From a bacterium (GTDB taxonomy: Bacteria > Patescibacteriota > Microgenomatia > Daviesbacterales > UBA10151), in assembly GCA_021786105.1 (NCBI GenBank), contig JAJYNW010000026.1, positions 1-64,000 on the forward strand: a stretch of 64,000 nt of DNA. Direction: 5' to 3'. The notes under the pieces were generated by a model that saw nothing but the letters and a program-made list of their open reading frames with translations, did no database searches and was not told the origin of the DNA. Position numbers and translations under genes: made by a program. Positions 1 to 64,000 of this stretch are shown here, piece by piece; position 1 is the first letter of the stretch; each line of letters opens with the position of its first letter.

Positions 1-130
1 TAAATTTTTGCGTTTTTTGTTCTTTTTAACCGGCGGCTCGTCCCAGTTTACCAAAAGGGCTTTGACACGCTTTGGCTGACCCCTCCCAGCCAGAGCCAGA
101 TTCCAGGCTCTTTTAAAAATTCTCGATCTG

Positions 131-202
131 TCGGGGACGAGAGAATTGAACTCTCTGCTTCTCGCTCCCAAAGCGAGCGTTCTACCGATGAACTAGTCCC
201 CG
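131..202 (-). tRNA. tRNA-Pro(TGG)
   Basis: Reverse complement folds as a cloverleaf: CGGGGAC..GTCCCCG acceptor, anticodon arm CTCGC-TT-TGG-GA-GCGAG, T-loop GTTCAAT. Confidence 0.95.
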
Positions 203-213
203 TTATAAAAAAG

Positions 214-275
214 TGCCGCGGGTGGGAGCTTTGCTTCGCGAAGCAAAGTCTTACGACTATGAACGAACCCACACC
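214..275 (-). pseudogene. tRNA 3'-half relic (T-arm plus acceptor strand) interrupted by a palindromic insert
   Basis: Minus strand GTGGGTTCG-[35 nt including perfect 20-bp palindrome 229-248]-CTCCCACCCGCGGCA; no 5' half seen. Confidence 0.55.
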
Positions 276-278
276 TTG

Positions 279-360
279 TGCTGGTGAAGGGAGTCGAACC
301 CTTATGCCTTTTGGGCACTCGCTCTTAAGGCGAGCGTGTATGCCATTCCACCACACCAGC
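279..360 (-). tRNA. tRNA-Leu(TAA)
   Basis: GCTGGTG..CACCAGCA acceptor, anticodon arm CTCGC-CT-TAA-GA-GCGAG, long variable arm, GGTTCGACTCC T-arm. Confidence 0.95.
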
Positions 361-425
361 GTCTTGAGTATTGTAACAAAAAAGTATTGACATTTAAAAG
401 AACATGATTTAATCTAAATCCCATC

Positions 426-1094
426 ATGTCAGACACCCAAAAAAAATTATTCTTTTTGGCCCTTTTCACTATCACAGGTTTTATTAGCCTACAGTTTTCC
501 TTCAACAAATTAGTTGGTTCCAGCGTTTCTTTTACTTTGTTTGATTTCTTTGGCCCAATAGCCGGGGCATTTTTAGGACCAGCTTTGGGATTACTTTCTG
601 TTTTGGGGGTTGAAGCAATTAATATATTTATCAAACACGCCCCGCTAACTACCGCCGCAGTCATCAGACTATTTCCCACTCTTTTTGCTACTCTTTATTT
701 TGCTTTCATGGGACAAAGACGGGTTGAGGAAAAATGGATTCTGGTTATCCCACTGGCCGCAATTCTGACTTTTGTATCTCATCCGATCGGCAGACAAGTA
801 CCATATTATGCTTTAATGTTTTGGTTGATCCCGGTTTTAGCCTACTTTAAAAGAAATAATTTGTTCATTAAAAGCCTGGGTGCCACTATGACTGCCCATG
901 CAGTTGGTGGAGCAGCCTGGATTTGGGCCTTTAATTTGCCGGCTTCAGTCTGGAATGGATTAATTCCGGTAGTAATAGCTGAAAGATTGCTTTTTGCTTC
1001 TGGAATTGCTGTTTCTTATTTAGTGGTTAAATACACTTTGACTTTCCTTGTTTCCGAAAGGATTCTGCCGAAGCTTGATATAATAGCTTCTTAA
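426..1094 (+). CDS. Polytopic membrane protein, ECF S-component-like
   Basis: 222 aa, about 6 hydrophobic helices, 'GPIAGAFLGP' pattern. Confidence 0.55.
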   Translation: MSDTQKKLFFLALFTITGFISLQFSFNKLVGSSVSFTLFDFFGPIAGAFLGPALGLLSVLGVEAINIFIKHAPLTTAAVIRLFPTLFATLYFAFMGQRRVEEKWILVIPLAAILTFVSHPIGRQVPYYALMFWLIPVLAYFKRNNLFIKSLGATMTAHAVGGAAWIWAFNLPASVWNGLIPVVIAERLLFASGIAVSYLVVKYTLTFLVSERILPKLDIIAS

Positions 1095-1729
1095 TGCTGT
1101 ATCCCAATTTAAAGTTTCCCAAAAGAGTAGGACGTCCTTTTTTCTATACTAATTTTGTAGCCACTGTTGATGGTAAAGTACAGGTTCTTAAAAACTCCAA
1201 GGATTACTGGCCAATCGGCAGCAAAACCGATTACCAGGTACTTTTGGAGCTTAGAGCCTATGCCGATTATTTAATTCACGGCAGCAATTTGGCTTCGGAA
1301 TTTGGAGAAATTACCCTAAATAGCTTAAATAAGCTTTCCTTTGCAAAAATGCGGAAAAAGCTGGGCAGAGATTCTAAATTGCCTTATTGCATTATTACCA
1401 GCCAGCCTAAAAAGTTTGCGGGTTTTGGGAATGAAGTAATTGTTGCCGGATCAGATCTGCGAAATTTATCCCAGCAGTTGCATGAGAAAGGATATAAAAA
1501 TGTGCTGGTGGAGGGTGGACCTACTCTTTTGGCCTCATTTTTAAAGGCTGATTTACTTGATGAAATTTTCTTAACCATCGCCCCCAGGATTTTTGGGAAC
1601 GAAGATAAGAAAACATTAAGCCTGGTTGAAGGCTATCTGTTTCCTAAAAATACCATCAAAAACTTAAGCCTTTTATCTATAAAAAGACTGAATTCCGAAA
1701 TTTACTTACGTTACAAAATAAGAAAGTAA
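1094..1729 (+). CDS. RibD C-terminal/DHFR-family reductase
   Basis: 'NFVATVDGK', 'VLVEGGPTL', 'DEIFLTIAP' motifs. Confidence 0.85.
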   Translation: MLYPNLKFPKRVGRPFFYTNFVATVDGKVQVLKNSKDYWPIGSKTDYQVLLELRAYADYLIHGSNLASEFGEITLNSLNKLSFAKMRKKLGRDSKLPYCIITSQPKKFAGFGNEVIVAGSDLRNLSQQLHEKGYKNVLVEGGPTLLASFLKADLLDEIFLTIAPRIFGNEDKKTLSLVEGYLFPKNTIKNLSLLSIKRLNSEIYLRYKIRK

Positions 1730-1752
1730 TTTTAAAAAACGGAAAATTTAAT

Positions 1753-2013
1753 TTATCGGCTTTCTCTTGGGCGGGCGATGTTAACTACGATCTTACGACC
1801 TTCAACATCTGCACCGTTAAGGTTTTTGACTGCGTTTTGAGCTTCTTCTTCAGTTGACATCTCAACGAAACCAAATCCTCTGGATCTGCCTGTTTCACGG
1901 TCTTTAACCACTTGTGCTGAAATAACGTTACCAGCTTGAGCAAAAATCTCAGCCAGTCTGGCGTCATCAACTGCCCATGGTAAAGAACCAACAAACAATT
2001 TCTTGTTATTCAA
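1753..2013 (-). CDS. RRM RNA-binding protein
   Basis: RNP2 'LFVGSL', RNP1 'RGFGFVEM'; SD GAGGTGA upstream of TTG start. Confidence 0.95.
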   Translation of the reverse strand: MNNKKLFVGSLPWAVDDARLAEIFAQAGNVISAQVVKDRETGRSRGFGFVEMSTEEEAQNAVKNLNGADVEGRKIVVNIARPRESR

Positions 2014-2177
2014 AAAAAATCACCTCTCTTTCTTTTCTTTTTCCGAAGGAAAAATAGTCCTACGGTTTATATTTCTGTGGAGGTGAATTACTGTAAAAAC
2101 ACTAAATACACACTACTCACAACTAAATTGTCCCATACTCCTTTTAAAATAGCAATAGTTTATTCAAAAGGGTGGAT

Positions 2178-2207
2178 CGCGCAAAAAGCGCGCAATTTAG
2201 CGCGCAA
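2178..2207. repeat. 30-bp direct repeat, copy 1 (flanks Fic gene)
   Basis: CGCGCAAAAAGCGCGCAATTTAGCGCGCAA identical to 3311-3340. Confidence 0.95.
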
Positions 2208-2213
2208 CACTTT

Positions 2214-3266
2214 TCAGGCTTTTAAAATATAGTACACCGCAGTTCCGCTGCCTTCCTGTTGAATCAATCCCTTTTCCACCAATTTCTTTAATTTAAGCTG
2301 AGCAGTCCTTTTAGCTACTTTCAGGATATCCACCACATCTTCTGATGTAATCCTGCCAACAGTTGTCATGAATTCAATAATGGGGATTTCGTCTTTATCT
2401 ACAAAAATCTGCTCGCCTTTTCCAGGGACTTTATCCAAACCCGTGCTCTGAATATCATCTTTAACTCTCATGGATTCTACTAAAAACCCTTCCGTAAAAT
2501 ATTCCAACCAGGAAGTAATATCCTGGCCAACCCTTTCCCGGTATGTTTTTTCAATCTGCAAAGCGTTGTAATACTCAAGTCGGTCTTGGTTGTAATATTC
2601 ATCTAAAACCAATATTTTTCGGAAATCCCAGCCGCTTTGCATCAAATATAGCTGGGTTAGAAGCCTGGTTGTCCGTCCGTTCCCGTCTGTAAAAGGATGA
2701 ATTGAGGCAAACTCCAAATGTAAAATACCGGCACTTATCACAGGGTGCAGATCATTGCCGGCTCCATTTAACCAGGCAAGTAAATCGGAAACTAAAGTAG
2801 GTACTTTTTTTGCAGACGGTGGTCGATACATAACTTTATCAATATTCTCGATAGTATTTACTACATAAACTGTTGAAGGGCGAAAGTAACCGCTTTTTTT
2901 AAACTCCAAAATCCCTTTGGTGACTTCCTTTTGAATTGCCAATACATCTTCAACATTAAATCTTTTTTTGGAAGCTGCTATTCTGTCTACCAAAAGCAGG
3001 GCATCCTGATAATTTTTAATCTCATCAATGGATTTCGGATCCGCCTTCACCTTTTCACCGCCTAAGACTTTATTTACCTGGAACTGGGCCAGTTTATTTC
3101 CTTCAATTGAGGTTGATGTATGGACCATTTTCACTATCGCCTGACGGCGGAGCTCTATCTCTCGGTGGGGCAAAACACGTGACCTTTCAACAATAGTTTT
3201 GATCTCGGAAATTTTACTGATTTTGTCTAAAATTGACGGGGTAATTGTATATTTTGGATTAAACAT
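2214..3266 (-). CDS. Fic family protein with C-terminal wHTH
   Basis: Fic motif HPFTDGNGRTTR; 'STSIEGN' inhibitory motif; likely start MFNPKY at 3266. Confidence 0.92.
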   Translation of the reverse strand: MFNPKYTITPSILDKISKISEIKTIVERSRVLPHREIELRRQAIVKMVHTSTSIEGNKLAQFQVNKVLGGEKVKADPKSIDEIKNYQDALLLVDRIAASKKRFNVEDVLAIQKEVTKGILEFKKSGYFRPSTVYVVNTIENIDKVMYRPPSAKKVPTLVSDLLAWLNGAGNDLHPVISAGILHLEFASIHPFTDGNGRTTRLLTQLYLMQSGWDFRKILVLDEYYNQDRLEYYNALQIEKTYRERVGQDITSWLEYFTEGFLVESMRVKDDIQSTGLDKVPGKGEQIFVDKDEIPIIEFMTTVGRITSEDVVDILKVAKRTAQLKLKKLVEKGLIQQEGSGTAVYYILKA

Positions 3267-3310
3267 AAGTTCATTGCGAAGCAATAATTTATTTATTATA
3301 CCATATTTAC

Positions 3311-3340
3311 CGCGCAAAAAGCGCGCAATTTAGCGCGCAA
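3311..3340. repeat. 30-bp direct repeat, copy 2
   Basis: Identical to 2178-2207. Confidence 0.95.
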
Positions 3341-3375
3341 TGGTTTGGGTTCACTCTCCGTGGTACAATTTTTGC

Positions 3376-5079
3376 ATGTGGTCTAAATTGTTGCTTCTTT
3401 TCTTTGTTTTTTCCTTTCTTTTTAAAACCGACCACTCATTTGATCAGGACTTGGGCAGGCACTTAAAATTAGGAGAAATCATCTGGCAAACCAAACAAGT
3501 ACCTCAAGTCAATCTGTTTTCATATACCAACCCGACATTCCCGTTTATTAACACCCACTGGCTTTTTGAAGTTATGTCCTATTTATCCAGCCAAACTGTT
3601 GGTTTACAGACATTATTGTTTATCAAAATAATTATTTTCCTGGCGGCTGTTTATCTGATTTTGAGAATAATCCCAAACGATAATAAAGCATTACTTTTAC
3701 CAACTGGCTTTATTTTTCTTCACGTACTACGGGAAAGAACTGAGTTAAGACCGGAGATTTTTAGTTTCTTCTTTACAGCCCTAACTCTTTTAATGCTGGA
3801 AAAGTTTTTAGCATTCAGACAAATATCCTCCGATTGTGGTACATTTGTCTCGAATATTAAACTGATCTTCCTGCTTCCTTTGATTCAGCTTATCTGGGTT
3901 AATACCCATATCTATTTTTTCATAGGCCTAGGTTTACAGGCTATTTTTTTAATCCACTTAACCTACCAATATTTACGCTTCAACCTGAAAGGTTACAAGC
4001 TAAAAATTCTGGGGATAATTTTTGTATTATCAGTCCTGATTAGCTTAACCAACCCTAATGGTGTAGGGGGGTTCTTATACCCTCTCAATGTCACCCAAAA
4101 TTTCGGCTATACCATCGTGGAAAACCAAACAATGTTTCTTTTGGAAAATATTAATTTTCAGGATCCCAATTTTTTATTTGTGAAGCTATCCCTGGCTATC
4201 ATCGCCTCAGCGTTAATATTCGCCGCCATTAAAAGAAAGCTATCCATCAAAAACAGCTTACTGGCTTTAGCTGGGGTAGTTTTGGCTCTGATAAACACCA
4301 GAAGCTTTCCTTATCTAGTGTTTCTATCATTTCCGGCCATTCTGCAAAGCTTGGGGCAAATTAAACCAAATTCCTCTACCAAGATTCTCACACTTATTTT
4401 CAGCTTACTTTTGCTAGTTGAAAGCTTCCTTTATCTAAACGGCGAGTATTACCGACGCAAAAACATGGACGATTCGGTGAATTTCAAACTGGTGGAGAGC
4501 GGTCAAAAAGCTATGGATTTCGTCATCAGTAATAACCTGCCAAGCCCAATTTTCAATAATTTTGATATCGGCAGTTACATTATTTACCGGGGATTTCCTA
4601 AATACCAAGTGTTCGTGGACGGCCGGCCGGAAGCTTATCCTAAGGAATTCTTCCAAAATATTTACATTCCTGTTCAATCAGATACCCAAAAATTTAAGGA
4701 GTTAGATCAAAGGATAAACTTCCAAACAATTATCTTTTCCCACACTGACCAGACTCCTTGGGGCAAAGCTTTTCTGACATCAATCGTGAAAGATGATAAT
4801 TGGAAAACAGTTTATTTGGATGATTTTATGATTGTGCTGGTAAAAAATGAAGTAGTTCAGCAAAAGAATCTGAAACCCGTTGACCTTTCTGCACTAAATC
4901 CAGGCAGTTACTCTTTTAATTCTTCTCTTTCATATCTTAAGCTCTCCCTTTTTCTCCTTCAAACCCAAAACCAACAATCTGCCAAAAAGTTTGCCGAAAA
5001 AGGTTTAGCTATTTTTCCGGGTAGTCCGCTGGGTAATGCACTTTTTGGAGTCACAACCACAAACCATATATTCTGGTAG
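3376..5079 (+). CDS. Polytopic membrane protein, probable GT-C-fold glycosyltransferase
   Basis: 'DLGRHLKLG', 'RPEIFS', 'WVNTH', 'VFVDGRPE' motifs; many TM helices; TPR-like end. Confidence 0.6.
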   Translation: MWSKLLLLFFVFSFLFKTDHSFDQDLGRHLKLGEIIWQTKQVPQVNLFSYTNPTFPFINTHWLFEVMSYLSSQTVGLQTLLFIKIIIFLAAVYLILRIIPNDNKALLLPTGFIFLHVLRERTELRPEIFSFFFTALTLLMLEKFLAFRQISSDCGTFVSNIKLIFLLPLIQLIWVNTHIYFFIGLGLQAIFLIHLTYQYLRFNLKGYKLKILGIIFVLSVLISLTNPNGVGGFLYPLNVTQNFGYTIVENQTMFLLENINFQDPNFLFVKLSLAIIASALIFAAIKRKLSIKNSLLALAGVVLALINTRSFPYLVFLSFPAILQSLGQIKPNSSTKILTLIFSLLLLVESFLYLNGEYYRRKNMDDSVNFKLVESGQKAMDFVISNNLPSPIFNNFDIGSYIIYRGFPKYQVFVDGRPEAYPKEFFQNIYIPVQSDTQKFKELDQRINFQTIIFSHTDQTPWGKAFLTSIVKDDNWKTVYLDDFMIVLVKNEVVQQKNLKPVDLSALNPGSYSFNSSLSYLKLSLFLLQTQNQQSAKKFAEKGLAIFPGSPLGNALFGVTTTNHIFW

Positions 5080-5099
5080 CTTAAAGTTAGTGTTATCCA

Positions 5100-6008
5100 T
5101 CAAACTAGGGCTTTTCGGGATTTAAAGAAAAAATAACCCACAATCAAAGCCGTGGCAACCGGAGATAACCAGGAAGGAATATGAAACCCAAAGCTATCCA
5201 AAAGCATAATGGTTCCCAGAACCAGAATAGAATACATCGCGCCGTTTTTTAAAAAGATATATTTTTTCACCCTTTCAATATTTGATACGGTCAATTGTCT
5301 GACCACAATCGCCCCAATGCCATTACCGATTAAAATCAGCGGCACCGACAGGGTAAAGGCAAAAGCTCCCACAACCCCATCTATGGAAAATGTAGCATCA
5401 ATTACCTCCAGATAAAGCAGCTTACTGATGACTGAGCTGGTACCGCTCAAAAGTTTTTGCTCATTAGCTTCAGCATTTTCCCTAAAACCATGAACGATGA
5501 AAAAGGCCGTTGAGCCTATGACTGCTCCAAAAGCCATTAACGGATTCCCCTTCAGGGCAAACCAAACTACTACTGATAATATTAACGATACAACCGCATA
5601 GAACCACACTCCTTGCCGGTGGAAAAATCGCTCTCCGATTAAACCGTAATGTTTTTGTTCCAAAAACAGCCAGTAAAAAAATAAAAAGACTAAGAAGATT
5701 CCTCCGCCTGAAAGCAGAATCGGTGCCGATCCTTCCACTGCCTGAGCCACACCAGGATTGCCGCTAAAAGCTGCCGTAAAAGCCCCAATCGGTCCCAAGG
5801 ATGGATTGACAGCCCAAACAATGACCCAAGGTAACCCACCCCTCAGCAAAAATACGGCAATTAAGAGCCCCCAGGAAAGAAACCATTTTCTTGATTTGCT
5901 ATCCATCCCGGATAATACTTCAGCATTAATAATGGCATTATCAATTGAAGAAATTGTTTCAAAAAGCACTAACCCGAAAATTATTAGAACAATGGTCAAA
6001 AAGTCCAC
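5100..6008 (-). CDS. DUF475/TerC-like membrane protein
   Basis: 'SIDNAIINA', 'LEVIDATFSIDGVVGAFA'. Confidence 0.85.
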   Translation of the reverse strand: MDFLTIVLIIFGLVLFETISSIDNAIINAEVLSGMDSKSRKWFLSWGLLIAVFLLRGGLPWVIVWAVNPSLGPIGAFTAAFSGNPGVAQAVEGSAPILLSGGGIFLVFLFFYWLFLEQKHYGLIGERFFHRQGVWFYAVVSLILSVVVWFALKGNPLMAFGAVIGSTAFFIVHGFRENAEANEQKLLSGTSSVISKLLYLEVIDATFSIDGVVGAFAFTLSVPLILIGNGIGAIVVRQLTVSNIERVKKYIFLKNGAMYSILVLGTIMLLDSFGFHIPSWLSPVATALIVGYFFFKSRKALV

Positions 6009-6028
6009 GAATATATTATACTAAAGTG
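6009..6028. promoter_or_regulatory. Overlapping divergent -10 elements (bidirectional leaderless promoter)
   Basis: TATACT (6017-6022) lies 6 nt before ATG 6029; TATAAT on minus (6015-6020) lies 6 nt before GTG 6008. Confidence 0.6.
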
Positions 6029-7339
6029 ATGAAAATTAAGAATATACCTAAATCACTCAAAAACTTCATTCTGTTTTTGGTTATTTTTGCCTTGGGAGTG
6101 GGTTTTGGGTATAAGTACATAGGAACCACCCAAAACAAACCTTTCATTAACACGGAGAAAAATACTTCAAATGCATTCGTCTTGGAAATTTATGACAAAA
6201 TTAAAGAAAACTACTGGGATAATATCTCCGATGCCCAACTTTTGGATCTGTTTAAGTTAGCCATTGACCGAAACGGCGGCAATGTCACAGTTCCCAAGTT
6301 TGAAAATAAGGATAAACTGTTGAGTACCATTAACAGCAGCGTCGCCAGTTTAAATGAGGATCAAAGAAATAAATTTACAGTTAATGTTGTTTCCCAGGTT
6401 TTAGCATCACTCAGCCCTAACGGCCGATCAGGGCTATACAACCAAAAGAACGAAGAACAGTTAAAAAATACCGTTTCCAATATTAATCCGGAAAAAGACC
6501 TTTATAAAGATTTGGGGGCACAAAAAGGAGCCTCCGAAGCAGCTATTGTTCAAGCTTTCCAGCAAAAAGCTGATGCTTTGAAAAATGATAACACGCCGCA
6601 AGCCCAGGAAAAACTAAAACAGTTGGCTTATGCCAAAGATGTTCTCACAAACAAGGATCAAAAAGTAAAATATGACCAAAATAAAGTGGAGCCGACTATA
6701 TTTACTAAAATTGTAGATTCGGGGATTTTGTATTTGCAGTTTAAAAAATTTGCTCCAACTTCCTTGGAAGAATTCCAAAAAGCTTTTGATGCCTACAAAG
6801 ACGACTCATCATTAAACGCCCTGATTTTTGACCTAAGAGGCAATATCGGCGGAGCCATTGACCAGACTGCTTATCTGTTAGGATTTTTCTTGGGCAAAGG
6901 GCAATATGCTTTTGATTTTTACCACAAAGGAGAATATTTACCATTCAAAACCCAGGCAGATAAACTGTTTAGCGTGACCAAATATAAACAGGTAGTGGTA
7001 CTGGTGGATCAAAATACCCAATCTTCTGCGGAAATGATGGCAGCCTCTTTGAAAAAATACCATGCCGGAGTGATTGTGGGAGTTCCTACCAAAGGATGGG
7101 GGACAGTGGAGCGGATTTTTCCTTTAGATAACCAAATCAGCAAAAGCGAAAAATACTCCCTTTTCCTGGTTCACTCTATTACTTTGCGGGACGACAACCA
7201 GCCCATTGAGGGTCGGGGAGTAGAACCGGATGTCAGCACTAAAGATCCCAACTGGACTCAAAAACTGCTTTTATACTTTAACAATTTGACGCTGGTAAAC
7301 AATACAGCCAAAACCCTCATCGGCAGTTTTTCTAACTAA
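6029..7339 (+). CDS. S41 (CtpA-like) peptidase with J-domain-like insert
   Basis: 'DLRGNIGG', 'TQSSAEMMA', 'TKGWG', 'IEGRGVEPD'; N-terminal TM anchor. Confidence 0.85.
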   Translation: MKIKNIPKSLKNFILFLVIFALGVGFGYKYIGTTQNKPFINTEKNTSNAFVLEIYDKIKENYWDNISDAQLLDLFKLAIDRNGGNVTVPKFENKDKLLSTINSSVASLNEDQRNKFTVNVVSQVLASLSPNGRSGLYNQKNEEQLKNTVSNINPEKDLYKDLGAQKGASEAAIVQAFQQKADALKNDNTPQAQEKLKQLAYAKDVLTNKDQKVKYDQNKVEPTIFTKIVDSGILYLQFKKFAPTSLEEFQKAFDAYKDDSSLNALIFDLRGNIGGAIDQTAYLLGFFLGKGQYAFDFYHKGEYLPFKTQADKLFSVTKYKQVVVLVDQNTQSSAEMMAASLKKYHAGVIVGVPTKGWGTVERIFPLDNQISKSEKYSLFLVHSITLRDDNQPIEGRGVEPDVSTKDPNWTQKLLLYFNNLTLVNNTAKTLIGSFSN

Positions 7340-7395
7340 TTTGATTTACGAAATTTAGCTTAACTTACTTATACTATTCGTGGTATATTAATGCA

Positions 7396-9069
7396 GTGAG
7401 AAAACACACAATTTTACTGCTTCTCATTATTCTTTCCGCCGTCTTTTTAAGGTTTTATCAAATTGACACAAATCCCAAATCAATGTACGGAGACAGTTTA
7501 ACTTTGGTCTATGACGCTTATTCAATACTTAAAACCGGCCACGACCAAAAAGGAAATTTCCTGCCTTTAGTTTTTTCACTCGGAGGAGGCAGGCCAGGCG
7601 GATATATTTATGCCACCATTCCTTTTGTCGCCTTTTTTGGCCCAACCGCACTTGCTGCCCGAATGGTTTCAGTCTTATCAGGTCTGGGAATAATTATTCT
7701 GCTTTATTTATTGGGTAAGAAATTCTTTTCAAAAAGCGCCGGACTGGCGATTGCCGCAGTTGCTGCCGTAAACCCCTGGGAACTGAGTTTAAGCCGGGGA
7801 CCGTTTGAAACCCACTTTGCTTTATTTTTAACCACCTTGGGATTTTATTCATTTTTGAAAGGATTGAAAAACAAATATTGGCTACTGGGGGCAGCTTTAT
7901 CATTCGGGTTGGCCACCCAAACTTATTCCACCTACCGGCTCACTGTCCCTCTATTTACGGGGTTACTGCTAATTTGGGGTATGTATTCGCAGGGCTTCAC
8001 TTTACGAAGTTACCTTAAAAAGCCTGCTTTCCTTGTTTTTGTAGCGGTAATTTCTATCTTCACCATTTTGAGTGTTTATCTGACAGTCAGCCGCGGCAAA
8101 GAAGACCGGTTTGATATCATCAATATCTTCAAGGATCCCACTTTAAGGTCCACAATTTCCCAGAAAGTTAAAGCAGAGATGACACTTGACAGTCTTTCAC
8201 CGTCTGTTTCACACACACTGCACAATCCTCGCATCGAACTGGCTGGGGTGCTGGCGGAAAATTACGCGGGCAATTTCCTACCACATTTTCTGTTTTTACA
8301 CGGCGACGGCCAAGTCCGGCATAATCCGGCCGAGATGGGAGAATTTTTCTGGATTGATGCTTTTCTTTTGATCGCCGGAGTAATTTTTCTATATCAGTCA
8401 AATAAAAAACTACTAATGCTGCTTATTGGCTGGATCCTAATTGCTCCGATCCCTACCAGTTTAGTCGGCGGCCCGCACGCTCTGCGCAGTTCTCTTTTAC
8501 TTCCCCCCATGCTGATCCTGACCGGCTTAGGCTTTTGGAAGATATGGAGTATCCGGGGTAAGCCTATCAATCTGTTGAACCCAGCTATATTTACCATCTT
8601 AGCTACGCTTTTTTTCATCCAATTTACTTACTTTGTTGACAGGTTTTACTTTGTTGCCCCGCAAAAAAACACCAAGGCCTGGTCATATCCGGCCAAGGAA
8701 GCGGCGCAACTGGCTTTGGAAAACCGCCGAAAATTTGACTTTGTCATACTGTCTAACGATATTGATAATATGGAATTTGCTTACCCGGTTTATGCTAAGT
8801 TGGATCCCAATTTGGTAATCAAACAAAACCAATCTCCTGCCAAAATCGGAGAGTTTAAGTTTTTTAAGTATGACAATGTTTATATTGGTTCCTTACCCAA
8901 CACCAGGGTAATGCAATTTATCAAGGACCTGCCTGGATCTGTTTTGTATGTAGGAGCAGAAAAGGAACAAAAATACTTGGAAAATTATCGCATGATTAAT
9001 GGTTTTGATGATCAACCAGATTTAATAATTACCGAAAAAGCCGCAATTAAGGATTCAAATTCCCAATAA
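7396..9069 (+). CDS. ArnT/PMT (GT39/GT83-like) membrane glycosyltransferase
   Basis: 'YDAYSILKTGHD', multiple TM helices. Confidence 0.8.
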   Translation: MRKHTILLLLIILSAVFLRFYQIDTNPKSMYGDSLTLVYDAYSILKTGHDQKGNFLPLVFSLGGGRPGGYIYATIPFVAFFGPTALAARMVSVLSGLGIIILLYLLGKKFFSKSAGLAIAAVAAVNPWELSLSRGPFETHFALFLTTLGFYSFLKGLKNKYWLLGAALSFGLATQTYSTYRLTVPLFTGLLLIWGMYSQGFTLRSYLKKPAFLVFVAVISIFTILSVYLTVSRGKEDRFDIINIFKDPTLRSTISQKVKAEMTLDSLSPSVSHTLHNPRIELAGVLAENYAGNFLPHFLFLHGDGQVRHNPAEMGEFFWIDAFLLIAGVIFLYQSNKKLLMLLIGWILIAPIPTSLVGGPHALRSSLLLPPMLILTGLGFWKIWSIRGKPINLLNPAIFTILATLFFIQFTYFVDRFYFVAPQKNTKAWSYPAKEAAQLALENRRKFDFVILSNDIDNMEFAYPVYAKLDPNLVIKQNQSPAKIGEFKFFKYDNVYIGSLPNTRVMQFIKDLPGSVLYVGAEKEQKYLENYRMINGFDDQPDLIITEKAAIKDSNSQ

Positions 9070-9715
9070 TTTTTATTACCTCTTTTAGATTACTGATTAA
9101 AAAATCAGGCTTGGCTTTTTTTAAACGGAGGGTAGAACAGTAACCATGGGTAATCGCCGCTGTATAAAAACCTAATTCTTTACCAATTTCTATCTCCTCA
9201 ATAGAGTCACCAATAACCAATACCTCCTTAGCCGATAATTTCTTACTTATAATATAATCTTTAAGCTTTTCTGCCTTGGCACGGCCACGGAAAGCCGATT
9301 CAGGATGGGTATTGGCTAAAACTCGGTTAAAATACTTGCCGATCTTTAATCTTTTGAGCTGAATTTTAATCGGTTCATGGAGGTGGTTGCTGAAAATAAG
9401 TGCCTCAATTTGATTTTTAGAAAGCCAAATTAATAATTCTTTGGCAAAAGCCCTAGATCTGACTTTACCGGCTCTCTGCTCATAATTGGTGTGGAAAACA
9501 TGGGCTACCTCAACTTTTTTGCGGTCAAGCACCTCAGCTGATGCACCCATGGCAATATAGGCATTTCTGGCCGGAATATCAAAACATGCCTGAAATTTTT
9601 TTAAATTAATTGCCTTAACACCAAGGAATTTAAAAACTTCATTTACTGCATCCACTGCGGCCAGAGAATCAGCAAAAATTGTCCCATTCCAATCAAAAGC
9701 CACCAATTTAATCAT
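9047..9715 (-). CDS. HAD-superfamily hydrolase
   Basis: Motif I 'FDWNGT', motif IV 'VIGDS', 'PDFLI'. Confidence 0.85.
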   Translation of the reverse strand: MIKLVAFDWNGTIFADSLAAVDAVNEVFKFLGVKAINLKKFQACFDIPARNAYIAMGASAEVLDRKKVEVAHVFHTNYEQRAGKVRSRAFAKELLIWLSKNQIEALIFSNHLHEPIKIQLKRLKIGKYFNRVLANTHPESAFRGRAKAEKLKDYIISKKLSAKEVLVIGDSIEEIEIGKELGFYTAAITHGYCSTLRLKKAKPDFLISNLKEVIKIIGNLNP

Positions 9716-10085
9716 GCAGAAATTATACCAAAGAAGAAGTAAAGTTAGGATCTTCCTAAATTCGCTATCACGTCTATCATCTGAAGCTCCCAATCGCGTT
9801 GCTCAGCTGAATTGCTATATGGAAGCGGAGCTTTTGGATCGACTTCGAGCATTTTTGCTATATCAGCAGGTCCGGAAACAATTCTTTCCCATAAAGTTTG
9901 CTGTCCTATCGGTTTGGACTCTCTTCGGGTTACCCCTAAATTTCCATCCGGTATTTTATCATTCCTTAATCTCTCTCCAGGCATTATCAAACACTAGCAT
10001 ACCAAAATTCTGCTGTCAATTCCTGTAAAACTATTATCGAATTCTTACAAAATAATGTTAGTATGGAACAAAAGGGGGTGAGAAA

Positions 10086-10469
10086 ATGGCAGGTTACATT
10101 GTTAATATTGAAGAAAAAACGGAACAGAATGAGAATTTCCGGGAAGTTTTATTTACCAGTCCGCACAGCCAATTAGTAGTCATGAGCCTTCAGCCCAATG
10201 AAGATATTGGTATGGAAACTCATGAAAAGGTGGATCAATTCATTAGAATTGAAGCGGGAGAAGGCAAGGCGGTTTTAAACGGCGAGGAGAACTTGATTTC
10301 GGACGGTTCGGCCATTGTTATACCAGCCGGCACAGAACATAACGTCATCAATACTTCAAACCAGGAACTAAAACTATACACAATCTACTCTCCGCCAAAT
10401 CACCGGGATAAAACCATTCACAAAACCAAAGCAGAGGCGGAAGCCGATACAGAAGATATCCCGAGTTGA
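10086..10469 (+). CDS. Cupin-domain protein
   Basis: 'IGMETHEKVDQFIRIE..IPAGTEHNVIN..YSPPNH'. Confidence 0.9.
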   Translation: MAGYIVNIEEKTEQNENFREVLFTSPHSQLVVMSLQPNEDIGMETHEKVDQFIRIEAGEGKAVLNGEENLISDGSAIVIPAGTEHNVINTSNQELKLYTIYSPPNHRDKTIHKTKAEAEADTEDIPS

Positions 10470-10505
10470 CTGTTTTAAAAATTAACAGTAGACTAAATTT
10501 GTAGC

Positions 10506-12158
10506 ATGGATAGTGATCTTGTCACCCGACTTAAAGATGTTGTTTCCGGAGATGTGGCAGCCGACGAAGAAACCCTTAATACGTTTAGTCACGATACTTC
10601 ACTTTTCGAAGTTAAACCGCAGGCAGTAGTTTACCCAAAAACAGAAGAAGATGTACAAAAACTGGTCAAATTTGTGACCGAAAACAAAAAAACTCTTCCT
10701 AATCTGTCTTTAACCGGCCGATCCGCCGGCACCGACATGGGAGGAGGGTCCATCAATGAATCAATCATTGTGGCTTTTGGCAAATATTTTAATCATGGCC
10801 CGAAAATTTCCGGCCAAATTGCCACTGTTGAACCGGGGGTATTTTATCGGGATTTTGAAAAAGAAACCCTGGCTCATAACTTAATTTTCCCCAGTTACCC
10901 GGCTTCTCGGGAACTGTGCGCCATGGGCGGAATTGTTAACAATAATGCCGGCGGGGAAAAATCTTTGTTTTATGGCAAGACCGAAAACTTTGTTAAACTG
11001 GTCAAAGTAGTTTTGCGGGATGGTAATACATATGAATTAAAACCGCTAACCGAAGCAGAGCTACAAGAAAAAATGAAATTAAAAACCTTGGAAGGGGAGA
11101 TTTATACCAAAATGCATCAGCTGATTTCTGAAAATTATGATGACATTATGAAAGCCAAACCCACAGTTTCCAAAAATTCTGCCGGTTACAGTTTGTGGGA
11201 TGTTTGGGACAAGGAAAAGGGTATTTTTGATTTAGCCAAATTATGGGTGGGAGCCCAAGGCACGCTGGGAATGATGCTGAAAGCTGATATCCAGTTAGTG
11301 CCCATTCACCAACATCGGGAAATGATGATCCTTTTCTTATACGATCTATCACACCTTGGTGAAATCATCAATGCTGTTTTACCCTTAGAGCCGGAAAGTT
11401 TTGAAGCTTATGATGACAATACCTTAAAGCTGGCTTTAAAATTTTTCCCGGAATTTGCCAAACAATTGGGCACCAAAAGCTTCCTCCAAACCGGTCTGGA
11501 ATTTATGCCGGAATTTTTTATGGTGTTAACTCACGGTCTGCCAAAAATGGTTTTGCAGATTGATTTTACCGGTGACAACATGGAGGAATTAGGAAAAAAG
11601 ATTAAAGAGCTGGAAGAAAAGGTCAAACCATACCACCCGAAAATTAAAATCGCAATAGAAAGGCAGGAAGAAAAATACTGGGTCATCAGGAGAGAAAGCT
11701 TTAGTTTGCTAAGAAATAAAATCCGCGACAAACACACCGCTCCCTTTGTGGATGATTTTGTGGTAGCTCCACAGTATTTACCGGAATTCCTTCCCAAAGT
11801 TAATGCTCTATTTAAACAATACCCCAGTCTGATTTATACGGTGGCCGGTCACATCGGCAACGGCAACTTCCATATTATCCCTTTAATGGATATCACCAAA
11901 AAAGACCAGCGGGATATTATCCCGGAATTGGGCAAAAAGGTGTATAATTTGGTACTTTCTTACCACGGTTCAATTACCGGCGAACACAATGACGGTATTA
12001 TCAGAACGCCATATCTTGAGCAAATGTTTGGTAAAAAAATGGTGGAGCTGTTTGAAAAAACCAAAGAAATTTTTGATCCGCAAAATATTTTTAACCCCGG
12101 TAAAAAAGTCCACGGCTCTTTAGACTACGCCATGAGCCACATCCGCCAACAGTGGTAA
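10506..12158 (+). CDS. FAD-linked oxidase (GlcD/D-lactate dehydrogenase family)
   Basis: 'GAQGTLG', 'GHIGNGNFH', 'GEHNDG', 'FNPGK'. Confidence 0.9.
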   Translation: MDSDLVTRLKDVVSGDVAADEETLNTFSHDTSLFEVKPQAVVYPKTEEDVQKLVKFVTENKKTLPNLSLTGRSAGTDMGGGSINESIIVAFGKYFNHGPKISGQIATVEPGVFYRDFEKETLAHNLIFPSYPASRELCAMGGIVNNNAGGEKSLFYGKTENFVKLVKVVLRDGNTYELKPLTEAELQEKMKLKTLEGEIYTKMHQLISENYDDIMKAKPTVSKNSAGYSLWDVWDKEKGIFDLAKLWVGAQGTLGMMLKADIQLVPIHQHREMMILFLYDLSHLGEIINAVLPLEPESFEAYDDNTLKLALKFFPEFAKQLGTKSFLQTGLEFMPEFFMVLTHGLPKMVLQIDFTGDNMEELGKKIKELEEKVKPYHPKIKIAIERQEEKYWVIRRESFSLLRNKIRDKHTAPFVDDFVVAPQYLPEFLPKVNALFKQYPSLIYTVAGHIGNGNFHIIPLMDITKKDQRDIIPELGKKVYNLVLSYHGSITGEHNDGIIRTPYLEQMFGKKMVELFEKTKEIFDPQNIFNPGKKVHGSLDYAMSHIRQQW

Positions 12159-12227
12159 TACTTTACATTCACACCCGGAGGGTGATATAGCTTTACACCT
12201 ATTCTTAATTGCATTACAGGAATTTGT

Positions 12228-12899
12228 TTAGTCTAAAACGAGATGCTTTATAGCATCCAATTGCCTGGCATAATCTATTTGGTTGTTAACAAATTCCCGA
12301 TAAGCTTGGGTTGATTTAAACATACTCAAAACTAAGTCTTTTTGTGATATTTCTTCTGCAGACAAAGACAAGTATTCCGGATAGGATGACCAATGATAAT
12401 TTTCCAGTTCTTCGCTGGGTATTATACTTGAGGTCACCGGATTTAAATGAATATACCTTGAAGCATGTACTAATTGCTCATCAGTTTCGATATGAACCGC
12501 CTTAAAGACCCCTTCAAACAATGGACCAGCCCTTTTGTACTTAGTATTGAAATATTTGATATAAGCATTTGTTATATTAGATATAAAAGAAGAAATTCCT
12601 TTATCGGATGTTTGTTTTAAAAGAAAGTGAAAATGATTTGGCATGATGCAATAGCTTAAAATATCAAGTATTCGTTCACTGCTATGTAATTCTTCTAACA
12701 TTTTTTCTCTAATATCTATAGGTTGCTGATTAACCTGAGAAAATCTGATGGGGATATTTTTATGCCTGTAAAATTTAATTAGTTTTTGAATTCTTTCAAA
12801 CTCTTTTTTATCGTTAAAAGTGCTTCTTCGATCTATGCCTCGATTGAAAACGTGATAAATCTCATTATTTTGAAATACCAACTTTCGAAATGTGGCCAT
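12228..12899 (-). mobile_element. REP-associated tyrosine transposase (RAYT, Y1 HUH)
   Basis: 'YHVFNRG', HUH 'MPNHFH', 'YIHLNP', 'WSSY'; flanked by CC(C/A)GGAGGGTG motifs near 12175 and 12945. Confidence 0.88.
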
Positions 12900-12996
12900 A
12901 GATAAATCTTAATCAAAATAAAGATAGGGTGTTAACCTAAACTACCAGGAGGGTGTAAAACTGACAATACATTAAAATTATAGTAATATACGAAGA

Positions 12997-13527
12997 ATGT
13001 CAGCAGCAGAAACAGAAAATTTAGTTCCAGTACGAATTTGGTGGGGCGATTCAACTAGCGCTCAATTAGCTAAATATACGAGGAACGTTTACGAGGAGCG
13101 GAAATTAGCAAGTAATGATTTTCGTCAACAAACACGTTTATATCGGAAATATACATATGGGTCTGGAAATCCAGATGACCTATTATACGATTTAGGACAT
13201 TCTGGCAGAGGCTTGGATTCCTTTCCTAGAGAAATTGAACTAAGGATACCAAAACCAGCAGAAGTAATTAGTGAATACGGAGCGTCTGCGAAAGGCTTAG
13301 AGGTAGAATTGCAAACTTCCAGCTTAGTTATTCAACTAGCAAATATCGCAGAGAGTTATCTTCAAACGCTGCCCTTAAGACAGCAGGATCCGCTGGCTTA
13401 TTCAGACACAATAAAATTAATGCAGATTCTCGCTGAGAGTTTGGGTGATAAAAAAACTCATATCTCATTAGTCTGTTTTGGTTATTATGAGCCTGAAGAT
13501 GCTTATGAAGTTAAGGAAATAGAATAA
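12997..13527 (+). CDS. Hypothetical protein
   Basis: 176-aa ORF filling the gap, no motif recognised. Confidence 0.6.
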   Translation: MSAAETENLVPVRIWWGDSTSAQLAKYTRNVYEERKLASNDFRQQTRLYRKYTYGSGNPDDLLYDLGHSGRGLDSFPREIELRIPKPAEVISEYGASAKGLEVELQTSSLVIQLANIAESYLQTLPLRQQDPLAYSDTIKLMQILAESLGDKKTHISLVCFGYYEPEDAYEVKEIE

Positions 13528-13555
13528 AATCCGGACATCAAGAAGTCACGCTAAA

Positions 13556-14299
13556 CTACTGAATCTCGTAGCTTAAAGTAATATCAACGGTTACTTCAGA
13601 AGAACCTGGTTCAACCTGAGTCCGCGTATCTCCGGCAGATTTTTCCAGAGCCCCTACAGCCATCGGCACTGGTCTGGGCTGACCTTGCAGATTTTCAGAA
13701 TAATTGATAATCCTGCCTAACCTAAACCCGGCAATTTGGGCAGCTTCTGCGGCTTTTTTCTTAGCCGCTTCCACGGCTTTTTGCCGAGCTTCATTTTCTA
13801 GTTTGGTTTTATCATCAATATCAAAGGAAACGCCGGAAACCTGGTTGGCTCCATTATTAGTCGCTGTATCAATCACGTTATTAGCATTATCCAAATTCCG
13901 GACTTTTATTAACAAATTAGTGCTGGCAGAATAGCCGGTAATTTTTTGTGATCCGCTACCATAATCATAAGTCGGGAAAATGCTGTAGTTGGCGGTTTGG
14001 ATATCTTTGGCATCTACGCCGGCTTGTTTCAAAGCCTCCGAAACTTTATTAATCACACCGTTGATTTGATCCTGGACTGCTTTGACGCTTTGAGCTTGAA
14101 CTTGGATTCCGGCAGTAATTGAAGCTATATCAGGCTTAGCGGTAATTTTGCCTTCACCAGTCACATCAAAAGTGGTGGATTTTTGAGTGGTTACGCTGGT
14201 AACAGAGAAGGGGAGCGGACCAACTAATCTAGTGTACAGAAACAGCATGACAAAAAAGGCAATTAACCAAACAAACGGATACGCAAATTTAGAATACAT
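13556..14299 (-). CDS. SIMPL/DUF541 domain protein
   Basis: 'VTGEGKITAKPD', 'GANQVSGVSF', 'ARQKAVEAA'. Confidence 0.9.
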   Translation of the reverse strand: MYSKFAYPFVWLIAFFVMLFLYTRLVGPLPFSVTSVTTQKSTTFDVTGEGKITAKPDIASITAGIQVQAQSVKAVQDQINGVINKVSEALKQAGVDAKDIQTANYSIFPTYDYGSGSQKITGYSASTNLLIKVRNLDNANNVIDTATNNGANQVSGVSFDIDDKTKLENEARQKAVEAAKKKAAEAAQIAGFRLGRIINYSENLQGQPRPVPMAVGALEKSAGDTRTQVEPGSSEVTVDITLSYEIQ

Positions 14300-14301
14300 A
14301 A

Positions 14302-14676
14302 TTATTTACGTCTTTTAAGTTTTAATTCATGAGCTACAATCGGAATCTGCTCAATATTATTTATCCTGTTCCCATAATCAATGTTTTTATCGATAACTTG
14401 ATCTAATTTTCGATCCATCTGCTCAACCCTGTTTTTTAATCCATCTATATCTTCTTTTACATTCCCCATATCTACAGTTAGTCGACTTGTCTGATCCCAA
14501 AGAATATCCAGCTTCCGGGTATGGCTTTCTAAAACCTGGGTATGGCTTTCTAAAACCTGGGTATGGCTTTCTAAAACCTGGGTATGGCTTTCTAAAGTTT
14601 TCTTTACCGGTTTAAGGGCGATATCAATTTCTTCTTTAACAACAGTTCTTATTCTTTTTATATCTTCGTCAGTCAT
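14302..14676 (-). CDS. Coiled-coil protein with heptad repeats
   Basis: (LESHTQV)n repeats. Confidence 0.7.
   Translation of the reverse strand: MTDEDIKRIRTVVKEEIDIALKPVKKTLESHTQVLESHTQVLESHTQVLESHTRKLDILWDQTSRLTVDMGNVKEDIDGLKNRVEQMDRKLDQVIDKNIDYGNRINNIEQIPIVAHELKLKRRK
14517..14596. repeat. 21-bp coding tandem repeat, about 3.8 copies
   Basis: Unit GGGTATGGCTTTCTAAAACCT. Confidence 0.95.
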
Positions 14677-14778
14677 AGTTAGATATTAAGAAAATTTAGG
14701 TAAAAACTCAAGATAGATTATCTGGATCATATCTCATCAACTCACCAAAATTGCGGTTGATATAAGATAAAAAGTGAT

Positions 14779-15023
14779 ATGATGAGATTAATGAATCAAA
14801 AAGGCTTTGCTCCGATACTACTTATTCTTTTAATTGCTTCAGCGGTTGGTGGATATTTACTTTATCAAAAGCAAATTAAAATTATATACAAATATTTGAC
14901 GGCGGTACAATTGATCAGCCTAATCCCAGCCCAAATAAGGATGCGCCTACCCCTAATAGTTTTCCCCGTTATCTTGATCCAAATATTGAAAAAGTAATTA
15001 CTGAATGTAAAATAATTTCTTAA
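14779..15023 (+). pseudogene. Remnant of a secreted protein with KGF pilin-like signal
   Basis: 'MNQKGFAPILLILL..' then a plausible C-terminal tail (QIFDGG..ECKIIS*) in another frame, suggesting an internal deletion. Confidence 0.4.
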
Positions 15024-15083
15024 ATCTCTGCGATTGGTGAGCTCAAGGGATAAATACCGATTATCTATATCGCTCTGGTCAGA

Positions 15084-15821
15084 CTAATTTGTAAATTTAA
15101 AACTTTGGAGGATGTTTTCTCCGGTTTGATCAGAAGCAGTCAAAACTCTAATTAAAAACATTTTGCCTCCGTGTTCTAAATATAAATATTTGGGTGCTCC
15201 TGGTTGATAAGAAACAATTTTGTATTTTGCTGTCTGACTGGAAATTGTGGCTTCCTGATCCAAAATCACATGTCCTTTAGAAGTTTTATCAAACACTCCC
15301 CAAAGGAAAGGATAATACCAGTATTTATCAAACCATTGGTCCACCGTCAGCTGATTTGGGTTATCAAAAATCCAGATAGTAAGAGGTGAATTATCAAAAG
15401 AAGAATCCTTATCTAAAACCGCTACCGCAGACAGCAATTTACCCGGAGCATATCCCACATAACTGGTAAAATTTGCCTTGTTATCTCCGCCAAATCTTTT
15501 GGCAAAATCTTCTTCTGAATCAGGCTGGACTGACAAAGTTTTTGGATAAGAAAAGGTAAAAGAATATTCATCATTGGTATAAGTTTCCCGCAAATTAATT
15601 GGCTTAGAAGTCGGAACAGTGGTTGGGACCAGAGAGGGAACCGGCGATGCAGCAGCTGTTTGTTTCAAAACGGGAGCAGAAACATCTTGTGCCATCACTG
15701 TTTCCTGTGGCTTAAACTGAGGCTTTTTTATTGCAGCAAAGTAGAAAATTTCAACGGCAACTCCAAAAACCGCCGCGATAAAAAGAATCAATAATATGTG
15801 TCCGAAACCTTTTTGCCCCAC
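15084..15821 (-). CDS. Membrane-anchored exported protein (KGF N-terminus, PsbP-like)
   Basis: 'MGQKGFGHILLIL', Pro/Thr linker, 'YTNDEYSFTFSYP', 'ILQSFKF'. Confidence 0.65.
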   Translation of the reverse strand: MGQKGFGHILLILFIAAVFGVAVEIFYFAAIKKPQFKPQETVMAQDVSAPVLKQTAAASPVPSLVPTTVPTSKPINLRETYTNDEYSFTFSYPKTLSVQPDSEEDFAKRFGGDNKANFTSYVGYAPGKLLSAVAVLDKDSSFDNSPLTIWIFDNPNQLTVDQWFDKYWYYPFLWGVFDKTSKGHVILDQEATISSQTAKYKIVSYQPGAPKYLYLEHGGKMFLIRVLTASDQTGENILQSFKFTN

Positions 15822-15922
15822 AATTTAAATATATACCAATCGTATCTTAAAATACAAAATATACACTACTCTTACCAAGTTCTTATTCTTCCATTAATCA
15901 TTACTTTTATACTGGAAGCTCG

Positions 15923-16597
15923 ATGATCCCATTAAGAGATTCCCGGCCTTTATCAAGGTTTCCATTTTGGGTGATATTAATCATTTTGGTAAATGCATAT
16001 ATTTTTTATTTGGAGTTAACGTCACCCAATCCAGATCAGTTTATTACCAAGTATTCCTTAATCCCGTCTCAAATCGATTTTTCCAACTATAAAACCCTTT
16101 TCCCCTTTATCAGCAGCCAGTTCATTCACGGCGGATTCTTGCACATAATTTCCAATATGATATTCCTATGGGTATTTGGTAATAATATCGAAGCAACTTT
16201 GGGCTTTCTCCTCTTTCCTATCTTTTACCTGGTCTCAGGCGTTATTGCCGGATTAACTCAATTTTTTTTCACTCCCACCGCCACCATTCCCATGCTGGGA
16301 GCGTCCGGAGCAATTGCCGGTGTATTGGGATCTTATTTTGCTCTTTTTCCCCGCAATAAGATTAAAACATTAATTTTCATCTTTGTCTTTATTACCATTA
16401 TCGATGTACCGGCCTATTTCTTGCTTTTCTTTTGGTTTATTACCCAGTTTTTCAGCGGAGTGTCATCAATTTCCGCCAGCGCTGACAGCGGCGGGATAGC
16501 TTTTCTTCCTCATATGGGTGGATTCCTCTTTGGCTGGTCCATTACCATACCAATGCTCGCCAAACTACGTTACCCTAAATTTAAAATTTTCAGCTGA
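15923..16597 (+). CDS. Rhomboid intramembrane protease
   Basis: 'HIISNM', 'GASGAIAG', 'HMGGFLFG'. Confidence 0.93.
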   Translation: MIPLRDSRPLSRFPFWVILIILVNAYIFYLELTSPNPDQFITKYSLIPSQIDFSNYKTLFPFISSQFIHGGFLHIISNMIFLWVFGNNIEATLGFLLFPIFYLVSGVIAGLTQFFFTPTATIPMLGASGAIAGVLGSYFALFPRNKIKTLIFIFVFITIIDVPAYFLLFFWFITQFFSGVSSISASADSGGIAFLPHMGGFLFGWSITIPMLAKLRYPKFKIFS

Positions 16598-16604
16598 GGA
16601 AAAA

Positions 16605-16853
16605 CTACTTTCTTTCTACAGTAATTGAGCATTCGGTAACCAATGCGGCGATTGCTCCCACAGCTGCCAACATAGGAGCCAGTAGCACTCCCACCACGCC
16701 AAAGGTTAAAGGAAACTGCACTAAGATTCTCCCCTCCTTATCTTTGATGGTGATTCTTCTAATATTGCCTTCGTGGATAAGTTCCTTAACTTTTTTCAAC
16801 AGATCTTCTCCTTTTACTTCATATGTTTCGGATTTGTTTTCTTTTTTAGCCAT
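16605..16853 (-). CDS. DUF4342 protein
   Basis: 'KVKELIHEGNIRRITIK..CSITVER'. Confidence 0.85.
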   Translation of the reverse strand: MAKKENKSETYEVKGEDLLKKVKELIHEGNIRRITIKDKEGRILVQFPLTFGVVGVLLAPMLAAVGAIAALVTECSITVERK

Positions 16854-16945
16854 CTTAAAATCATTATACACTAATTGGACTCTCAGGTCATTCTCAGGTA
16901 AAATACGTAAACTTGAAAGCCTAAGAGGCTAAGGATAGGAGCTAT

Positions 16946-17620
16946 ATGAGAATACTGGTGGTGGAGGATGAGCATAAAATCGCGAACTCTATTAAAAAAG
17001 GCTTGGAACAGGAAGGCTATGCGACAGATGTGGCCTATACCGGCACCGAGGGTTTTGATTTAGCCTCCAGCGAGGAATATGATCTGATACTTCTGGACAT
17101 TTTACTCCCGGGGATTAACGGAATCGAAATCTGCAAGGATTTAAGAAAAAAGCAAATTCATACCCCAATTTTAATACTGACAGCCAAAGGCCAGGTTTCT
17201 GATAAGGTAGAGGGGTTAGACGCCGGAGCAGATGATTATTTAACAAAACCTTTTGCTTTTGAGGAGCTTTTAGCCAGAATCAGGAGTTTGTTAAGGCGGC
17301 CAAAAGATAATATCGGATCAGTTTTAAAGTGCGAGGATCTAACCTTGGAAACTTTGACTTATCAGGTCAAACGGGGAGATAAAAGCATCCAACTTTCTTC
17401 CAAAGAGTATGCCTTGCTGGAATATTTATTAAGACACCAAAACCAGGTTTTAACCAAGGAACAAATTATTAATCATATTTGGGATTATGATGCTGACGTT
17501 TTGCCCAATACGGTTGAGGTTTATATCGGGTATTTGAGAAATAAAATAGATAAACCATTCCCTGACAAACCGGCTTTAATTCATACAGTCAGAGGTTTTG
17601 GTTACAGACTGGGGGCATAA
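16946..17620 (+). CDS. OmpR-family response regulator
   Basis: Receiver 'VVEDE..LLDILLP..GADDYLTKPF', wHTH 'TVRGFGY'. Confidence 0.95.
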   Translation: MRILVVEDEHKIANSIKKGLEQEGYATDVAYTGTEGFDLASSEEYDLILLDILLPGINGIEICKDLRKKQIHTPILILTAKGQVSDKVEGLDAGADDYLTKPFAFEELLARIRSLLRRPKDNIGSVLKCEDLTLETLTYQVKRGDKSIQLSSKEYALLEYLLRHQNQVLTKEQIINHIWDYDADVLPNTVEVYIGYLRNKIDKPFPDKPALIHTVRGFGYRLGA

Positions 17621-18634
17621 ATGTTTACAACAACCCGCTTAAAATTAACCGCTTGGTACCTGTTAATTATTATGCTAATCAGCGTTTCCTTTAGCTTGGC
17701 AATTTATCACGTTTTAACCGATGAGCTAAACAGAGTGGAAAGGGTGCAAAGATTGAGACAAGAAAGAAGAATATTTATTCTTGCCCCCGGATCACCAAGA
17801 ACGCCTTCAATTGACCCAGAAGTCATGGAAGAAAGCAAAAACCGCCTTAAATCAATTCTGGTGCTGGTTAATTTAGGGATTTTAGGCGCTTCCAGTTTAG
17901 CCGGTTATTTCTTGGCCGGCCGGACCCTGCGGCCGATTAGTCAAATGCTGGATGAGCAGAACAGATTTATTACTGACGCATCCCACGAACTGCGAACTCC
18001 TTTAACCTCCTTAAAAAGCGAAATCGAGGTGAATTTACGAGACAAAGATTTGACTTTAAAAACTACCAAAAATCTTTTACAAAGCAATTTGGAAGAGGTT
18101 AATAATTTACAATATCTGTCTGATAATTTAATCAAACTGACTCAATACCAAAAAGAAAACGCGGTTAGTTTTGAGGCGGTTAATTTGAAAGAAGTCAGCG
18201 GAATTGCCCAAAGGAAAGTGGCTAACTTAGCAAAGAGAAAAAATATCATCATTAAAAATGAGGTTAACGATGGAGAAATTTCCGGTGGTTGGCAAAGCCT
18301 GATAGAGCTTTTTGTAGTATTTTTGGATAATGCCATCAAGTATTCACCCAAAGGAAAAACCGTAACTTTGACATCCCGAAAAATAGACAGGTCAATCGAA
18401 GTTGAAATCCGAGATCAAGGTATGGGAATTGAGGAAAAAGATATACCGCACCTGTTTGACCGTTTTTTCCGGGCTGATAAATCCCGGACTAAAGCCGAAG
18501 CAGGCGGATACGGATTGGGTTTATCAATTGCCAAACAAATCGTTGATAAACACCAAGGTTCTATTAGAGTAGAGAGCAAATTAGACAAAGGAAGCGTTTT
18601 TACTCTCCGCTTTCCGTTAAGGTACTCTTTCTAA
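17621..18634 (+). CDS. Sensor histidine kinase
   Basis: H-box 'ASHELRTPL', 'DNAIKYS', 'GYGLGLSI'. Confidence 0.95.
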   Translation: MFTTTRLKLTAWYLLIIMLISVSFSLAIYHVLTDELNRVERVQRLRQERRIFILAPGSPRTPSIDPEVMEESKNRLKSILVLVNLGILGASSLAGYFLAGRTLRPISQMLDEQNRFITDASHELRTPLTSLKSEIEVNLRDKDLTLKTTKNLLQSNLEEVNNLQYLSDNLIKLTQYQKENAVSFEAVNLKEVSGIAQRKVANLAKRKNIIIKNEVNDGEISGGWQSLIELFVVFLDNAIKYSPKGKTVTLTSRKIDRSIEVEIRDQGMGIEEKDIPHLFDRFFRADKSRTKAEAGGYGLGLSIAKQIVDKHQGSIRVESKLDKGSVFTLRFPLRYSF

Positions 18635-18685
18635 GCATTTTATCAGGTTAATTTAGTAAATTTCCCTCTCAAAGGGGGTGAGGAA

Positions 18686-19195
18686 ATGATTAAAAGAAGA
18701 ATTCTTTCTATAACAGCCCTTTTTATGCTGGGTTCAACCATGGTTTTCAGCGCACTTCCTGCCTATGCACAAGATTCCAATACCAACCATCCAAACTTTT
18801 TCCAGGGGTTAATTGATGCAATAGCCCAAAAGTTCGGCTTGAAAAAAACTCAGGTGCAAAACGTAATTACTGATTACCAAAATCAACAGAAACAGTTGAG
18901 GCTGACTAATTTACAGCAAAGGCAAAAAAGCCGGCTTGATCAATTAGTTTCCCAAGGTAAAATCACCCAGGATCAGGAAAATTTGATTTTGAATAAATTG
19001 CAGGAGCTGCAAAATAACCGACAGAACTGGAAAAATTTAACTCCAGATCAGAGGAAAACTGCCATGCAGAAGCAAAGAACTGACTTGCAAAATTGGGCCA
19101 AGCAAAACAATATTGACCTCAAATACCTATATAGTTTCAGAATGGGTAAAGGAATGATGGGTATGAGAGGCAAGGGCTGGACTAAGCCAAATTAG
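18686..19195 (+). CDS. Exported Gln-rich hypothetical protein
   Basis: Signal peptide, 'LDQLVSQGKITQ'; strong SD. Confidence 0.7.
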   Translation: MIKRRILSITALFMLGSTMVFSALPAYAQDSNTNHPNFFQGLIDAIAQKFGLKKTQVQNVITDYQNQQKQLRLTNLQQRQKSRLDQLVSQGKITQDQENLILNKLQELQNNRQNWKNLTPDQRKTAMQKQRTDLQNWAKQNNIDLKYLYSFRMGKGMMGMRGKGWTKPN

Positions 19196-19216
19196 TCAAA
19201 ATCGGGTCCACTTTTT

Positions 19217-19250
19217 AAAAACTCCCGGGTTTAGATACCCGGGAGTTTTT
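19217..19250. terminator. Intrinsic terminator
   Basis: AAAACTCCCGGGT-ttagat-ACCCGGGAGTTTT. Confidence 0.85.
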
Positions 19251-19299
19251 CTGGTTTTAAGCTTATTCTCAGCTTGCTCTATTAATGTATACTTACGAA

Positions 19300-20565
19300 A
19301 TGAATAAAATTGGTAATTTTCGGAAATGGATTTTGGGAAGTAAAAAAAGAATTGCCATCTTTGTTATCTTACTTTTGACAGTAGGCTATTTTGGATATAA
19401 AGGCCTGACTGCTAAAGCTGCTGCTCCACAATACCAAACTGCACAAGCTGAAAAAGGTACACTGATAAACTCCGTAACTGCTTCCGGCAACATCACCACT
19501 GCCAACAATGTCTCCGTAACTATCCAAGCCGCCGGAGTGGTAAAGGAAGTATTTGTTAAAAACGGGGACCAAGTCGGCCAGGGGCAAACTTTGGCTACCC
19601 TAACTTTAGACCAAGCTTCCCAGCAAAAACAGGCAGCTGCTTATGCCAGTTACCTGACTGCCAAAAACACTTTGGATGCGGCCAATGCCAAATATAATTC
19701 TTTGCAAAATACTTTATTTACAGACAACCAAAAATTTATCAATGACGCCGTAGCTAGAGGCTTGGCCACCAATGACCCCACCTATATTGAAGAAAATGCC
19801 ACTTGGCTACAAGCCGAGGCTGATTATAAAAACCAGGCCTCTGTTATTTCTGCCAACCAATCATCTTTGACTGCTGCATCTTTAAACTTATCCCAACTTT
19901 CTTCCAACATAACTGCTCCTGTTGCCGGGGAAGTTCGCGGCTTAACCATAGCTCCCGGTTCAATAGTTACGGTTACCAGTTCTTCTTCTAATTCAACTTC
20001 GACTTCGCAGGTTTTAGGATCTATTTTCCAGGAAGGACCAACTCAAGCCCAAGTCAGTATTTCCGAAATTGATGCTCCCAAAGTTACCGAGGGTGATAAA
20101 GTTACCATGACTTTAGATGCTTTTCCGGATGCCACTTTTACCGGAAAGGTAGCCAGTATCAATACCAATGGGGTAGTTTCGTCCGGAGTAACTTCTTACC
20201 CGGCGGTTATTTCTTTCGATGCCGGTAATAAACATATCTACCCCAATATGGCTGTTACGGCCAAAATTATCACCAGCGTCAAAAACGATGTAATACTGGT
20301 TCCGTCTGCAGCAGTTCAAGCCGGGCAAAACGGTCAGATAACTGTACGGGTTTTGAAAAACGGCCAGGTTGAAACTGTCCCGGTAGAAGTTGGTAATACA
20401 AATGATACGCAAACTGGAATTACATCAGGCATAAACGAAGGCGATACAGTAATTACCGGTATCACAAATCCCACTGCAAAAACCGGGTCTTCCGGCGCCA
20501 CCTCACCGTTTGGCAGCAGAGGATTTGGCGGCGGAGGAGTCATCATGAGGGGTGGTGGCCGTTAG
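19300..20565 (+). CDS. MacA-like efflux adaptor subunit
   Basis: Lipoyl-like 'GVVKEVFVKNGDQV', 'ITAPVAG', beta-barrel; in operon with ABC genes. Confidence 0.88.
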   Translation: MNKIGNFRKWILGSKKRIAIFVILLLTVGYFGYKGLTAKAAAPQYQTAQAEKGTLINSVTASGNITTANNVSVTIQAAGVVKEVFVKNGDQVGQGQTLATLTLDQASQQKQAAAYASYLTAKNTLDAANAKYNSLQNTLFTDNQKFINDAVARGLATNDPTYIEENATWLQAEADYKNQASVISANQSSLTAASLNLSQLSSNITAPVAGEVRGLTIAPGSIVTVTSSSSNSTSTSQVLGSIFQEGPTQAQVSISEIDAPKVTEGDKVTMTLDAFPDATFTGKVASINTNGVVSSGVTSYPAVISFDAGNKHIYPNMAVTAKIITSVKNDVILVPSAAVQAGQNGQITVRVLKNGQVETVPVEVGNTNDTQTGITSGINEGDTVITGITNPTAKTGSSGATSPFGSRGFGGGGVIMRGGGR

Positions 20566-20570
20566 TAAAA

Positions 20571-21284
20571 ATGGCAGATGTTATCATCAAGGCTTCCGAT
20601 TTAAAAAAAATTTACCAGTCCGAGTCAGTTGAAACAACTGCTTTGAGCAGTGTTTCCTTTGAGATAAAAAAAGGCGAGTTTGTGGCCATCATGGGACCTT
20701 CCGGCTCAGGAAAGTCCACTTTGATGCATATCTTGGGCGCCCTCGATACGCCAACTTCCGGCAGTTATATCCTGGACGGAGAAGAAGTATCCAAACTATC
20801 AGATGATCAACTAGCAGATATCCGAAACCGTAAGATCGGTTTTATCTTCCAGGCCTTTAATCTATTACCCCGAACCACTGCTCTAAAAAATGTCTGCCTG
20901 CCCATGGTTTATGCCGGAGTTCCCAAAGAGGAGCGACTGGAAAAAGCCAAAAAATATTTGGAAATGGTGGGATTAGGAGACAGGATAGAGCATACTTCAA
21001 ATCAATTGTCGGGCGGACAGCAGCAGCGGGTGGCTATAGCCAGAGGTTTGGTAATGAATCCGGCCATTTTATTGGCAGATGAACCAACCGGCAATATTGC
21101 CTCCAGCCAAGCTGCGGAAATTATGTCCATTTTTCAGGAAATCAATGAAAAGGAAGGCCACACCATTGTCATGATTACCCACGAACCGGATATTGCCGAA
21201 CACGCCAAAAGAATTATTCATGTTAAGGACGGGAAAATAGTTAAAGACAGCGACGGACACAGACAAAGGAAGGCAGGTAAATAA
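20571..21284 (+). CDS. MacB/LolD-type ABC ATP-binding protein
   Basis: Walker A GPSGSGKST, LSGGQQQR, LLADEPTGN. Confidence 0.95.
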   Translation: MADVIIKASDLKKIYQSESVETTALSSVSFEIKKGEFVAIMGPSGSGKSTLMHILGALDTPTSGSYILDGEEVSKLSDDQLADIRNRKIGFIFQAFNLLPRTTALKNVCLPMVYAGVPKEERLEKAKKYLEMVGLGDRIEHTSNQLSGGQQQRVAIARGLVMNPAILLADEPTGNIASSQAAEIMSIFQEINEKEGHTIVMITHEPDIAEHAKRIIHVKDGKIVKDSDGHRQRKAGK

Positions 21285-22507
21285 TGGAATACGCTGAGAT
21301 TATTTCAGAGGCTATCGGAACATTAACCGTTAACAAGCTGAGAACAGGTTTAGCGACTTTGGGAATCATGATTGGAATCGGCAGCGTGATTGCCTTAATT
21401 TCTTTAGGCCAGGCCACTCAACAGTCAATCCAATCACAAATCCAATCTTTAGGCGCCAATTTGTTAACCATTAGTCCGGGCGGCCAAAGGCAAGGTGCAG
21501 TCAGAAGCGCAGCAGGCAGTAATACATCTTTGACTTTAGACGATGCCAACACCATCAAAACCTCACCGCAAATCAATACCATTCAAAATGTTTCACCTGA
21601 GCTTTCCAGAAGGGCTCAAGTTACCACCGGGGGCAATAACACCAACACCCAAATAATCGGCGCTACTGCAGTGTATCCGACGGTTCATAAACTTAATATG
21701 GATTCCGGCAGTTTTATTACTAACCGCGATGTAACAGGCATGACCAAAGTAGCCGTGATCGGACCGCAGGTGATGAGCGATCTCTTCGGAGACGGCGCTG
21801 CCCCCATCGGCCAATCAATTAGGATCAACGGCCAAACCTTAACCGTTATTGGTGTCACCCAATCTAAAGGCGGATCAGGTTTTATGAATCAGGACGATAT
21901 CATCTTCGTGCCGTTATCCACTGCTCAAAAACAGCTTTTTGGAGTAGATTATCTGTCGTCAATTGCTCTCGAGGCGAAAAACTCTGATGTAATGACTGAT
22001 GCCCAAAACCAGGTGGGATATTTACTGCTGTCCCGGCACCATTTAAACGATCCGGCTCAGGCTGACTTTTCTATTTTTTCCCAGCAGGATATTTTAAATA
22101 CTGCCTCCGCCATGACCGGCACCTTTACTTCACTCCTGGCCGGAATTGCCGCTATTTCGCTGCTGGTAGGCGGAATCGGCATTATGAATATCATGCTGGT
22201 AACTGTTACCGAAAGAATCCGGGAAATCGGTTTACGGAAAGCCCTGGGTGCAAAGAAAAAAATCATCATCACCCAGTTTTTAATCGAGGCTACGGTACTT
22301 TGTTTTATTGGCGGAGTAATTGGTATGATATTAGGCGTACTGACTTCGTATCTTATTTCCAGTTTAGCCGGCGTGCCGTTTGTTTTATCCTTCTTTGCCA
22401 TCTTTTTAGCAATTGGAGTTTCAGGTGCAATCGGAATTTTGTTTGGCTGGTATCCAGCCCGACGTGCCGCCAATTTACAACCAATCGAAGCATTAAGATA
22501 CGAATAA
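21284..22507 (+). CDS. MacB/FtsX-type ABC permease
   Basis: 'GIMNIMLVTVTERIREIGLRKALGA', 'PIEALRYE'. Confidence 0.95.
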   Translation: MEYAEIISEAIGTLTVNKLRTGLATLGIMIGIGSVIALISLGQATQQSIQSQIQSLGANLLTISPGGQRQGAVRSAAGSNTSLTLDDANTIKTSPQINTIQNVSPELSRRAQVTTGGNNTNTQIIGATAVYPTVHKLNMDSGSFITNRDVTGMTKVAVIGPQVMSDLFGDGAAPIGQSIRINGQTLTVIGVTQSKGGSGFMNQDDIIFVPLSTAQKQLFGVDYLSSIALEAKNSDVMTDAQNQVGYLLLSRHHLNDPAQADFSIFSQQDILNTASAMTGTFTSLLAGIAAISLLVGGIGIMNIMLVTVTERIREIGLRKALGAKKKIIITQFLIEATVLCFIGGVIGMILGVLTSYLISSLAGVPFVLSFFAIFLAIGVSGAIGILFGWYPARRAANLQPIEALRYE

Positions 22508-22528
22508 TTATAGAAGGAGGTGATCTCA

Positions 22529-22963
22529 ATGAAAAACAATATGATAGCAGTTATCATTATCGCTGCCTTAGTAATGGGCGTGGGGGGATTTTTTGCCGGC
22601 ATGAAATATCAGCAGTCAAAAAGCCCGGCGGGCCGTTTTGCCAACTTCCAGGGCGCTAGAAATAGCAATTTCCAACAAAGGGGCGCAAATATGATAAGCA
22701 GGCAAGGATTTAGACCGGTTAACGGAGAAATCATCAGCTCTGATGACAAAAGCATTACCGTCAAATTATCAGACGGCAGCAGCAAAATAGTTCTCCTGTC
22801 TGATCAAACCAGTATTAATAAATCATCAGCAGGGACAAAGTCAGATCTGAAAAATGGCGAAAAAGTGGCGGTTTTTGGTTCGGATAATTCAGACGGCAGC
22901 GTCACTGCCCAAAATATCCAGCTAAATCCCTACCGGCCACAACCAAACGGATCTCCCAGGTAA
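22529..22963 (+). CDS. DUF5666-like membrane-anchored protein
   Basis: 'GEIISSDDKSITVK..DGSVTAQNIQ'. Confidence 0.65.
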   Translation: MKNNMIAVIIIAALVMGVGGFFAGMKYQQSKSPAGRFANFQGARNSNFQQRGANMISRQGFRPVNGEIISSDDKSITVKLSDGSSKIVLLSDQTSINKSSAGTKSDLKNGEKVAVFGSDNSDGSVTAQNIQLNPYRPQPNGSPR

Positions 22964-23051
22964 AATTGGGTTAGCCGAATATAATCAATTTCTTACTTCG
23001 ATCTAACTCTATTCTTATATGCCGTTGATAGTATAGGGACGTGAGGTGTAT

Positions 23052-23222
23052 ATGCCGCATAACAAAAACCTAAAAGGAGTTGGTTCCAAAGAACAACGGA
23101 TGTACGAACACATTAAAGGGTCCGCGGAAAAATCCGGCAAATACGGAGGACGAGCCAAGGAAGTAGCGGCCAGAACTGTAATGAAACTGCATAAAGAAAA
23201 AGGTCATCAAAGAGGCGATTGA
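23052..23222 (+). CDS. Small basic conserved protein, 56 aa (not in ORF track)
   Basis: MPHNKNLKGVGSKEQRMYEHIKGSAEKSGKYGGRAKEVAARTVMK..; SD GAGGTG. Confidence 0.75.
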   Translation: MPHNKNLKGVGSKEQRMYEHIKGSAEKSGKYGGRAKEVAARTVMKLHKEKGHQRGD

Positions 23223-23253
23223 TCAATTTTAAAAAAGACGGGAGGTGATAAAA

Positions 23254-23547
23254 ATGGCCGATACAAATGGGAAACAGGTAAATCCTGTGGCTGCAGGTTT
23301 AACGGGCGCACTCATCGGAGCAGGGATAGCCTTGGTTACCACCAAAATTCTGACTGACCAGAAAATGAGAGATAAAATCATGGATATGGCATCCGGGGCC
23401 CGGGAAAAAGCAAATATGATATTTCAAGGCAAAATGGAAAAACCAATGGAGAGAGTCAGCCACGAAATAAGCCGGATGAGAGGCAAAAAGAGATCAGCTG
23501 GACGCGGACGCAGTCGTTCAATGGGCAAACCCAGTACCAGAACCTAA
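23254..23547 (+). CDS. YtxH-like small protein
   Basis: 'GALIGAGIAL' then basic tail; SD GGAGGTG. Confidence 0.6.
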   Translation: MADTNGKQVNPVAAGLTGALIGAGIALVTTKILTDQKMRDKIMDMASGAREKANMIFQGKMEKPMERVSHEISRMRGKKRSAGRGRSRSMGKPSTRT

Positions 23548-23594
23548 CAAATTCCTGTTTAAAAACAGAGATTTGTTAAAAGGAGGTGAAAAAA

Positions 23595-23744
23595 ATGGGG
23601 CTTTTGGAGTGGATTGCCGTAATTTTAATTATTGCCTGGCTGGGAGGATTCATTTTGCATATTGCCGGCGGACTTATTCACATACTTTTAGTTTTAGCAA
23701 TAATATTATTTTTAGTTAGATTCATCCGAAGACAAACAGTATAG
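23595..23744 (+). CDS. lmo0937-family small membrane protein, 49 aa (not in ORF track)
   Basis: MGLLEWIAVILIIAWLGGFILHIAGGLIHILLVLAII..; SD AGGAGGTG. Confidence 0.85.
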   Translation: MGLLEWIAVILIIAWLGGFILHIAGGLIHILLVLAIILFLVRFIRRQTV

Positions 23745-23756
23745 TTATCTTAGTAA

Positions 23757-24668
23757 TTAAGGCAAATTAAAATTGATTTGCATGCTATTTAGAATTTGCG
23801 AAATTCTAGCTTGAAGTATTTCAAAAACACTGCGTCTTTTACAAACCTCCTTTAGCTCTAGCAGATCATCATTAGAAATCGCCAGCTTCTGGCTGGTTTT
23901 AGGATACATAATTGCCGCCGGGTTGCTGACATGCTTAATACCTAAGGCATGCCCCAACTCATGAGCAAGGGTGTGAACCAACTCCGGTTTATTGTTATTA
24001 AAATAAATTTCAATTCTGTTTTCCGGGCCTTTAAAAATTCCCTCTTCCGGCCTCTGTTCCAAGGCATTATTCAAAGAATCTACCGTTTGGTTCAACTCAT
24101 CGACTTGGGAATTATAATTATTGGCAGAAATATTCAAATCCCGGGCCATGGCATTGAGTTTGTCTGCCTCAACCTTTAAATCCTGCTGCTCTTTAACTAA
24201 TCTTTGGTACTCATCAGGGGGAGCTCCGCCTTTATTATTCCAATCCTCAACTTCTTTATTAAGATTATCCAGTTTTTGTTTTAATTCTGCCGAAAGCCGT
24301 TGATATTCCTCAAACTTAGGATTCAACGATTGTTTATCAATCTGGACTTTATCCTCCAGCTGATTAACCTGGTTGGTTAAAGATTGTCTTTCGTCGTATG
24401 TTAAATTAATGCTTAAATCGCCCTGCGGATCATAAACAAACAAATTTTTGCCTTCGGCCGTGTTCCAAATCCCGCTAGCCTGATCAATATCCGACAAAAA
24501 AGTTTCCCTTGATAAATCAAACTGGGGATCAACCGTATCTACCCGGTAATGTATCGGTTGATCACAATAAGAAAAAGTAAATAGATTATCTAAAGAAGTA
24601 AGTTTCAAATCGCTTACTGCAACCAAAACCACTATCAAAAGCAGAATACCGGCAATAACTTTCTTCAT
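23757..24668 (-). CDS. Matrixin-like (M10) metalloprotease with coiled-coil insert
   Basis: HELGHALGIKH plus Met-turn 'AIMYP'. Confidence 0.85.
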   Translation of the reverse strand: MKKVIAGILLLIVVLVAVSDLKLTSLDNLFTFSYCDQPIHYRVDTVDPQFDLSRETFLSDIDQASGIWNTAEGKNLFVYDPQGDLSINLTYDERQSLTNQVNQLEDKVQIDKQSLNPKFEEYQRLSAELKQKLDNLNKEVEDWNNKGGAPPDEYQRLVKEQQDLKVEADKLNAMARDLNISANNYNSQVDELNQTVDSLNNALEQRPEEGIFKGPENRIEIYFNNNKPELVHTLAHELGHALGIKHVSNPAAIMYPKTSQKLAISNDDLLELKEVCKRRSVFEILQARISQILNSMQINFNLP

Positions 24669-24798
24669 ATACGAATCTTAAAGAAAAATTGGATCATTAG
24701 TCAAATCTTAGCTCTTTCTTACTTAGCCTTTACCGTAAATTTACTTAAATTTAGAAATTTCGCAGTAATATTGATCCAAACTGGGAGGGGGTGAGAAA

Positions 24799-25449
24799 AT
24801 GGCAAGTGTAGTATTAGGAGTTTTTTCCAACAGAACTGATGCAGAGGATGCTATTTCTGAACTTGAGGCCGAAAGGTATAACCCAAAAGATATTTCCATC
24901 ATGATGAGAGATACTTCTGAAGCCGGCAGAGTGGCTGAGGATACGGGTGCAGGAGAAGTAATGAGCAGCACTTTAGGCGGAGCAGCAGCCGGCGCAGTAA
25001 TCGGCGGCTTAGCAGGTTTAGTAGCGGCATTTGCAATTCCCGGCTTAGGCACTATCTTTATTGGCGGCCCTATTGCCACTGCTTTAGGTTTAACCGGAGC
25101 AGCAGCCACTACCGCCTCAGGCGTAGCCACCGGCATTTTAGCCGGAGGAATCATCGGAGCCTTAACTTCGGCTTTCGGTCTTTCCCGGGAAGATGCCAGG
25201 ATGTATGAAGATAGAATCAAAGAAGGCGGCATCTTAATAGCTGTTCCGACCAGGGAAGGGCACGAAAAAGAAGTCAAAAATATCATGAGTGGCTTTGATG
25301 CCGATAACATCAAAGTAATTGAATCCTATGGACAACCCGGACGAAGAGAAGAACCGGAGTATGCTCCGGCTTATGCAAGCGAAATCAGGCATCGGGGCAG
25401 AAGAGAGCGTGGCAGTTGGAGACGCCGCAGCAGAAAAGAAAGGGTTTGA
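24799..25449 (+). CDS. General stress protein (YflT/DUF1269-like)
   Basis: 'VLGVF..AEDAISEL', glycine zipper, 'YEDRIKEGGILI'. Confidence 0.8.
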   Translation: MASVVLGVFSNRTDAEDAISELEAERYNPKDISIMMRDTSEAGRVAEDTGAGEVMSSTLGGAAAGAVIGGLAGLVAAFAIPGLGTIFIGGPIATALGLTGAAATTASGVATGILAGGIIGALTSAFGLSREDARMYEDRIKEGGILIAVPTREGHEKEVKNIMSGFDADNIKVIESYGQPGRREEPEYAPAYASEIRHRGRRERGSWRRRSRKERV

Positions 25450-25487
25450 AATCAGGCAAATGCCTAAAGAAAGGAGGGTCAAAATAA

Positions 25488-25652
25488 ATGAAGTTTTACA
25501 ATGTTAAAACCAGACAATCGGTAGACGTACCAGATGATCAAGTGACTGTTGTCACGATGAAGAACGGCAGAAAAGCAGCCCAGGCAGAAGTTGGTGGCGT
25601 TAAGATGTTTAGAATCTTGAGCAAGGAAGACGCTGACCGCCTTGCCAAGTAA
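25488..25652 (+). CDS. Small basic protein, 54 aa, DUF5679-like without cysteines (not in ORF track)
   Basis: MKFYNVKTRQSVDVPDDQVTVVTMKNGRKAAQAEVGGVKMFRIL..; SD AAGGAGG. Confidence 0.7.
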   Translation: MKFYNVKTRQSVDVPDDQVTVVTMKNGRKAAQAEVGGVKMFRILSKEDADRLAK

Positions 25653-25713
25653 CATAAAGTGTTGACATTAAGTATACGGCCGTAATATTAATGTGAACAA
25701 TAATAAGCAATGT

Positions 25714-26604
25714 TTAGCTTTCCGCTTGAGGAGGAAGAAAGTACAGATAATTGAGAGATCGAAACCATTCTGAGGCTTGTCTTCTGTCTCCTGGATATAA
25801 TGGTGTTCCACCTGGCTCCTCACCTCTTAAACCTCTTTGCACCTCCTCTGCCACAAATGAATCTTTTTTCAGTTCATCCCCATAAAACTTGGCCCACAAG
25901 CGGGCTAGCAATTGTTCCAGTGACTTCGGAGGTTCCGTTAACGAAAGTCTTTTGCATAAAATCCCAAAAAAATCTTGTCTGCCCGCGCCTAAAATGCGTC
26001 CAAATTCTAATAAATGCCTAACTAGTCCATGCCAATAATGAGCCAAATCGCTTTTATTACCTCTTATTGGTTGTTCGTATTTTCCATCATATACAAATTT
26101 AGGCTGCCCTTGTTCGATTATTAACTTATGATGACCAAACCAGGCGTCTGCCCGCAGTCTGTCCTGTTCAAAACTAGCTAAGTATTGTTCCGCGCTGTCT
26201 GCAAATAAATCTTTTCTTTTCTTAAGGGGCAACGCGGAGAAAAAACCATTATAAGAATTATTTATCGACATCTCCCATCTGATACTGTTAGGCGATTGTA
26301 AAATTAAATTTGCGGCATCTTTGCTGGATTCTGAACGGCTCAAGTTTAGGCCTTGCCAGACTGCTTTTATCCTTTGCTCGCTCGGGTTCAACTGACGGTC
26401 TAAAATCATCTGTTGAAAAAGTGTATAAATATTTGCATTTTCTGCAAAAGAGTCAAAATATCCTTTTACTAACCTCTCTAAAACTGTTTCTACACCTTCA
26501 TAAAACATATTTCCTACCACCGTAATTGCTGGTCTGGGTGGAACCATAAAAGCTGCATGATCGCTGTTTAAAAAATTCCCTTCGAAAAAACTGATATTTT
26601 TCAA
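25714..26604 (-). CDS. Hypothetical protein
   Basis: Long ORF; likely TTG start just after TATACT. Confidence 0.55.
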   Translation of the reverse strand: MKNISFFEGNFLNSDHAAFMVPPRPAITVVGNMFYEGVETVLERLVKGYFDSFAENANIYTLFQQMILDRQLNPSEQRIKAVWQGLNLSRSESSKDAANLILQSPNSIRWEMSINNSYNGFFSALPLKKRKDLFADSAEQYLASFEQDRLRADAWFGHHKLIIEQGQPKFVYDGKYEQPIRGNKSDLAHYWHGLVRHLLEFGRILGAGRQDFFGILCKRLSLTEPPKSLEQLLARLWAKFYGDELKKDSFVAEEVQRGLRGEEPGGTPLYPGDRRQASEWFRSLNYLYFLPPQAES

Positions 26605-26629
26605 CTTATAGTATAAAATAGTGGTGTGT

Positions 26630-27214
26630 CTAGGGTTTCCAGCCCTCGTAGGCGTAATAATTGCCCGAACTCTCCACACAGGCATAAGAGGTATCAGCCC
26701 GCAGATTGGCCGCATGTTCCGGTGAATTAATCCACTGGTTAACTACATCGGAAGAATTGCTATTCATTTCAATATTTTCCGTCACATAACTAAACTTTGG
26801 ATAAGGCAAAGTCTTGCTGTTAATCCGGTTGGTAAAACCATCATGGCTAAAATTTCTGACAATTTCCCCGGCTCTGATTTTGGCAAAATTACAAGTATAG
26901 GGATCTGTTTTGACCGGAGATAAACCCTGAGAACGGCGGTAATTATTGATTTGGTATATATAAGAATTGCCCGTGGTATTGGAAACCGGCAGGGTAGGGG
27001 TAGGGGTCGAAGTTGCGGAAGGCTTTGGGGTTGGCGTTACACTGGGTTTAGCAGTAGGAATCGATGAAGGGGTAGGGAGCGGTTTTGAAGCTGGTCTGGT
27101 GATGAAAAAACTGATCGGATTGGACCAAATTTGAGAGTGATATGACCGGGGCGAAAAATTAAACAACAAATAAAACGGCAAAGAAAAGGCGATGGCTAGG
27201 GCAGAGAAAATCAT
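26630..27214 (-). CDS. CAP/SCP domain protein
   Basis: 'INNYRRSQGL..FSHDGF..ENI..WINSPEHAANL'. Confidence 0.88.
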   Translation of the reverse strand: MIFSALAIAFSLPFYLLFNFSPRSYHSQIWSNPISFFITRPASKPLPTPSSIPTAKPSVTPTPKPSATSTPTPTLPVSNTTGNSYIYQINNYRRSQGLSPVKTDPYTCNFAKIRAGEIVRNFSHDGFTNRINSKTLPYPKFSYVTENIEMNSNSSDVVNQWINSPEHAANLRADTSYACVESSGNYYAYEGWKP

Positions 27215-27264
27215 CGTGAGGTGTGAAATTTAAACCATCTCTTTCCATTTGTCAAATTTTTTGT

Positions 27265-27708
27265 TTAGGGAATAGTTTCTTCAGCTTTATCTTCTGCTTC
27301 TTTCGGATCAATCGGCTTTCTAAGCCGGAAATACCAAGCCGCCAGAAAAGCCACTACGGCATAAACCACCATGGCAAACAGTGTTGACCACTCCAGCGCC
27401 GCGCTACCGACCGGGCTTAATAAGGGAGAAAATAATCCGGAAAAAATAAAAACTAATGGTGTAGAAAACACATTAATTAAAACGCTGAAAAAGCTGTTAG
27501 GATTGGCGCCAAATAACCTCAGGAGAAATCTAATAGCCAAAATAGCTTCTATCACCATAAGGGCATACCAAACGATTTGCCTTTCCCTAATAATTTTTCT
27601 CTTCTTCTCGTAATCCTCTTGGGGAGGTTCTACCTTAATAACAGGTTTTTCTCCTGTTACCGGTTCAATTATAGTCGGCTCTTTCGGAACTAGTGGTTCA
27701 AAGGCCAT
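27265..27708 (-). CDS. YggT-like membrane protein
   Basis: 'RFLLRLFGANP..F..EWSTLFAMVVY'. Confidence 0.75.
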   Translation of the reverse strand: MAFEPLVPKEPTIIEPVTGEKPVIKVEPPQEDYEKKRKIIRERQIVWYALMVIEAILAIRFLLRLFGANPNSFFSVLINVFSTPLVFIFSGLFSPLLSPVGSAALEWSTLFAMVVYAVVAFLAAWYFRLRKPIDPKEAEDKAEETIP

Positions 27709-27856
27709 TTTGGATATTCTATAACCTCAAGGTTAATAGGTTTATTAAGATCCGGTAAGAATATTGCAGGAAATAAATTTCCCATTACTTTAATCTTACC
27801 TTAATCTAACAATCTTCTTACTCAAATATGATTAGATACTGGTGAGATTATCTAAG

Positions 27857-28991
27857 ATGAAAAAAATCTCTGTTAGCTTAATATTTATCTTCGTTTTATT
27901 CTTTTTGCCTTTCACCATCTGGGCCCAAGACAACAACAAAAATGTGATTCTGACAAAAAATGAGATAATTAACAAAGATTACTTTGCCGCAGGCAATAGC
28001 GTTTCATTAGAAGGAACAGTTAACGGGGACGCATATTTGGCCGGAGGAAATATTGTCGTTGACGGTACAATTAACGGAGATTTGATTGCGGCCGGCGGCA
28101 ATATGGATATCAGGGGAACTGTGACCGGTAATATCCGGGCGGCCGGAGGAAATATTAACCTTAACGGGACGGTGGGCAGGAACGTATCGCTGGCCGGCGG
28201 CAGTCTTAGTCTTGCCTCAAATGCCAATATAACCGGTAGTTTAGCAGCGGCAGGCGGAAACCTGGCTGTTTTCAGCCCCGTAGGAAAGGAAGCTAATTTA
28301 GCCGGAGGACAAATTACCCTGGGCAGTCGGATTGGTGCCGATACCAACGCGGTAGTTGACCAGCTCAGCCTTGCCCCACAAGCCACAATTAGTGGTAATT
28401 TAACTTATTGGAGCAGAAATAAAGCCTCAATTTCCGAAAGTGCCACCGTTTCCGGTAGAATTATTCAAAATATCCCCAAAGGAGAACAGCCGCAAGAAAC
28501 TGAAAAAAAAGGAGTGAGCAGTGTAATTAGCTTTTTCAGAATTGTCAATTTTATTGGGGCGGCAATTATTGGTATTCTACTGCTAATATTTATGCCAATT
28601 TATTTCGACCGGACTACCGAGTACATTATGAAAAGACCGTGGGCTAGCTTGGGAATTGGCTTTTTAACTGCCATAGTTTTTCCTTTTGCTGCTAATTACC
28701 CTAATTGGTATCCCAATCGCCTTTGTCTTAGCCTTTACTTTGGGACTTATCTTATATCTTTCTACAATATTTGTTTCATTTGTCATCGGGCTGTTAATTT
28801 TGCAACGGTTTAATAACCAAACCGGTAAAATCTGGGTCTTTTTGCTGGGTTTAATTTTTTATTCAATACTTACACTAATCCCCATATTAGGCTGGCTGGT
28901 TTCAGCTGTGGCGGCCCTGATTGGCACAGGAGCAATTTTGATGGAGGAAAAAGATTTCTATCTGAATCTTCGCGGGAAAAAACTTATTTAA
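27857..28991 (+). pseudogene. Polymer-forming cytoskeletal (bactofilin-like beta-helix) membrane protein, frameshifted near 28,690
   Basis: GD/GN-x-x-AAGG repeats; TM C-terminus continues in ORF 28686..28991. Confidence 0.75.
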
Positions 28992-29485
28992 CTAAAAACT
29001 ACTAAAAATAAAGCTATAAAAATAGTCAGCACTTGCCAGATATCACGCAGGCCTAAAAGCAAACCCTCATCACCCTCATTATGCCAATGCAAGCCGCCAT
29101 GGAAATTCATTTCTGCTTTTAATAAACTTCTGGCTTTAATAATCCCGGCAAAAGCTAAACCATCGACTACATCAGGCAACTGGGAACTGCCAATACCAAA
29201 CATAATATAAAACAATTTCTCGCTTAAACCGGTTTTCAAATAAGTTATACCTAATATCAAAGCTATCGGCAAAGACAGATCAAAAACAATCACCGGGATG
29301 ACGTATTTCTTAAATTTATCCATCTTGAAAAAATGCCCATGAGGTACAGCATCCATCAAATAATGAAATGCCACGCCAGTAGCGCCTGTGACGATTAATC
29401 CGGTTGTTAAATCACCATGTCCCAAATAGCTATAGGCAGCACTTCCCACAATCACTCCCACTGCCGTATGTCCGAAGGCTATCAT
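28988..29485 (-). CDS. Membrane-bound metal-dependent hydrolase-like protein
   Basis: 'GHTAVG', 'HYLMDAVPH', 'LPD', 'LHWH'. Confidence 0.6.
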   Translation of the reverse strand: MIAFGHTAVGVIVGSAAYSYLGHGDLTTGLIVTGATGVAFHYLMDAVPHGHFFKMDKFKKYVIPVIVFDLSLPIALILGITYLKTGLSEKLFYIMFGIGSSQLPDVVDGLAFAGIIKARSLLKAEMNFHGGLHWHNEGDEGLLLGLRDIWQVLTIFIALFLVVFS

Positions 29486-29519
29486 AAATTAATTATACCC
29501 AATAGAGCTGAAAAGCTTC

Positions 29520-29738
29520 CTACAGTTTTAGGAACTCCAGTAGTTTATATACTAAAATGGCGGGCCAGACAAGGGCTTTTAGCAAACCAAATGCCCCTTG
29601 CCAAAACGAAGTGGCATGCTGGATAAAATAAACCGCTGCACCAATAATTCCTAATCCATAGATTGCATCTGGTCCACCTCCACTAACACCTCTTTTCCAG
29701 CGGGATTTCTGCATTGATGAATTTTCGTTATCTGCCAT
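29520..29738 (-). CDS. Small membrane protein
   Basis: 'AIYGLGIIGAAVYFI..LKALVWPA'. Confidence 0.7.
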   Translation of the reverse strand: MADNENSSMQKSRWKRGVSGGGPDAIYGLGIIGAAVYFIQHATSFWQGAFGLLKALVWPAILVYKLLEFLKL

Positions 29739-29797
29739 AAATATATTAAAGCACATTAGGATAAGTAAAAACAGTAACCTTTGTCACTTATTTCATA

Positions 29798-29844
29798 TTG
29801 ACAGATGCAATAGACTTGCATATACTAGTCGCAACAATCTTGCA
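29798..29844 (+). promoter_or_regulatory. Sigma70 promoter with two Fur/Zur-type boxes
   Basis: TTGACA-17-TATACT; TGCAA-N5-TTGCA (29806-29820) and CGCAA-N5-TTGCA (29830-29844). Confidence 0.75.
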
Positions 29845-29847
29845 TTT

Positions 29848-30285
29848 ATGCCGATACAAATTAAACAACACGATTGTAAAACAGAACTGCGGGAAGCCGA
29901 TTTAAAAGCCACTCCGGCGCGTTTGGCTGCACTAAAAGTACTGGAAGCAAGCAATAAACCGCTTGATGTAGCTACTATCAGATTAGAACTAAAAAGAAGT
30001 GGTATTAATACTGATCCAGCCACGGTTTTTCGGATGATGAATTCTTTTTCTGACAAAGGAATTGTCCGGGGAGTTAACCTGCAGGAAAGCAAATTGCGGT
30101 ATGAACACGCTGCAAAGAAAGAGCATCATCACTTACTTTGCCAAAGCTGCAGCGCAATCGAAGATATTTCAGACTGCAACATTAACGCCCTGGAAAAAGG
30201 TATTGAAAAGAAAAAAGGCTTTCTGGTAAAAAGCCATGCTTTGGAATTTTATGGTTTATGCCAAAAATGTCAAAAAATAAATTAA
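29848..30285 (+). CDS. Fur-family regulator (Zur-like)
   Basis: 'ATVFR', 'HHHLLCQSC', 'YGLCQKC'. Confidence 0.92.
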   Translation: MPIQIKQHDCKTELREADLKATPARLAALKVLEASNKPLDVATIRLELKRSGINTDPATVFRMMNSFSDKGIVRGVNLQESKLRYEHAAKKEHHHLLCQSCSAIEDISDCNINALEKGIEKKKGFLVKSHALEFYGLCQKCQKIN

Positions 30286-30286
30286 T

Positions 30287-31012
30287 ATGGAACCAATTTT
30301 ATTATCTCTTCTTACCTTTATTTCCACTATCTTAGGGGGAGTTTTTGGAATAAGAAACCGGGATAGATTGCATTATGTAATGAGCTTTACCGCCGGCGTC
30401 CTTTTAGGAGTAAGTTTTTTTGATATTTTGCCGGAGAGCATTAGTATTATTACTGAGAATAAATTCGATGTTACTCCTTTTACAATCATGATAGTTTTGG
30501 GGTTTTTGATATTCCATGTTTTAGAAAAGTCAGTCGCTATCCACCACGCTCACGAAGAAGAATATGCTGATCATAAACATCCAACTGTCGGATTAGTCGG
30601 GGCATCCGGTTTATCGTTTCATAGTTTCTTGGACGGAATCGGAATTGGCTTAGGGTTTCAAGTTAGCACCCATGTGGGATTATTAATCTCGCTGGCGGTA
30701 ATTGCTCATGATTTTTCTGACGGTTTAAATACGGTAACCATTATGTTAACCCACAAAAATAAGGCTAGCAAAGTTTATAAAATGCTGCTTTTGGATGCCA
30801 TCACTCCCATTTTAGGAGTTTTGTCCACTTTTCTTTTTAAGATTCCTCAAAATATCCTAGTGATGTATTTGGGCTTTTTTATCGGATTCCTGTTATATAT
30901 TGGAGCCAGTGATCTACTGCCGGAAGCTCACAGTAAACACTCTTCTTGGAAGATGCTGGGACTAACTATACTGGGCGCAGCTTTTATCTTTACTGTTACC
31001 AGATTTACCTAA
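30287..31012 (+). CDS. ZIP-family zinc transporter
   Basis: 'HSFLDG', 'HDFSDG', 'DLLPEAH', His-rich loop. Confidence 0.92.
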   Translation: MEPILLSLLTFISTILGGVFGIRNRDRLHYVMSFTAGVLLGVSFFDILPESISIITENKFDVTPFTIMIVLGFLIFHVLEKSVAIHHAHEEEYADHKHPTVGLVGASGLSFHSFLDGIGIGLGFQVSTHVGLLISLAVIAHDFSDGLNTVTIMLTHKNKASKVYKMLLLDAITPILGVLSTFLFKIPQNILVMYLGFFIGFLLYIGASDLLPEAHSKHSSWKMLGLTILGAAFIFTVTRFT

Positions 31013-31276
31013 TTTGGGTAAATCCAGATTTCCAGCTATTAAAGCTTCTTTTTTGGCTTTGGTTAATTTTTTAAGCTGCCATTCTCTTTTTAAAGCTTCA
31101 GTCCTGGAAGGGTATCTTTCTAAATAAACAAGTTCAAATGAGGAAAAACACTTCATATACTTGGCTGATCTGCTAGTTTTGCTTTGATGCTCTTTTAATC
31201 TTTTCTCTAAATTATTGGTTTGGCCAATATAAAGAGTATTAGAAGAGGTTCTTAGGATGTAAACAAAATATACCAC
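30962..31276 (-). CDS. GIY-YIG nuclease (UPF0213-like)
   Basis: 'YFVYIL..LYIGQTNNLEKRLKEH..ALKREWQLK'. Confidence 0.9.
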   Translation of the reverse strand: MVYFVYILRTSSNTLYIGQTNNLEKRLKEHQSKTSRSAKYMKCFSSFELVYLERYPSRTEALKREWQLKKLTKAKKEALIAGNLDLPKLGKSGNSKDKSCAQYS

Positions 31277-31287
31277 GAGACTATGCC

Positions 31288-32145
31288 TTAAACCTTGTTA
31301 TCAGGTTCTGAATGAATGGTGATATCTGCCTCAGGAATTAAAGTTTTAATTCTCTTTTCAATTTCATCAGCAATATCATGCGCTCTGCTGATAGATAATT
31401 TCTTGCTGACAGTAATTGTAATATCAATAAAAATAGTAATGCCGGCCGGCCGGACCCGAATCCGCTTAATGGAAATTACGCCTTCAACCCGGTGAATAAT
31501 TCCTCTAATTTTCTCCGGCAAACCGGCCGGTACCGTATCAACTAACACATCTACTGTTCTTTTTCCTAAGGAATATCCGGCATGCAGCACAAATAGTGAA
31601 ACACCCAGTGCAGCAATCGCATCAGCTTTTGCCACCCCCAACAGCACAAATACCAACCCAACTAACACAGTCAGGGAACTTAAAATATCTGAACTGAAAT
31701 GAAGCGCATCTGCTTCTAAAGCCTGGCTTTTGGTGACCTTGGCCACTTTATTCAAAGCCCGGGAGCGGGAGTAATCAACTATAATGGAAAATATAATTAC
31801 GGCAAAAGCATACCAGGTTACTTCTATTTCTGCTTTACCTGCAGTTAGCCGCTTAATTGCTTCATAAATAATCCAAGCGCTGGTGAGAAAAAGCAACCCT
31901 GTTTCTACTAAAGCAGAAACGCTTTCCACCTTTTGGTGACCATAGTGATGCGTTTCATCAGCTTCTTTTTCTCCTACTCTGACGGCAAAAAAAGTCAGTA
32001 TCGCTGCTCCTAAATCCAAAAAGGAGTGGGCTGCTTCGGATAAGATTCCCACGCTGCCTGTTGCCAGTCCCACAATAAGCTTGAGCACGGTAAGAGCCAG
32101 GCTGGCAAAAACAGAACTTAAAGCAACTGATTGTTTCTTATTCAT
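31288..32145 (-). CDS. Cation diffusion facilitator (FieF-like)
   Basis: 'EAAHSFLD', 'HYGHQK', 'DALHFSSD'. Confidence 0.92.
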   Translation of the reverse strand: MNKKQSVALSSVFASLALTVLKLIVGLATGSVGILSEAAHSFLDLGAAILTFFAVRVGEKEADETHHYGHQKVESVSALVETGLLFLTSAWIIYEAIKRLTAGKAEIEVTWYAFAVIIFSIIVDYSRSRALNKVAKVTKSQALEADALHFSSDILSSLTVLVGLVFVLLGVAKADAIAALGVSLFVLHAGYSLGKRTVDVLVDTVPAGLPEKIRGIIHRVEGVISIKRIRVRPAGITIFIDITITVSKKLSISRAHDIADEIEKRIKTLIPEADITIHSEPDNKV

Positions 32146-32536
32146 GCAAACATAATATTAGCACGATTTGAGAATAAGGAGCGGTTTTCGTTCAAAGTTG
32201 CAGGACATGGATAAAGGCATGCTTGCATAGAGTAAGCTTAGATTCTAAGTTGAGCATTACGGACTAGAACCTTTAAATCACTATAGTTATTGTCTCACAT
32301 CAAGGCTAAATGAAATAAATGATACAGTATAAAGCAAATATTTAGTCATCTATTGTATCTTTACATGGGCGTTATTGTTTGGCATGATGATTAAAGAACA
32401 GAAAAAGCATGCTACATGTTACTGCCCAAAATATCTTGTCTAAAATCCAAAAGATCTTCAAAGGTTGGTTTTCTATCATTTACAAAAAATTAACCGGATA
32501 TGTGTCTATACTTAAATAGGAAGGGGGTGATAAACG

Positions 32537-32725
32537 ATGCAATATCTAGGTGTTTTAGCACTTGTTTTGTTGGTGGTAGGTGGACTTAATTGGGGTTTAG
32601 TAGGTTTACTAAACTTTAATTTAGTGACCACTTTGTTAGGCGAAGGAATGTTGGCAAACCTTGTATATATTTTGGTAGGGTTGTCAGCAGTATATGTGGC
32701 TGCAACTTCTTTAATGAAGAAGTAG
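32537..32725 (+). CDS. DUF378 protein
   Basis: 'GGLNWGLVG..FNLV..VYILVGLSA'. Confidence 0.9.
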   Translation: MQYLGVLALVLLVVGGLNWGLVGLLNFNLVTTLLGEGMLANLVYILVGLSAVYVAATSLMKK

Positions 32726-32852
32726 GAAATTATTGTGGAGCAAGAGTTTGCTCATTTGTTCAGTGATACAAGCGTTTTACATGTTTGTATCTCTTTTAGA
32801 AATAATTAGGGAAAAACAGTTATTGCAAATGACACAATGCGAACTGTTCATT

Positions 32853-33353
32853 TTATCTATTTAAAATCCAGATACTGTAGTTTAAGATGGTGGCGAAGCT
32901 TACCCAGGCTAGGTATGGAATCAGCAGAATCGACGCTCTTTTATCTAAATTCCAAAACTTACCAATCAAAATCACTATAAACACCCAAATAATCAGAATA
33001 TTTATTAAAGCCAAAAAGATATTGTGTAAGCCAAAAAAAACGATTGACCAGGTGGCATTAAAAAATAGATGGATTAAAAAAATCATTAAGGACAGCTTTA
33101 TAAGCTTTGCTTTTTTACTGTATTTATTATCTTTTAGCTTAATCCAAATTAAGTAAAAGGAGATGCCCATGAGGGTATAAAGCGTTGCCCAAGCAGGACC
33201 AAAAAGCCAATTAGGAGGTCTGAAGGCAGGTTGGTTTAGTAAGTTATACCAGTTTGGGATAGAAGAAAAAGTAAAAAAAGAACCTATTAATCCTGCAGAC
33301 TGGCAAAGAGCAATAGAAATAACCAGTTTAAAGATACTTTTAGGCAGTTTCAT
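32853..33353 (-). CDS. TspO/MBR tryptophan-rich sensory protein
   Basis: 'WY..L..P.FRPPNWLFGPAW', 'PYLAWVSFATILN'. Confidence 0.93.
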   Translation of the reverse strand: MKLPKSIFKLVISIALCQSAGLIGSFFTFSSIPNWYNLLNQPAFRPPNWLFGPAWATLYTLMGISFYLIWIKLKDNKYSKKAKLIKLSLMIFLIHLFFNATWSIVFFGLHNIFLALINILIIWVFIVILIGKFWNLDKRASILLIPYLAWVSFATILNYSIWILNR

Positions 33354-33674
33354 TCTAAATACATCATGGCAGATTTAATATTAGTTGTAAACATCAGGGA
33401 AAATCCCAACCTTTTTGTTCAGACTAGTTTTTCAAATAAGTTGATATAGTGTGATACACTCTGGAATATACTCTATAAACCAAAACTTAAGGTGATACTC
33501 CCTCCAGCTTTTGCTCCTTTAAAATCTATATTGGCCATAATTCCTTCCCGCTTTAAGTCTATATATCGAAATTCAGCAATATTTGGCGTTGGATTAATTA
33601 TTGTTTGATCCGCTAGCACCTGTGTTAAGGCAATCATAAAATCAATCCATTTGTTATCACTTTTGCAAAAACTG

Positions 33675-33914
33675 TTAGGCAAACCATACTTTTCTAAATG
33701 ATTCCTGATAACCATTTTGCCAGGGAGAAGCTTTATCTGAGACTGATATTTTTACTCCCAAGCTTTCCAGATAATCAGTACAGACCTTAGCCATAAATTC
33801 AGTGCCTTGATCAGAATGGAAGATTAATGGTAATTGCTTAGTGTTTAAATGGCTTCTGGATGGTTTTAAAAACCAACTGACTATCATGTTTGATCCCCAC
33901 ATTGAAAGATGCAA
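33675..33914 (-). pseudogene. IS3-family integrase-core fragment
   Basis: 'IFHSDQGTEF..SDKASPWQNGYQESF'; truncated at both ends, fused to another gene fragment (33473-33715). Confidence 0.8.
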
Positions 33915-33940
33915 CCTGTGTCTGGTAAAAATATCCTCAA

Positions 33941-34015
33941 TGGTTGCCGGACTAGGATTCGAACCTAGAATTCACTGCTCCAAAGGCAGTTGTCCTACCG
34001 TTAGACGATCCGGCA
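33941..34015 (-). tRNA. tRNA-Gln(TTG)
   Basis: TGCCGGA..TCCGGCA-A-CCA; anticodon arm ACTGC-CT-TTG-GA-GCAGT. Confidence 0.95.
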
Positions 34016-34150
34016 ATCTTGGCCTATTATACCTTAAATATCACACTACGATCCATACCTACACCAAGCGCATAGAGGTATTGACTCTTATAAAAATTTA
34101 TGCCAACAATGAATATGGATACAAAATAATTCCAAAAGGAGGTGATTAAG

Positions 34151-34348
34151 TTGGATACAAAAAAATTGGTGGCTTGGATTTTGGTTCTTGGTGCGGTGAA
34201 TTGGGGATTGGTAGGATTTTTGAATCTTAACGTAGTTGAAGCAGTTTTAGGAGCAGGTTCAATACTCACTAAACTTGTTTATATAGTAGTAGGTTTGGCA
34301 GGCGTATATAAGCTTTACATCTTAGCTGGTGGAAAAGCTAAAAAATAA
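34151..34348 (+). CDS. DUF378 protein (second copy)
   Basis: 'GAVNWGLVG..VYIVVGLAG'; SD GGAGGTGA before TTG. Confidence 0.88.
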   Translation: MDTKKLVAWILVLGAVNWGLVGFLNLNVVEAVLGAGSILTKLVYIVVGLAGVYKLYILAGGKAKK

Positions 34349-34443
34349 ACCATAGGACTATTCTTCAAAGAAGAACAGTCTTTCGTAGAAAGTATATTTT
34401 CCTTCGGAAAAGAATTTCCTCTAGGAATTGGTAATTATTTTAT

Positions 34444-34473
34444 AAAATCCGGCCCTCTTCGGCCGGATTTTTT
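34444..34473. terminator. Bidirectional intrinsic terminator next to the element's left junction
   Basis: AAAATCCGGCC-ctcttc-GGCCGGATTTT. Confidence 0.85.
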
Positions 34474-34489
34474 TGGAGCTCCTGACGAG
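34474..34489 (-). other. Putative attachment site (tRNA 3'-end fragment)
   Basis: Minus strand CTCGT-CAGGAGC-T-CCA directly followed by a terminator. Confidence 0.55.
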
Positions 34490-34700
34490 GTCTTAGCCAG
34501 ACTGCCAGGATTCATTCAAGAATTTAACTCAAATCCTATTTTACCAGATTTTTTGTATGAATTACAGCCAGAATTAGCCTCAAAAATGCCCCAGACCGTA
34601 AAATAGACTAGTCGCTCCTATTATTTACTCCCTTTATTTAGTCCTAAAACACTGGTTTTTTCTGTATAATAATGAGCAATAACAATTTTTAACTATTTTT

Positions 34701-34907
34701 ATGCAGGGAGAAAAAAGGTCATCAAATCTTCTCAATATTAACCAAGTTGCAAAAATACTAGGAGTTATGCCCCCAACTCTCAGACGCTGGGATAAAAGTG
34801 GAAAACTAAAGGCTATCCGTGTAGGTAATAAAAAAGGAGTTGGAGAAAGAAGATACCGCAGAGAAGATATTATTAACATCATGGTTAGCGAATATAATAA
34901 AAAGTAA
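34701..34907 (+). CDS. MerR-like HTH, putative excisionase/RDF
   Basis: 'LLNINQVAKILGV..TLRRWDKSGKL..R..G.RRY'. Confidence 0.8.
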   Translation: MQGEKRSSNLLNINQVAKILGVMPPTLRRWDKSGKLKAIRVGNKKGVGERRYRREDIINIMVSEYNKK

Positions 34908-35144
34908 TTATTCGTTCCATTCAACACCTCTAATCCCTAATTTTTTAAATAATTTTTTAAGTCGTCGCACTTCCTTCGTATTTTTTAAGATTTTAATGCT
35001 CTTAAAATCGCTTCCTATTTCAATAAAACCCTTACCCCAGCAATATTGTTTGAGTTTGTTAATTTCTGTTAACGCCTCAACTTTAGCCTTTCTCTCCTCT
35101 GGCGTCATTGAGTCCCAGATAGCCCTAAATCCTGAAATGTCCAT
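34908..35144 (-). CDS. Hypothetical protein
   Basis: 78-aa ORF at end of the minus-strand operon. Confidence 0.55.
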   Translation of the reverse strand: MDISGFRAIWDSMTPEERKAKVEALTEINKLKQYCWGKGFIEIGSDFKSIKILKNTKEVRRLKKLFKKLGIRGVEWNE

Positions 35145-35149
35145 AAGTC

Positions 35150-35770
35150 TTACTCCTTAGATAAAACAAAAAATCTCCCAGACCATTTCATTTGTCTTGA
35201 CTGCTGATGGTTATTAGCAAAGTCTTCCTTGGGAAAGTCGCGCTTTAAGTCCAGTCGGTGAAATAAACTCTCCCACCACCAGCGCGGCTTCATGGTTATA
35301 TGTGAGGGGTCGCCTTTACCGCCCCTTGATTCGATATGGTCTGATCCGGCAGTGCAGATAAGTAAGAATACAAAGCGTTTGACCACTCGGTGCAGTTCTT
35401 TAACTGCTTTGAATAAATCATCCTCCTGTATATGTTCTAAAAGTTCAGTGCCAATTACTAAGTCAAAACTATTGTCCTTAAATCTTGAAAGATCGCGGAC
35501 ATCACCCTCTATAATTTCTTGCGTTACAGCGCGGCTCACCGCGTAAGGGGAATACTCAACACCGGTTGCAGGTATTCCTAAATCTTGAAATCTTTTAACT
35601 ACAAACCCATAAGCGCACCCCACATCTAAAACGCTCTCCGGCTTAAATAACTGATTAGTCCAAGTTGCAAAAGTATTTAAGAGTCCATCGGCTCTAGCGT
35701 ATGAATCATAAGCAATCTGGTTTTTACCTTCAAAATAATCTTTATTGTAAAAATCCTTAGTTGGTTGCAT
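35150..35770 (-). CDS. Class I SAM-dependent methyltransferase
   Basis: 'VLDVGCAYG', 'FDLV..ELLEHI'. Confidence 0.9.
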   Translation of the reverse strand: MQPTKDFYNKDYFEGKNQIAYDSYARADGLLNTFATWTNQLFKPESVLDVGCAYGFVVKRFQDLGIPATGVEYSPYAVSRAVTQEIIEGDVRDLSRFKDNSFDLVIGTELLEHIQEDDLFKAVKELHRVVKRFVFLLICTAGSDHIESRGGKGDPSHITMKPRWWWESLFHRLDLKRDFPKEDFANNHQQSRQMKWSGRFFVLSKE

Positions 35771-37391
35771 AAATAGCTTTTAATCGTTCAATAATTGGAA
35801 CAGCGCAGGAATCCCAAGAAAACTTTTGTCTGATAAGTTCAGAAGTTTTTAGTGCTTTCTTTTTCTCCTCTTTGTAGTTTTCAAAAACAAAGCGCATTTT
35901 CGCCTGTAAATCATCAAGTTTTGGCATTGCCCACTTGTTACCCTCTAAATAGATATAAGAGGTTTTGGCTTCACCTTCTTCCCAATCAACAAAATGGACT
36001 CCGGGGAAAGGCTTGTCGTTCTCATCTCTTAAAGTTTCGTTTGGCGCGCCATATCCTGTGGTTATCACTGGAAGCCCGCAAGCAAGGGCTTCAAAGATAG
36101 GTAATCCCCACCCCTCCCCATGAGTAGGTAAAACAAAGCAATTTCCGGCAGTATAAAAACAGCCTAATTGTTCAGTTGGTAAAATATCCTCTCTAACATA
36201 AACTCTGGCACCTGCACTTCTCGCCTTAATCGCTTCAACTTCTTTTTTCACCGGATGAGATAAAGCCGAAGACATGGTCTTGACAACCAAACAGACGTCC
36301 TCATCTCTTGAAAATTCTTGAGTAAAAGCAATTATTAAATCCCGTAAATTTTTGCGAGGTTCCCAAGTGGCGTTGGTAATAAACTTAAATTTTTCCTTTG
36401 CATCTGTTTTTATCGGCGCCATGTTTGGATGAAAGTAGTTTGAATCAATACCTTGCGGAATTACATAAATTGGAACTTTAACGCCCGCTTTTTCAAATTT
36501 TTCTTTGTCCCACTTTGTAGGCACCCAAAGTTCATCCATCATGTTGCAATAAGCAATCCAAGACGAAGGAGCGATAGTACCCTCAAATTCACAATGGCCG
36601 ATTTTATATTTTCCGGAGTTTTTGAAAAATAAGGGGGCTTGCGCCCAGACAATCTGTGGTAAATCCATAGATGGGGAAAGTTCTCTTGTATCGTTGACAA
36701 GTCCGTCATCAGAAAGCGGTTCTGCTTCTGGTATGCCAAAAAGGTTTGAGTAATGGACTTTTACTTTCGATCGAAGAAGCGCTGAAATATAATTTTTAGC
36801 GGCAATAGCAAACCCTGTAGGCGCTTCAACGCCAGTATGATACATAATTGGATACTTATATTGTTCGAGGTATTTTTTACCCCACATTTCCTTAAAGAAG
36901 TTGTGGTTAAGGGTAAACTGCCGGACGAATTCCTCTTTGCTCTTTAGGGCGTATCCCTTACCGCGATACTGAACAATAAGTTTATCAGTTGCATAAACCT
37001 TAAAGCCTAATTCTTGCGCTTTTAGGCAATACTCGGCATCTTTGAAAATACAATCTCCGGCACATTCAATGATCGGAATTTTTTTTATTAGTTCTTTTTT
37101 GACAAGACATAAAAGCAAAGGTACCATTTCAACTTCTCTTGTGCCCGGATACTGTCCGTAATACTCCTCGTTAAGGGCATAGGAAACAGGCATCATTAAA
37201 TTAGGAGCAATAAAACCGCCATGAAAATAGATTTTATTTTGGTGGTTGAGGATGAGTGCAGATAAAATCCCGCAGTCTTTTAATTTCTGGGACTCTTGAA
37301 AGAGAGTGTCAATCCAGCCGGCTAAATGGCCGACAATATCCCAAGAGGCGATAATTGTATCGCCACTTTCTAATTTTACCAACTTAAACAT
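35757..37391 (-). CDS. Glycosyltransferase (GT2-like remnant plus GT4 domain)
   Basis: 'FVLPTHGEGWGLPIFEALACGLPVITT', 'WEPRKN'. Confidence 0.9.
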   Translation of the reverse strand: MFKLVKLESGDTIIASWDIVGHLAGWIDTLFQESQKLKDCGILSALILNHQNKIYFHGGFIAPNLMMPVSYALNEEYYGQYPGTREVEMVPLLLCLVKKELIKKIPIIECAGDCIFKDAEYCLKAQELGFKVYATDKLIVQYRGKGYALKSKEEFVRQFTLNHNFFKEMWGKKYLEQYKYPIMYHTGVEAPTGFAIAAKNYISALLRSKVKVHYSNLFGIPEAEPLSDDGLVNDTRELSPSMDLPQIVWAQAPLFFKNSGKYKIGHCEFEGTIAPSSWIAYCNMMDELWVPTKWDKEKFEKAGVKVPIYVIPQGIDSNYFHPNMAPIKTDAKEKFKFITNATWEPRKNLRDLIIAFTQEFSRDEDVCLVVKTMSSALSHPVKKEVEAIKARSAGARVYVREDILPTEQLGCFYTAGNCFVLPTHGEGWGLPIFEALACGLPVITTGYGAPNETLRDENDKPFPGVHFVDWEEGEAKTSYIYLEGNKWAMPKLDDLQAKMRFVFENYKEEKKKALKTSELIRQKFSWDSCAVPIIERLKAIYATN

Positions 37392-37443
37392 AGGCGCTTC
37401 GCGCCAAGCACTGCATAAAGACAGGCCAATCTAAAAAGTTAGA

Positions 37444-37785
37444 TTATTTAGGCGCAGGAATACCGACGAAGACGAAATCTTGAGTTACTTCATCATAGTT
37501 ATCCTGAATGAAGTACCGCATATAGCGGTTAAACCCGGACTCGTTCAAACCGGCAGCATAAGTATTCCACGAAGTCTTATCGCCTGCGGAAACCGTGCCG
37601 TCTCGCCAGTATTGCACACCGTATGTAAGAGACGTTCTTACTCCCTGTTGAGCTGCGCTCTTAGGATTGTACGGAATAACTCTTAACCTTGCGTAGTTAA
37701 GACCTTTCCAAGCAGAATAAACGATAGTTTTCGCTAACGTTTGTCTTGCGTCCAAAGAGAACAATGGACCTGTCAGTCTTGGCAT
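37444..37785 (-). CDS. Small basic protein, candidate major capsid/nucleoprotein
   Basis: 113 aa 'GPLFSLDA..VYSAWKG..PYNPKS..QQ..R..W..W..A..SGFN'; very strong SD AAAGGAGGTGA; paralogs elsewhere in the element; function is inference. Confidence 0.5.
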   Translation of the reverse strand: MPRLTGPLFSLDARQTLAKTIVYSAWKGLNYARLRVIPYNPKSAAQQGVRTSLTYGVQYWRDGTVSAGDKTSWNTYAAGLNESGFNRYMRYFIQDNYDEVTQDFVFVGIPAPK

Positions 37786-37936
37786 ACTTTTTTGTCACCT
37801 CCTTTCATAAGATTTGTTAGCCACTAAAAAACGCCGCATACCTGCACAACTTTTTAGAGCGTGCATTAACGGCGTTAGCTAACTATAGTGAAATTACCAG
37901 ATATTTAAGTTACCTGCAAGTAAGTTTCTGTTAATT

Positions 37937-38024
37937 AAAAGAAAAAGACCCCATTGCTGAGGTCTTATCCCAAGAGATTCTATTGCTAGAATTCCTCTAA
38001 CCCTACAGCTTGCGCCATAGAGCT
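37937..38024 (-). ncRNA. Candidate small RNA with three GCAA-capped hairpins
   Basis: Own promoter TTGACA(38059-54)-17-TATATT; three stems, two with G-U pairs, the last followed by a U-tract. Confidence 0.65.
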
Positions 38025-38081
38025 ATTTTTAATATATGCTAATTTTATTTGCTTGTCAATGTCTGACGACAACCGCCAATT

Positions 38082-38756
38082 TTATACTAAATCCTTTTTC
38101 TTTTCTTCAAATTCTTTTTTATCAATTTCACCCTTAGCGTATCGTTCCTTAAGAATTTCCAATGGGGTTTTACTTTTATCTATATTACTATGTCCAGTTC
38201 CACCTAGGTAGCGGATTAAAGCCACTACTCCTAAAATAATAAGAACCCAAAAGATAATCATAAATATCCAACCTATGATTCCGAAACCTCCCCAGCCGTT
38301 CATTATACCACCCCAACCACCATAACCCATCATAGGATTACCACCTCCTCCCATCATCCACATCATCGGCATGATACCTATTCCAGAAGTAGAGGTATCA
38401 CACCCGCTTAACCGTTTCCCCATAGCAATATGCATCTGCGACTCACCGTTTTCTCCCATCATAGATTTCATCATATTGTTCATTGCTATATGTCTTGAAG
38501 TATCTCCAATTGCCTGACCCATAAAATACTCGCCGGCTTTTTCAAAATTATCATCTGTTAATTTTTCGCATGTAGTTGTTTTATTCTTTAGCTGATCCAA
38601 TAGTTTTTTACCTTCTTGTTCTTCCGCTTGTTGTTGCTGTATGGCGGTTTGATCAACAGGGGAACTGGATGAACCCATCATTTGTGCATTTACATGTTGT
38701 GCGGTAAGCGTAAAAACAAGGACACCAAGAATGGTGGCAAAGATATATTTTTTCAT
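38082..38756 (-). CDS. Met/Gly-rich SHOCT-domain membrane protein (cargo)
   Basis: 'LEILKERYAKGEIDKKEFEE'; Met-rich. Confidence 0.85.
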   Translation of the reverse strand: MKKYIFATILGVLVFTLTAQHVNAQMMGSSSSPVDQTAIQQQQAEEQEGKKLLDQLKNKTTTCEKLTDDNFEKAGEYFMGQAIGDTSRHIAMNNMMKSMMGENGESQMHIAMGKRLSGCDTSTSGIGIMPMMWMMGGGGNPMMGYGGWGGIMNGWGGFGIIGWIFMIIFWVLIILGVVALIRYLGGTGHSNIDKSKTPLEILKERYAKGEIDKKEFEEKKKDLV

Positions 38757-38759
38757 AGA

Positions 38760-39143
38760 TTATTTACTTTTATCAATAATTCCCCTGATAGCCTCGTCAA
38801 CATCTTTTGGCAAGTCGCCAAGGTTTGCTTGTGGAAAAAACTGAGAAAGAATAATCGGGCGCATGCCTGAAATATATGTCTTTCCGTTCTTTTGATACAC
38901 GTTTATTTTGCAGGGCAACATGAGTCCAATCTTTATATCTGCCTGAAGGACGGTATAAGCGCTTTTGGCATTACAAATCTCAATAATCTTAAATGGCTTA
39001 ATAATAAAGCCTTTCTCTGCCAAAGTCTTCATCACATCATGAACATAAAGCACCCGAAATCCTGCCTTTTTGGTTTCTTCCGCAATCGACTTTACTGCGT
39101 CCTCGAATGATTTTTTAGTCGTAACTGTATAATCAAAATCCAT
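38760..39143 (-). CDS. DUF302 protein (cargo)
   Basis: 'IEICNAK..IGLMLPCKINVY'. Confidence 0.88.
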   Translation of the reverse strand: MDFDYTVTTKKSFEDAVKSIAEETKKAGFRVLYVHDVMKTLAEKGFIIKPFKIIEICNAKSAYTVLQADIKIGLMLPCKINVYQKNGKTYISGMRPIILSQFFPQANLGDLPKDVDEAIRGIIDKSK

Positions 39144-39213
39144 ATAGTTATCACCTCCCATCTTAAATGGTGAAACAAATTATTCCCTTAAGAAATACTT
39201 AAGGGAGAAGGGG

Positions 39214-39396
39214 CTACTTTACCTCCCCCAATTCTTTTTCTGCCTCTTGAACGGCTTTCATCTCCTTTTCTAATTCTTCCTTATATCCTTGAAGGGATTT
39301 TTTTTGCTCTTCTTTTGAAAGGAATCGCGATCCGCCCCAACAAGAACAGTTGCACCCGTACATTCTATTTTTTATCATCATAGGCATATCCATCAT
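39214..39396 (-). CDS. Small Cys-containing coiled-coil protein (cargo)
   Basis: 'RFLSKEE..L..YKEELEKE'; SD GAGGAGGTGA. Confidence 0.7.
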   Translation of the reverse strand: MMDMPMMIKNRMYGCNCSCWGGSRFLSKEEQKKSLQGYKEELEKEMKAVQEAEKELGEVK

Positions 39397-39788
39397 ATTG
39401 TTTCACCTCCTCTCTTGGTTTTGTTTTGAGAACTCCTTTGATATCCTTCTAAAAACTTGTGAATAAGTTTGTCAGTTTCTATAAGAGAAAAGGCTGCTTC
39501 TTTGAGGAACTCTTGACCATTTGGGGTGATAGTATAAACTCTTCTATCGGGACGAGTCTCGTTTTTATCCCATTCGGACTCTACCCACCCCATTGCTTCC
39601 ATCCGTCTTAGAGTTCGATAGAGATTACCAATATCAACCTTTTCTCCGCAGTGTTTCTCTAAACCTTCCATTAAACCATACCCGTGAGATGAGCCTTTGG
39701 AGAGGAGGAGGAGAATGCATGGTTCTACAAATCGCTCAATTGTGCCAAAATCCCTTGATCGGAAAGAACAACCGCAAGTTCTGCACAT
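39393..39788 (-). CDS. PadR-family regulator (cargo)
   Basis: 'HGYGL..GNLYRTLRRME..RRVYTIT..G'; promoter TTGACA-17-TATGAT with palindrome ATCATATATGAT. Confidence 0.9.
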   Translation of the reverse strand: MCRTCGCSFRSRDFGTIERFVEPCILLLLSKGSSHGYGLMEGLEKHCGEKVDIGNLYRTLRRMEAMGWVESEWDKNETRPDRRVYTITPNGQEFLKEAAFSLIETDKLIHKFLEGYQRSSQNKTKRGGETI

Positions 39789-39823
39789 ATATGTAAATAT
39801 CATATATGATGCTGTAGTTTTTG

Positions 39824-39973
39824 TCAACGGAAAATGAGGAACAAGATTACACCAATACCAATAATTAAAATCACACTTATAACCCAAGCAAAATAATTAG
39901 TTTCGCTTCTGCGTTCTTCGATAGCACTGTAACTAAATGGCAGTTTTTCTTCTTTCTTGAAAAACTTTCTCAT
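39824..39973 (-). CDS. 49-aa single-TM protein (not in ORF track)
   Basis: MRKFFKKEEKLPFSYSAIEERRSETNYFAWVISVILIIGIGVILFLIFR. Confidence 0.6.
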   Translation of the reverse strand: MRKFFKKEEKLPFSYSAIEERRSETNYFAWVISVILIIGIGVILFLIFR

Positions 39974-39996
39974 CTTTAAACTATTTTAGCAAAAAC

Positions 39997-41730
39997 CTAC
40001 AAAGGTGGGTAATTGGCATCTAAATACTGCGAAAGATAATAATTAAATCCCGTCATTGTTAAATTTTTTGCTTTTTCGTTGTACATATTTTTGATTGACT
40101 GATTAAAGCCATGCCAATTGCTTACTCCTTGAGCAAACACTGTGCGCCATGACTGTTGATGATAAGTCTTTGGATTATAAGGATAAAAAGGTGGTGAGAC
40201 TTGGCGTCCCCACCATTGCTCCTGAAAAGTGGCAACGTTGCCAAGTTTGCCTCTTACTTTCAAAGCTAGGAAGTCATACATTCCATGAGGCCTTGTCCAC
40301 GGAGGGATTGGATTTTCTATTTCATAGATTAGGCTTTTTGTTATTAACCCAGCTGTTAATACAGTGTATTGAAGTGATTTTGTATCGCTCAACGATTTTA
40401 TAAGGGCATACTTGAGGCTTCTTGTTATAGCGTCCGGTGTAACTTTGACGCTGTATTTCAAGGGCTTAGTTTTGGCAGCAGGCGTTATCTTAATCGCGTA
40501 TTTAAGTAATTTAGTGCTGATTATATTAACTATCACGGCGTACCTGAGAAGTTTTGTTTTTGTCGATGGAATAGTTTTTACAGCATATTGCAAAGATTTA
40601 TTTTTTGCGGTAGGTGTTGTTTTAACTGCATATTTAAGATTTTTTTGAATATCTGTTGGCGTTGTTACAACTGGTTTATAGTCAACAATTACCCATACAT
40701 CCTCAATAGTCATTAGCACTGACCCAGAAGTGGTTTGTTTTCCGCCTACTTCCATGCTATTTAAGAGGGCAAGAGTTAATGCTGAATTTATATGGCTGTA
40801 GTAATAATCATCAGATGTTGTAAGTATGACTGAATTTTCGGTTAAAACAGAGTTATAAATAAAATTCATGGCATAAGTTGCAGCTGTACCGGTGCCTCGT
40901 TTAGCAACATAATAAATCCCTGCGGCATTGATAGTGTCGTTTGCGCCAATGGTCTGATTTCCATGACCGGTTTGAGTTGTATTAAAAGCGGAAATTAGTT
41001 TAGTTTGTCTGCTTGGGATACCGGAATTAACAGAAGTGGCTTTGTTGGTAGTGCTAAAAGGTGTATCTGCCCAATAAGGGTCTGTTCCAACTTTAGTCCA
41101 CGCGTTATATGTTGGCGTTCCTATTTTTGGCTGTCTGGCAATAACTCGCCCAGCTCCACAATAAGCGCTGTCATCTTCTGATATGTCATCAAAGTCAATT
41201 TGTTGCGCTGCGGTCCTAAAACCATAACCTGCACCTGTTATAGCGGCCGCAGCCATTGTCAGAGAAGTAAAAGTCAATGTTTCAATAACTGTGTCATTTG
41301 CATCTGTAAATCTTACCTCGATTGTGCCATTACTAGCTGTTCCACAAATTATCTTTACCTCAACCCGAAACCAGCCATTAAGAGGTATAGAATTGGTAGA
41401 TGCTCCTAAGAGTGTACCCGCAGAGCTTCCATTTCTTATTTTAATTTTACCTGTTGAAGATAATTGAAGCGTGACTATTCCTGTGTTGCCGTTTATTGTC
41501 TGCCAGAAGACATTATCTGCGCTGGGATTAGCAAGAATATAGGCATAGAACCTATAAAACATTGTGGCTTTGGAATAAATGATAAAATCAAAGAAAGCAT
41601 TAGTTGAAGTGCACCTATAAGCATATCCGCCGGTTCTTACATTGGCGCTCTGAACGCTACAACCACCACCCGGAGTTGCTGTTTCGCTTATGCTGCCTGT
41701 TTCCGCACCACCTAACCAAATACTTGCCAT
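39997..41730 (-). CDS. Adhesin/fibre-like protein with C-terminal capsid-like domain
   Basis: Thr/Ser/Gly-rich beta domains, 8 KxLxYxV repeats, C-terminus homologous to 37444..37785. Confidence 0.6.
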   Translation of the reverse strand: MASIWLGGAETGSISETATPGGGCSVQSANVRTGGYAYRCTSTNAFFDFIIYSKATMFYRFYAYILANPSADNVFWQTINGNTGIVTLQLSSTGKIKIRNGSSAGTLLGASTNSIPLNGWFRVEVKIICGTASNGTIEVRFTDANDTVIETLTFTSLTMAAAAITGAGYGFRTAAQQIDFDDISEDDSAYCGAGRVIARQPKIGTPTYNAWTKVGTDPYWADTPFSTTNKATSVNSGIPSRQTKLISAFNTTQTGHGNQTIGANDTINAAGIYYVAKRGTGTAATYAMNFIYNSVLTENSVILTTSDDYYYSHINSALTLALLNSMEVGGKQTTSGSVLMTIEDVWVIVDYKPVVTTPTDIQKNLKYAVKTTPTAKNKSLQYAVKTIPSTKTKLLRYAVIVNIISTKLLKYAIKITPAAKTKPLKYSVKVTPDAITRSLKYALIKSLSDTKSLQYTVLTAGLITKSLIYEIENPIPPWTRPHGMYDFLALKVRGKLGNVATFQEQWWGRQVSPPFYPYNPKTYHQQSWRTVFAQGVSNWHGFNQSIKNMYNEKAKNLTMTGFNYYLSQYLDANYPPL

Positions 41731-41733
41731 TTT

Positions 41734-42150
41734 TTAGCTCACCTCCAAATTGTCTAAATTATCAGTTGTTATCAGTTCATCGTTTGGCATAATAGCCATT
41801 AAAGATTTTTGCGTTCTGCCAAAAAACTTTTTCTCAAAGCCGAAACAATAGATTTTTATTTTTTTCTCCTCACTGGTTCCAACATTTAAGACAATGTTTC
41901 TATAAAAATGAATTAGTTTCATGGTCTTGGGATTAAAAATTAAAGTAAAAGCAGGTAGGCTTTCGGGGTTGACCATTTTGAAGGATAGAAGTTTCGACTG
42001 GTCTATTTCTCTAAACTGATGGAAAATTCCGTTATCATCAAATTGTTTTAAGAGACTACCATCAATGTAGTGAGCTTCCCAACACCAACGCTCTTTTATA
42101 ACATTTTCAACTTGTCCTGTTTCTGGCCTTTGGAAAATATAGTTTTGCAT
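41734..42150 (-). CDS. Hypothetical phage-type protein
   Basis: 'WEAHYIDGSLLKQFD..KLIHFYR..YCFGF'. Confidence 0.65.
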   Translation of the reverse strand: MQNYIFQRPETGQVENVIKERWCWEAHYIDGSLLKQFDDNGIFHQFREIDQSKLLSFKMVNPESLPAFTLIFNPKTMKLIHFYRNIVLNVGTSEEKKIKIYCFGFEKKFFGRTQKSLMAIMPNDELITTDNLDNLEVS

Positions 42151-42181
42151 AGTATTGCATTGGAAAGCATGGTATTACTTC

Positions 42182-42682
42182 TCACGCTGTCTCATCATAT
42201 TGGTAATTCATGGTACTGGTTGATCCAGCAGTATCACCGGCGTTTGATTGAATCTGGTGTACCAGATAATCAGATGATCCGGCGGCAAGGAGCGATCCTC
42301 CGAGTGATCCGGAAATTCCTAAGTTTGCAGAAGCTGGGGCGGAAGTTGGCATGGTTTGTGTAGCGACACTTGACGCAGAAGCAATCGGTGTCGCGTAAGT
42401 TGCTTGTGCATACGATGAAGTTCTGGCATTAGTTTTATGAACTGCTGATCCGCCAAGTGCGCTTGTTCTCCATATTTTAAGATTGTCAATCTTTGAAGAA
42501 CCACCCATTGCGGTTACATGGATTTTTTGCCACTTCTCAAAGGTATTATTCCCCGGAGTAAGCGGATTAGCGACCGGATCAAGATTAACCGCGTCAGTTG
42601 AACCCATATTGGTATTTGTTATATTGTGGGTTAGAGTTTCCCCTACGCCGTTTGCTTCGTCTATTTCTACTGTTGCTGCCAT
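42182..42682 (-). CDS. Hypothetical structural-like protein
   Basis: 166 aa, Ala/Ser/Thr-rich beta composition, ends 'YQYDETA'. Confidence 0.6.
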   Translation of the reverse strand: MAATVEIDEANGVGETLTHNITNTNMGSTDAVNLDPVANPLTPGNNTFEKWQKIHVTAMGGSSKIDNLKIWRTSALGGSAVHKTNARTSSYAQATYATPIASASSVATQTMPTSAPASANLGISGSLGGSLLAAGSSDYLVHQIQSNAGDTAGSTSTMNYQYDETA

Positions 42683-42806
42683 AAGATACTTTATGATTGT
42701 AGCTGTAAATGGTAGTTAACTTCGATAAGTTTCCTGTCAGCTTCTGTTAGTTACCGTAATTTCCTTGTACGAAATATCAATAAATAATGATATACTGATT
42801 TTATCT

Positions 42807-43121
42807 ATGAATTCTACCCAGCTACAACTTGAGGCAAAATTATTTAAAGGCTTTGGCGATCCGTCTCGTCTTGCGATATTGGAAGTTATTGCAGAGAAAC
42901 CAATCACTGTTTCAGAAATTGTAGAGCAAACGGAATTTTCTCAACCAAATGTCTCAATGCACTTAGCCTGTCTTTTGGATTGCGGGTTAGTCCAAAAAAG
43001 GAAAGAAGGTAGAAATATCTATTACCAACTTTCAGGAGACGAAGTAAAAGAAGTAATAAATACTGCCAGAAAAATTATCAGCGCTCATTCAAAAGAGTTG
43101 TTTGAGTGCACCAGATATTAA
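42807..43121 (+). CDS. ArsR/SmtB-family regulator (cargo)
   Basis: 'FKGFGDPSRLAIL..SQPNVSMHLACL..GR..YY'; upstream palindrome ATATCA-N8-TGATAT. Confidence 0.92.
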   Translation: MNSTQLQLEAKLFKGFGDPSRLAILEVIAEKPITVSEIVEQTEFSQPNVSMHLACLLDCGLVQKRKEGRNIYYQLSGDEVKEVINTARKIISAHSKELFECTRY

Positions 43122-43151
43122 GATAATAAGAATTTGACTCATACTATCGCA

Positions 43152-45029
43152 ATGGGAAAAATAATTGCTTATTTGCATAATCGGAAAGTTGCTACTTCAG
43201 CCGCAAGCTGGCTTGTGCTTATTCTTACAATTTTTCTCGGATACCTCGGGGTTGAATTAAAATATCTGATTCCGGTTTATCTTACCGGCATAATTGTTGG
43301 CGGATTTTTCTTTGGCAGAGAAGCGGTTGAAAAGCTCTTCAAGGGAAAAGTTGGCATTGAACTTTTGATGTCAGTGGGTATTGTTGGTGCTGCTGCATTA
43401 GGAGAATGGCGGGAGTCTCTCCTTCTGGTCGGTCTTTACTCTATCTCAGAAGCTATCGAAAGTTTCATTTCTGATAAAACCAGAAATGCTATTCGGTCTC
43501 TCATGGATTTAGTGCCTAAGAAGGCGTTAGTAAAGCAAAACGGAAAAACAGAGTATATTTTGGCAGAAAGGCTTCAAGTTGGCGATATTTTTATTGTCAA
43601 AGCCGGTGAGTCAATTGCTACCGATGGTTTTATTTATATAGGTGGTGCTTCTATCAATCAAGCTGCAGTAACTGGTGAGTCCATCCCTATATTTAAAAAG
43701 GAGGGTGAGCCGGTGTTTGCTGGGACTTTGAACGAAGATGGTTATATCGAAGTCAAAGCCACTAAGAAGTTTTCGGAAAATACTATCTCCAAGATTATTC
43801 GTCTGGTTGAAGAGGCGCAGGAGAGTAAAGGCAAGAGACAGCAGATGGTGGAAAAGTTCGCTTATACATTTTCTCCAATAGTCTTGGGAGTTTCTATTAT
43901 TATGCCTTTCGGTCTCCTTCTCTTAGGTTTCCCCTTACCTGATGCTTTGGTGAGAGCAGTCACCTTTGTAGTTGCCGCCTCTCCTTGTGCCTTTGCGGTA
44001 TCCGTACCAGTGGCGTTTGCAGCAGCGATAGGAACTTCTGCGAAAAATGGAGTTTTGGTAAAAGGCGGGGTCTATTTAGAGGAGTTGGCCGATACTAAGA
44101 TGGTTGCTTTTGACAAAACCGGCACTCTCACGACAGGCAAACCAGTAGTAACAGATACCCTTCCTCTTAATAAGCTAACCCATAAAAGGTTTTTGCAAAT
44201 TGCTGGTGGACTGGCTGCCAATTCATCGCATCCTTTGAGCCGAGCGGTTCAAGCAGCACTGCAACAAGAAGAGATAAAACCATTAACTGCCACCAATTAT
44301 CATACAATGGCCGGTGAAGGCGTCAGAGGAGATATAGACGGAAAGACAATTTATCTTGGCAGTCCTAATTTATTCGAAAGATTAGGACATACTATAGCGG
44401 AGATAAAAGAACTTGAGCAATTCTCTTCTGAAGGTAAAACTGTTGTATTTGCAGGCACAAAAGCAAAACTGCTAGGGTTAGTTGCTATTGCGGATTCTCC
44501 TAGAATTGAAGCAAAAGAAACAATTGGAAAACTTAAAGAGTTAGAAGTTCAAAATGTCATGCTCACGGGTGATCATGAATTAGTAGGAAAAAGCATTGGA
44601 AAAGAATTGGGAGTGGATAAGATTATTGCCGAGCTGAAACCAGACCAAAAGGTAGAGAAAATTAAAGAATTAAAAAATAAATACCAGCATATAGCTATGA
44701 TTGGTGATGGGATCAACGATGCACCAGCACTAGCCGAATCATCAGTTGGTCTTGCTATGGGAACTGCCGGAACAGATGCCGCACTTGAGGCTGCGGATGT
44801 AGCGATTATGGGCGATGACTTGACTAAAATCCCTTATGCCATTCGGCTCTCCCGATATGCCAAAAAGATAGTTTTCCAAAACCTAATTTTTTCAACAGTT
44901 CTTCAAGGGGTTGCAATGGTGTTAGCAATCTTCATGCTTTTATCAGTAAGTCAGATATTATTTATTGATGAGTTCGGCGAAGTGTTAGTTGTCTTAAACG
45001 GACTTCGCCTACTCAATGGGAAAGTATAA
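43152..45029 (+). CDS. P1B-type heavy-metal ATPase with SPC motif (cargo)
   Basis: TGES, SPC, DKTGT, HP, GDGINDAP. Confidence 0.95.
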   Translation: MGKIIAYLHNRKVATSAASWLVLILTIFLGYLGVELKYLIPVYLTGIIVGGFFFGREAVEKLFKGKVGIELLMSVGIVGAAALGEWRESLLLVGLYSISEAIESFISDKTRNAIRSLMDLVPKKALVKQNGKTEYILAERLQVGDIFIVKAGESIATDGFIYIGGASINQAAVTGESIPIFKKEGEPVFAGTLNEDGYIEVKATKKFSENTISKIIRLVEEAQESKGKRQQMVEKFAYTFSPIVLGVSIIMPFGLLLLGFPLPDALVRAVTFVVAASPCAFAVSVPVAFAAAIGTSAKNGVLVKGGVYLEELADTKMVAFDKTGTLTTGKPVVTDTLPLNKLTHKRFLQIAGGLAANSSHPLSRAVQAALQQEEIKPLTATNYHTMAGEGVRGDIDGKTIYLGSPNLFERLGHTIAEIKELEQFSSEGKTVVFAGTKAKLLGLVAIADSPRIEAKETIGKLKELEVQNVMLTGDHELVGKSIGKELGVDKIIAELKPDQKVEKIKELKNKYQHIAMIGDGINDAPALAESSVGLAMGTAGTDAALEAADVAIMGDDLTKIPYAIRLSRYAKKIVFQNLIFSTVLQGVAMVLAIFMLLSVSQILFIDEFGEVLVVLNGLRLLNGKV

Positions 45030-45051
45030 ATTTGGATGGGAGGTGATAAAC

Positions 45052-45255
45052 ATGATTAAACAAGCGATTAAATATTGGTCAGAGCATGTTATTTTATCGA
45101 GCCTCTCTCACGCTCTGGGAGGATTTGGGGCAGCACTATTGTTGCAACATTATCTAGTTGGCAATGCCTTTTTACCAACGATCGTTGGGTGGGTAGCTCT
45201 TGGTTTTACGGCAGTTACTCACTTCTTTGCTTATACGAGTAGCAACGGCCGTTAA
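45052..45255 (+). CDS. Small membrane protein (cargo)
   Basis: Two TM helices, SD GGAGGTGA. Confidence 0.6.
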   Translation: MIKQAIKYWSEHVILSSLSHALGGFGAALLLQHYLVGNAFLPTIVGWVALGFTAVTHFFAYTSSNGR

Positions 45256-45307
45256 GTGAAAGATTTATAATTTTATTTAGATCTGCTTACAAAGCAGGAA
45301 GAAGTTT

Positions 45308-46246
45308 ATGGCGCTAATGGATGAATTAAAAATAAACCCTCAAGTCGAGGTTGAGAAGATAGAAAAATTTATCTCAACACAGCTTGAAGATTTAGGGAAA
45401 GATGGAGTTGTTCTAGGGTTAAGTGGAGGATTGGATTCTTCTGTCTGTGCCTATCTATGCACACGGGTATTGAGCAAAGATAAAATCTTTACCCTTATTT
45501 TACCCGAGAAGGACAACAACCCGCTCAACATGGAGCACGCCGAACTCATCTCAAAAACCTTGCGGTTGACAACAAAAACTATAAATCTTACATCCTTCCT
45601 TGAACAAATCGGGGTTTACCAGCTTTTTACAGACGAAGAAAGAGGCAATAGAGAAAAAGTGGAAAAGTTGATAAAAGGCCTGACGAAAGTGCTCAAAACG
45701 CCCTCTCTCTACACCACTGGTATGTCTTTTCAGTACGGCGGAAGATTTGGGTTAAAAGAAAAAATAGAAAGAAAGTTTTTACTACCCTACTCGAAGAAAT
45801 TTTTAGCCCTTACTTATGCTAAGGTACGCTTAAGGATGCTGCTTTTATATTATTACGCAGCCCTCAATAACTACTTAGTCATAGGAACAACCGACAAGAC
45901 TGAGTGGACAGTCGGGTTTTATGATAAATACGGAGATGGGGCGAATGATATTACCCTCCTTCGCCATCTTTACAAGACTCAGATCAGACAGCTTGCCTCT
46001 TACTTAGGCGTTCCCAAAGAAATTATCCAAAAACCGTCTTCTGGCGATTTGATAGCGAAGTTACCTAACGAAGTTATCATGGGATTTTCTTATGAACAAC
46101 TTGATCAAATTCTTTACGGCCTAGAAAGGGGTATGCAAGATAAAAATATAGCCAAGGAGGTGGGTGTCGATATACGGTCAATCCAAGCTATTAAAACAGC
46201 AATTATCATGGAGCAAATTAAACGAAAGATGCCCAGACATCTCTAA
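45308..46246 (+). CDS. nadE: NH3-dependent NAD+ synthetase (cargo)
   Basis: 'GLSGGLDSS', 'KYGDGA.D', 'LYKTQ..LA..LGVP..I..KPS'. Confidence 0.88.
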   Translation: MALMDELKINPQVEVEKIEKFISTQLEDLGKDGVVLGLSGGLDSSVCAYLCTRVLSKDKIFTLILPEKDNNPLNMEHAELISKTLRLTTKTINLTSFLEQIGVYQLFTDEERGNREKVEKLIKGLTKVLKTPSLYTTGMSFQYGGRFGLKEKIERKFLLPYSKKFLALTYAKVRLRMLLLYYYAALNNYLVIGTTDKTEWTVGFYDKYGDGANDITLLRHLYKTQIRQLASYLGVPKEIIQKPSSGDLIAKLPNEVIMGFSYEQLDQILYGLERGMQDKNIAKEVGVDIRSIQAIKTAIIMEQIKRKMPRHL

Positions 46247-46266
46247 CATTTTGGGGAACAAAAACT

Positions 46267-46545
46267 ATGTCAAATAAAATACAGGTCAAAAAGCGTGACG
46301 GATCACTTGAAGATTTTGATCAAACAAAAATAGCAAGGGTGGTAACTGTTGCTGGATTAACGCACGAACAAGGACAGAAGCTTGCGGCAGAAATAACTAA
46401 TTGGGCACAAACCAATTCAAACTCATTTATAACTTCGTTCCAGATTAGAGATAAGGTGATCGAAGAATTACGCAAACTTAACCCAAACGCTGCTAATCTT
46501 TATGCATGGTACGAAAAAACTAAGGGGGAAAAGTTACATGAGTGA
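46267..46545 (+). CDS. ATP-cone domain protein (cargo)
   Basis: 'VKKRDGSLEDFDQTKI'. Confidence 0.85.
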   Translation: MSNKIQVKKRDGSLEDFDQTKIARVVTVAGLTHEQGQKLAAEITNWAQTNSNSFITSFQIRDKVIEELRKLNPNAANLYAWYEKTKGEKLHE

Positions 46546-46819
46546 CTTACAGCTCAAAGACCCTAAAAAACCGTCTGGACCTGTTATAGTGCGTGGCTAT
46601 AAAGTCTATGTAGACAGGAACATCTGCATAGGAGCAGCTACCTGTATTGCCGTTGCCCCCAAAACCTTTGCTCTCGACGATGAGGCAAAAGCAGTCATTT
46701 TAGATACTGCCGATCAAGAAACTATAGAAACGATAATTATGGCTGCGCAATCTTGCCCTGTAAAAGCAATAATCATCGAAGATGAGAAGGGACAAAGGGT
46801 TTTTCCCGAAATTAAGTAG
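46538..46819 (+). CDS. Ferredoxin (cargo)
   Basis: 'CIGAATC..AP..F', 'AAQSCPVKAI'. Confidence 0.9.
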   Translation: MSDLQLKDPKKPSGPVIVRGYKVYVDRNICIGAATCIAVAPKTFALDDEAKAVILDTADQETIETIIMAAQSCPVKAIIIEDEKGQRVFPEIK

Positions 46820-46821
46820 TA

Positions 46822-46906
46822 TTACCGATCAATTGTTGGCAGTAAAACGTTTTCTGCTCTTTTGCTTGTACCTATAATCGGCAGTTAACTTCGATAAACT
46901 TTCTGT
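46822..46906. repeat. Fused relics of both core flanks between two cargo blocks
   Basis: 46822-46858 matches 54918-54954 (30/37); 46863-46906 matches 42694-42737 (35/44); hand alignment. Confidence 0.8.
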
Positions 46907-46959
46907 TGATATTCTATATTCTGCTTACACATAACGTCATTTTTTGATAAAATGAAATT

Positions 46960-47859
46960 ATGAGCGGATCGCATGAGCCACCTACCAATTTAGACAATAA
47001 ATTTAAGATTGGCCTTGTTTTAAATACTAGCTTTACTATTTTTGAATTCATCATGGGGTTTGTATCAGGAAGTTTAGCACTAGTATCTGATGCTTCTCAT
47101 AATTTGACTGATTCACTCTCATTGGTAATTGCCTTTTTGGCAAATAAAGTTTCCCGGCGTTCGGCAAACATTGACAAAACCTACGGTTATGGCAGGGTAA
47201 CTATTTTGGCAGCGCTTATCAATGCATTAATCCTTTTTGCTCTTGCCTTTTATATTTTTTATGAGGCGTACCAGCGGATTCTAAAACCTGAGCCGGTTGA
47301 GGGAGGGATTGTAATGATTGTAGCTTTTGTAGGAACTATCATCAATGGAGCAATTGCCTTTACTTTCTTCAAAAATAGGGATGAGTTAAATACTAGAGCA
47401 GCTTTTTTAAGCATGGCCTTTGATACTTTGGCTTCAGTTGGCGCACTTCTGGCAGGGTTTATTATTGTTTTGACCGGCAAGACATTTGTTGATCCATTCA
47501 TTAGTATTCTGATTGGTATCATGTTGGTCTTTAGCGCCTGGGGTGTAGTCAAAGATGGATTGCATGTCCTACTAGACGGAGTCCCTGAAGGTATTGATAC
47601 TGGAAAAGTCAAACAGGCAATTTTAAATATCCCAAACGTTAAAGATCTTGATGATTTACATATTTGGGCAATTTCTTCAACTTCTGCCGCCTTGAGTTGC
47701 CATTTGGTGATAAAAGAGTGTTCTCTTGCCGAAAGTCTGAGGATAAAGGAAGAGGTTAAAGAAATGTTATCTAGGCAGTTTCATATAGACCACGCAACGA
47801 TTGAGATTGAACTAATAGAAGGCCCGCATCACAACGAAAGAACTGATGAGGGTATGTAG
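46960..47859 (+). CDS. CzcD-like cation diffusion facilitator (cargo)
   Basis: 'SDASHNLTD', 'TYGYGR', 'DLHIWAIS'. Confidence 0.92.
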   Translation: MSGSHEPPTNLDNKFKIGLVLNTSFTIFEFIMGFVSGSLALVSDASHNLTDSLSLVIAFLANKVSRRSANIDKTYGYGRVTILAALINALILFALAFYIFYEAYQRILKPEPVEGGIVMIVAFVGTIINGAIAFTFFKNRDELNTRAAFLSMAFDTLASVGALLAGFIIVLTGKTFVDPFISILIGIMLVFSAWGVVKDGLHVLLDGVPEGIDTGKVKQAILNIPNVKDLDDLHIWAISSTSAALSCHLVIKECSLAESLRIKEEVKEMLSRQFHIDHATIEIELIEGPHHNERTDEGM

Positions 47860-47861
47860 AT

Positions 47862-48644
47862 ATGAAAAATTTATTTTCTGGAAAATGGTTTATTGCTATA
47901 AAGGTGCTTCCATGGGTTGTAGGGATTATTCTCCTCAAGCTAGTACTTGATAAATTTGGTTTGGAGCCGTTATCTTTAAGCCCGCTTTTTAATAGTATCA
48001 TTGCAGCTAATGTATTTTTGTTAGGATTTCTGCTTGCCGGAACACTGGCTGATTACAAAGAGAGCGAGCGTTTACCAGGAGAATTGGCAGCCAGTATTGA
48101 AACACTGTATGACGAATTTGAAATTACCTACAAGAATAAAAAATCACCTGTTGCTAAAAACGCCATCGCTCTTTTGGGTGATTTTAATACCTTGCTTATC
48201 AACTGGTTTTATAAAAAAGAACGGACAAAAACGCTGATGGATAAAATATGCCGCTTTAATGATCTTTTTCTTGACCTTGAACGCCTCACCCAGCCGAACT
48301 TTATTGCCAGACTCAAACAGGAGCAACACAACATTCGTCGCAATCTAATCCGCATACATACAATCAGAGAGACATCATTTGTTGCGGCTGGTTATGCAGT
48401 TGCCGAAATTACGACGGGGCTTCTTATTCTTGGATTTCTTTTTGCCAAAATTGAACCATTCTATGAATCACTTTTCTTTGTTGGGGCGACAACTTTTTTG
48501 ATGATTTATATGATTGCGCTTATTAAAGATTTGGATAATCCGTTCGATCACTATACAGACGGAAAAGAGACAACCGTTGTTTCATTGAAACCCTTGAAAG
48601 ATGTAGAAGAAAGAATAAAAGAGGAGTTAAAAAGGATAAAATAA
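47862..48644 (+). CDS. Membrane protein, bestrophin-like (cargo)
   Basis: TM helices, 'DLDNPF'. Confidence 0.55.
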   Translation: MKNLFSGKWFIAIKVLPWVVGIILLKLVLDKFGLEPLSLSPLFNSIIAANVFLLGFLLAGTLADYKESERLPGELAASIETLYDEFEITYKNKKSPVAKNAIALLGDFNTLLINWFYKKERTKTLMDKICRFNDLFLDLERLTQPNFIARLKQEQHNIRRNLIRIHTIRETSFVAAGYAVAEITTGLLILGFLFAKIEPFYESLFFVGATTFLMIYMIALIKDLDNPFDHYTDGKETTVVSLKPLKDVEERIKEELKRIK

Positions 48645-48654
48645 AGGTGTTCTT

Positions 48655-49032
48655 ATGAAACCTGTAGTCCACGGTGAACTGGAAATACAAATCCTAAAAA
48701 TCATCTGGGAGAAAAAAGACTGTTCTCCAAGAGAAGTGTTGGATGAAATTCAGAAAGAAAGGGATATAGCGCTCACCACAATATCAACGGTCTTAGGGCG
48801 TCTTCATACCAAAAGAGTTTTAATTCGTAAAAAAACCAAGGGGCGAGTGCGTTACTCACCTAAACTTTCCAAAGAAGCCTATGGTGCCAATACCGTAAAA
48901 GAATTTGTGGGTAGCCTGGTAGATTCTTTTGGAAACACAGCGATTACCTCTTTTGCTAAGGGAGTGAAAGGACTACCAGATGACCAATTGAAAAAGTTAA
49001 TTTATTTACTCAGAAAGTATGAAAATAAATAA
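48655..49032 (+). CDS. BlaI/MecI/CopY-family repressor (cargo)
   Basis: 'ELEIQILKIIW..TTISTVLGRL..K..L'. Confidence 0.9.
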   Translation: MKPVVHGELEIQILKIIWEKKDCSPREVLDEIQKERDIALTTISTVLGRLHTKRVLIRKKTKGRVRYSPKLSKEAYGANTVKEFVGSLVDSFGNTAITSFAKGVKGLPDDQLKKLIYLLRKYENK

Positions 49033-49900
49033 AAACAGTATTGTCTTGAGTTCTTTATTTGTTGGGTTACTTTTCTATTTTTTGTTCCAAGCAACCCAAA
49101 TCGCCTCTTTGATTTTAGGAAAGAATGTCTTGATATGTAACTCCTGTCTCCAAACAATCCCCACAATTCTTTTATATTCAGTCACATCTCTGTTAGGGTT
49201 ATCCTTAGTTTGTTTTTTATTCGGTCTGGCAAAGACAGTTCATTTTAGGAAAAAACTCTACTTGATTAGCGCTCATTCTCGCTCTCTTAAGATGATAGAA
49301 AAGGAGCATTTACTGGACAGGAAAATAATCGTTTTTTCGCACAAAGACCCGTTAGCTTTTTGCTTGGGAATACTCAAGCCAAAGATTTATCTTTCTACCA
49401 AACTACTTAAAATAATGAACTCATCGGAGCTGGAGGCGGTAATTCTTCACGAAAAACAACATCTACAGGGAAATGACAACTTGTTTCTAGTCCTGCCGAC
49501 TCTACTCAAGACCACCTTCTTTTTCCTGCCGATATTTAGTGACATAGCCCAGAGATTTGAAGTTCAAAAGGAAATTAGAGCCGATCAAAATGCGATTAAA
49601 GAAATTGGTGACAAAAGTGTCCTTATTTCTGCTTTACAAAAAATTCTTTTTACATCTCAGCCCAACTTGGCTTTTGCCAATTATTTTTCCAAATTTACTA
49701 GCCTTGAGGTAAGAATAAACAGTTTGTTGGGAGAAAGAACAAACCGCCGCCTCATCAGCCTAAATAATCTGGTTATCAGTTTTGGAATGCTACTTCTGAT
49801 TGCGACCGTTATCCTTAATAGGGTCGAAATCCACTCCCAGCTTGCCAACTCAGCGCTTCTTTGTCTGGACAAAGGAAATTGCCAAGGCGCCTGCTACTAA
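49019..49900 (+). CDS. M56/M48-family membrane metallopeptidase, BlaR1-like (cargo)
   Basis: 'AFCLG..PKI..S', 'VILHEKQH', 'EIRAD'. Confidence 0.88.
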   Translation: MKINKNSIVLSSLFVGLLFYFLFQATQIASLILGKNVLICNSCLQTIPTILLYSVTSLLGLSLVCFLFGLAKTVHFRKKLYLISAHSRSLKMIEKEHLLDRKIIVFSHKDPLAFCLGILKPKIYLSTKLLKIMNSSELEAVILHEKQHLQGNDNLFLVLPTLLKTTFFFLPIFSDIAQRFEVQKEIRADQNAIKEIGDKSVLISALQKILFTSQPNLAFANYFSKFTSLEVRINSLLGERTNRRLISLNNLVISFGMLLLIATVILNRVEIHSQLANSALLCLDKGNCQGACY

Positions 49901-49920
49901 ATTCTGCCTACAAAAACCTA

Positions 49921-49958
49921 TTGACTTTTTATCCACTAATTTTCTACAATATGTAGAA
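49921..49958 (+). promoter_or_regulatory. Promoter with BlaI/CopY-type operator
   Basis: TTGACT-18-TACAAT overlapped by palindrome TTCTACA-ata-TGTAGAA. Confidence 0.6.
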
Positions 49959-49989
49959 GACATTAAAATTTAGAGGTTTAATTAATCTT

Positions 49990-50718
49990 ATGAAAAACAC
50001 CAATAATCTCCTTGTCGCTTTACTTATAATAGTCATTGCATTCTCAGGCTATTTATTTTGGAAGGTTCAGAAACTTGAGCAAAAGGTCGGCTCTGACAAC
50101 CAGGCAGCCCAAGTTAAAAGAGAACAGCAGGCAAAAGAAGCTCCGCCACAACCTACACAAAACCTTGACGCTGTACCACCAGTAACAGATAAAGACCATA
50201 TCTTAGGAAGTAAAAATGCCGATGTGGTTTTAGTGGAGTATTCTGACTTTGAATGCCCCTTTTGCAAGCGCTTCCATCCCACCATGCAACAGGTGGTAAA
50301 AGAATACGGCAGTAAAGTCGCCTGGGTATACCGCCAGTATCCTTTAGGCTTCCACGCCAATGCCCAAAAAGAGGCTGAGGCTTCTGAATGTGCCGCCGAA
50401 CAAGGTGGTAATGAGGCTTTCTGGAAGTATTCCGACAAAATCATGGAGAGGACTACTTCAAACGGCACAGGTTTTGCTCTTGATAAGCTTGCGCCACTGG
50501 CTACTGAAATTGGACTAGATGCCAATAAATTTAAACAGTGTCTTGATAGTGGCAAGTATACCCAACATATTAAAGACGATATGGCTGGCGGTCAAAAAGC
50601 TGGCATTCAGGGAACTCCAGGCACGGTTATCATAGGCAAGAATGGTAAGAAAGAATTTATTGGCGGAGCGCTCCCCTTTGAACAAATTAAGCCATTGATA
50701 GATAAAGTACTGGAGTAA
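49990..50718 (+). CDS. DsbA-family oxidoreductase (cargo)
   Basis: 'EYSDFECPFC', 'GTP'. Confidence 0.92.
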   Translation: MKNTNNLLVALLIIVIAFSGYLFWKVQKLEQKVGSDNQAAQVKREQQAKEAPPQPTQNLDAVPPVTDKDHILGSKNADVVLVEYSDFECPFCKRFHPTMQQVVKEYGSKVAWVYRQYPLGFHANAQKEAEASECAAEQGGNEAFWKYSDKIMERTTSNGTGFALDKLAPLATEIGLDANKFKQCLDSGKYTQHIKDDMAGGQKAGIQGTPGTVIIGKNGKKEFIGGALPFEQIKPLIDKVLE

Positions 50719-50741
50719 GTTGAGACATATGACTAATAAAT

Positions 50742-51953
50742 ATGAACATAAACAAACTTCGTCAAGATTTCCCCTTTTTCCAAAAGACTCTTAACAGGAA
50801 ACCCATAATTTACTTTGACAATGCCTGCCAGAGCCTTCGACCCCAATCTGTCATAGACGCTGTTGTTAATTACTACCAGGATTATCCTGCTTGTGGCGGG
50901 AGGAGCATGCACCGTTTAGCTGCCAAAGTTACTCAGAAGTGCGATGAGGCAAGAAGTATTATTGCCAGGTTTGTCGGCGCTAAGCGTAAAGAGGAGATTA
51001 TTTTTACCCGCAATACTACGGAAGGGATAAATCTTGTTGCTCATTCGCTAGGACTTCAAAAAGGCGATATTGTGGTTACCTCTGATAAGGAACATAATTC
51101 TAATCTCATCCCCTGGCAAATCTTAGCTAAAAAAATCGGCATTATTCACAAAATAATTCCTTCACGAGAAGAGAACATCTTTGGCCTTGAAGGATTTAAA
51201 AAAGTGATGAATGAAGAGGTAAAACTTGTATCCTTGGGCTTTACTTCCAACTTAGACGGAGTAACCATTCCTGCTTCCGAAATAATAAAAATTGCCCATC
51301 AGTTCGGTGTTTTGGTTCTTCTTGATGTTGCCCAAACCGCTCCACATCATAAGATTGATGTCACTGCACTTGATGTTGACTTCCTCGCTTTTTCTGGACA
51401 TAAAATGCTTGGACCTTCTGGAACTGGTGTTCTTTATGGCAAATATCATCTTTTGGAGAAACTTGAGCCATTTTTGGTAGGAGGAGATACGGTGGTGTCT
51501 TCTACCTATGATTCTCATAAACTACTCCCTCCTCCTGAAAAATTTGAGGCAGGGTTACAAGATTACGCTGGGATTATCGGGTTGGGAGAGGCGGTTAGAT
51601 ATTTGGAAAAGGTCGGGTTTGAGAATATTACCGAGCAAGAACACACGCTCAATAAGTTTATTAGTAATGAAATTGTAAATATTCCTCATCTTCATATTAT
51701 TGGACCCGAAGACCCAAGTAAACGAGGTGGTATTGTCTCCTTTTATATCGAGGGAGTAGACTCTCATCAGGTTGCCCTAATGCTTGATGAGTCTGCTAAT
51801 ATTATGGTTCGTTCTGGTCAGCACTGCGTTCATTCCTGGTTTGCTAGTAAGAAAATTGCTGGTTCTGTCCGTGCGTCGCTGTATTTTTATAACACCCAAG
51901 AGGAGGCGGAAATCTTTGTTAATCAGTTGAAGAAAGTTATACGGGTATTGTAG
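50742..51953 (+). CDS. SufS-type cysteine desulfurase (cargo)
   Basis: 'YFDNA', 'SGHKM', 'RSGQHC', 'RASLYFYN'. Confidence 0.92.
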   Translation: MNINKLRQDFPFFQKTLNRKPIIYFDNACQSLRPQSVIDAVVNYYQDYPACGGRSMHRLAAKVTQKCDEARSIIARFVGAKRKEEIIFTRNTTEGINLVAHSLGLQKGDIVVTSDKEHNSNLIPWQILAKKIGIIHKIIPSREENIFGLEGFKKVMNEEVKLVSLGFTSNLDGVTIPASEIIKIAHQFGVLVLLDVAQTAPHHKIDVTALDVDFLAFSGHKMLGPSGTGVLYGKYHLLEKLEPFLVGGDTVVSSTYDSHKLLPPPEKFEAGLQDYAGIIGLGEAVRYLEKVGFENITEQEHTLNKFISNEIVNIPHLHIIGPEDPSKRGGIVSFYIEGVDSHQVALMLDESANIMVRSGQHCVHSWFASKKIAGSVRASLYFYNTQEEAEIFVNQLKKVIRVL

Positions 51954-51956
51954 CTT

Positions 51957-52889
51957 ATGTTTTGTTTATTAGCTCTTATCGTTTTATCAATTTTAGGCAT
52001 ATTTAGTGCTACCCATAGACAGCTTGCCAAAGAAGCCTTCGACTGTGTATTTCGACGGATTACTTTCCGCCCTTGTACGACGGGATTTAAAGAGAAGATG
52101 AAGGCAAAACTTACAGGAAAGATTCTCAATCGTTCACCTTTTGTAGCCCGTTTTCTGAACAGACACTTTGAACTTGTCTCCTGGGTATTTTTTATCCTCA
52201 TGGTTGCAAGTACCTTTTGGACAGTTAAGGGTGCTTATAACTTTTATCTTTATGGAAGCTGTAATGGTTTAAATGAAACTGGTTTTTGTGCTTTTGATCC
52301 ATCGGGTGAGAATAATAAGGTGTCACAGATTGCCACATCGTGTAGCTTAGAAAAACCCTCTGAAAAAGATTTGACATTAAACGGTGTTGATCTTAGCATT
52401 TTCCCTATTAGGAATCCTGATGCCAAAGATAAAATTATTTTTATTGGCTGTTACGGCTGTGACTATACCCGCAAGGCTTACCCTTTGATACAGAAACTTA
52501 TTGCTAACAATGAAGTTAGTTTCATCTTTGCCCATTTCCCTGTAAAGGACGAGACTAACTTCCTCTCTGAATATGGCTATTGTGCCTATAAGCAGGATCA
52601 GGAGAGATTCTGGCAGTTCAATGATGCTTTGTTTGCCTCGGATAAGCAAAATTTAGGAAATAAAAATTATGTGGACGGTTTAGCTTCAAAGATCGGTTAT
52701 AACTTGACTACGATCGATAGATGTATAGATAGCCAGGAAACTAAAGAGGCCGTGGAAAGACAGTTTCAGGAGATAAGCAAAACCCATGTTTATGGAACTC
52801 CAACCGTGTTTATAAATGGTAAAGTGCTGGTCGGACCGAAGCCCTACCGAGTTTATGAAAGAGCCTTAAAGGGTTGGCGGTTTTGGTGA
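51957..52889 (+). CDS. Membrane-anchored thioredoxin-fold protein (cargo)
   Basis: 'CYGCDY', 'VYGTPTVFING'. Confidence 0.75.
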   Translation: MFCLLALIVLSILGIFSATHRQLAKEAFDCVFRRITFRPCTTGFKEKMKAKLTGKILNRSPFVARFLNRHFELVSWVFFILMVASTFWTVKGAYNFYLYGSCNGLNETGFCAFDPSGENNKVSQIATSCSLEKPSEKDLTLNGVDLSIFPIRNPDAKDKIIFIGCYGCDYTRKAYPLIQKLIANNEVSFIFAHFPVKDETNFLSEYGYCAYKQDQERFWQFNDALFASDKQNLGNKNYVDGLASKIGYNLTTIDRCIDSQETKEAVERQFQEISKTHVYGTPTVFINGKVLVGPKPYRVYERALKGWRFW

Positions 52890-53001
52890 TTTTAGCAGAT
52901 GACAATTTTTGACATGATTTTTAGATTTTAGAGAACCGGTAAATATAAAAACTACCATAAACCATAGATTCCTCAATGTTTTTTAGGTAAAATGTAAACA
53001 T

Positions 53002-54909
53002 ATGGAGATAGAAAATGGATTTACAAAAGTAACTAATCTTTTTAAGAACTGTAAAGTTAGTTTAACTGTTCTTTCAGGAATAGCTTTAGTTTTTGGTCTT
53101 TTCTTAAGTTGGTTTAAAATTGCGCCTCAGCTCTCGCCCTTTTTGTATCTACTATCTTTGGCAAGCGGAGGATTTTATGTATATAGAGAGGCGTTTGAAG
53201 GTTTCAAAAACAAAGCTTTCTTCAATATTAATCTTTTAGTAACAATAGCATCAATTGGAGCTGTTTTTATTAACCAGTGGGCAGAAGCAGCCTCAGTTGT
53301 TTTCTTCTTTTCACTGGCTGAAATGTTTGAGGAATTCGGTATTAAGCGCTCACAGCAAGCCATAACCAATCTTATTAAGGAATCACCCCAAAAGGCGAAT
53401 AAAAAAGAGGTTAATAATATCGTCTCTATCTCTATCGAGGAAGTAAATATTGGTGATATCGTGGTGGTTAAACCAGGAGACAAAATCCCATTAGACGGAA
53501 AAGTTGTTAAGGGAAATTCTGCAGTTGATGAAGCGGCAATTACTGGGGAATCACTTCCAAAAGAAAAGCTTGTAGGTGACTTAGTTTTTGCAGGAACCAT
53601 GAATATGTCCGGCTACTTGGAGATTAAAATTACAAAAAGGTCGAAAGACAGCGTGTTATCAAAGGTGATTGCAACAATTGAGGAAGCGCAGGAGAAAAAA
53701 GCCCCATCGCAGGAGTTTATTGATAAATTTGCAGCTTATTACACACCTACAGTTGTCATTGGTGCTGTTCTTTTAACCATAGTTCCGGTTTTGTTGGGAG
53801 GAACATTTACACAGTGGCTGTACCGCTCCTTAACCCTTCTTGTTATTGCCTGTCCTTGCGCGCTTGTTATTTCAACCCCTGTTTCTGTTGCCTCGGCTAT
53901 TGGTAGAGCTTCGCAAAAGGGATCACTCATAAAGGGCGGAAAATTTTTAGAAGCAATAGGAAAAGTGAAGGCTATCGCCTTTGATAAAACAAGAACATTG
54001 ACAGAAGGTAAACCTATCGTTTCTGACATTCTTACATTTAATGGCTTTTCTAAAGAAGAAGTCCTCGCAGATGCTTGCGGTATTAGTAAATTTGACACAC
54101 ATCCATTATCTTTTGCCATTAAAGTTAAGGCGGAAGAAGAAAGCATAAACCCTCATATTATGGAGAAGTTTAAGAATACCCCCGGAAAAGGCTCTAAGGC
54201 TAACTGTACTGTATGTGATGATTTAACACACTGTGTTGGTAATCTAAAACTCTTAAACAGTGAAGAAGTAAATACCAAAGAAGTAGAGCATGTAGTTGAA
54301 AATTTGGCCAAGGAAGGCAAGACCACGATTTTAGTAAGTGAGGGTAAAGTAATGATGGGTGTACTAGGCATAACTGACTCTATCCGTCCAGAAGCCATTG
54401 AGACGATTGGACAACTAAAACGGCTTGGTATTTCAAACTTTTCGATTATAAGCGGTGATAATGCTTATGCTGTTGATTATGTTGCACAAAAGCTAGGAGT
54501 TAATAATACCTTTGCTCAACTTTTGCCTGGGCAGAAATTAGAAACAATCGAAAAACTTAAACAGGAGTATGGAACTGTATCGATGGTAGGTGATGGCATC
54601 AACGATTCTCCATCCCTTGCCGCCTCTGATGTTGGAATTGCTCTTGGCTCTGCGGGGTCGGACGTTGCCATTGAAACCGCTGATATTGCCCTTATGGGTG
54701 ATGATTTAAGAAGGATTCCCTATCTTATTAAGCTGGGAAGACAAACAACTCAAGTAATCAAACAAAATATCTATGCTTCCCTTGGGATTAAGGCCATCTT
54801 TTTAACATTGGGAGTATTTGGGTTAACTCATCTAGGATGGGCAATAGCCGCAGATTCAGGGGTAGCACTCTTGGTAACGCTAAATGGATTAAGGCTTTTT
54901 AGAGCTTAA
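53002..54909 (+). CDS. P1B-type heavy-metal ATPase with CPC motif, ZntA/CadA-like (cargo)
   Basis: TGES, CPC, DKTRT, HP, GDGINDSP. Confidence 0.93.
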   Translation: MEIENGFTKVTNLFKNCKVSLTVLSGIALVFGLFLSWFKIAPQLSPFLYLLSLASGGFYVYREAFEGFKNKAFFNINLLVTIASIGAVFINQWAEAASVVFFFSLAEMFEEFGIKRSQQAITNLIKESPQKANKKEVNNIVSISIEEVNIGDIVVVKPGDKIPLDGKVVKGNSAVDEAAITGESLPKEKLVGDLVFAGTMNMSGYLEIKITKRSKDSVLSKVIATIEEAQEKKAPSQEFIDKFAAYYTPTVVIGAVLLTIVPVLLGGTFTQWLYRSLTLLVIACPCALVISTPVSVASAIGRASQKGSLIKGGKFLEAIGKVKAIAFDKTRTLTEGKPIVSDILTFNGFSKEEVLADACGISKFDTHPLSFAIKVKAEEESINPHIMEKFKNTPGKGSKANCTVCDDLTHCVGNLKLLNSEEVNTKEVEHVVENLAKEGKTTILVSEGKVMMGVLGITDSIRPEAIETIGQLKRLGISNFSIISGDNAYAVDYVAQKLGVNNTFAQLLPGQKLETIEKLKQEYGTVSMVGDGINDSPSLAASDVGIALGSAGSDVAIETADIALMGDDLRRIPYLIKLGRQTTQVIKQNIYASLGIKAIFLTLGVFGLTHLGWAIAADSGVALLVTLNGLRLFRA

Positions 54910-54917
54910 TATGATCT

Positions 54918-55157
54918 TTACCTGCTAATCGTTGGTAATAAAACGTTTTCTGCTGGCTTTACGGCTTTTGTAGGCCTCTTTATAATCTTACCGGCAGAAA
55001 CTAGATTATCTTTAGGACTTTTCTTTATTTCTTCGGCTTGCGCTTCTGTTACCTCAATAAAACGGCTTTTATTTTCGTCAGCTATCACAGCGTCAAATTC
55101 TGCTTTGACAACAAATTGAATTTCGCCGTTTTCATCAAATTGTATAAAGTGTTTCAT
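54918..55157 (-). CDS. Hypothetical protein (fibre-accessory-like)
   Basis: 79 aa directly after the adhesin-like gene; SD GAGGAG. Confidence 0.6.
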   Translation of the reverse strand: MKHFIQFDENGEIQFVVKAEFDAVIADENKSRFIEVTEAQAEEIKKSPKDNLVSAGKIIKRPTKAVKPAENVLLPTISR

Positions 55158-55160
55158 TGT

Positions 55161-56336
55161 TTAGCTCCTCATAAATAAGGCGTATACATCAAGCGAGATG
55201 GCCGCGTTAGAATCGCCGTCATAAAGATAAACTGTGTCTCGGTTGATGGTAATTTTTGGTATTCTGGTTTGCTTCCAATAGCCATTGATCCGAAAAACAA
55301 TATCTGCCGCAATCTCCGATATTATTTGAATAATCCGATTGCTATCGAGTTTAACAGTCATGGTATAGCCGTTTCTGCCATCTGCGCCCGGACTTGAAAT
55401 ATCAAAGTACCTATTGGCGCTTGAGCCGTTGGCTCTTGCTCCGGCAATTCTTGCGGCTGTTGTGTTAGAACTTTCAATATAAACTTCCACACTATCTGCA
55501 CCGATAGGGATAAAAGAGGATAAATCTAAGTTTTGCCATGCAGAGTTTGTGGAATTTTGGGCGGAGGCGAGTGTTTCTGTAAAGTGCATACCAAGACCAG
55601 CCTGATCGAGTGTTGGAGTATTAAGATAAGCGCCCATGATAGAGATAAACTCATGGTCTGAAAAAACCGGAAAAGTTGCCGCAGAATAACCATTGGCATT
55701 TAAATTGCCGGTGAAATTAGCTCCTGCTTGGACTAAATAAAGATTAGTTCCCTTTACTAAGGCTCCAATTTTGAAAGCATCAAAATAAAAATTATAACCG
55801 GTGGACGCCGCGTTTTTATCGCTTCTTAAAACTATTTTAATCGTATGGCTTCCTGCAGAAAGCCCTGTTTTTTCATAAACCAAAAAGCGGGTTAAAAGCA
55901 ATGCGGAGTAAAGATCAACTGTTGAATCAAGTACGTTGTCAATATAAATATCAATCTTGCCCATATACGGCCCTTTGGCCGAGAAAATGCCTATTCTGGT
56001 ACCTGTAAACGAATAGATTAAATAATCAGCAGGCGTTAGGGTGGTGTGATAAGAGCGGTTGTAAAACTGCATGGAAGAAGTGGAATAACTCCAACTTCCC
56101 ACATAAGAAATAGCAGCGTCTAAATCATCAACAATTACTCTTAGTTTATCGGCATCAACAGAATTATTAGGATGGTCTAGCTCACTTTGTGTCCGGTGAG
56201 ATTCTAAAACCTCGCCTGTTTCAGAATGGGCGGACGGGTCTTGGTCGTGAGCCAGAATTTTATTATCTATCTCCTGTCCTATGGTTGTTGTATCTGTGGC
56301 GCTTTTTGCCAAAGCTCCCCAGCATATTGCAGGCAT
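55161..56336 (-). CDS. Spike/receptor-binding-like protein with carbohydrate-binding module
   Basis: 'VDD....SY.GSW..YSFTGT.I..G..DIYID..GL..GSHTIKI..FDAF' CBM-like pattern; helical N-terminus. Confidence 0.6.
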   Translation of the reverse strand: MPAICWGALAKSATDTTTIGQEIDNKILAHDQDPSAHSETGEVLESHRTQSELDHPNNSVDADKLRVIVDDLDAAISYVGSWSYSTSSMQFYNRSYHTTLTPADYLIYSFTGTRIGIFSAKGPYMGKIDIYIDNVLDSTVDLYSALLLTRFLVYEKTGLSAGSHTIKIVLRSDKNAASTGYNFYFDAFKIGALVKGTNLYLVQAGANFTGNLNANGYSAATFPVFSDHEFISIMGAYLNTPTLDQAGLGMHFTETLASAQNSTNSAWQNLDLSSFIPIGADSVEVYIESSNTTAARIAGARANGSSANRYFDISSPGADGRNGYTMTVKLDSNRIIQIISEIAADIVFRINGYWKQTRIPKITINRDTVYLYDGDSNAAISLDVYALFMRS

Positions 56337-56485
56337 TAAAAAACTCCTTTCGAAATTTCAACTTCATTTGAACGTGACCGCACTATGGCCTTACCCCGTC
56401 CATACTCACTCCATAATGTCACCAAACCGGCTTTCAGTCGGTATAAAGTCTGCTCAAGATTTAGTATGTTTTGTGTTTCTCTCAT
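56336..56485 (-). CDS. 49-aa hypothetical protein (not in ORF track)
   Basis: Fills the gap exactly; TAATG coupling to the next gene. Confidence 0.4.
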   Translation of the reverse strand: MRETQNILNLEQTLYRLKAGLVTLWSEYGRGKAIVRSRSNEVEISKGVF

Positions 56486-56490
56486 ACAAT

Positions 56491-57285
56491 TTACAATGCC
56501 GTACCCACTGGATACACACTTTCAACTAAAGCTCCGGCCGGAACCAAAACCTGCTCCCACGAAAGATTAACTTGGTCGCAGTCCGGATCGGTATTATTAA
56601 GAACGCCGTTATAAGTAACCCACACATTATCAAACCAAAGATCGCCTGAAACATCGTTTAACTCCAAGGAAAGCTCCCAATTAGCAGGAACACCCAAAGG
56701 AAGCGGAACTGATAAACTTTGCGTTGCCCATCCACTTGCAAGAGGAATTGAAATAACATTTTCATCTGTAATATTTTGCCCGCCATAATACCTGTTTGTT
56801 CGAAGGATTAGTTTTGCGTAAGGATTGCCGCCAGCAGAAGTTAAGTTTGATTTTCTGGAAAGTTGAAAGGTTAAAGGAAAAGTTGGTTTTTGATTTTTCG
56901 TTTGCCGGATTATAAGCGCAGTTGCACTCCCAGCTAAATTGATATGTCCTACCAAATACTGATGAAATAAAGATGGTGTTGCAAAACCACCAAGCAGATT
57001 TTTAATTCGATATGCTTGATCCTGAACAAAAAGGTTATAACCATTCATTCCCGGGACATTTCCGGCGTCAAGCCAGGACTGTCTCTGTGGAGCGCTAAAT
57101 TCCGACCAGCTTTTGGAAACTGTAAATAAATAAGAAATCTCACGAAGACTGTAATAGCGGGAACGAGTCATAAAACGGGGATTCTTGCCAATAGAACAGA
57201 AGAACGAAAAATCGTACATCTTCAAGGTCTTGTTATAATAAATCTCAAGACCGGCTGGTATAGTAATTCCCATTATTCTTGGCAT
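56491..57285 (-). CDS. Protein with N-terminal capsid-like domain and C-terminal beta domain
   Basis: 'WSEFSAPQRQSWLDAG..GMNGYNLF' matches the paralog motif of 37444..37785. Confidence 0.55.
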   Translation of the reverse strand: MPRIMGITIPAGLEIYYNKTLKMYDFSFFCSIGKNPRFMTRSRYYSLREISYLFTVSKSWSEFSAPQRQSWLDAGNVPGMNGYNLFVQDQAYRIKNLLGGFATPSLFHQYLVGHINLAGSATALIIRQTKNQKPTFPLTFQLSRKSNLTSAGGNPYAKLILRTNRYYGGQNITDENVISIPLASGWATQSLSVPLPLGVPANWELSLELNDVSGDLWFDNVWVTYNGVLNNTDPDCDQVNLSWEQVLVPAGALVESVYPVGTAL

Positions 57286-57295
57286 AGTATTTCCT

Positions 57296-57472
57296 TTACC
57301 CTACTGGCGGCGTACTTTTGACGCCAAAGTAAAAAGCCACAACTGCCAGAAGTACAGAGCTGACAACTCCATCGTGTCCTAATCCGATTAAAACAAACGA
57401 GCCGATAACCACAATCATTGCCAAAATATCAGTTGGTTTCATTCTATCCAGAAAATTATAAAATTCTTTCAT
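57296..57472 (-). CDS. Holin-like two-TM protein
   Basis: Two TM helices ending 'VVAFYFG'; ATGA coupling with the PLD gene. Confidence 0.55.
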   Translation of the reverse strand: MKEFYNFLDRMKPTDILAMIVVIGSFVLIGLGHDGVVSSVLLAVVAFYFGVKSTPPVG

Positions 57473-57978
57473 ATTCTGTTCCATAAAGTTTCGAAGTATC
57501 TAGTGAACTCTACTGCTACTTCTCTTGAAACTATTTTTATCGAAGCCTCATCATTAACTGTTACTGCACGCCTTGACATGTTATGCGATCCTAAAACTGT
57601 AATTTCTTGATCTATAATCCAAAGTTTGGCATGAGTAATAGGGGATGATGGCCCAAACTTTGCTAAAGCTCCGGCTTCTTGTAAATTTAAGATAGTGTTT
57701 TTGTTGACCGAATTTAGTGGATGTCTTGGATGTTCTTTGTTTAACAGAACTCGAACAGCAACTTTGCGCCTTGCGGCTTGCAAGACTTCATAGGAAAGTT
57801 GTTGAATACTTGAATCGTGGTCGTGATGATACCATTTCCACTCAAACTGAATAATATCTATACTCGCCTTGGCTTGCCGAACACAATCTGTGATCGTTCC
57901 AATGAAAGCTCTCCCCGGCAAAGGGGTAACTATAGCATTGATATTCTCAACCATTATTTTTGTTTGTAAGTCTTGCAT
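57469..57978 (-). CDS. PLD-superfamily (Nuc-like) nuclease, single HKD
   Basis: 'HAKLWIID..GSHNMS..NDE'. Confidence 0.88.
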   Translation of the reverse strand: MQDLQTKIMVENINAIVTPLPGRAFIGTITDCVRQAKASIDIIQFEWKWYHHDHDSSIQQLSYEVLQAARRKVAVRVLLNKEHPRHPLNSVNKNTILNLQEAGALAKFGPSSPITHAKLWIIDQEITVLGSHNMSRRAVTVNDEASIKIVSREVAVEFTRYFETLWNRI

Positions 57979-57989
57979 ACTTAAATTTT

Positions 57990-59960
57990 TACGCTTCCAA
58001 ACCTAATCGCAACTCCCAAGCGATGTACTACTAACGAAAGTTTGTCTGCGACACCATCGCTCGTGCCTCGCCTTATCGCTCGCCCTGCTTCGCAGGTCTC
58101 GCTTTGGCTTCGGCACTCGCTACCTTATGGGAAACTCCAACCTTTGTACTTTTCCCAAACCTTGGGTCGCTATCGCGCAACCCAAACCGCCAACCTTAAA
58201 CCCAATTGCGATTCGAAACTCCATCGCCCCCGACAATGCGCGCCGCCCGCCTACGGCGAACATATTTATAAGAAAAACTTGTAAGGAAAGGCGGCGCTAG
58301 GCGGGGGCTTGGGATTACCAAACATAACTCGCACCATTGCCTCTCTCGCCAAGCAAAGCTTGGCTCGTTCGGCTCCACAACTGCCCTTTGCTCGCAGTGC
58401 CTGGCCTCGCTTCGGGCAGCAGAAAAGGGTCGCTCGGTTCCCCCCGCCGCTTCTTCCCCCTAAAACCCCCTTCTTAGGCAACCCCCCTTAATCAAATGTA
58501 TTGCCATATTAGGGGGAAGAACGCTCTTGGGGGGATTCTCGCTTAAAAAAGCAGGCAATAATCTATAGTTGCTTTTTTTACCCTTTCTCTGACGCTACGC
58601 AGCGGGAACCCTGTACATCCCGCTGCTTCGCTTATTCGGCGACTCGTCGGAGCCTCAATTTCTCCAACTCGTCGCCTCCAATTCCCATCGTTTACTGTTC
58701 ATGTTGCTCTTGCAGGCGCGCTCGCTCCATCTCTTGCGGTCTTCGCTCGCTTGCCGTACCTGCTTTTTTATCCCTTTCTGAACGCCGCTTTTTAAAAAGA
58801 GTTATCTTTTTGTATAAATCAAAACTTCTCCCGAAGTTTTTCAAGCGGTATTAAGCGGCGTTGAAGTGGAATCCGCCAATAGCGGATATGGTGCGAGTAA
58901 AACCTATCATCGCCATATTCGGCGGCTGTGACCCCCGCTTATCGCTCACTCGCTTTTATTATATTTTTTAAGGTGCTCGTTCGCTGGGCGAGAGGGCGCC
59001 CTAGGGGGCGCCTCGCCCATGTCATTGCTTTCTAATAACGCTGTACAGTCTCTACCTCGCCGCCCGAAGTAGCGTTTTCTGAACCCAATCTCATCGGCGG
59101 GACGGCTACCTTTTAGGGTGGTTTAGTATCGCCTGCCTACGCGGGGGTGTGCCTTTTCCCCTCTCCTCCGCGTCGCTTCGCTCCTTGTCGGTGTCCCCCC
59201 TTCTGCGCAGGGGCGCTCCCTCTGGTCGCTTACCTGCTTGCGGGGGGAGCCCCCCTCGCCGTCGTATGGCTTGTGGAAACTCAACCGCTGTACCCGTGCG
59301 CCGAACCGCAATCTAAGCCTGTGGGCGCTCGCGCTTATCTTTTAATACTAAGGTCAACTTCGCGCTCGCTTGGGTTATCGGGGGCGCGGCGCCAAACCTC
59401 ATATAAGTCGTGAAGTTTTGTGTTGGCGCGCCCCCTCTTTTTGGCTCGTGCGCTTCGCTCGGGGGGCAGGCAACAGCCGCCGAAAAGAAAAACAAAAGCG
59501 TCTGTTTTTCCCTGCTTTCGAGCTAGCGCTTAGCTTTCGTTAGGTTTTCAAAGTGCTTGTTCCCATTGGCTTCCGATGTTGCGCGGGACAAACTTTTGTC
59601 TGTTATCAAGGGCATACTGCCCGCGCTGAAAATTCTTATCGTCGCCGATTATAAAAATACTAATCATAAATAATCATCAAATAAATCAATCATTTCTATT
59701 TTTTATTTAACCTAACATTTGGTTTAACGTTAAGTTTTTTTATTTTCTATCCCGGAGGGTAGATTTTTTGCAAACGGTCCCCCTAACCCCATTAACGCCG
59801 AAATGAGGCTAGGAGACCATCTGCGAGGAAAGTTTTATCTTTCCTATCCCGTCTGGGCTAGTTCCTCGCTGAACGGCTGGTGAGACTTAAAGAGTTTTTT
59901 TAGGACCCCCGGAGGGAATTGCACCACTCTCTTTTGGTCGCTCCCACCATGCAAACCCCA
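57990..59960 (-). other. About 2-kb non-coding structured region (ssDNA origin/packaging region or large ncRNA)
   Basis: GC-rich, no credible ORF, many inverted repeats, strong GCGA bias on the minus strand. Confidence 0.7.
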
Positions 59961-59979
59961 AGCGACCTGCCAGAAGTGT

Positions 59980-60357
59980 CTATGTTTTCTTCTTGGCGCT
60001 CTTATCAATTTCTTCCATGTCCTCGTCTGAAATTTCAGGATTACCTTTATTCCATACCGGATTATCGCCGTCTATTTTTTGCACTTCATAGTGGACACTT
60101 TCGCCCTGCTTAACTTTAGTAATTTTGATGACTTCTCCCTCTTTTATTTCAGAAAAAAATAAAGCGATCCGAGATGCAGAGGATGTAAATAGTTTTTTCT
60201 CTCCGTCAACTTCGATAGAGTAGCGGGGATTTTCTTTGGTTGGGTCCCGAAAACTTGGCACCATTTTATAACCGCAATAGATACCCACCGCGGATTCTCC
60301 GGGCTTTAACATTAAATAAGGACTATTCGCTTTGGCGTATTCTTCAAGCTCTCCCAT
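59980..60357 (-). CDS. Putative OB-fold ssDNA-binding protein
   Basis: 125 aa, beta-rich with aromatic residues, acidic tail 'EISDEDMEEID'; function is inference. Confidence 0.45.
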   Translation of the reverse strand: MGELEEYAKANSPYLMLKPGESAVGIYCGYKMVPSFRDPTKENPRYSIEVDGEKKLFTSSASRIALFFSEIKEGEVIKITKVKQGESVHYEVQKIDGDNPVWNKGNPEISDEDMEEIDKSAKKKT

Positions 60358-60412
60358 AGTTTTATTAATTTTGGTGCCCGCCAGCTCCTGCCCTGAACCA
60401 GCGGGCATATCC

Positions 60413-61024
60413 TTACGGAATAACCAGAGTCTGATCCGGGTAAATTAAATCCGGATTTTGAATCTGGTCTTTGTTAGCGTTAAAAATGTCCTGCCAGCGA
60501 TTACCATTTCCGTAAAACTTCTCGCTTATTTTCCAGAGAGAGTCTCCTGGTTGCACTCGGTAGTGGTGAACAAGTTTGGCTTCATCAATGGCACTTCCTG
60601 TTGGTTCTTTGAGATATTTCATCGGGTCTGTCCAACCGCGCATACCCTCCGGTGTATCACCTTGAACTTTCATCCCGAAGTGAAGATGGGGACCGGTCAC
60701 AAATCCAGTGGCTCCACTTTCTCCGATCTGTTGACCTTTCGTAACATGATCTCCGATCTTCACAATAATTTTTGAAAGATGCCAATACAAAGATTGACCC
60801 CAAGAGTGTTTGATAATTACTCCCATTCCGTCTGAATCTGCTACATCATCATCGAAAATAATTTCTCCATCATCTACTGCAAAAACTGGTGTACCTACAG
60901 AGGCTTTAAGATCAATTCCGTTATGCGGATAGCCAAACTGTTTCAAATACCAGTCAGTAGCCGCGCCGAATGGCCAAGTAATAATCAATTCTCCTTCTAG
61001 TGGCTTTCCTATTTTTATTTCCAT
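60413..61024 (-). CDS. M23 peptidase plus LysM (peptidoglycan hydrolase)
   Basis: 'HNGID', 'YWHL', 'TGPHLHF'; LysM 'YRVQPGDSLWKIS..YG'. Confidence 0.93.
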   Translation of the reverse strand: MEIKIGKPLEGELIITWPFGAATDWYLKQFGYPHNGIDLKASVGTPVFAVDDGEIIFDDDVADSDGMGVIIKHSWGQSLYWHLSKIIVKIGDHVTKGQQIGESGATGFVTGPHLHFGMKVQGDTPEGMRGWTDPMKYLKEPTGSAIDEAKLVHHYRVQPGDSLWKISEKFYGNGNRWQDIFNANKDQIQNPDLIYPDQTLVIP

Positions 61025-61025
61025 A

Positions 61026-61160
61026 CTATCCTTGCCATTTATCGCCGTAAAAGTGCTGCATTACTGCACAGGCCAATAAATAAACGACTTCCTGAATATC
61101 CCGCAGTTCCTCTTCTGACGAATTCGGATAAAACTTTTTAATCGCTTCTATCGGCAACAT
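61026..61160 (-). CDS. 44-aa hypothetical protein (not in ORF track)
   Basis: MLPIEAIKKFYPNSSEEELRDIQEVVYLLACAVMQHFYGDKWQG; fills the operon gap. Confidence 0.55.
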   Translation of the reverse strand: MLPIEAIKKFYPNSSEEELRDIQEVVYLLACAVMQHFYGDKWQG

Positions 61161-61163
61161 AGC

Positions 61164-61412
61164 TTATTTGCCTTTCTCTGCTGCACTGATGTACCAGTCT
61201 TGAGCAGATATACCCAAAGCCTCACCGACTTTTTTAACATTTGATGGACGAGTGGGTTTTCCTTGTAGTAATCTGTTGACTGTTTGTGGTGCAACTTCTG
61301 CTTCTAGTGCCAACCCCATTCTGGAAAGACCTTTTTGAAGACGCGCCTTGTCAAAAAGGCTGAAGTTTATTTTAAGCTCGTTATTGTTTAACTTATTTAC
61401 ATTATCATTCAT
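61164..61412 (-). CDS. Cro-like HTH regulator
   Basis: 'RLQKGLSRMGLALEAEVAPQTVNRL..G..KKVGEALG'; divergent from the repressor. Confidence 0.85.
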   Translation of the reverse strand: MNDNVNKLNNNELKINFSLFDKARLQKGLSRMGLALEAEVAPQTVNRLLQGKPTRPSNVKKVGEALGISAQDWYISAAEKGK

Positions 61413-61542
61413 AAATGTTAGGAAGATTTAACAGAATAGAAACAGTTTATAAATTTATTCACTTTCAGTCAATAAACTTTCTTTTAATTATTGTTGACAA
61501 TTTTTAACTAATTTGCTACGGTATTATAAGAAGGTTATTTTT

Positions 61543-62004
61543 ATGAGCAAGAAGATAAAAGAAATGAAAAAATCTCCACTAAGAAGTCCAGAAGAATTTA
61601 GAGATTTGGCAGACTACCTTTACTATTTGCGAACACACCGAAAGTTAAGTATGCGGGATGTCGAGCTTGCGGCTAAAGAGCTTCTCCGAAGAAAAATTAT
61701 AAAAAAAGAAGGTCTTATTTCCTATGCGTATATCTCCAATATAGAAAGCCGCAGGGTAAGCAATCCCTCTCCGATTATTTTAAGAACCCTAGCTCTTATC
61801 TTTGGTGTAGATCAAGAAATGATGTTTGAAAAAGCTGGTTACCTTGATAAAAAAAGACCTAAAATAGAAGATGACGTGGCTTTTACTTTAATGTTAAAAG
61901 AAGTTCCCAGAATGACAGATGATGAGAAACAATCGCTTTTAGACTATATAGATTTTGTTAAGTCTAGGCGGAGAAAATATGAGAAAGGCCCTAAAAAGGG
62001 CTAG
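61543..62004 (+). CDS. XRE-family repressor (CI/ImmR-like)
   Basis: 'LR..RKLSMRDV..ISYAYISNIE..NPS..IL..LA..AGY'. Confidence 0.88.
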   Translation: MSKKIKEMKKSPLRSPEEFRDLADYLYYLRTHRKLSMRDVELAAKELLRRKIIKKEGLISYAYISNIESRRVSNPSPIILRTLALIFGVDQEMMFEKAGYLDKKRPKIEDDVAFTLMLKEVPRMTDDEKQSLLDYIDFVKSRRRKYEKGPKKG

Positions 62005-62422
62005 GGAAATTTTACAGCAATGTAATCTATCCTCTGCCCCAATAAATTTAGATAAAATTATAGAGCGTGAAGGCATAAACCTTGATGACTGGCGTTTTGC
62101 CGGAAGAATCAAAGAGGCTTACCTTGGCGATAGCATTGGCATAAAAAATTCAGTTAATCCAAAGAGGAGGCGCGAGTTAATAGCTCATGCACTAGGACAT
62201 CATTTTCTTCATACGGGAAACCATTTATATTTTGAAGAACACGACCAGTTTGTTACTTTCAAACAAGAATACGAAGCTCAATGCTTCGCGGCAGAACTTC
62301 TTATACCTACCTTAATACTCAAGCCGCTAAAAACTTGGCCAGTCCACGAATTAGCCGAGCATTTTTCCGTAACCGAAGAATTAGTAAAATTTCGCTTAAA
62401 AGTTTTAGAGGGGGAATCATAA
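61979..62422 (+). CDS. ImmA/IrrE-family metallopeptidase (HExxH reads HAxxH)
   Basis: 'IAHALGH..LH', 'EYEAQCFAAELLIP', 'LAEHFSVT'. Confidence 0.85.
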   Translation: MRKALKRAREILQQCNLSSAPINLDKIIEREGINLDDWRFAGRIKEAYLGDSIGIKNSVNPKRRRELIAHALGHHFLHTGNHLYFEEHDQFVTFKQEYEAQCFAAELLIPTLILKPLKTWPVHELAEHFSVTEELVKFRLKVLEGES

Positions 62423-63051
62423 TGGCTATCGCAATGCTTATTTTTATGGATGAATCCGGTGACACTGGATTTAAGTTTGGTAAAACTTCCAGTAAGTTTT
62501 TCGTTTTAGTTATCGTGATTTTTGATAGTTTGAGTGTTGCCGAAGAAGCAAACGAAGCCGTAAAGAAAGTCAGAAAAGAGTTAAAACTGCCAGAGAATTT
62601 TGAGTTTAAGTTTAGCACCGGTACATCAGATAAGGTGAAACGTGCTTTCTTACAAAAATTATCTAAATACAATTTTCGTTATAGAACAGTGATTGTTGAT
62701 AAAACCATCCTTGCCAAGCGTGAACCTTTACACCCCAAAGACAGTTTATACATGCTGGTTGCAGATCATCTCTTTTTAAGAGCGGAGGAGCGAATGAAAA
62801 ACGCTTCTATTTTTATAGATCGTATTTCTAAATCCTTTGTGGATGATTTTGATGGTTATTTAAGAAAACGACTAAACACTAATATTGAAAAGATTATCGG
62901 GAGAGTAAAACATCAGGACTCAAGAAGTAATAATTTACTCCAACTTGCCGATATGGTTTGCGGGGCAATTTATCGAAAATACAATCGTAGTGATGATAAG
63001 TTCTACAAGATTATCAAAAAAAGAGAGGAAGATTTATGGAAACCTTATTGA
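62422..63051 (+). CDS. DUF3800 domain protein
   Basis: 'FMDESGDTG' and 'LQLADMVCG'. Confidence 0.88.
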   Translation: MAIAMLIFMDESGDTGFKFGKTSSKFFVLVIVIFDSLSVAEEANEAVKKVRKELKLPENFEFKFSTGTSDKVKRAFLQKLSKYNFRYRTVIVDKTILAKREPLHPKDSLYMLVADHLFLRAEERMKNASIFIDRISKSFVDDFDGYLRKRLNTNIEKIIGRVKHQDSRSNNLLQLADMVCGAIYRKYNRSDDKFYKIIKKREEDLWKPY

Positions 63052-63055
63052 GTAG

Positions 63056-63152
63056 GAAAAAGTCGATCTCTGTGGCCAAGACGGATCACTTTTTATGGTG
63101 CCGACATTCGCTCCCTAACAGTAAGGTACTTTCACCACTGAGATCATTCGGT
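63056..63152 (-). ncRNA. Candidate DUF3800-associated structured RNA
   Basis: Promoter TTGATT-17-TATATT (63187-63159); closing stem GATCTC-a-GTGG/CCAC-a-GAGATC then U-tract. Confidence 0.55.
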
Positions 63153-63196
63153 AACTGTAATATAGCAAATATTGGGTCAAAAATCAAGGGGAAATT

Positions 63197-64000
63197 ATGA
63201 GAGCTTTAATCTATGTTAGGGTTTCAACAGACGAACAGGCCGATAAAGGCTTATCGTTACCTGCCCAGCAGGAAGCCTGTTTAGAATACATAAAAATTAA
63301 GCATTGGACTATTGACCCTAAAAAAGACATCTTTGTTGACGCCGGAGAATCAGCACGAACCGCTAATCGCCCAGCCCTCCAAGAAATGCTATCCCGCTGT
63401 AAGAAAGATAAAGAAGTCAATGTAGTTTTGGTCCATAAACTCGACAGGTTAGCCCGCAATGTAGCCGACCACGCGGCTATAAGGGGAATCCTGCGAAAAT
63501 ATGATATACAGCTTTGTTCTGTTGTTGAGCCTGTTGATGACAGCCCCACGGGAGCGCTTCTTGAAAATATTATGGCTTCCGTTGCAGAGTTCTATTCTGC
63601 TAATCTAGGACAGGAGGTAAAAAAAGGAATGAAGCAGGTACTTAAACAGGGGAGGTATCCGGGACGTGCGCCTGTCGGTTATCTTAATAAGGATATATTT
63701 GAGTCGGACGGCACTGTTACCAAAACAATAATTATGGATGCGATCAAAGCCCCTGCAATCCAGCAGGCTTTCAGAGTATTTGCCACTAACCAATGGACTC
63801 AAGAACAGTTATGCGATGAGCTTAATAAAAACGGCTTTAAGACGTTTTTTAATAATGGAGTAAGACCATGGAAATTGCACGGTATCCTCACAAACAAATT
63901 TTATATGGGTATTGTTGTGTGGGGCGGAGAAGAAGTGCAGGGAACCCATGAACCCTTGGTGTCTCCCGAACTATTTTACCGAGTGCAAGACGTCTTGAGA
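63197..64000 (+). CDS. Large serine recombinase (integrase), truncated by window end
   Basis: MRALIYVRVSTDEQ..GESA..RPAL..KLDRLAR..AEFYS..GR.PG..PVGY. Confidence 0.95.
   Translation, partial: MRALIYVRVSTDEQADKGLSLPAQQEACLEYIKIKHWTIDPKKDIFVDAGESARTANRPALQEMLSRCKKDKEVNVVLVHKLDRLARNVADHAAIRGILRKYDIQLCSVVEPVDDSPTGALLENIMASVAEFYSANLGQEVKKGMKQVLKQGRYPGRAPVGYLNKDIFESDGTVTKTIIMDAIKAPAIQQAFRVFATNQWTQEQLCDELNKNGFKTFFNNGVRPWKLHGILTNKFYMGIVVWGGEEVQGTHEPLVSPELFYRVQDVLR

What the first reader, a model, noticed from the sequence alone, without database searches (positions are those of the whole stretch)
57990..59960. About 2-kb non-coding, hairpin-dense, strand-asymmetric region
The region is GC-rich in an AT-rich genome and has no credible gene. 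Stems include TTCTTCCCCCTAA/TTAGGGGGAAGAA (58451-63/58509-21), GCAGCGGGA/TCCCGCTGC (58599-626), AACGCCGCTT/AAGCGGCGTT (58781-862), GCCAAGC/GCTTGGC and nested GC stems near 58985 and 59380. By hand count TCGC occurs roughly 35-40 times on the plus strand and GCGA fewer than 10 times. The minus strand therefore folds with repeated tandem GA/GA mismatches (gtgcc-GA..ggc-GA-ggcac) and a GC-GAA-GC mini-hairpin (58084-96), both known to be especially stable in ssDNA. Inference: a very large folded single-strand origin or packaging scaffold implying an ssDNA phase, or a large ncRNA or replication primer replacing a Rep protein.
Basis: partly seen in the sequence, partly recalled or inferred. Interest (0 to 1): 0.86.

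Follow-up and report, generated by a model that had tools for sequence, protein, structure and literature searches.

The report
Large structured RNA on recombinase island
The 2-kb gene-free, GC-rich stretch looks like the gene for a large folded RNA of a previously undescribed family, carried on small mobile islands in tiny-genome (CPR) bacteria; what the RNA does is unknown.

Summary
Window 57990-59960 is GC-rich, has no credible ORF, folds far better than shuffles, and carries 40 TCGC against 8 GCGA (0 of 1000 dinucleotide shuffles reach 40).

It is not an isolated oddity. About 57983-59490 is a long version of a 0.64-1-kb non-coding element found patchily and often in several copies in Microgenomates (CPR):
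- 26 of 96 genomes of the order
- 9 of 151 sampled genomes of the class

The non-coding sequence is more conserved than the flanking genes. Compensatory changes support many helices, including a long-range helix (58918-29 with 59473-84) that closes a 570-nt domain shared with the family. No Rfam family matches.

In 10 of 18 relatives examined, and here, a large serine recombinase gene lies 3-8 kb away on the same side and in the same direction. That recombinase sits next to a tRNA gene here and in 6 of those 10.

Best reading: a gene for a large multi-domain structured RNA, a conserved module of tRNA-integrating recombinase islands. It is probably read from the minus strand, which is purine-rich with A-rich loops and G·A helix ends. 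Covariation cannot settle the strand, and expression is unproven.

The ssDNA-origin and Rep-replacement ideas have no support. Function is unknown.

The parts
57983..58122 (.). Conserved terminal block. This is the plus-sense start or minus-sense end of the element. It contains the hairpin 58062-58118 with large symmetric TCGC/GCGA internal loops and the CCTGC-GAA-GCAGG (minus-sense) tip. Its first about 30 nt resemble the boundary motif of the short family. It ends 5-12 nt from the PLD gene start.
   Evidence: Identity to G009/G013 is 0.87-0.90. Consensus fold is -35.3 (minus) against -26.5 (plus) kcal/mol in 7 sequences. The boundary resemblance was read by eye.
58123..58391 (.). Variable insert. 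It is replaced by other sequence in G009 and largely absent in G013.
   Evidence: Three-way alignment. Identity 0.52-0.75 or unaligned. A 'skips 269' joint 58122->58392 appears in contigs of DNA runs X7/X8.
58392..58915 (.). Conserved, heavily paired domain specific to the long variant. It includes helices 58451-63/58509-21, 58599-607/58618-26, 58638-43/58671-76, 58544-55/58759-70 and 58781-90/58853-62.
   Evidence: Alignment A6 (9 sequences): 142 pairs, 98.6% of cells paired. 12 pairs changed on both sides against 4.5 +/- 1.4 in shuffles (0 of 500) and 0-2 in slid controls. z -4.9 to -6.4. One 190-nt contig of RNA library X19 lies at 58484-58673.
58916..59490 (.). Domain homologous to the 3' domain of the short family. 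It is closed by the long-range helix 58918-58929 with 59473-59484 plus CCCCCG/CGGGGG. The core hairpin is at 58985-59018, followed by the near-invariant TACAGTCTCTACC.
   Evidence: nhmmer E 1.9e-27 over 58922-59150. Model R1 gives E 4.6e-17 at 58916-59059. Alignment A3 (19 sequences): 57 pairs, 21 changed on both sides against 14.5 +/- 1.7 (0 of 500), 91 cells against 34.3, slid controls 4-10. The inverted repeat is I18.
59491..59640 (.). Moderately conserved hairpin region just outside the closing helix.
   Evidence: Identity 0.81-0.85. Consensus fold is weak on both strands: -16.5 minus, -20.3 plus.
59641..59745 (-). AT-rich variable spacer. A TTTATAAT motif on the minus strand (its TATAAT at 59648-59653) abuts the GC-rich body. 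It is a candidate -10 element for minus-strand transcription of the body.
   Evidence: The motif is kept in 12 of 13 aligned long variants while the surrounding spacer varies. L113 lacks the stretch. No convincing -35 was found.
59746..59771 (+). Terminator-like hairpin plus T-run on the plus strand.
   Evidence: Consensus scan. By my own count on the printed alignment, the stem is perfect in 5 of 13 long variants and has an A·A mismatch in the others. Terminator-like sites in the scanned region number 3 against 4.8 expected.
59735..59985 (-). Structured module directly after the stop of the 142-aa gene. It includes a hairpin of about 23 bp at 59776-59830 that is rich in G·U pairs, and it folds much better on the minus strand.
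   Evidence: MFE -88.3 (z -3.0) on minus against -73.2 (z -1.25) on plus. Consensus fold is -89.0 against -62.0 in 13 sequences. Alignment A4: 71 pairs, 10 kept through one-sided wobble changes, 2 changed on both sides, 3 with a break. Identity 0.92-1.00.
57469..57978 (-). Flanking gene: small PLD-family (Nuc/DrmC-like) nuclease. It is syntenic with the RNA in all long variants that reach this far.
   Evidence: PF13091 E 1e-21. Weak DrmC matches. Synteny.
59980..60408 (-). Flanking gene: 142-aa protein with no family, always next to the long-variant RNA. Its nearest language-model clusters are viral hypothetical proteins.
   Evidence: no family. (score 0.93, viruses 94-100%; a lead only). (17 loci at 67-92% identity).
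63197..64000 (+). Large serine recombinase gene. It runs on to 64714 of the contig, beyond the window, and is followed by tRNA-Gly(gcc) on the minus strand at contig 64693-64767. It is the same kind of gene, on the same side and in the same direction, as in 10 of 18 family loci.
   Evidence: PF00239 and PF07508. ORF to 64714. tRNA. Homologs at 24.7-31.1% identity, tblastn E 4.9e-24 to 4.3e-45. This is one of only 2 PF07508 genes in the genome.

Best explanation
Window about 57983-59490, probably together with the adjoining module up to 59985, is the gene of a large, multi-domain, self-folding non-coding RNA. It is a 1.5-2-kb long variant of a 0.64-1-kb RNA family confined, as far as searched, to Microgenomates (CPR).

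The RNA has at least two parts. One is a lineage-specific, densely paired domain (58392-58915). The other is a family-wide domain of about 570 nt (58916-59490) closed by a long-range helix.

The RNA gene is a conserved module of small integrative islands built as RNA element, then 3-8 kb of accessory genes (peptidoglycan hydrolase, nucleases, Bro-N and the like), then a large serine recombinase, often beside a tRNA gene. In the short-family islands the RNA sits at the island end far from the recombinase.

I infer that it is transcribed from the minus strand, starting at the conserved TATAAT at 59648-53 or by read-through from the 142-aa gene, and that it may run on into the PLD nuclease gene. 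I also infer that it acts as a stable folded RNA serving the island, that is an ornate scaffold-type RNA in the manner of ROOL/GOLLD, rather than as a DNA site.

Shown: conservation, covariation, family membership and genomic association.
Inferred: that it is RNA, the strand and the ends.
Guessed: the scaffold-like mode of action.
For: Conservation above that of genes: 58390-59490 and 59790-59989 are 0.86-1.00 identical to G009/G013, against 0.71-0.92 for the flanking coding sequence. In the divergent relative L113 the RNA block is 82.8% identical against 73.9-75.1% for the flanks.

Covariation:
- A6: 12 pairs changed on both sides against 4.5 +/- 1.4 (0 of 500 shuffles; slid controls 0-2)
- A3: 21 against 14.5 +/- 1.7, and 91 cells against 34.3 (0 of 500; slid controls 4-10)
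- The 600-nt closing helix changes GGCGGC/GCCGCC to GGTGGC/GCCACC and GTGGCGG/CCGCCAC to GTCGCGG/CCGCGAC in single genomes
- Variable columns make up 9.7% of paired and 19.8% of unpaired positions

Folding: z -4.9 to -6.4.

No coding signal.

Family distribution:
- 26 of 96 genomes of the order
- 9 of 151 of a class sample, 5 of them outside the family
- each copy is a GC-rich ORF-poor stretch of 650-1100 nt

Island association: a recombinase homolog lies on the same side and in the same direction in 10 of 18 loci and here.

Minus strand:
- Positions unpaired in both folds are A 240, G 105, U 79, C 30. In 16 short members they are A 49% and C 6% in minus sense.
- G·A is juxtaposed at 20 of 62 helix ends here and 119 of 377 in the family, against 24.5% expected here from unpaired composition and about 18% for the family (my own arithmetic from the counts).
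- Consensus folds favour minus in 4 of 5 blocks, clearly so for 59735-59985 (-89.0 against -62.0).
- TTTATAAT is kept in 12 of 13.

Weak hint of expression: a 190-nt, 98%-identical contig in a small metatranscriptome, with none over the flanking genes.
Against: No direct proof of transcription. The only RNA-library signal is one low-depth contig, and DNA carry-over is possible.

Covariation and wobble pairs do not tell the strand of the main body:
- pairs common to both folds show 8 minus-type against 7 plus-type wobbles
- the short family shows 23 against 21
- alifold energies for 58392-59640 are equal in 3 sequences (-423.6 plus, -423.3 minus) and -381.1 minus against -370.9 plus in 9

Plus-strand features exist. 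There is a terminator-like hairpin at 59746-63. All 11 recombinase genes and most cargo genes run in the plus direction of the element.

In short-family members the first roughly 100 nt of the element double as one arm of a 92-115-nt inverted repeat and overlap a degenerate tRNA-end copy. So at least that part has a DNA-level role.

The structures tested were derived from the same alignments, which inflates 'cells paired'.

The function is not indicated by any tool result. The scaffold idea is analogy only.
Confidence: 0.6

Rival explanations
1. Plus-sense RNA. The element is the long structured 5' portion of an island-wide plus-strand transcript (element, cargo, recombinase). In short-family islands the 92-118-nt inverted repeats would form long double-stranded processing stems that bracket 'RNA + cargo' and the recombinase mRNA, as in rRNA operons. 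In this window the plus transcript would stop at the hairpin at 59746-63.
For: - Recombinase genes are co-directional with the element's plus sense in 10 of 10 relatives and here.
- Most adjacent cargo genes also run in the plus direction.
- There is a terminator-like site on plus.
- Folds are as stable on plus: z -6.37 RNA, consensus energies equal in 3 sequences.
- Inverted repeats bracket the two island segments.
Against: - In plus sense the unpaired positions would be U 53% and G 7% here and U 49% and G 6% in the family. Helix ends would juxtapose C·U. Both are untypical of known structured RNAs (my own knowledge of rRNA and ribozyme composition).
- In this window the next three genes are on the minus strand.
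- By my own count, the terminator stem is intact in only 5 of 13 variants.
- By my reading of the alignment, several cargo genes have their own TATAAT-like boxes after the element.
Confidence: 0.2
2. The structure is used as single-stranded DNA. It would be an origin (single-strand origin or primer site) or a packaging or transfer scaffold of the excised island.
For: - DNA-parameter folds are as exceptional as RNA folds (z -6.44 and -5.84).
- Tandem G·A and GCGAAGC-type hairpins are stable in DNA (general knowledge).
- The island carries no recognisable replication gene among the proteins scanned.
Against: - No rolling-circle Rep, relaxase, primase or packaging gene was found nearby in the scans above.
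- The locus is chromosomal, with housekeeping genes on one side.
- Known single-strand origins are a few hundred nt (general knowledge), whereas this is 0.64-2 kb with helices spanning 550-600 nt.
- No match in plasmid or phage collections, and none of 29 IMG/VR motif hits was a true member.
Confidence: 0.07
3. A double-stranded DNA regulatory or recombination region. It would be an array of recombinase or repressor binding sites and att arms, with no folded nucleic acid. The paired changes would then reflect palindromic protein sites.
For: - The element's start coincides with an inverted-repeat arm and a tRNA-end-like att sequence in relatives.
- Operator-like palindromes occur beside some members (read by eye).
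Against: - Compensatory changes occur in many helices with arms 20-600 nt apart and with irregular loops. That is not the pattern of short dyad-symmetric protein sites.
- The strong TCGC/GCGA strand asymmetry has no meaning for symmetric duplex sites.
- This window's copy has no inverted-repeat partner anywhere in the genome.
Confidence: 0.06
4. Decayed protein gene or inert GC-rich foreign DNA.
For: The GC content is foreign to the genome and the region lies in an island.
Against: - It is more conserved than the neighbouring genes.
- No protein-family signal in any of 10 ORFs.
- Indels are not multiples of three.
- A family is conserved across the class without a conserved frame.
Confidence: 0.02

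Closest known systems
ROOL and GOLLD (large 'ornate' bacterial RNAs of unknown function, often on phages/prophages; RNA-only multimeric cages by cryo-EM, 10.1101/2024.12.08.627333, abstract seen in the listing)
   Same: - Several hundred to more than 1000 nt
- GC-rich relative to the host
- Multi-domain, with much covariation
- Patchy, often multi-copy distribution
- Linked to mobile DNA
- No associated enzyme
   Different: - No sequence or structure match to any Rfam 15 model
- Different host group (CPR Microgenomates)
- Fixed position in a serine-recombinase, tRNA-associated island rather than in phage genomes
- No match in the phage or IMG/VR searches
- Multimerisation not tested
IS110/IS1111 bridge (seek) RNA (PMC11208160, abstract seen in the listing)
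   Same: A structured RNA encoded at the end of a mobile element that moves by a site-specific recombinase.
   Different: - Bridge RNAs are much shorter, of the order of 180 nt (recalled from memory; the abstract seen gives no length), and pair with a DEDD recombinase. Here the recombinase is a large serine recombinase and the RNA is 0.64-2 kb.
- No cognate-specific match to the tRNA target was found: 6-10 nt for cognate as for non-cognate pairs.
tRNA-integrating recombinase islands with exchangeable cargo, e.g. tycheposons (10.1101/2020.12.28.424599, title and abstract start seen in the listing; details recalled)
   Same: Small islands beside tRNA genes, with a site-specific recombinase next to the tRNA and variable defence or accessory cargo.
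   Different: No large conserved non-coding RNA module is described for them, as far as I recall. The internal inverted copy of the putative attP and the 92-118-nt inverted repeats seen here are not features I know from them.
Single-strand origins (sso) of rolling-circle plasmids and structured origins of ssDNA phages
   Same: Strand-specific, hairpin-rich non-coding DNA.
   Different: These are a few hundred nt and sit next to Rep/dso (general knowledge). Here there is no Rep, the location is chromosomal, the element is 5-10 times larger and it has long-range covarying helices.

Membership tests
Any Rfam 15 family (including whichever of GOLLD, ROOL, ARRPOF, GEBRO, PAGEV, OLE, HEARO, group I/II introns and rRNAs are among the 4227 models) | Covariance-model match at or near the gathering score | tested here: not met
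   - Window at gathering threshold: only 3 tRNAs, none in the region.
- 57500-60500 at E<=10: two microRNA-family noise hits at 18-20 bits against cut-offs of 76-100.
- 12 related loci at gathering: 0 hits.
- 4 short members at E<=1: 3 noise hits far below cut-off.
New Microgenomates large-RNA family defined here | Shared core: closing helix, GC hairpin with UAGG-type loop, TACAGTCTCTACC box | tested here: met
   nhmmer E 1.9e-27 at 58922-59150. Model R1 gives 82.5 bits, E 4.6e-17 at 58916-59059, though this sequence was in the seed. The closing helix 58918-29/59473-84 sits at the homologous place.
New Microgenomates large-RNA family defined here | Island context: large serine recombinase 3-8 kb away on the plus-3' side, same direction, next to a tRNA gene | tested here: met
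   The recombinase is at 63197-64714 (+), 3.7 kb from 59490. tRNA-Gly follows at contig 64693-64767 (-). The same layout occurs in 10 of 18 relatives.
New Microgenomates large-RNA family defined here | Element start repeated in inverted orientation beyond the cargo (IR-B) | tested here: not met
   Present in 9 of 18 relatives. It is absent here: no second copy of any part of the region in the genome, and local alignments score only 21-28.
IS110-type bridge RNA | Adjacent DEDD (IS110) recombinase; internal loops complementary to target and donor | tested here: not met
   The neighbouring recombinase has Resolvase and Recombinase (serine) domains. Cognate tRNA-to-element matches are no longer than non-cognate ones (a crude exact-match test).
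Single-strand origin / rolling-circle replicon | Rep (HUH) gene and double-strand origin nearby; plasmid or phage replicon | tested here: not met
   No Rep-type domain among the 9 neighbours scanned with Pfam, 8 with PHROGs, 8 window proteins with PADLOC and 10 upstream genes. No plasmid or phage match.
ROOL/GOLLD-like RNA-only assemblies (mode of action, not homology) | Homo-oligomeric cage or other quaternary structure | not testable with these tools
   Needs native gels or cryo-EM of the transcript.
Transcribed RNA gene (any) | Strand-specific transcript with defined ends | tested here: inconclusive
   Runs X7/X8 behave as DNA. RNA library X19 gives one 190-nt contig at 58484-58673 with depth 2.4, and contigs carry no strand.

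The most novel reading that the evidence does not exclude
This is the first large 'ornate' RNA class of CPR bacteria and an obligatory RNA partner of a serine-recombinase island. The RNA would either control or assist the island's recombination (excision, integration or inversion between the long inverted repeats, or directionality), or form an RNA-only or RNP assembly that the island uses for maintenance or defence. That would link large serine recombinases to a dedicated structured RNA for the first time.
Probability: 0.15. Interest if true: 0.9.

Novelty: new variant of a known kind. Interest (0 to 1): 0.74.

Why it matters
Large structured bacterial RNAs of unknown function are rare, and each new class has opened new biology. 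None is described for CPR/Patescibacteria in the searches made here. These organisms have genomes of about 1 Mb, where 1-2 kb of conserved non-coding sequence is costly.

The family has a clear genomic address: one module of a tRNA-integrating serine-recombinase island. That makes its function testable by co-expressing RNA, recombinase and att sites. The family also offers a 0.64-2-kb size series for structural work.

It also explains why assemblies of these organisms often break at this locus.

Tried and rejected
Known RNA families: four Rfam searches found nothing.

Coding: 10 ORFs have no family.

Plasmid and phage collections: no match for the region or a short member.

IMG/VR: two core motifs hit 29 viral contigs, but none contains the element by nhmmer, so these are chance matches.

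Strand by covariation or wobble: three different counts gave no signal.
Strand by tetraloop type: GNRA/UNCG loops are rare on both strands.
Strand by terminators in the family: no consistently placed site on either strand.
DNA versus RNA by energy: indistinguishable.

Expression: X7/X8 are labelled RNA-Seq but cover genes and RNA alike and are flagged 'probably DNA'. X19 gave a single contig. A part without cover in those contig sets is not evidence.

Bridge-RNA-like guide: no cognate complementarity to the tRNA target.

Consistent neighbour gene: the immediate neighbours are heterogeneous. The BLAST cluster that joined G118/G111 proteins to M23 peptidases is not backed by an M23 Pfam hit for those two. 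M23 adjacency is therefore shown only for this window, its two close relatives, G005b and G073.

Inverted repeats or att repeats in this window's island: none found. Whether 57983 is an island end here remains open. The PLD-side genes are syntenic with the RNA in all long variants, and contigs of related strains diverge near 54932-54982.

Literature: six full-text searches and one paper searched by terms gave no description of such an RNA. They might hold candidate-RNA lists that include it.

Full report
THE OBSERVATION

The stretch 57990-59960 is real and unusual.
- GC is 0.52 against 0.33-0.46 in every other 1-kb bin of the window.
- No ORF exceeds 88 aa. Ten ORFs of 54-88 aa have no Pfam family.
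- TCGC occurs 40 times and its complement GCGA 8 times. Dinucleotide-preserving shuffles give 16.3 +/- 3.6 for TCGC (0 of 1000 reach 40) and 6.0 +/- 2.2 for GCGA. The asymmetry therefore goes beyond base composition.
- Twenty of the 40 sites are identical in all eight full-length homologs.
- The 58392-58920 part folds 4.9-6.4 standard deviations better than shuffles on either strand, with RNA or DNA parameters. Flanking genes scanned the same way give z between +0.8 and -2.6.

WHERE IT LIES

The window is part of an 89-kb contig of a 1.04-Mb, 92%-complete genome. Close relatives of the neighbouring 142-aa gene are labelled Candidatus Daviesbacteria, Gottesmanbacteria and Levybacteria, that is Microgenomates of the Candidate Phyla Radiation.

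To the left lie housekeeping-type genes: NAD synthase, cysteine desulfurase, thioredoxins and P-type ATPases. From about 55.1 kb the genes look accessory:
- two unknown proteins
- a small PLD-family nuclease (57469-57978, minus)
- the non-coding region
- a 142-aa protein with only viral-hypothetical look-alikes
- an M23-LysM peptidase
- two HTH proteins
- DUF3800
- a large serine recombinase at 63197-64714

The recombinase is followed directly by tRNA-Gly on the other strand.

HOMOLOGS

The whole region recurs in two congeneric genomes, G009 at 91% and G013 at 87%. It also recurs in metagenome contigs reached through the 142-aa gene: five full-length and four partial, at 79-96%.

Conservation is uneven:
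- 57990-58120, 58390-59490 and 59790-59989 are 0.86-1.00 identical, more than the flanking coding sequence at 0.71-0.92.
- 58123-58391 is replaced or missing in relatives.
- 59490-59790 is variable and AT-rich.

In the most divergent relative, L113, the protein is 67% identical and the flanks 74-75%, yet the RNA block is 82.8% identical. This is the opposite of what a decaying gene or a spacer would show.

A WIDER FAMILY

A core of about 230 nt (58922-59150) matches, at nhmmer E 1.9e-27, a set of GC-rich, ORF-poor elements of 640-990 nt in related genomes. A DNA query from one member found matches in 26 of 96 genomes of the order. Matches are often several per genome and often at contig ends. 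A covariance model of the core found it in 9 of 151 genomes sampled across the class, five of them in four other families. Those copies are again GC-rich non-coding stretches of 650-900 nt.

The short elements have two halves.
- The 3' half (in the window's plus sense) is closed by a helix between a GTGGCGG...CCCCCGC stretch and a GCGGGGG...CCGCCAC stretch about 600 nt away. Single genomes change this helix on both sides (G014 and G005a).
- Our region has the same closing helix (58918-29 with 59473-84, a 12-nt perfect complement), the same GC hairpin (58985-59018), the same near-invariant TACAGTCTCTACC box and further shared blocks.
- Its start at about 57983 resembles the family's boundary motif (read by eye).

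So about 57983-59490 is a long variant of the family with an extra domain of about 520 nt (58392-58915) and a variable insert. The stretch 59490-59985 is additional.

STRUCTURE

Counting pairs on tool-made alignments with controls:
- Nine long variants over 58385-58925: 142 pairs, 98.6% of cells paired. 12 pairs changed on both sides against 4.5 +/- 1.4 in shuffles (0 of 500) and 0-2 when partners are slid.
- 19 sequences of the shared 3' domain: 57 pairs. 21 changed on both sides against 14.5 +/- 1.7, and 91 cells against 34.3 (0 of 500), slid controls 4-10.
- In the three-genome alignment 9.7% of paired and 19.8% of unpaired columns vary.

The structures were derived from the same alignments, which inflates 'cells paired'. 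The two-sided changes and the slid controls are less affected. No Rfam family matches the region or eleven related loci at curated thresholds, nor at permissive ones.

WHICH STRAND, AND RNA OR DNA?

Energies cannot tell. Neither can wobble pairs in helices common to both strands: 8 against 7, and 23 against 21 in the family.

Four things point to the minus strand.
1. The module 59735-59985, directly after the 142-aa gene, folds at -88.3 (z -3.0) on minus against -73.2 (z -1.25) on plus. Its consensus fold in 13 sequences is -89.0 against -62.0. It has many conserved G·U pairs and ten one-sided changes that keep pairing only on minus.
2. Consensus folds favour minus in 4 of 5 blocks.
3. Positions unpaired in both folds are A 53%, G 23%, U 17%, C 7% in minus sense. 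In 16 short members they are A 49% and C 6%. This is the A-rich, C-poor loop make-up I know from rRNAs and ribozymes. The plus sense would have U-rich, G-poor loops.
4. Helix ends juxtapose G with A in 20 of 62 cases here (24.5% expected) and 119 of 377 in the family (about 18% expected by my own arithmetic from its unpaired counts). G·U follows in 15 against A·C in 5 here.

The plus sense would place C·U there.

In addition, TTTATAAT on the minus strand abuts the GC-rich body and is kept in 12 of 13 variants inside an otherwise variable spacer.

Three things point against the minus strand.
- There is a terminator-like hairpin on plus at 59746-63. By my own count its stem is perfect in only 5 of 13.
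- All recombinase genes and most cargo genes run in the element's plus direction.
- No terminator-like site on minus separates the region from the PLD gene.

My odds are minus about 0.65-0.7, plus about 0.2-0.25, and a DNA-level role only for the rest.

Expression is unproven. Two 'RNA-Seq' runs behave like DNA. One true metatranscriptome of 43 million letters has a single 190-nt contig at 58484-58673 and nothing over the flanking 8 kb.

GENOMIC ASSOCIATION

I fetched +/-9 kb around 18 family members. Ten have a homolog of this window's large serine recombinase (24.7-31.1% identity, tblastn E 4.9e-24 to 4.3e-45). It lies 3.2-8.0 kb from the element, always on the plus-3' side and always in the plus direction, as here at 3.7 kb. 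At least two of the other eight loci are cut by contig ends. The own genome has only two such recombinase genes.

In nine of the 18, the first 92-115 nt of the element recur, 97-100% identical, in inverted orientation beyond the cargo. In seven of them a second repeat pair of 70-118 nt brackets the recombinase gene. The outer arm of that second pair abuts the 3' end of a tRNA gene in 6 of 6 checked.

In L125 the element's start carries, on the other strand, a degenerate copy of the tRNA 3' end. The tRNA side and the element side therefore look like attL and attR. The junction between recombinase and cargo has the sequence expected for attP, inverted. I cannot explain that internal site.

Cargo next to the element includes:
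- M23 peptidases
- an Alw26I-type restriction enzyme
- a NucC-like nuclease
- Bro-N proteins
- a serine hydrolase

The other side holds ordinary genes such as thioredoxin-reductase-like, rhodanese and phytoene-synthase-like.

This window's copy has the recombinase and the tRNA but no inverted repeats. It also has further accessory genes on its left.

WHAT IT MOST LIKELY IS AND DOES

Shown:
- a conserved, covarying, non-coding element of a family not in Rfam
- its fixed place in serine-recombinase islands of Microgenomates

Inferred:
- it acts as folded RNA, because helices span up to 600 nt, the asymmetry is strand-specific, and there is no replication context
- it is read from the minus strand, from about 59640 or by read-through from the 142-aa gene, ending near 57985 or running into the PLD gene

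Guessed:
- the mode of action

I commit to a stable, self-folding RNA that serves the island in trans, that is an ornate or scaffold RNA like ROOL/GOLLD, at about 0.4 given that it is RNA. A cis role as a long leader or processing unit of an island transcript gets about 0.2. A role in the island's recombination gets about 0.15. A simple test for a bridge-RNA-like guide was negative.

COMPARISON AND NOVELTY

The region works like the known large mobile-element-linked RNAs, but it is a member of none (membership table). Six literature searches found no description of such an RNA in CPR bacteria. Supplements were not available. I rate it a new variant of a known kind, namely a new family of large structured bacterial RNAs with a new genomic partner.

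VERDICT

- Observation: confirmed.
- Interpretation: partly supported. The 'large ncRNA' alternative is favoured. The ssDNA-origin and Rep-replacement alternatives are not.
- Interest: 0.74.

Noticed in passing
L115, L117, L118, L123, L124, L125, L127, L129, L131 (relatives; e.g. L125:1129-1246/2662-2775 and 2766-2859/9869-9962): Two adjoining pairs of long inverted repeats (70-118 nt, 95.7-100% identical within a genome, different between genomes). One pair brackets 'RNA body + cargo'; its outer arm is the first about 100 nt of the RNA element. The other pair brackets the serine recombinase gene. They could be inversion substrates, transposon-like ends or RNA processing stems.
   Followed up: partly
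L125:2640-2880 (S2) compared with L125:1080-1290 and 9830-10010 (alignment A7): The junction between recombinase and cargo reads as 'element-start arm | core | recombinase-side arm'. That is the sequence expected for attP of the excised island, but it sits inside the integrated island in inverted orientation. The core contains a short palindrome. This is unexplained.
   Followed up: partly
17 assemblies that carry the 142-aa gene (L086-L089, L101-L113): By my count from the locus ranges, contigs end inside 57990-59960 in 11 of 17 (for example at 59924, 59910, 59881, 59744, 59706, 59389, 59346, 59274, 58851, 58437 and 58071). Assemblers break at this RNA, perhaps through strain variation or the core shared with other copies.
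   Followed up: no
window 63019-63352, especially 63099-63138: In metagenome runs X7/X8 the summed contig depth jumps to 385/202 (neighbouring bins about 13-62), with loose ends on both sides. A short multi-copy sequence lies just upstream of the recombinase gene.
   Followed up: no
window 54932-54982: Contigs of related strains diverge here, right after the P-type ATPase gene (loose ends in X7 and X8). This may be the left end of the accessory region.
   Followed up: no
short-family members, alignment A2/A3 (e.g. L018:1450-1480): A near-invariant CCCACCCACCC (GGGTGGGTGGG on the other strand) precedes the closing helix in the short family. It is absent from this window's long variant.
   Followed up: no
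L027, L029, L037, L005 just after the element; also inside the 5' half of L004: An operator-like palindrome (two 9-nt arms, AATCGGCCA and its complement, spaced by about 13-14 nt) sits between the element and the next gene, followed by a -10-like box. Read by eye.
   Followed up: no
L086-L089: Near-identical islands (the 142-aa protein is 85-89% identical) sit in records labelled Daviesbacteria, Gottesmanbacteria, Levybacteria and 'uncultured Gammaproteobacteria'. This reflects either lateral spread of the island or loose taxonomic labels.
   Followed up: no
G000:C17:57484-57738: The genome's only other large serine recombinase gene has no copy of the RNA element detectable anywhere else in the genome.
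   Followed up: partly
L128:9013-9096: In G176 a tRNA-Tyr gene (minus) directly abuts the start of the element (9094). Here the element itself, not the recombinase, is next to a tRNA.
   Followed up: no
window 131-202, 279-360, 33944-34015; contig 64693-64767, 64905-64978, 67406-67482, 67653-67738: Several tRNA genes lie in and just beyond the window. A 21-nt exact direct repeat (64750-70 and 64882-902) lies in or near the tRNA-Gly gene and in the spacer just before the neighbouring tRNA-Phe gene.
   Followed up: no
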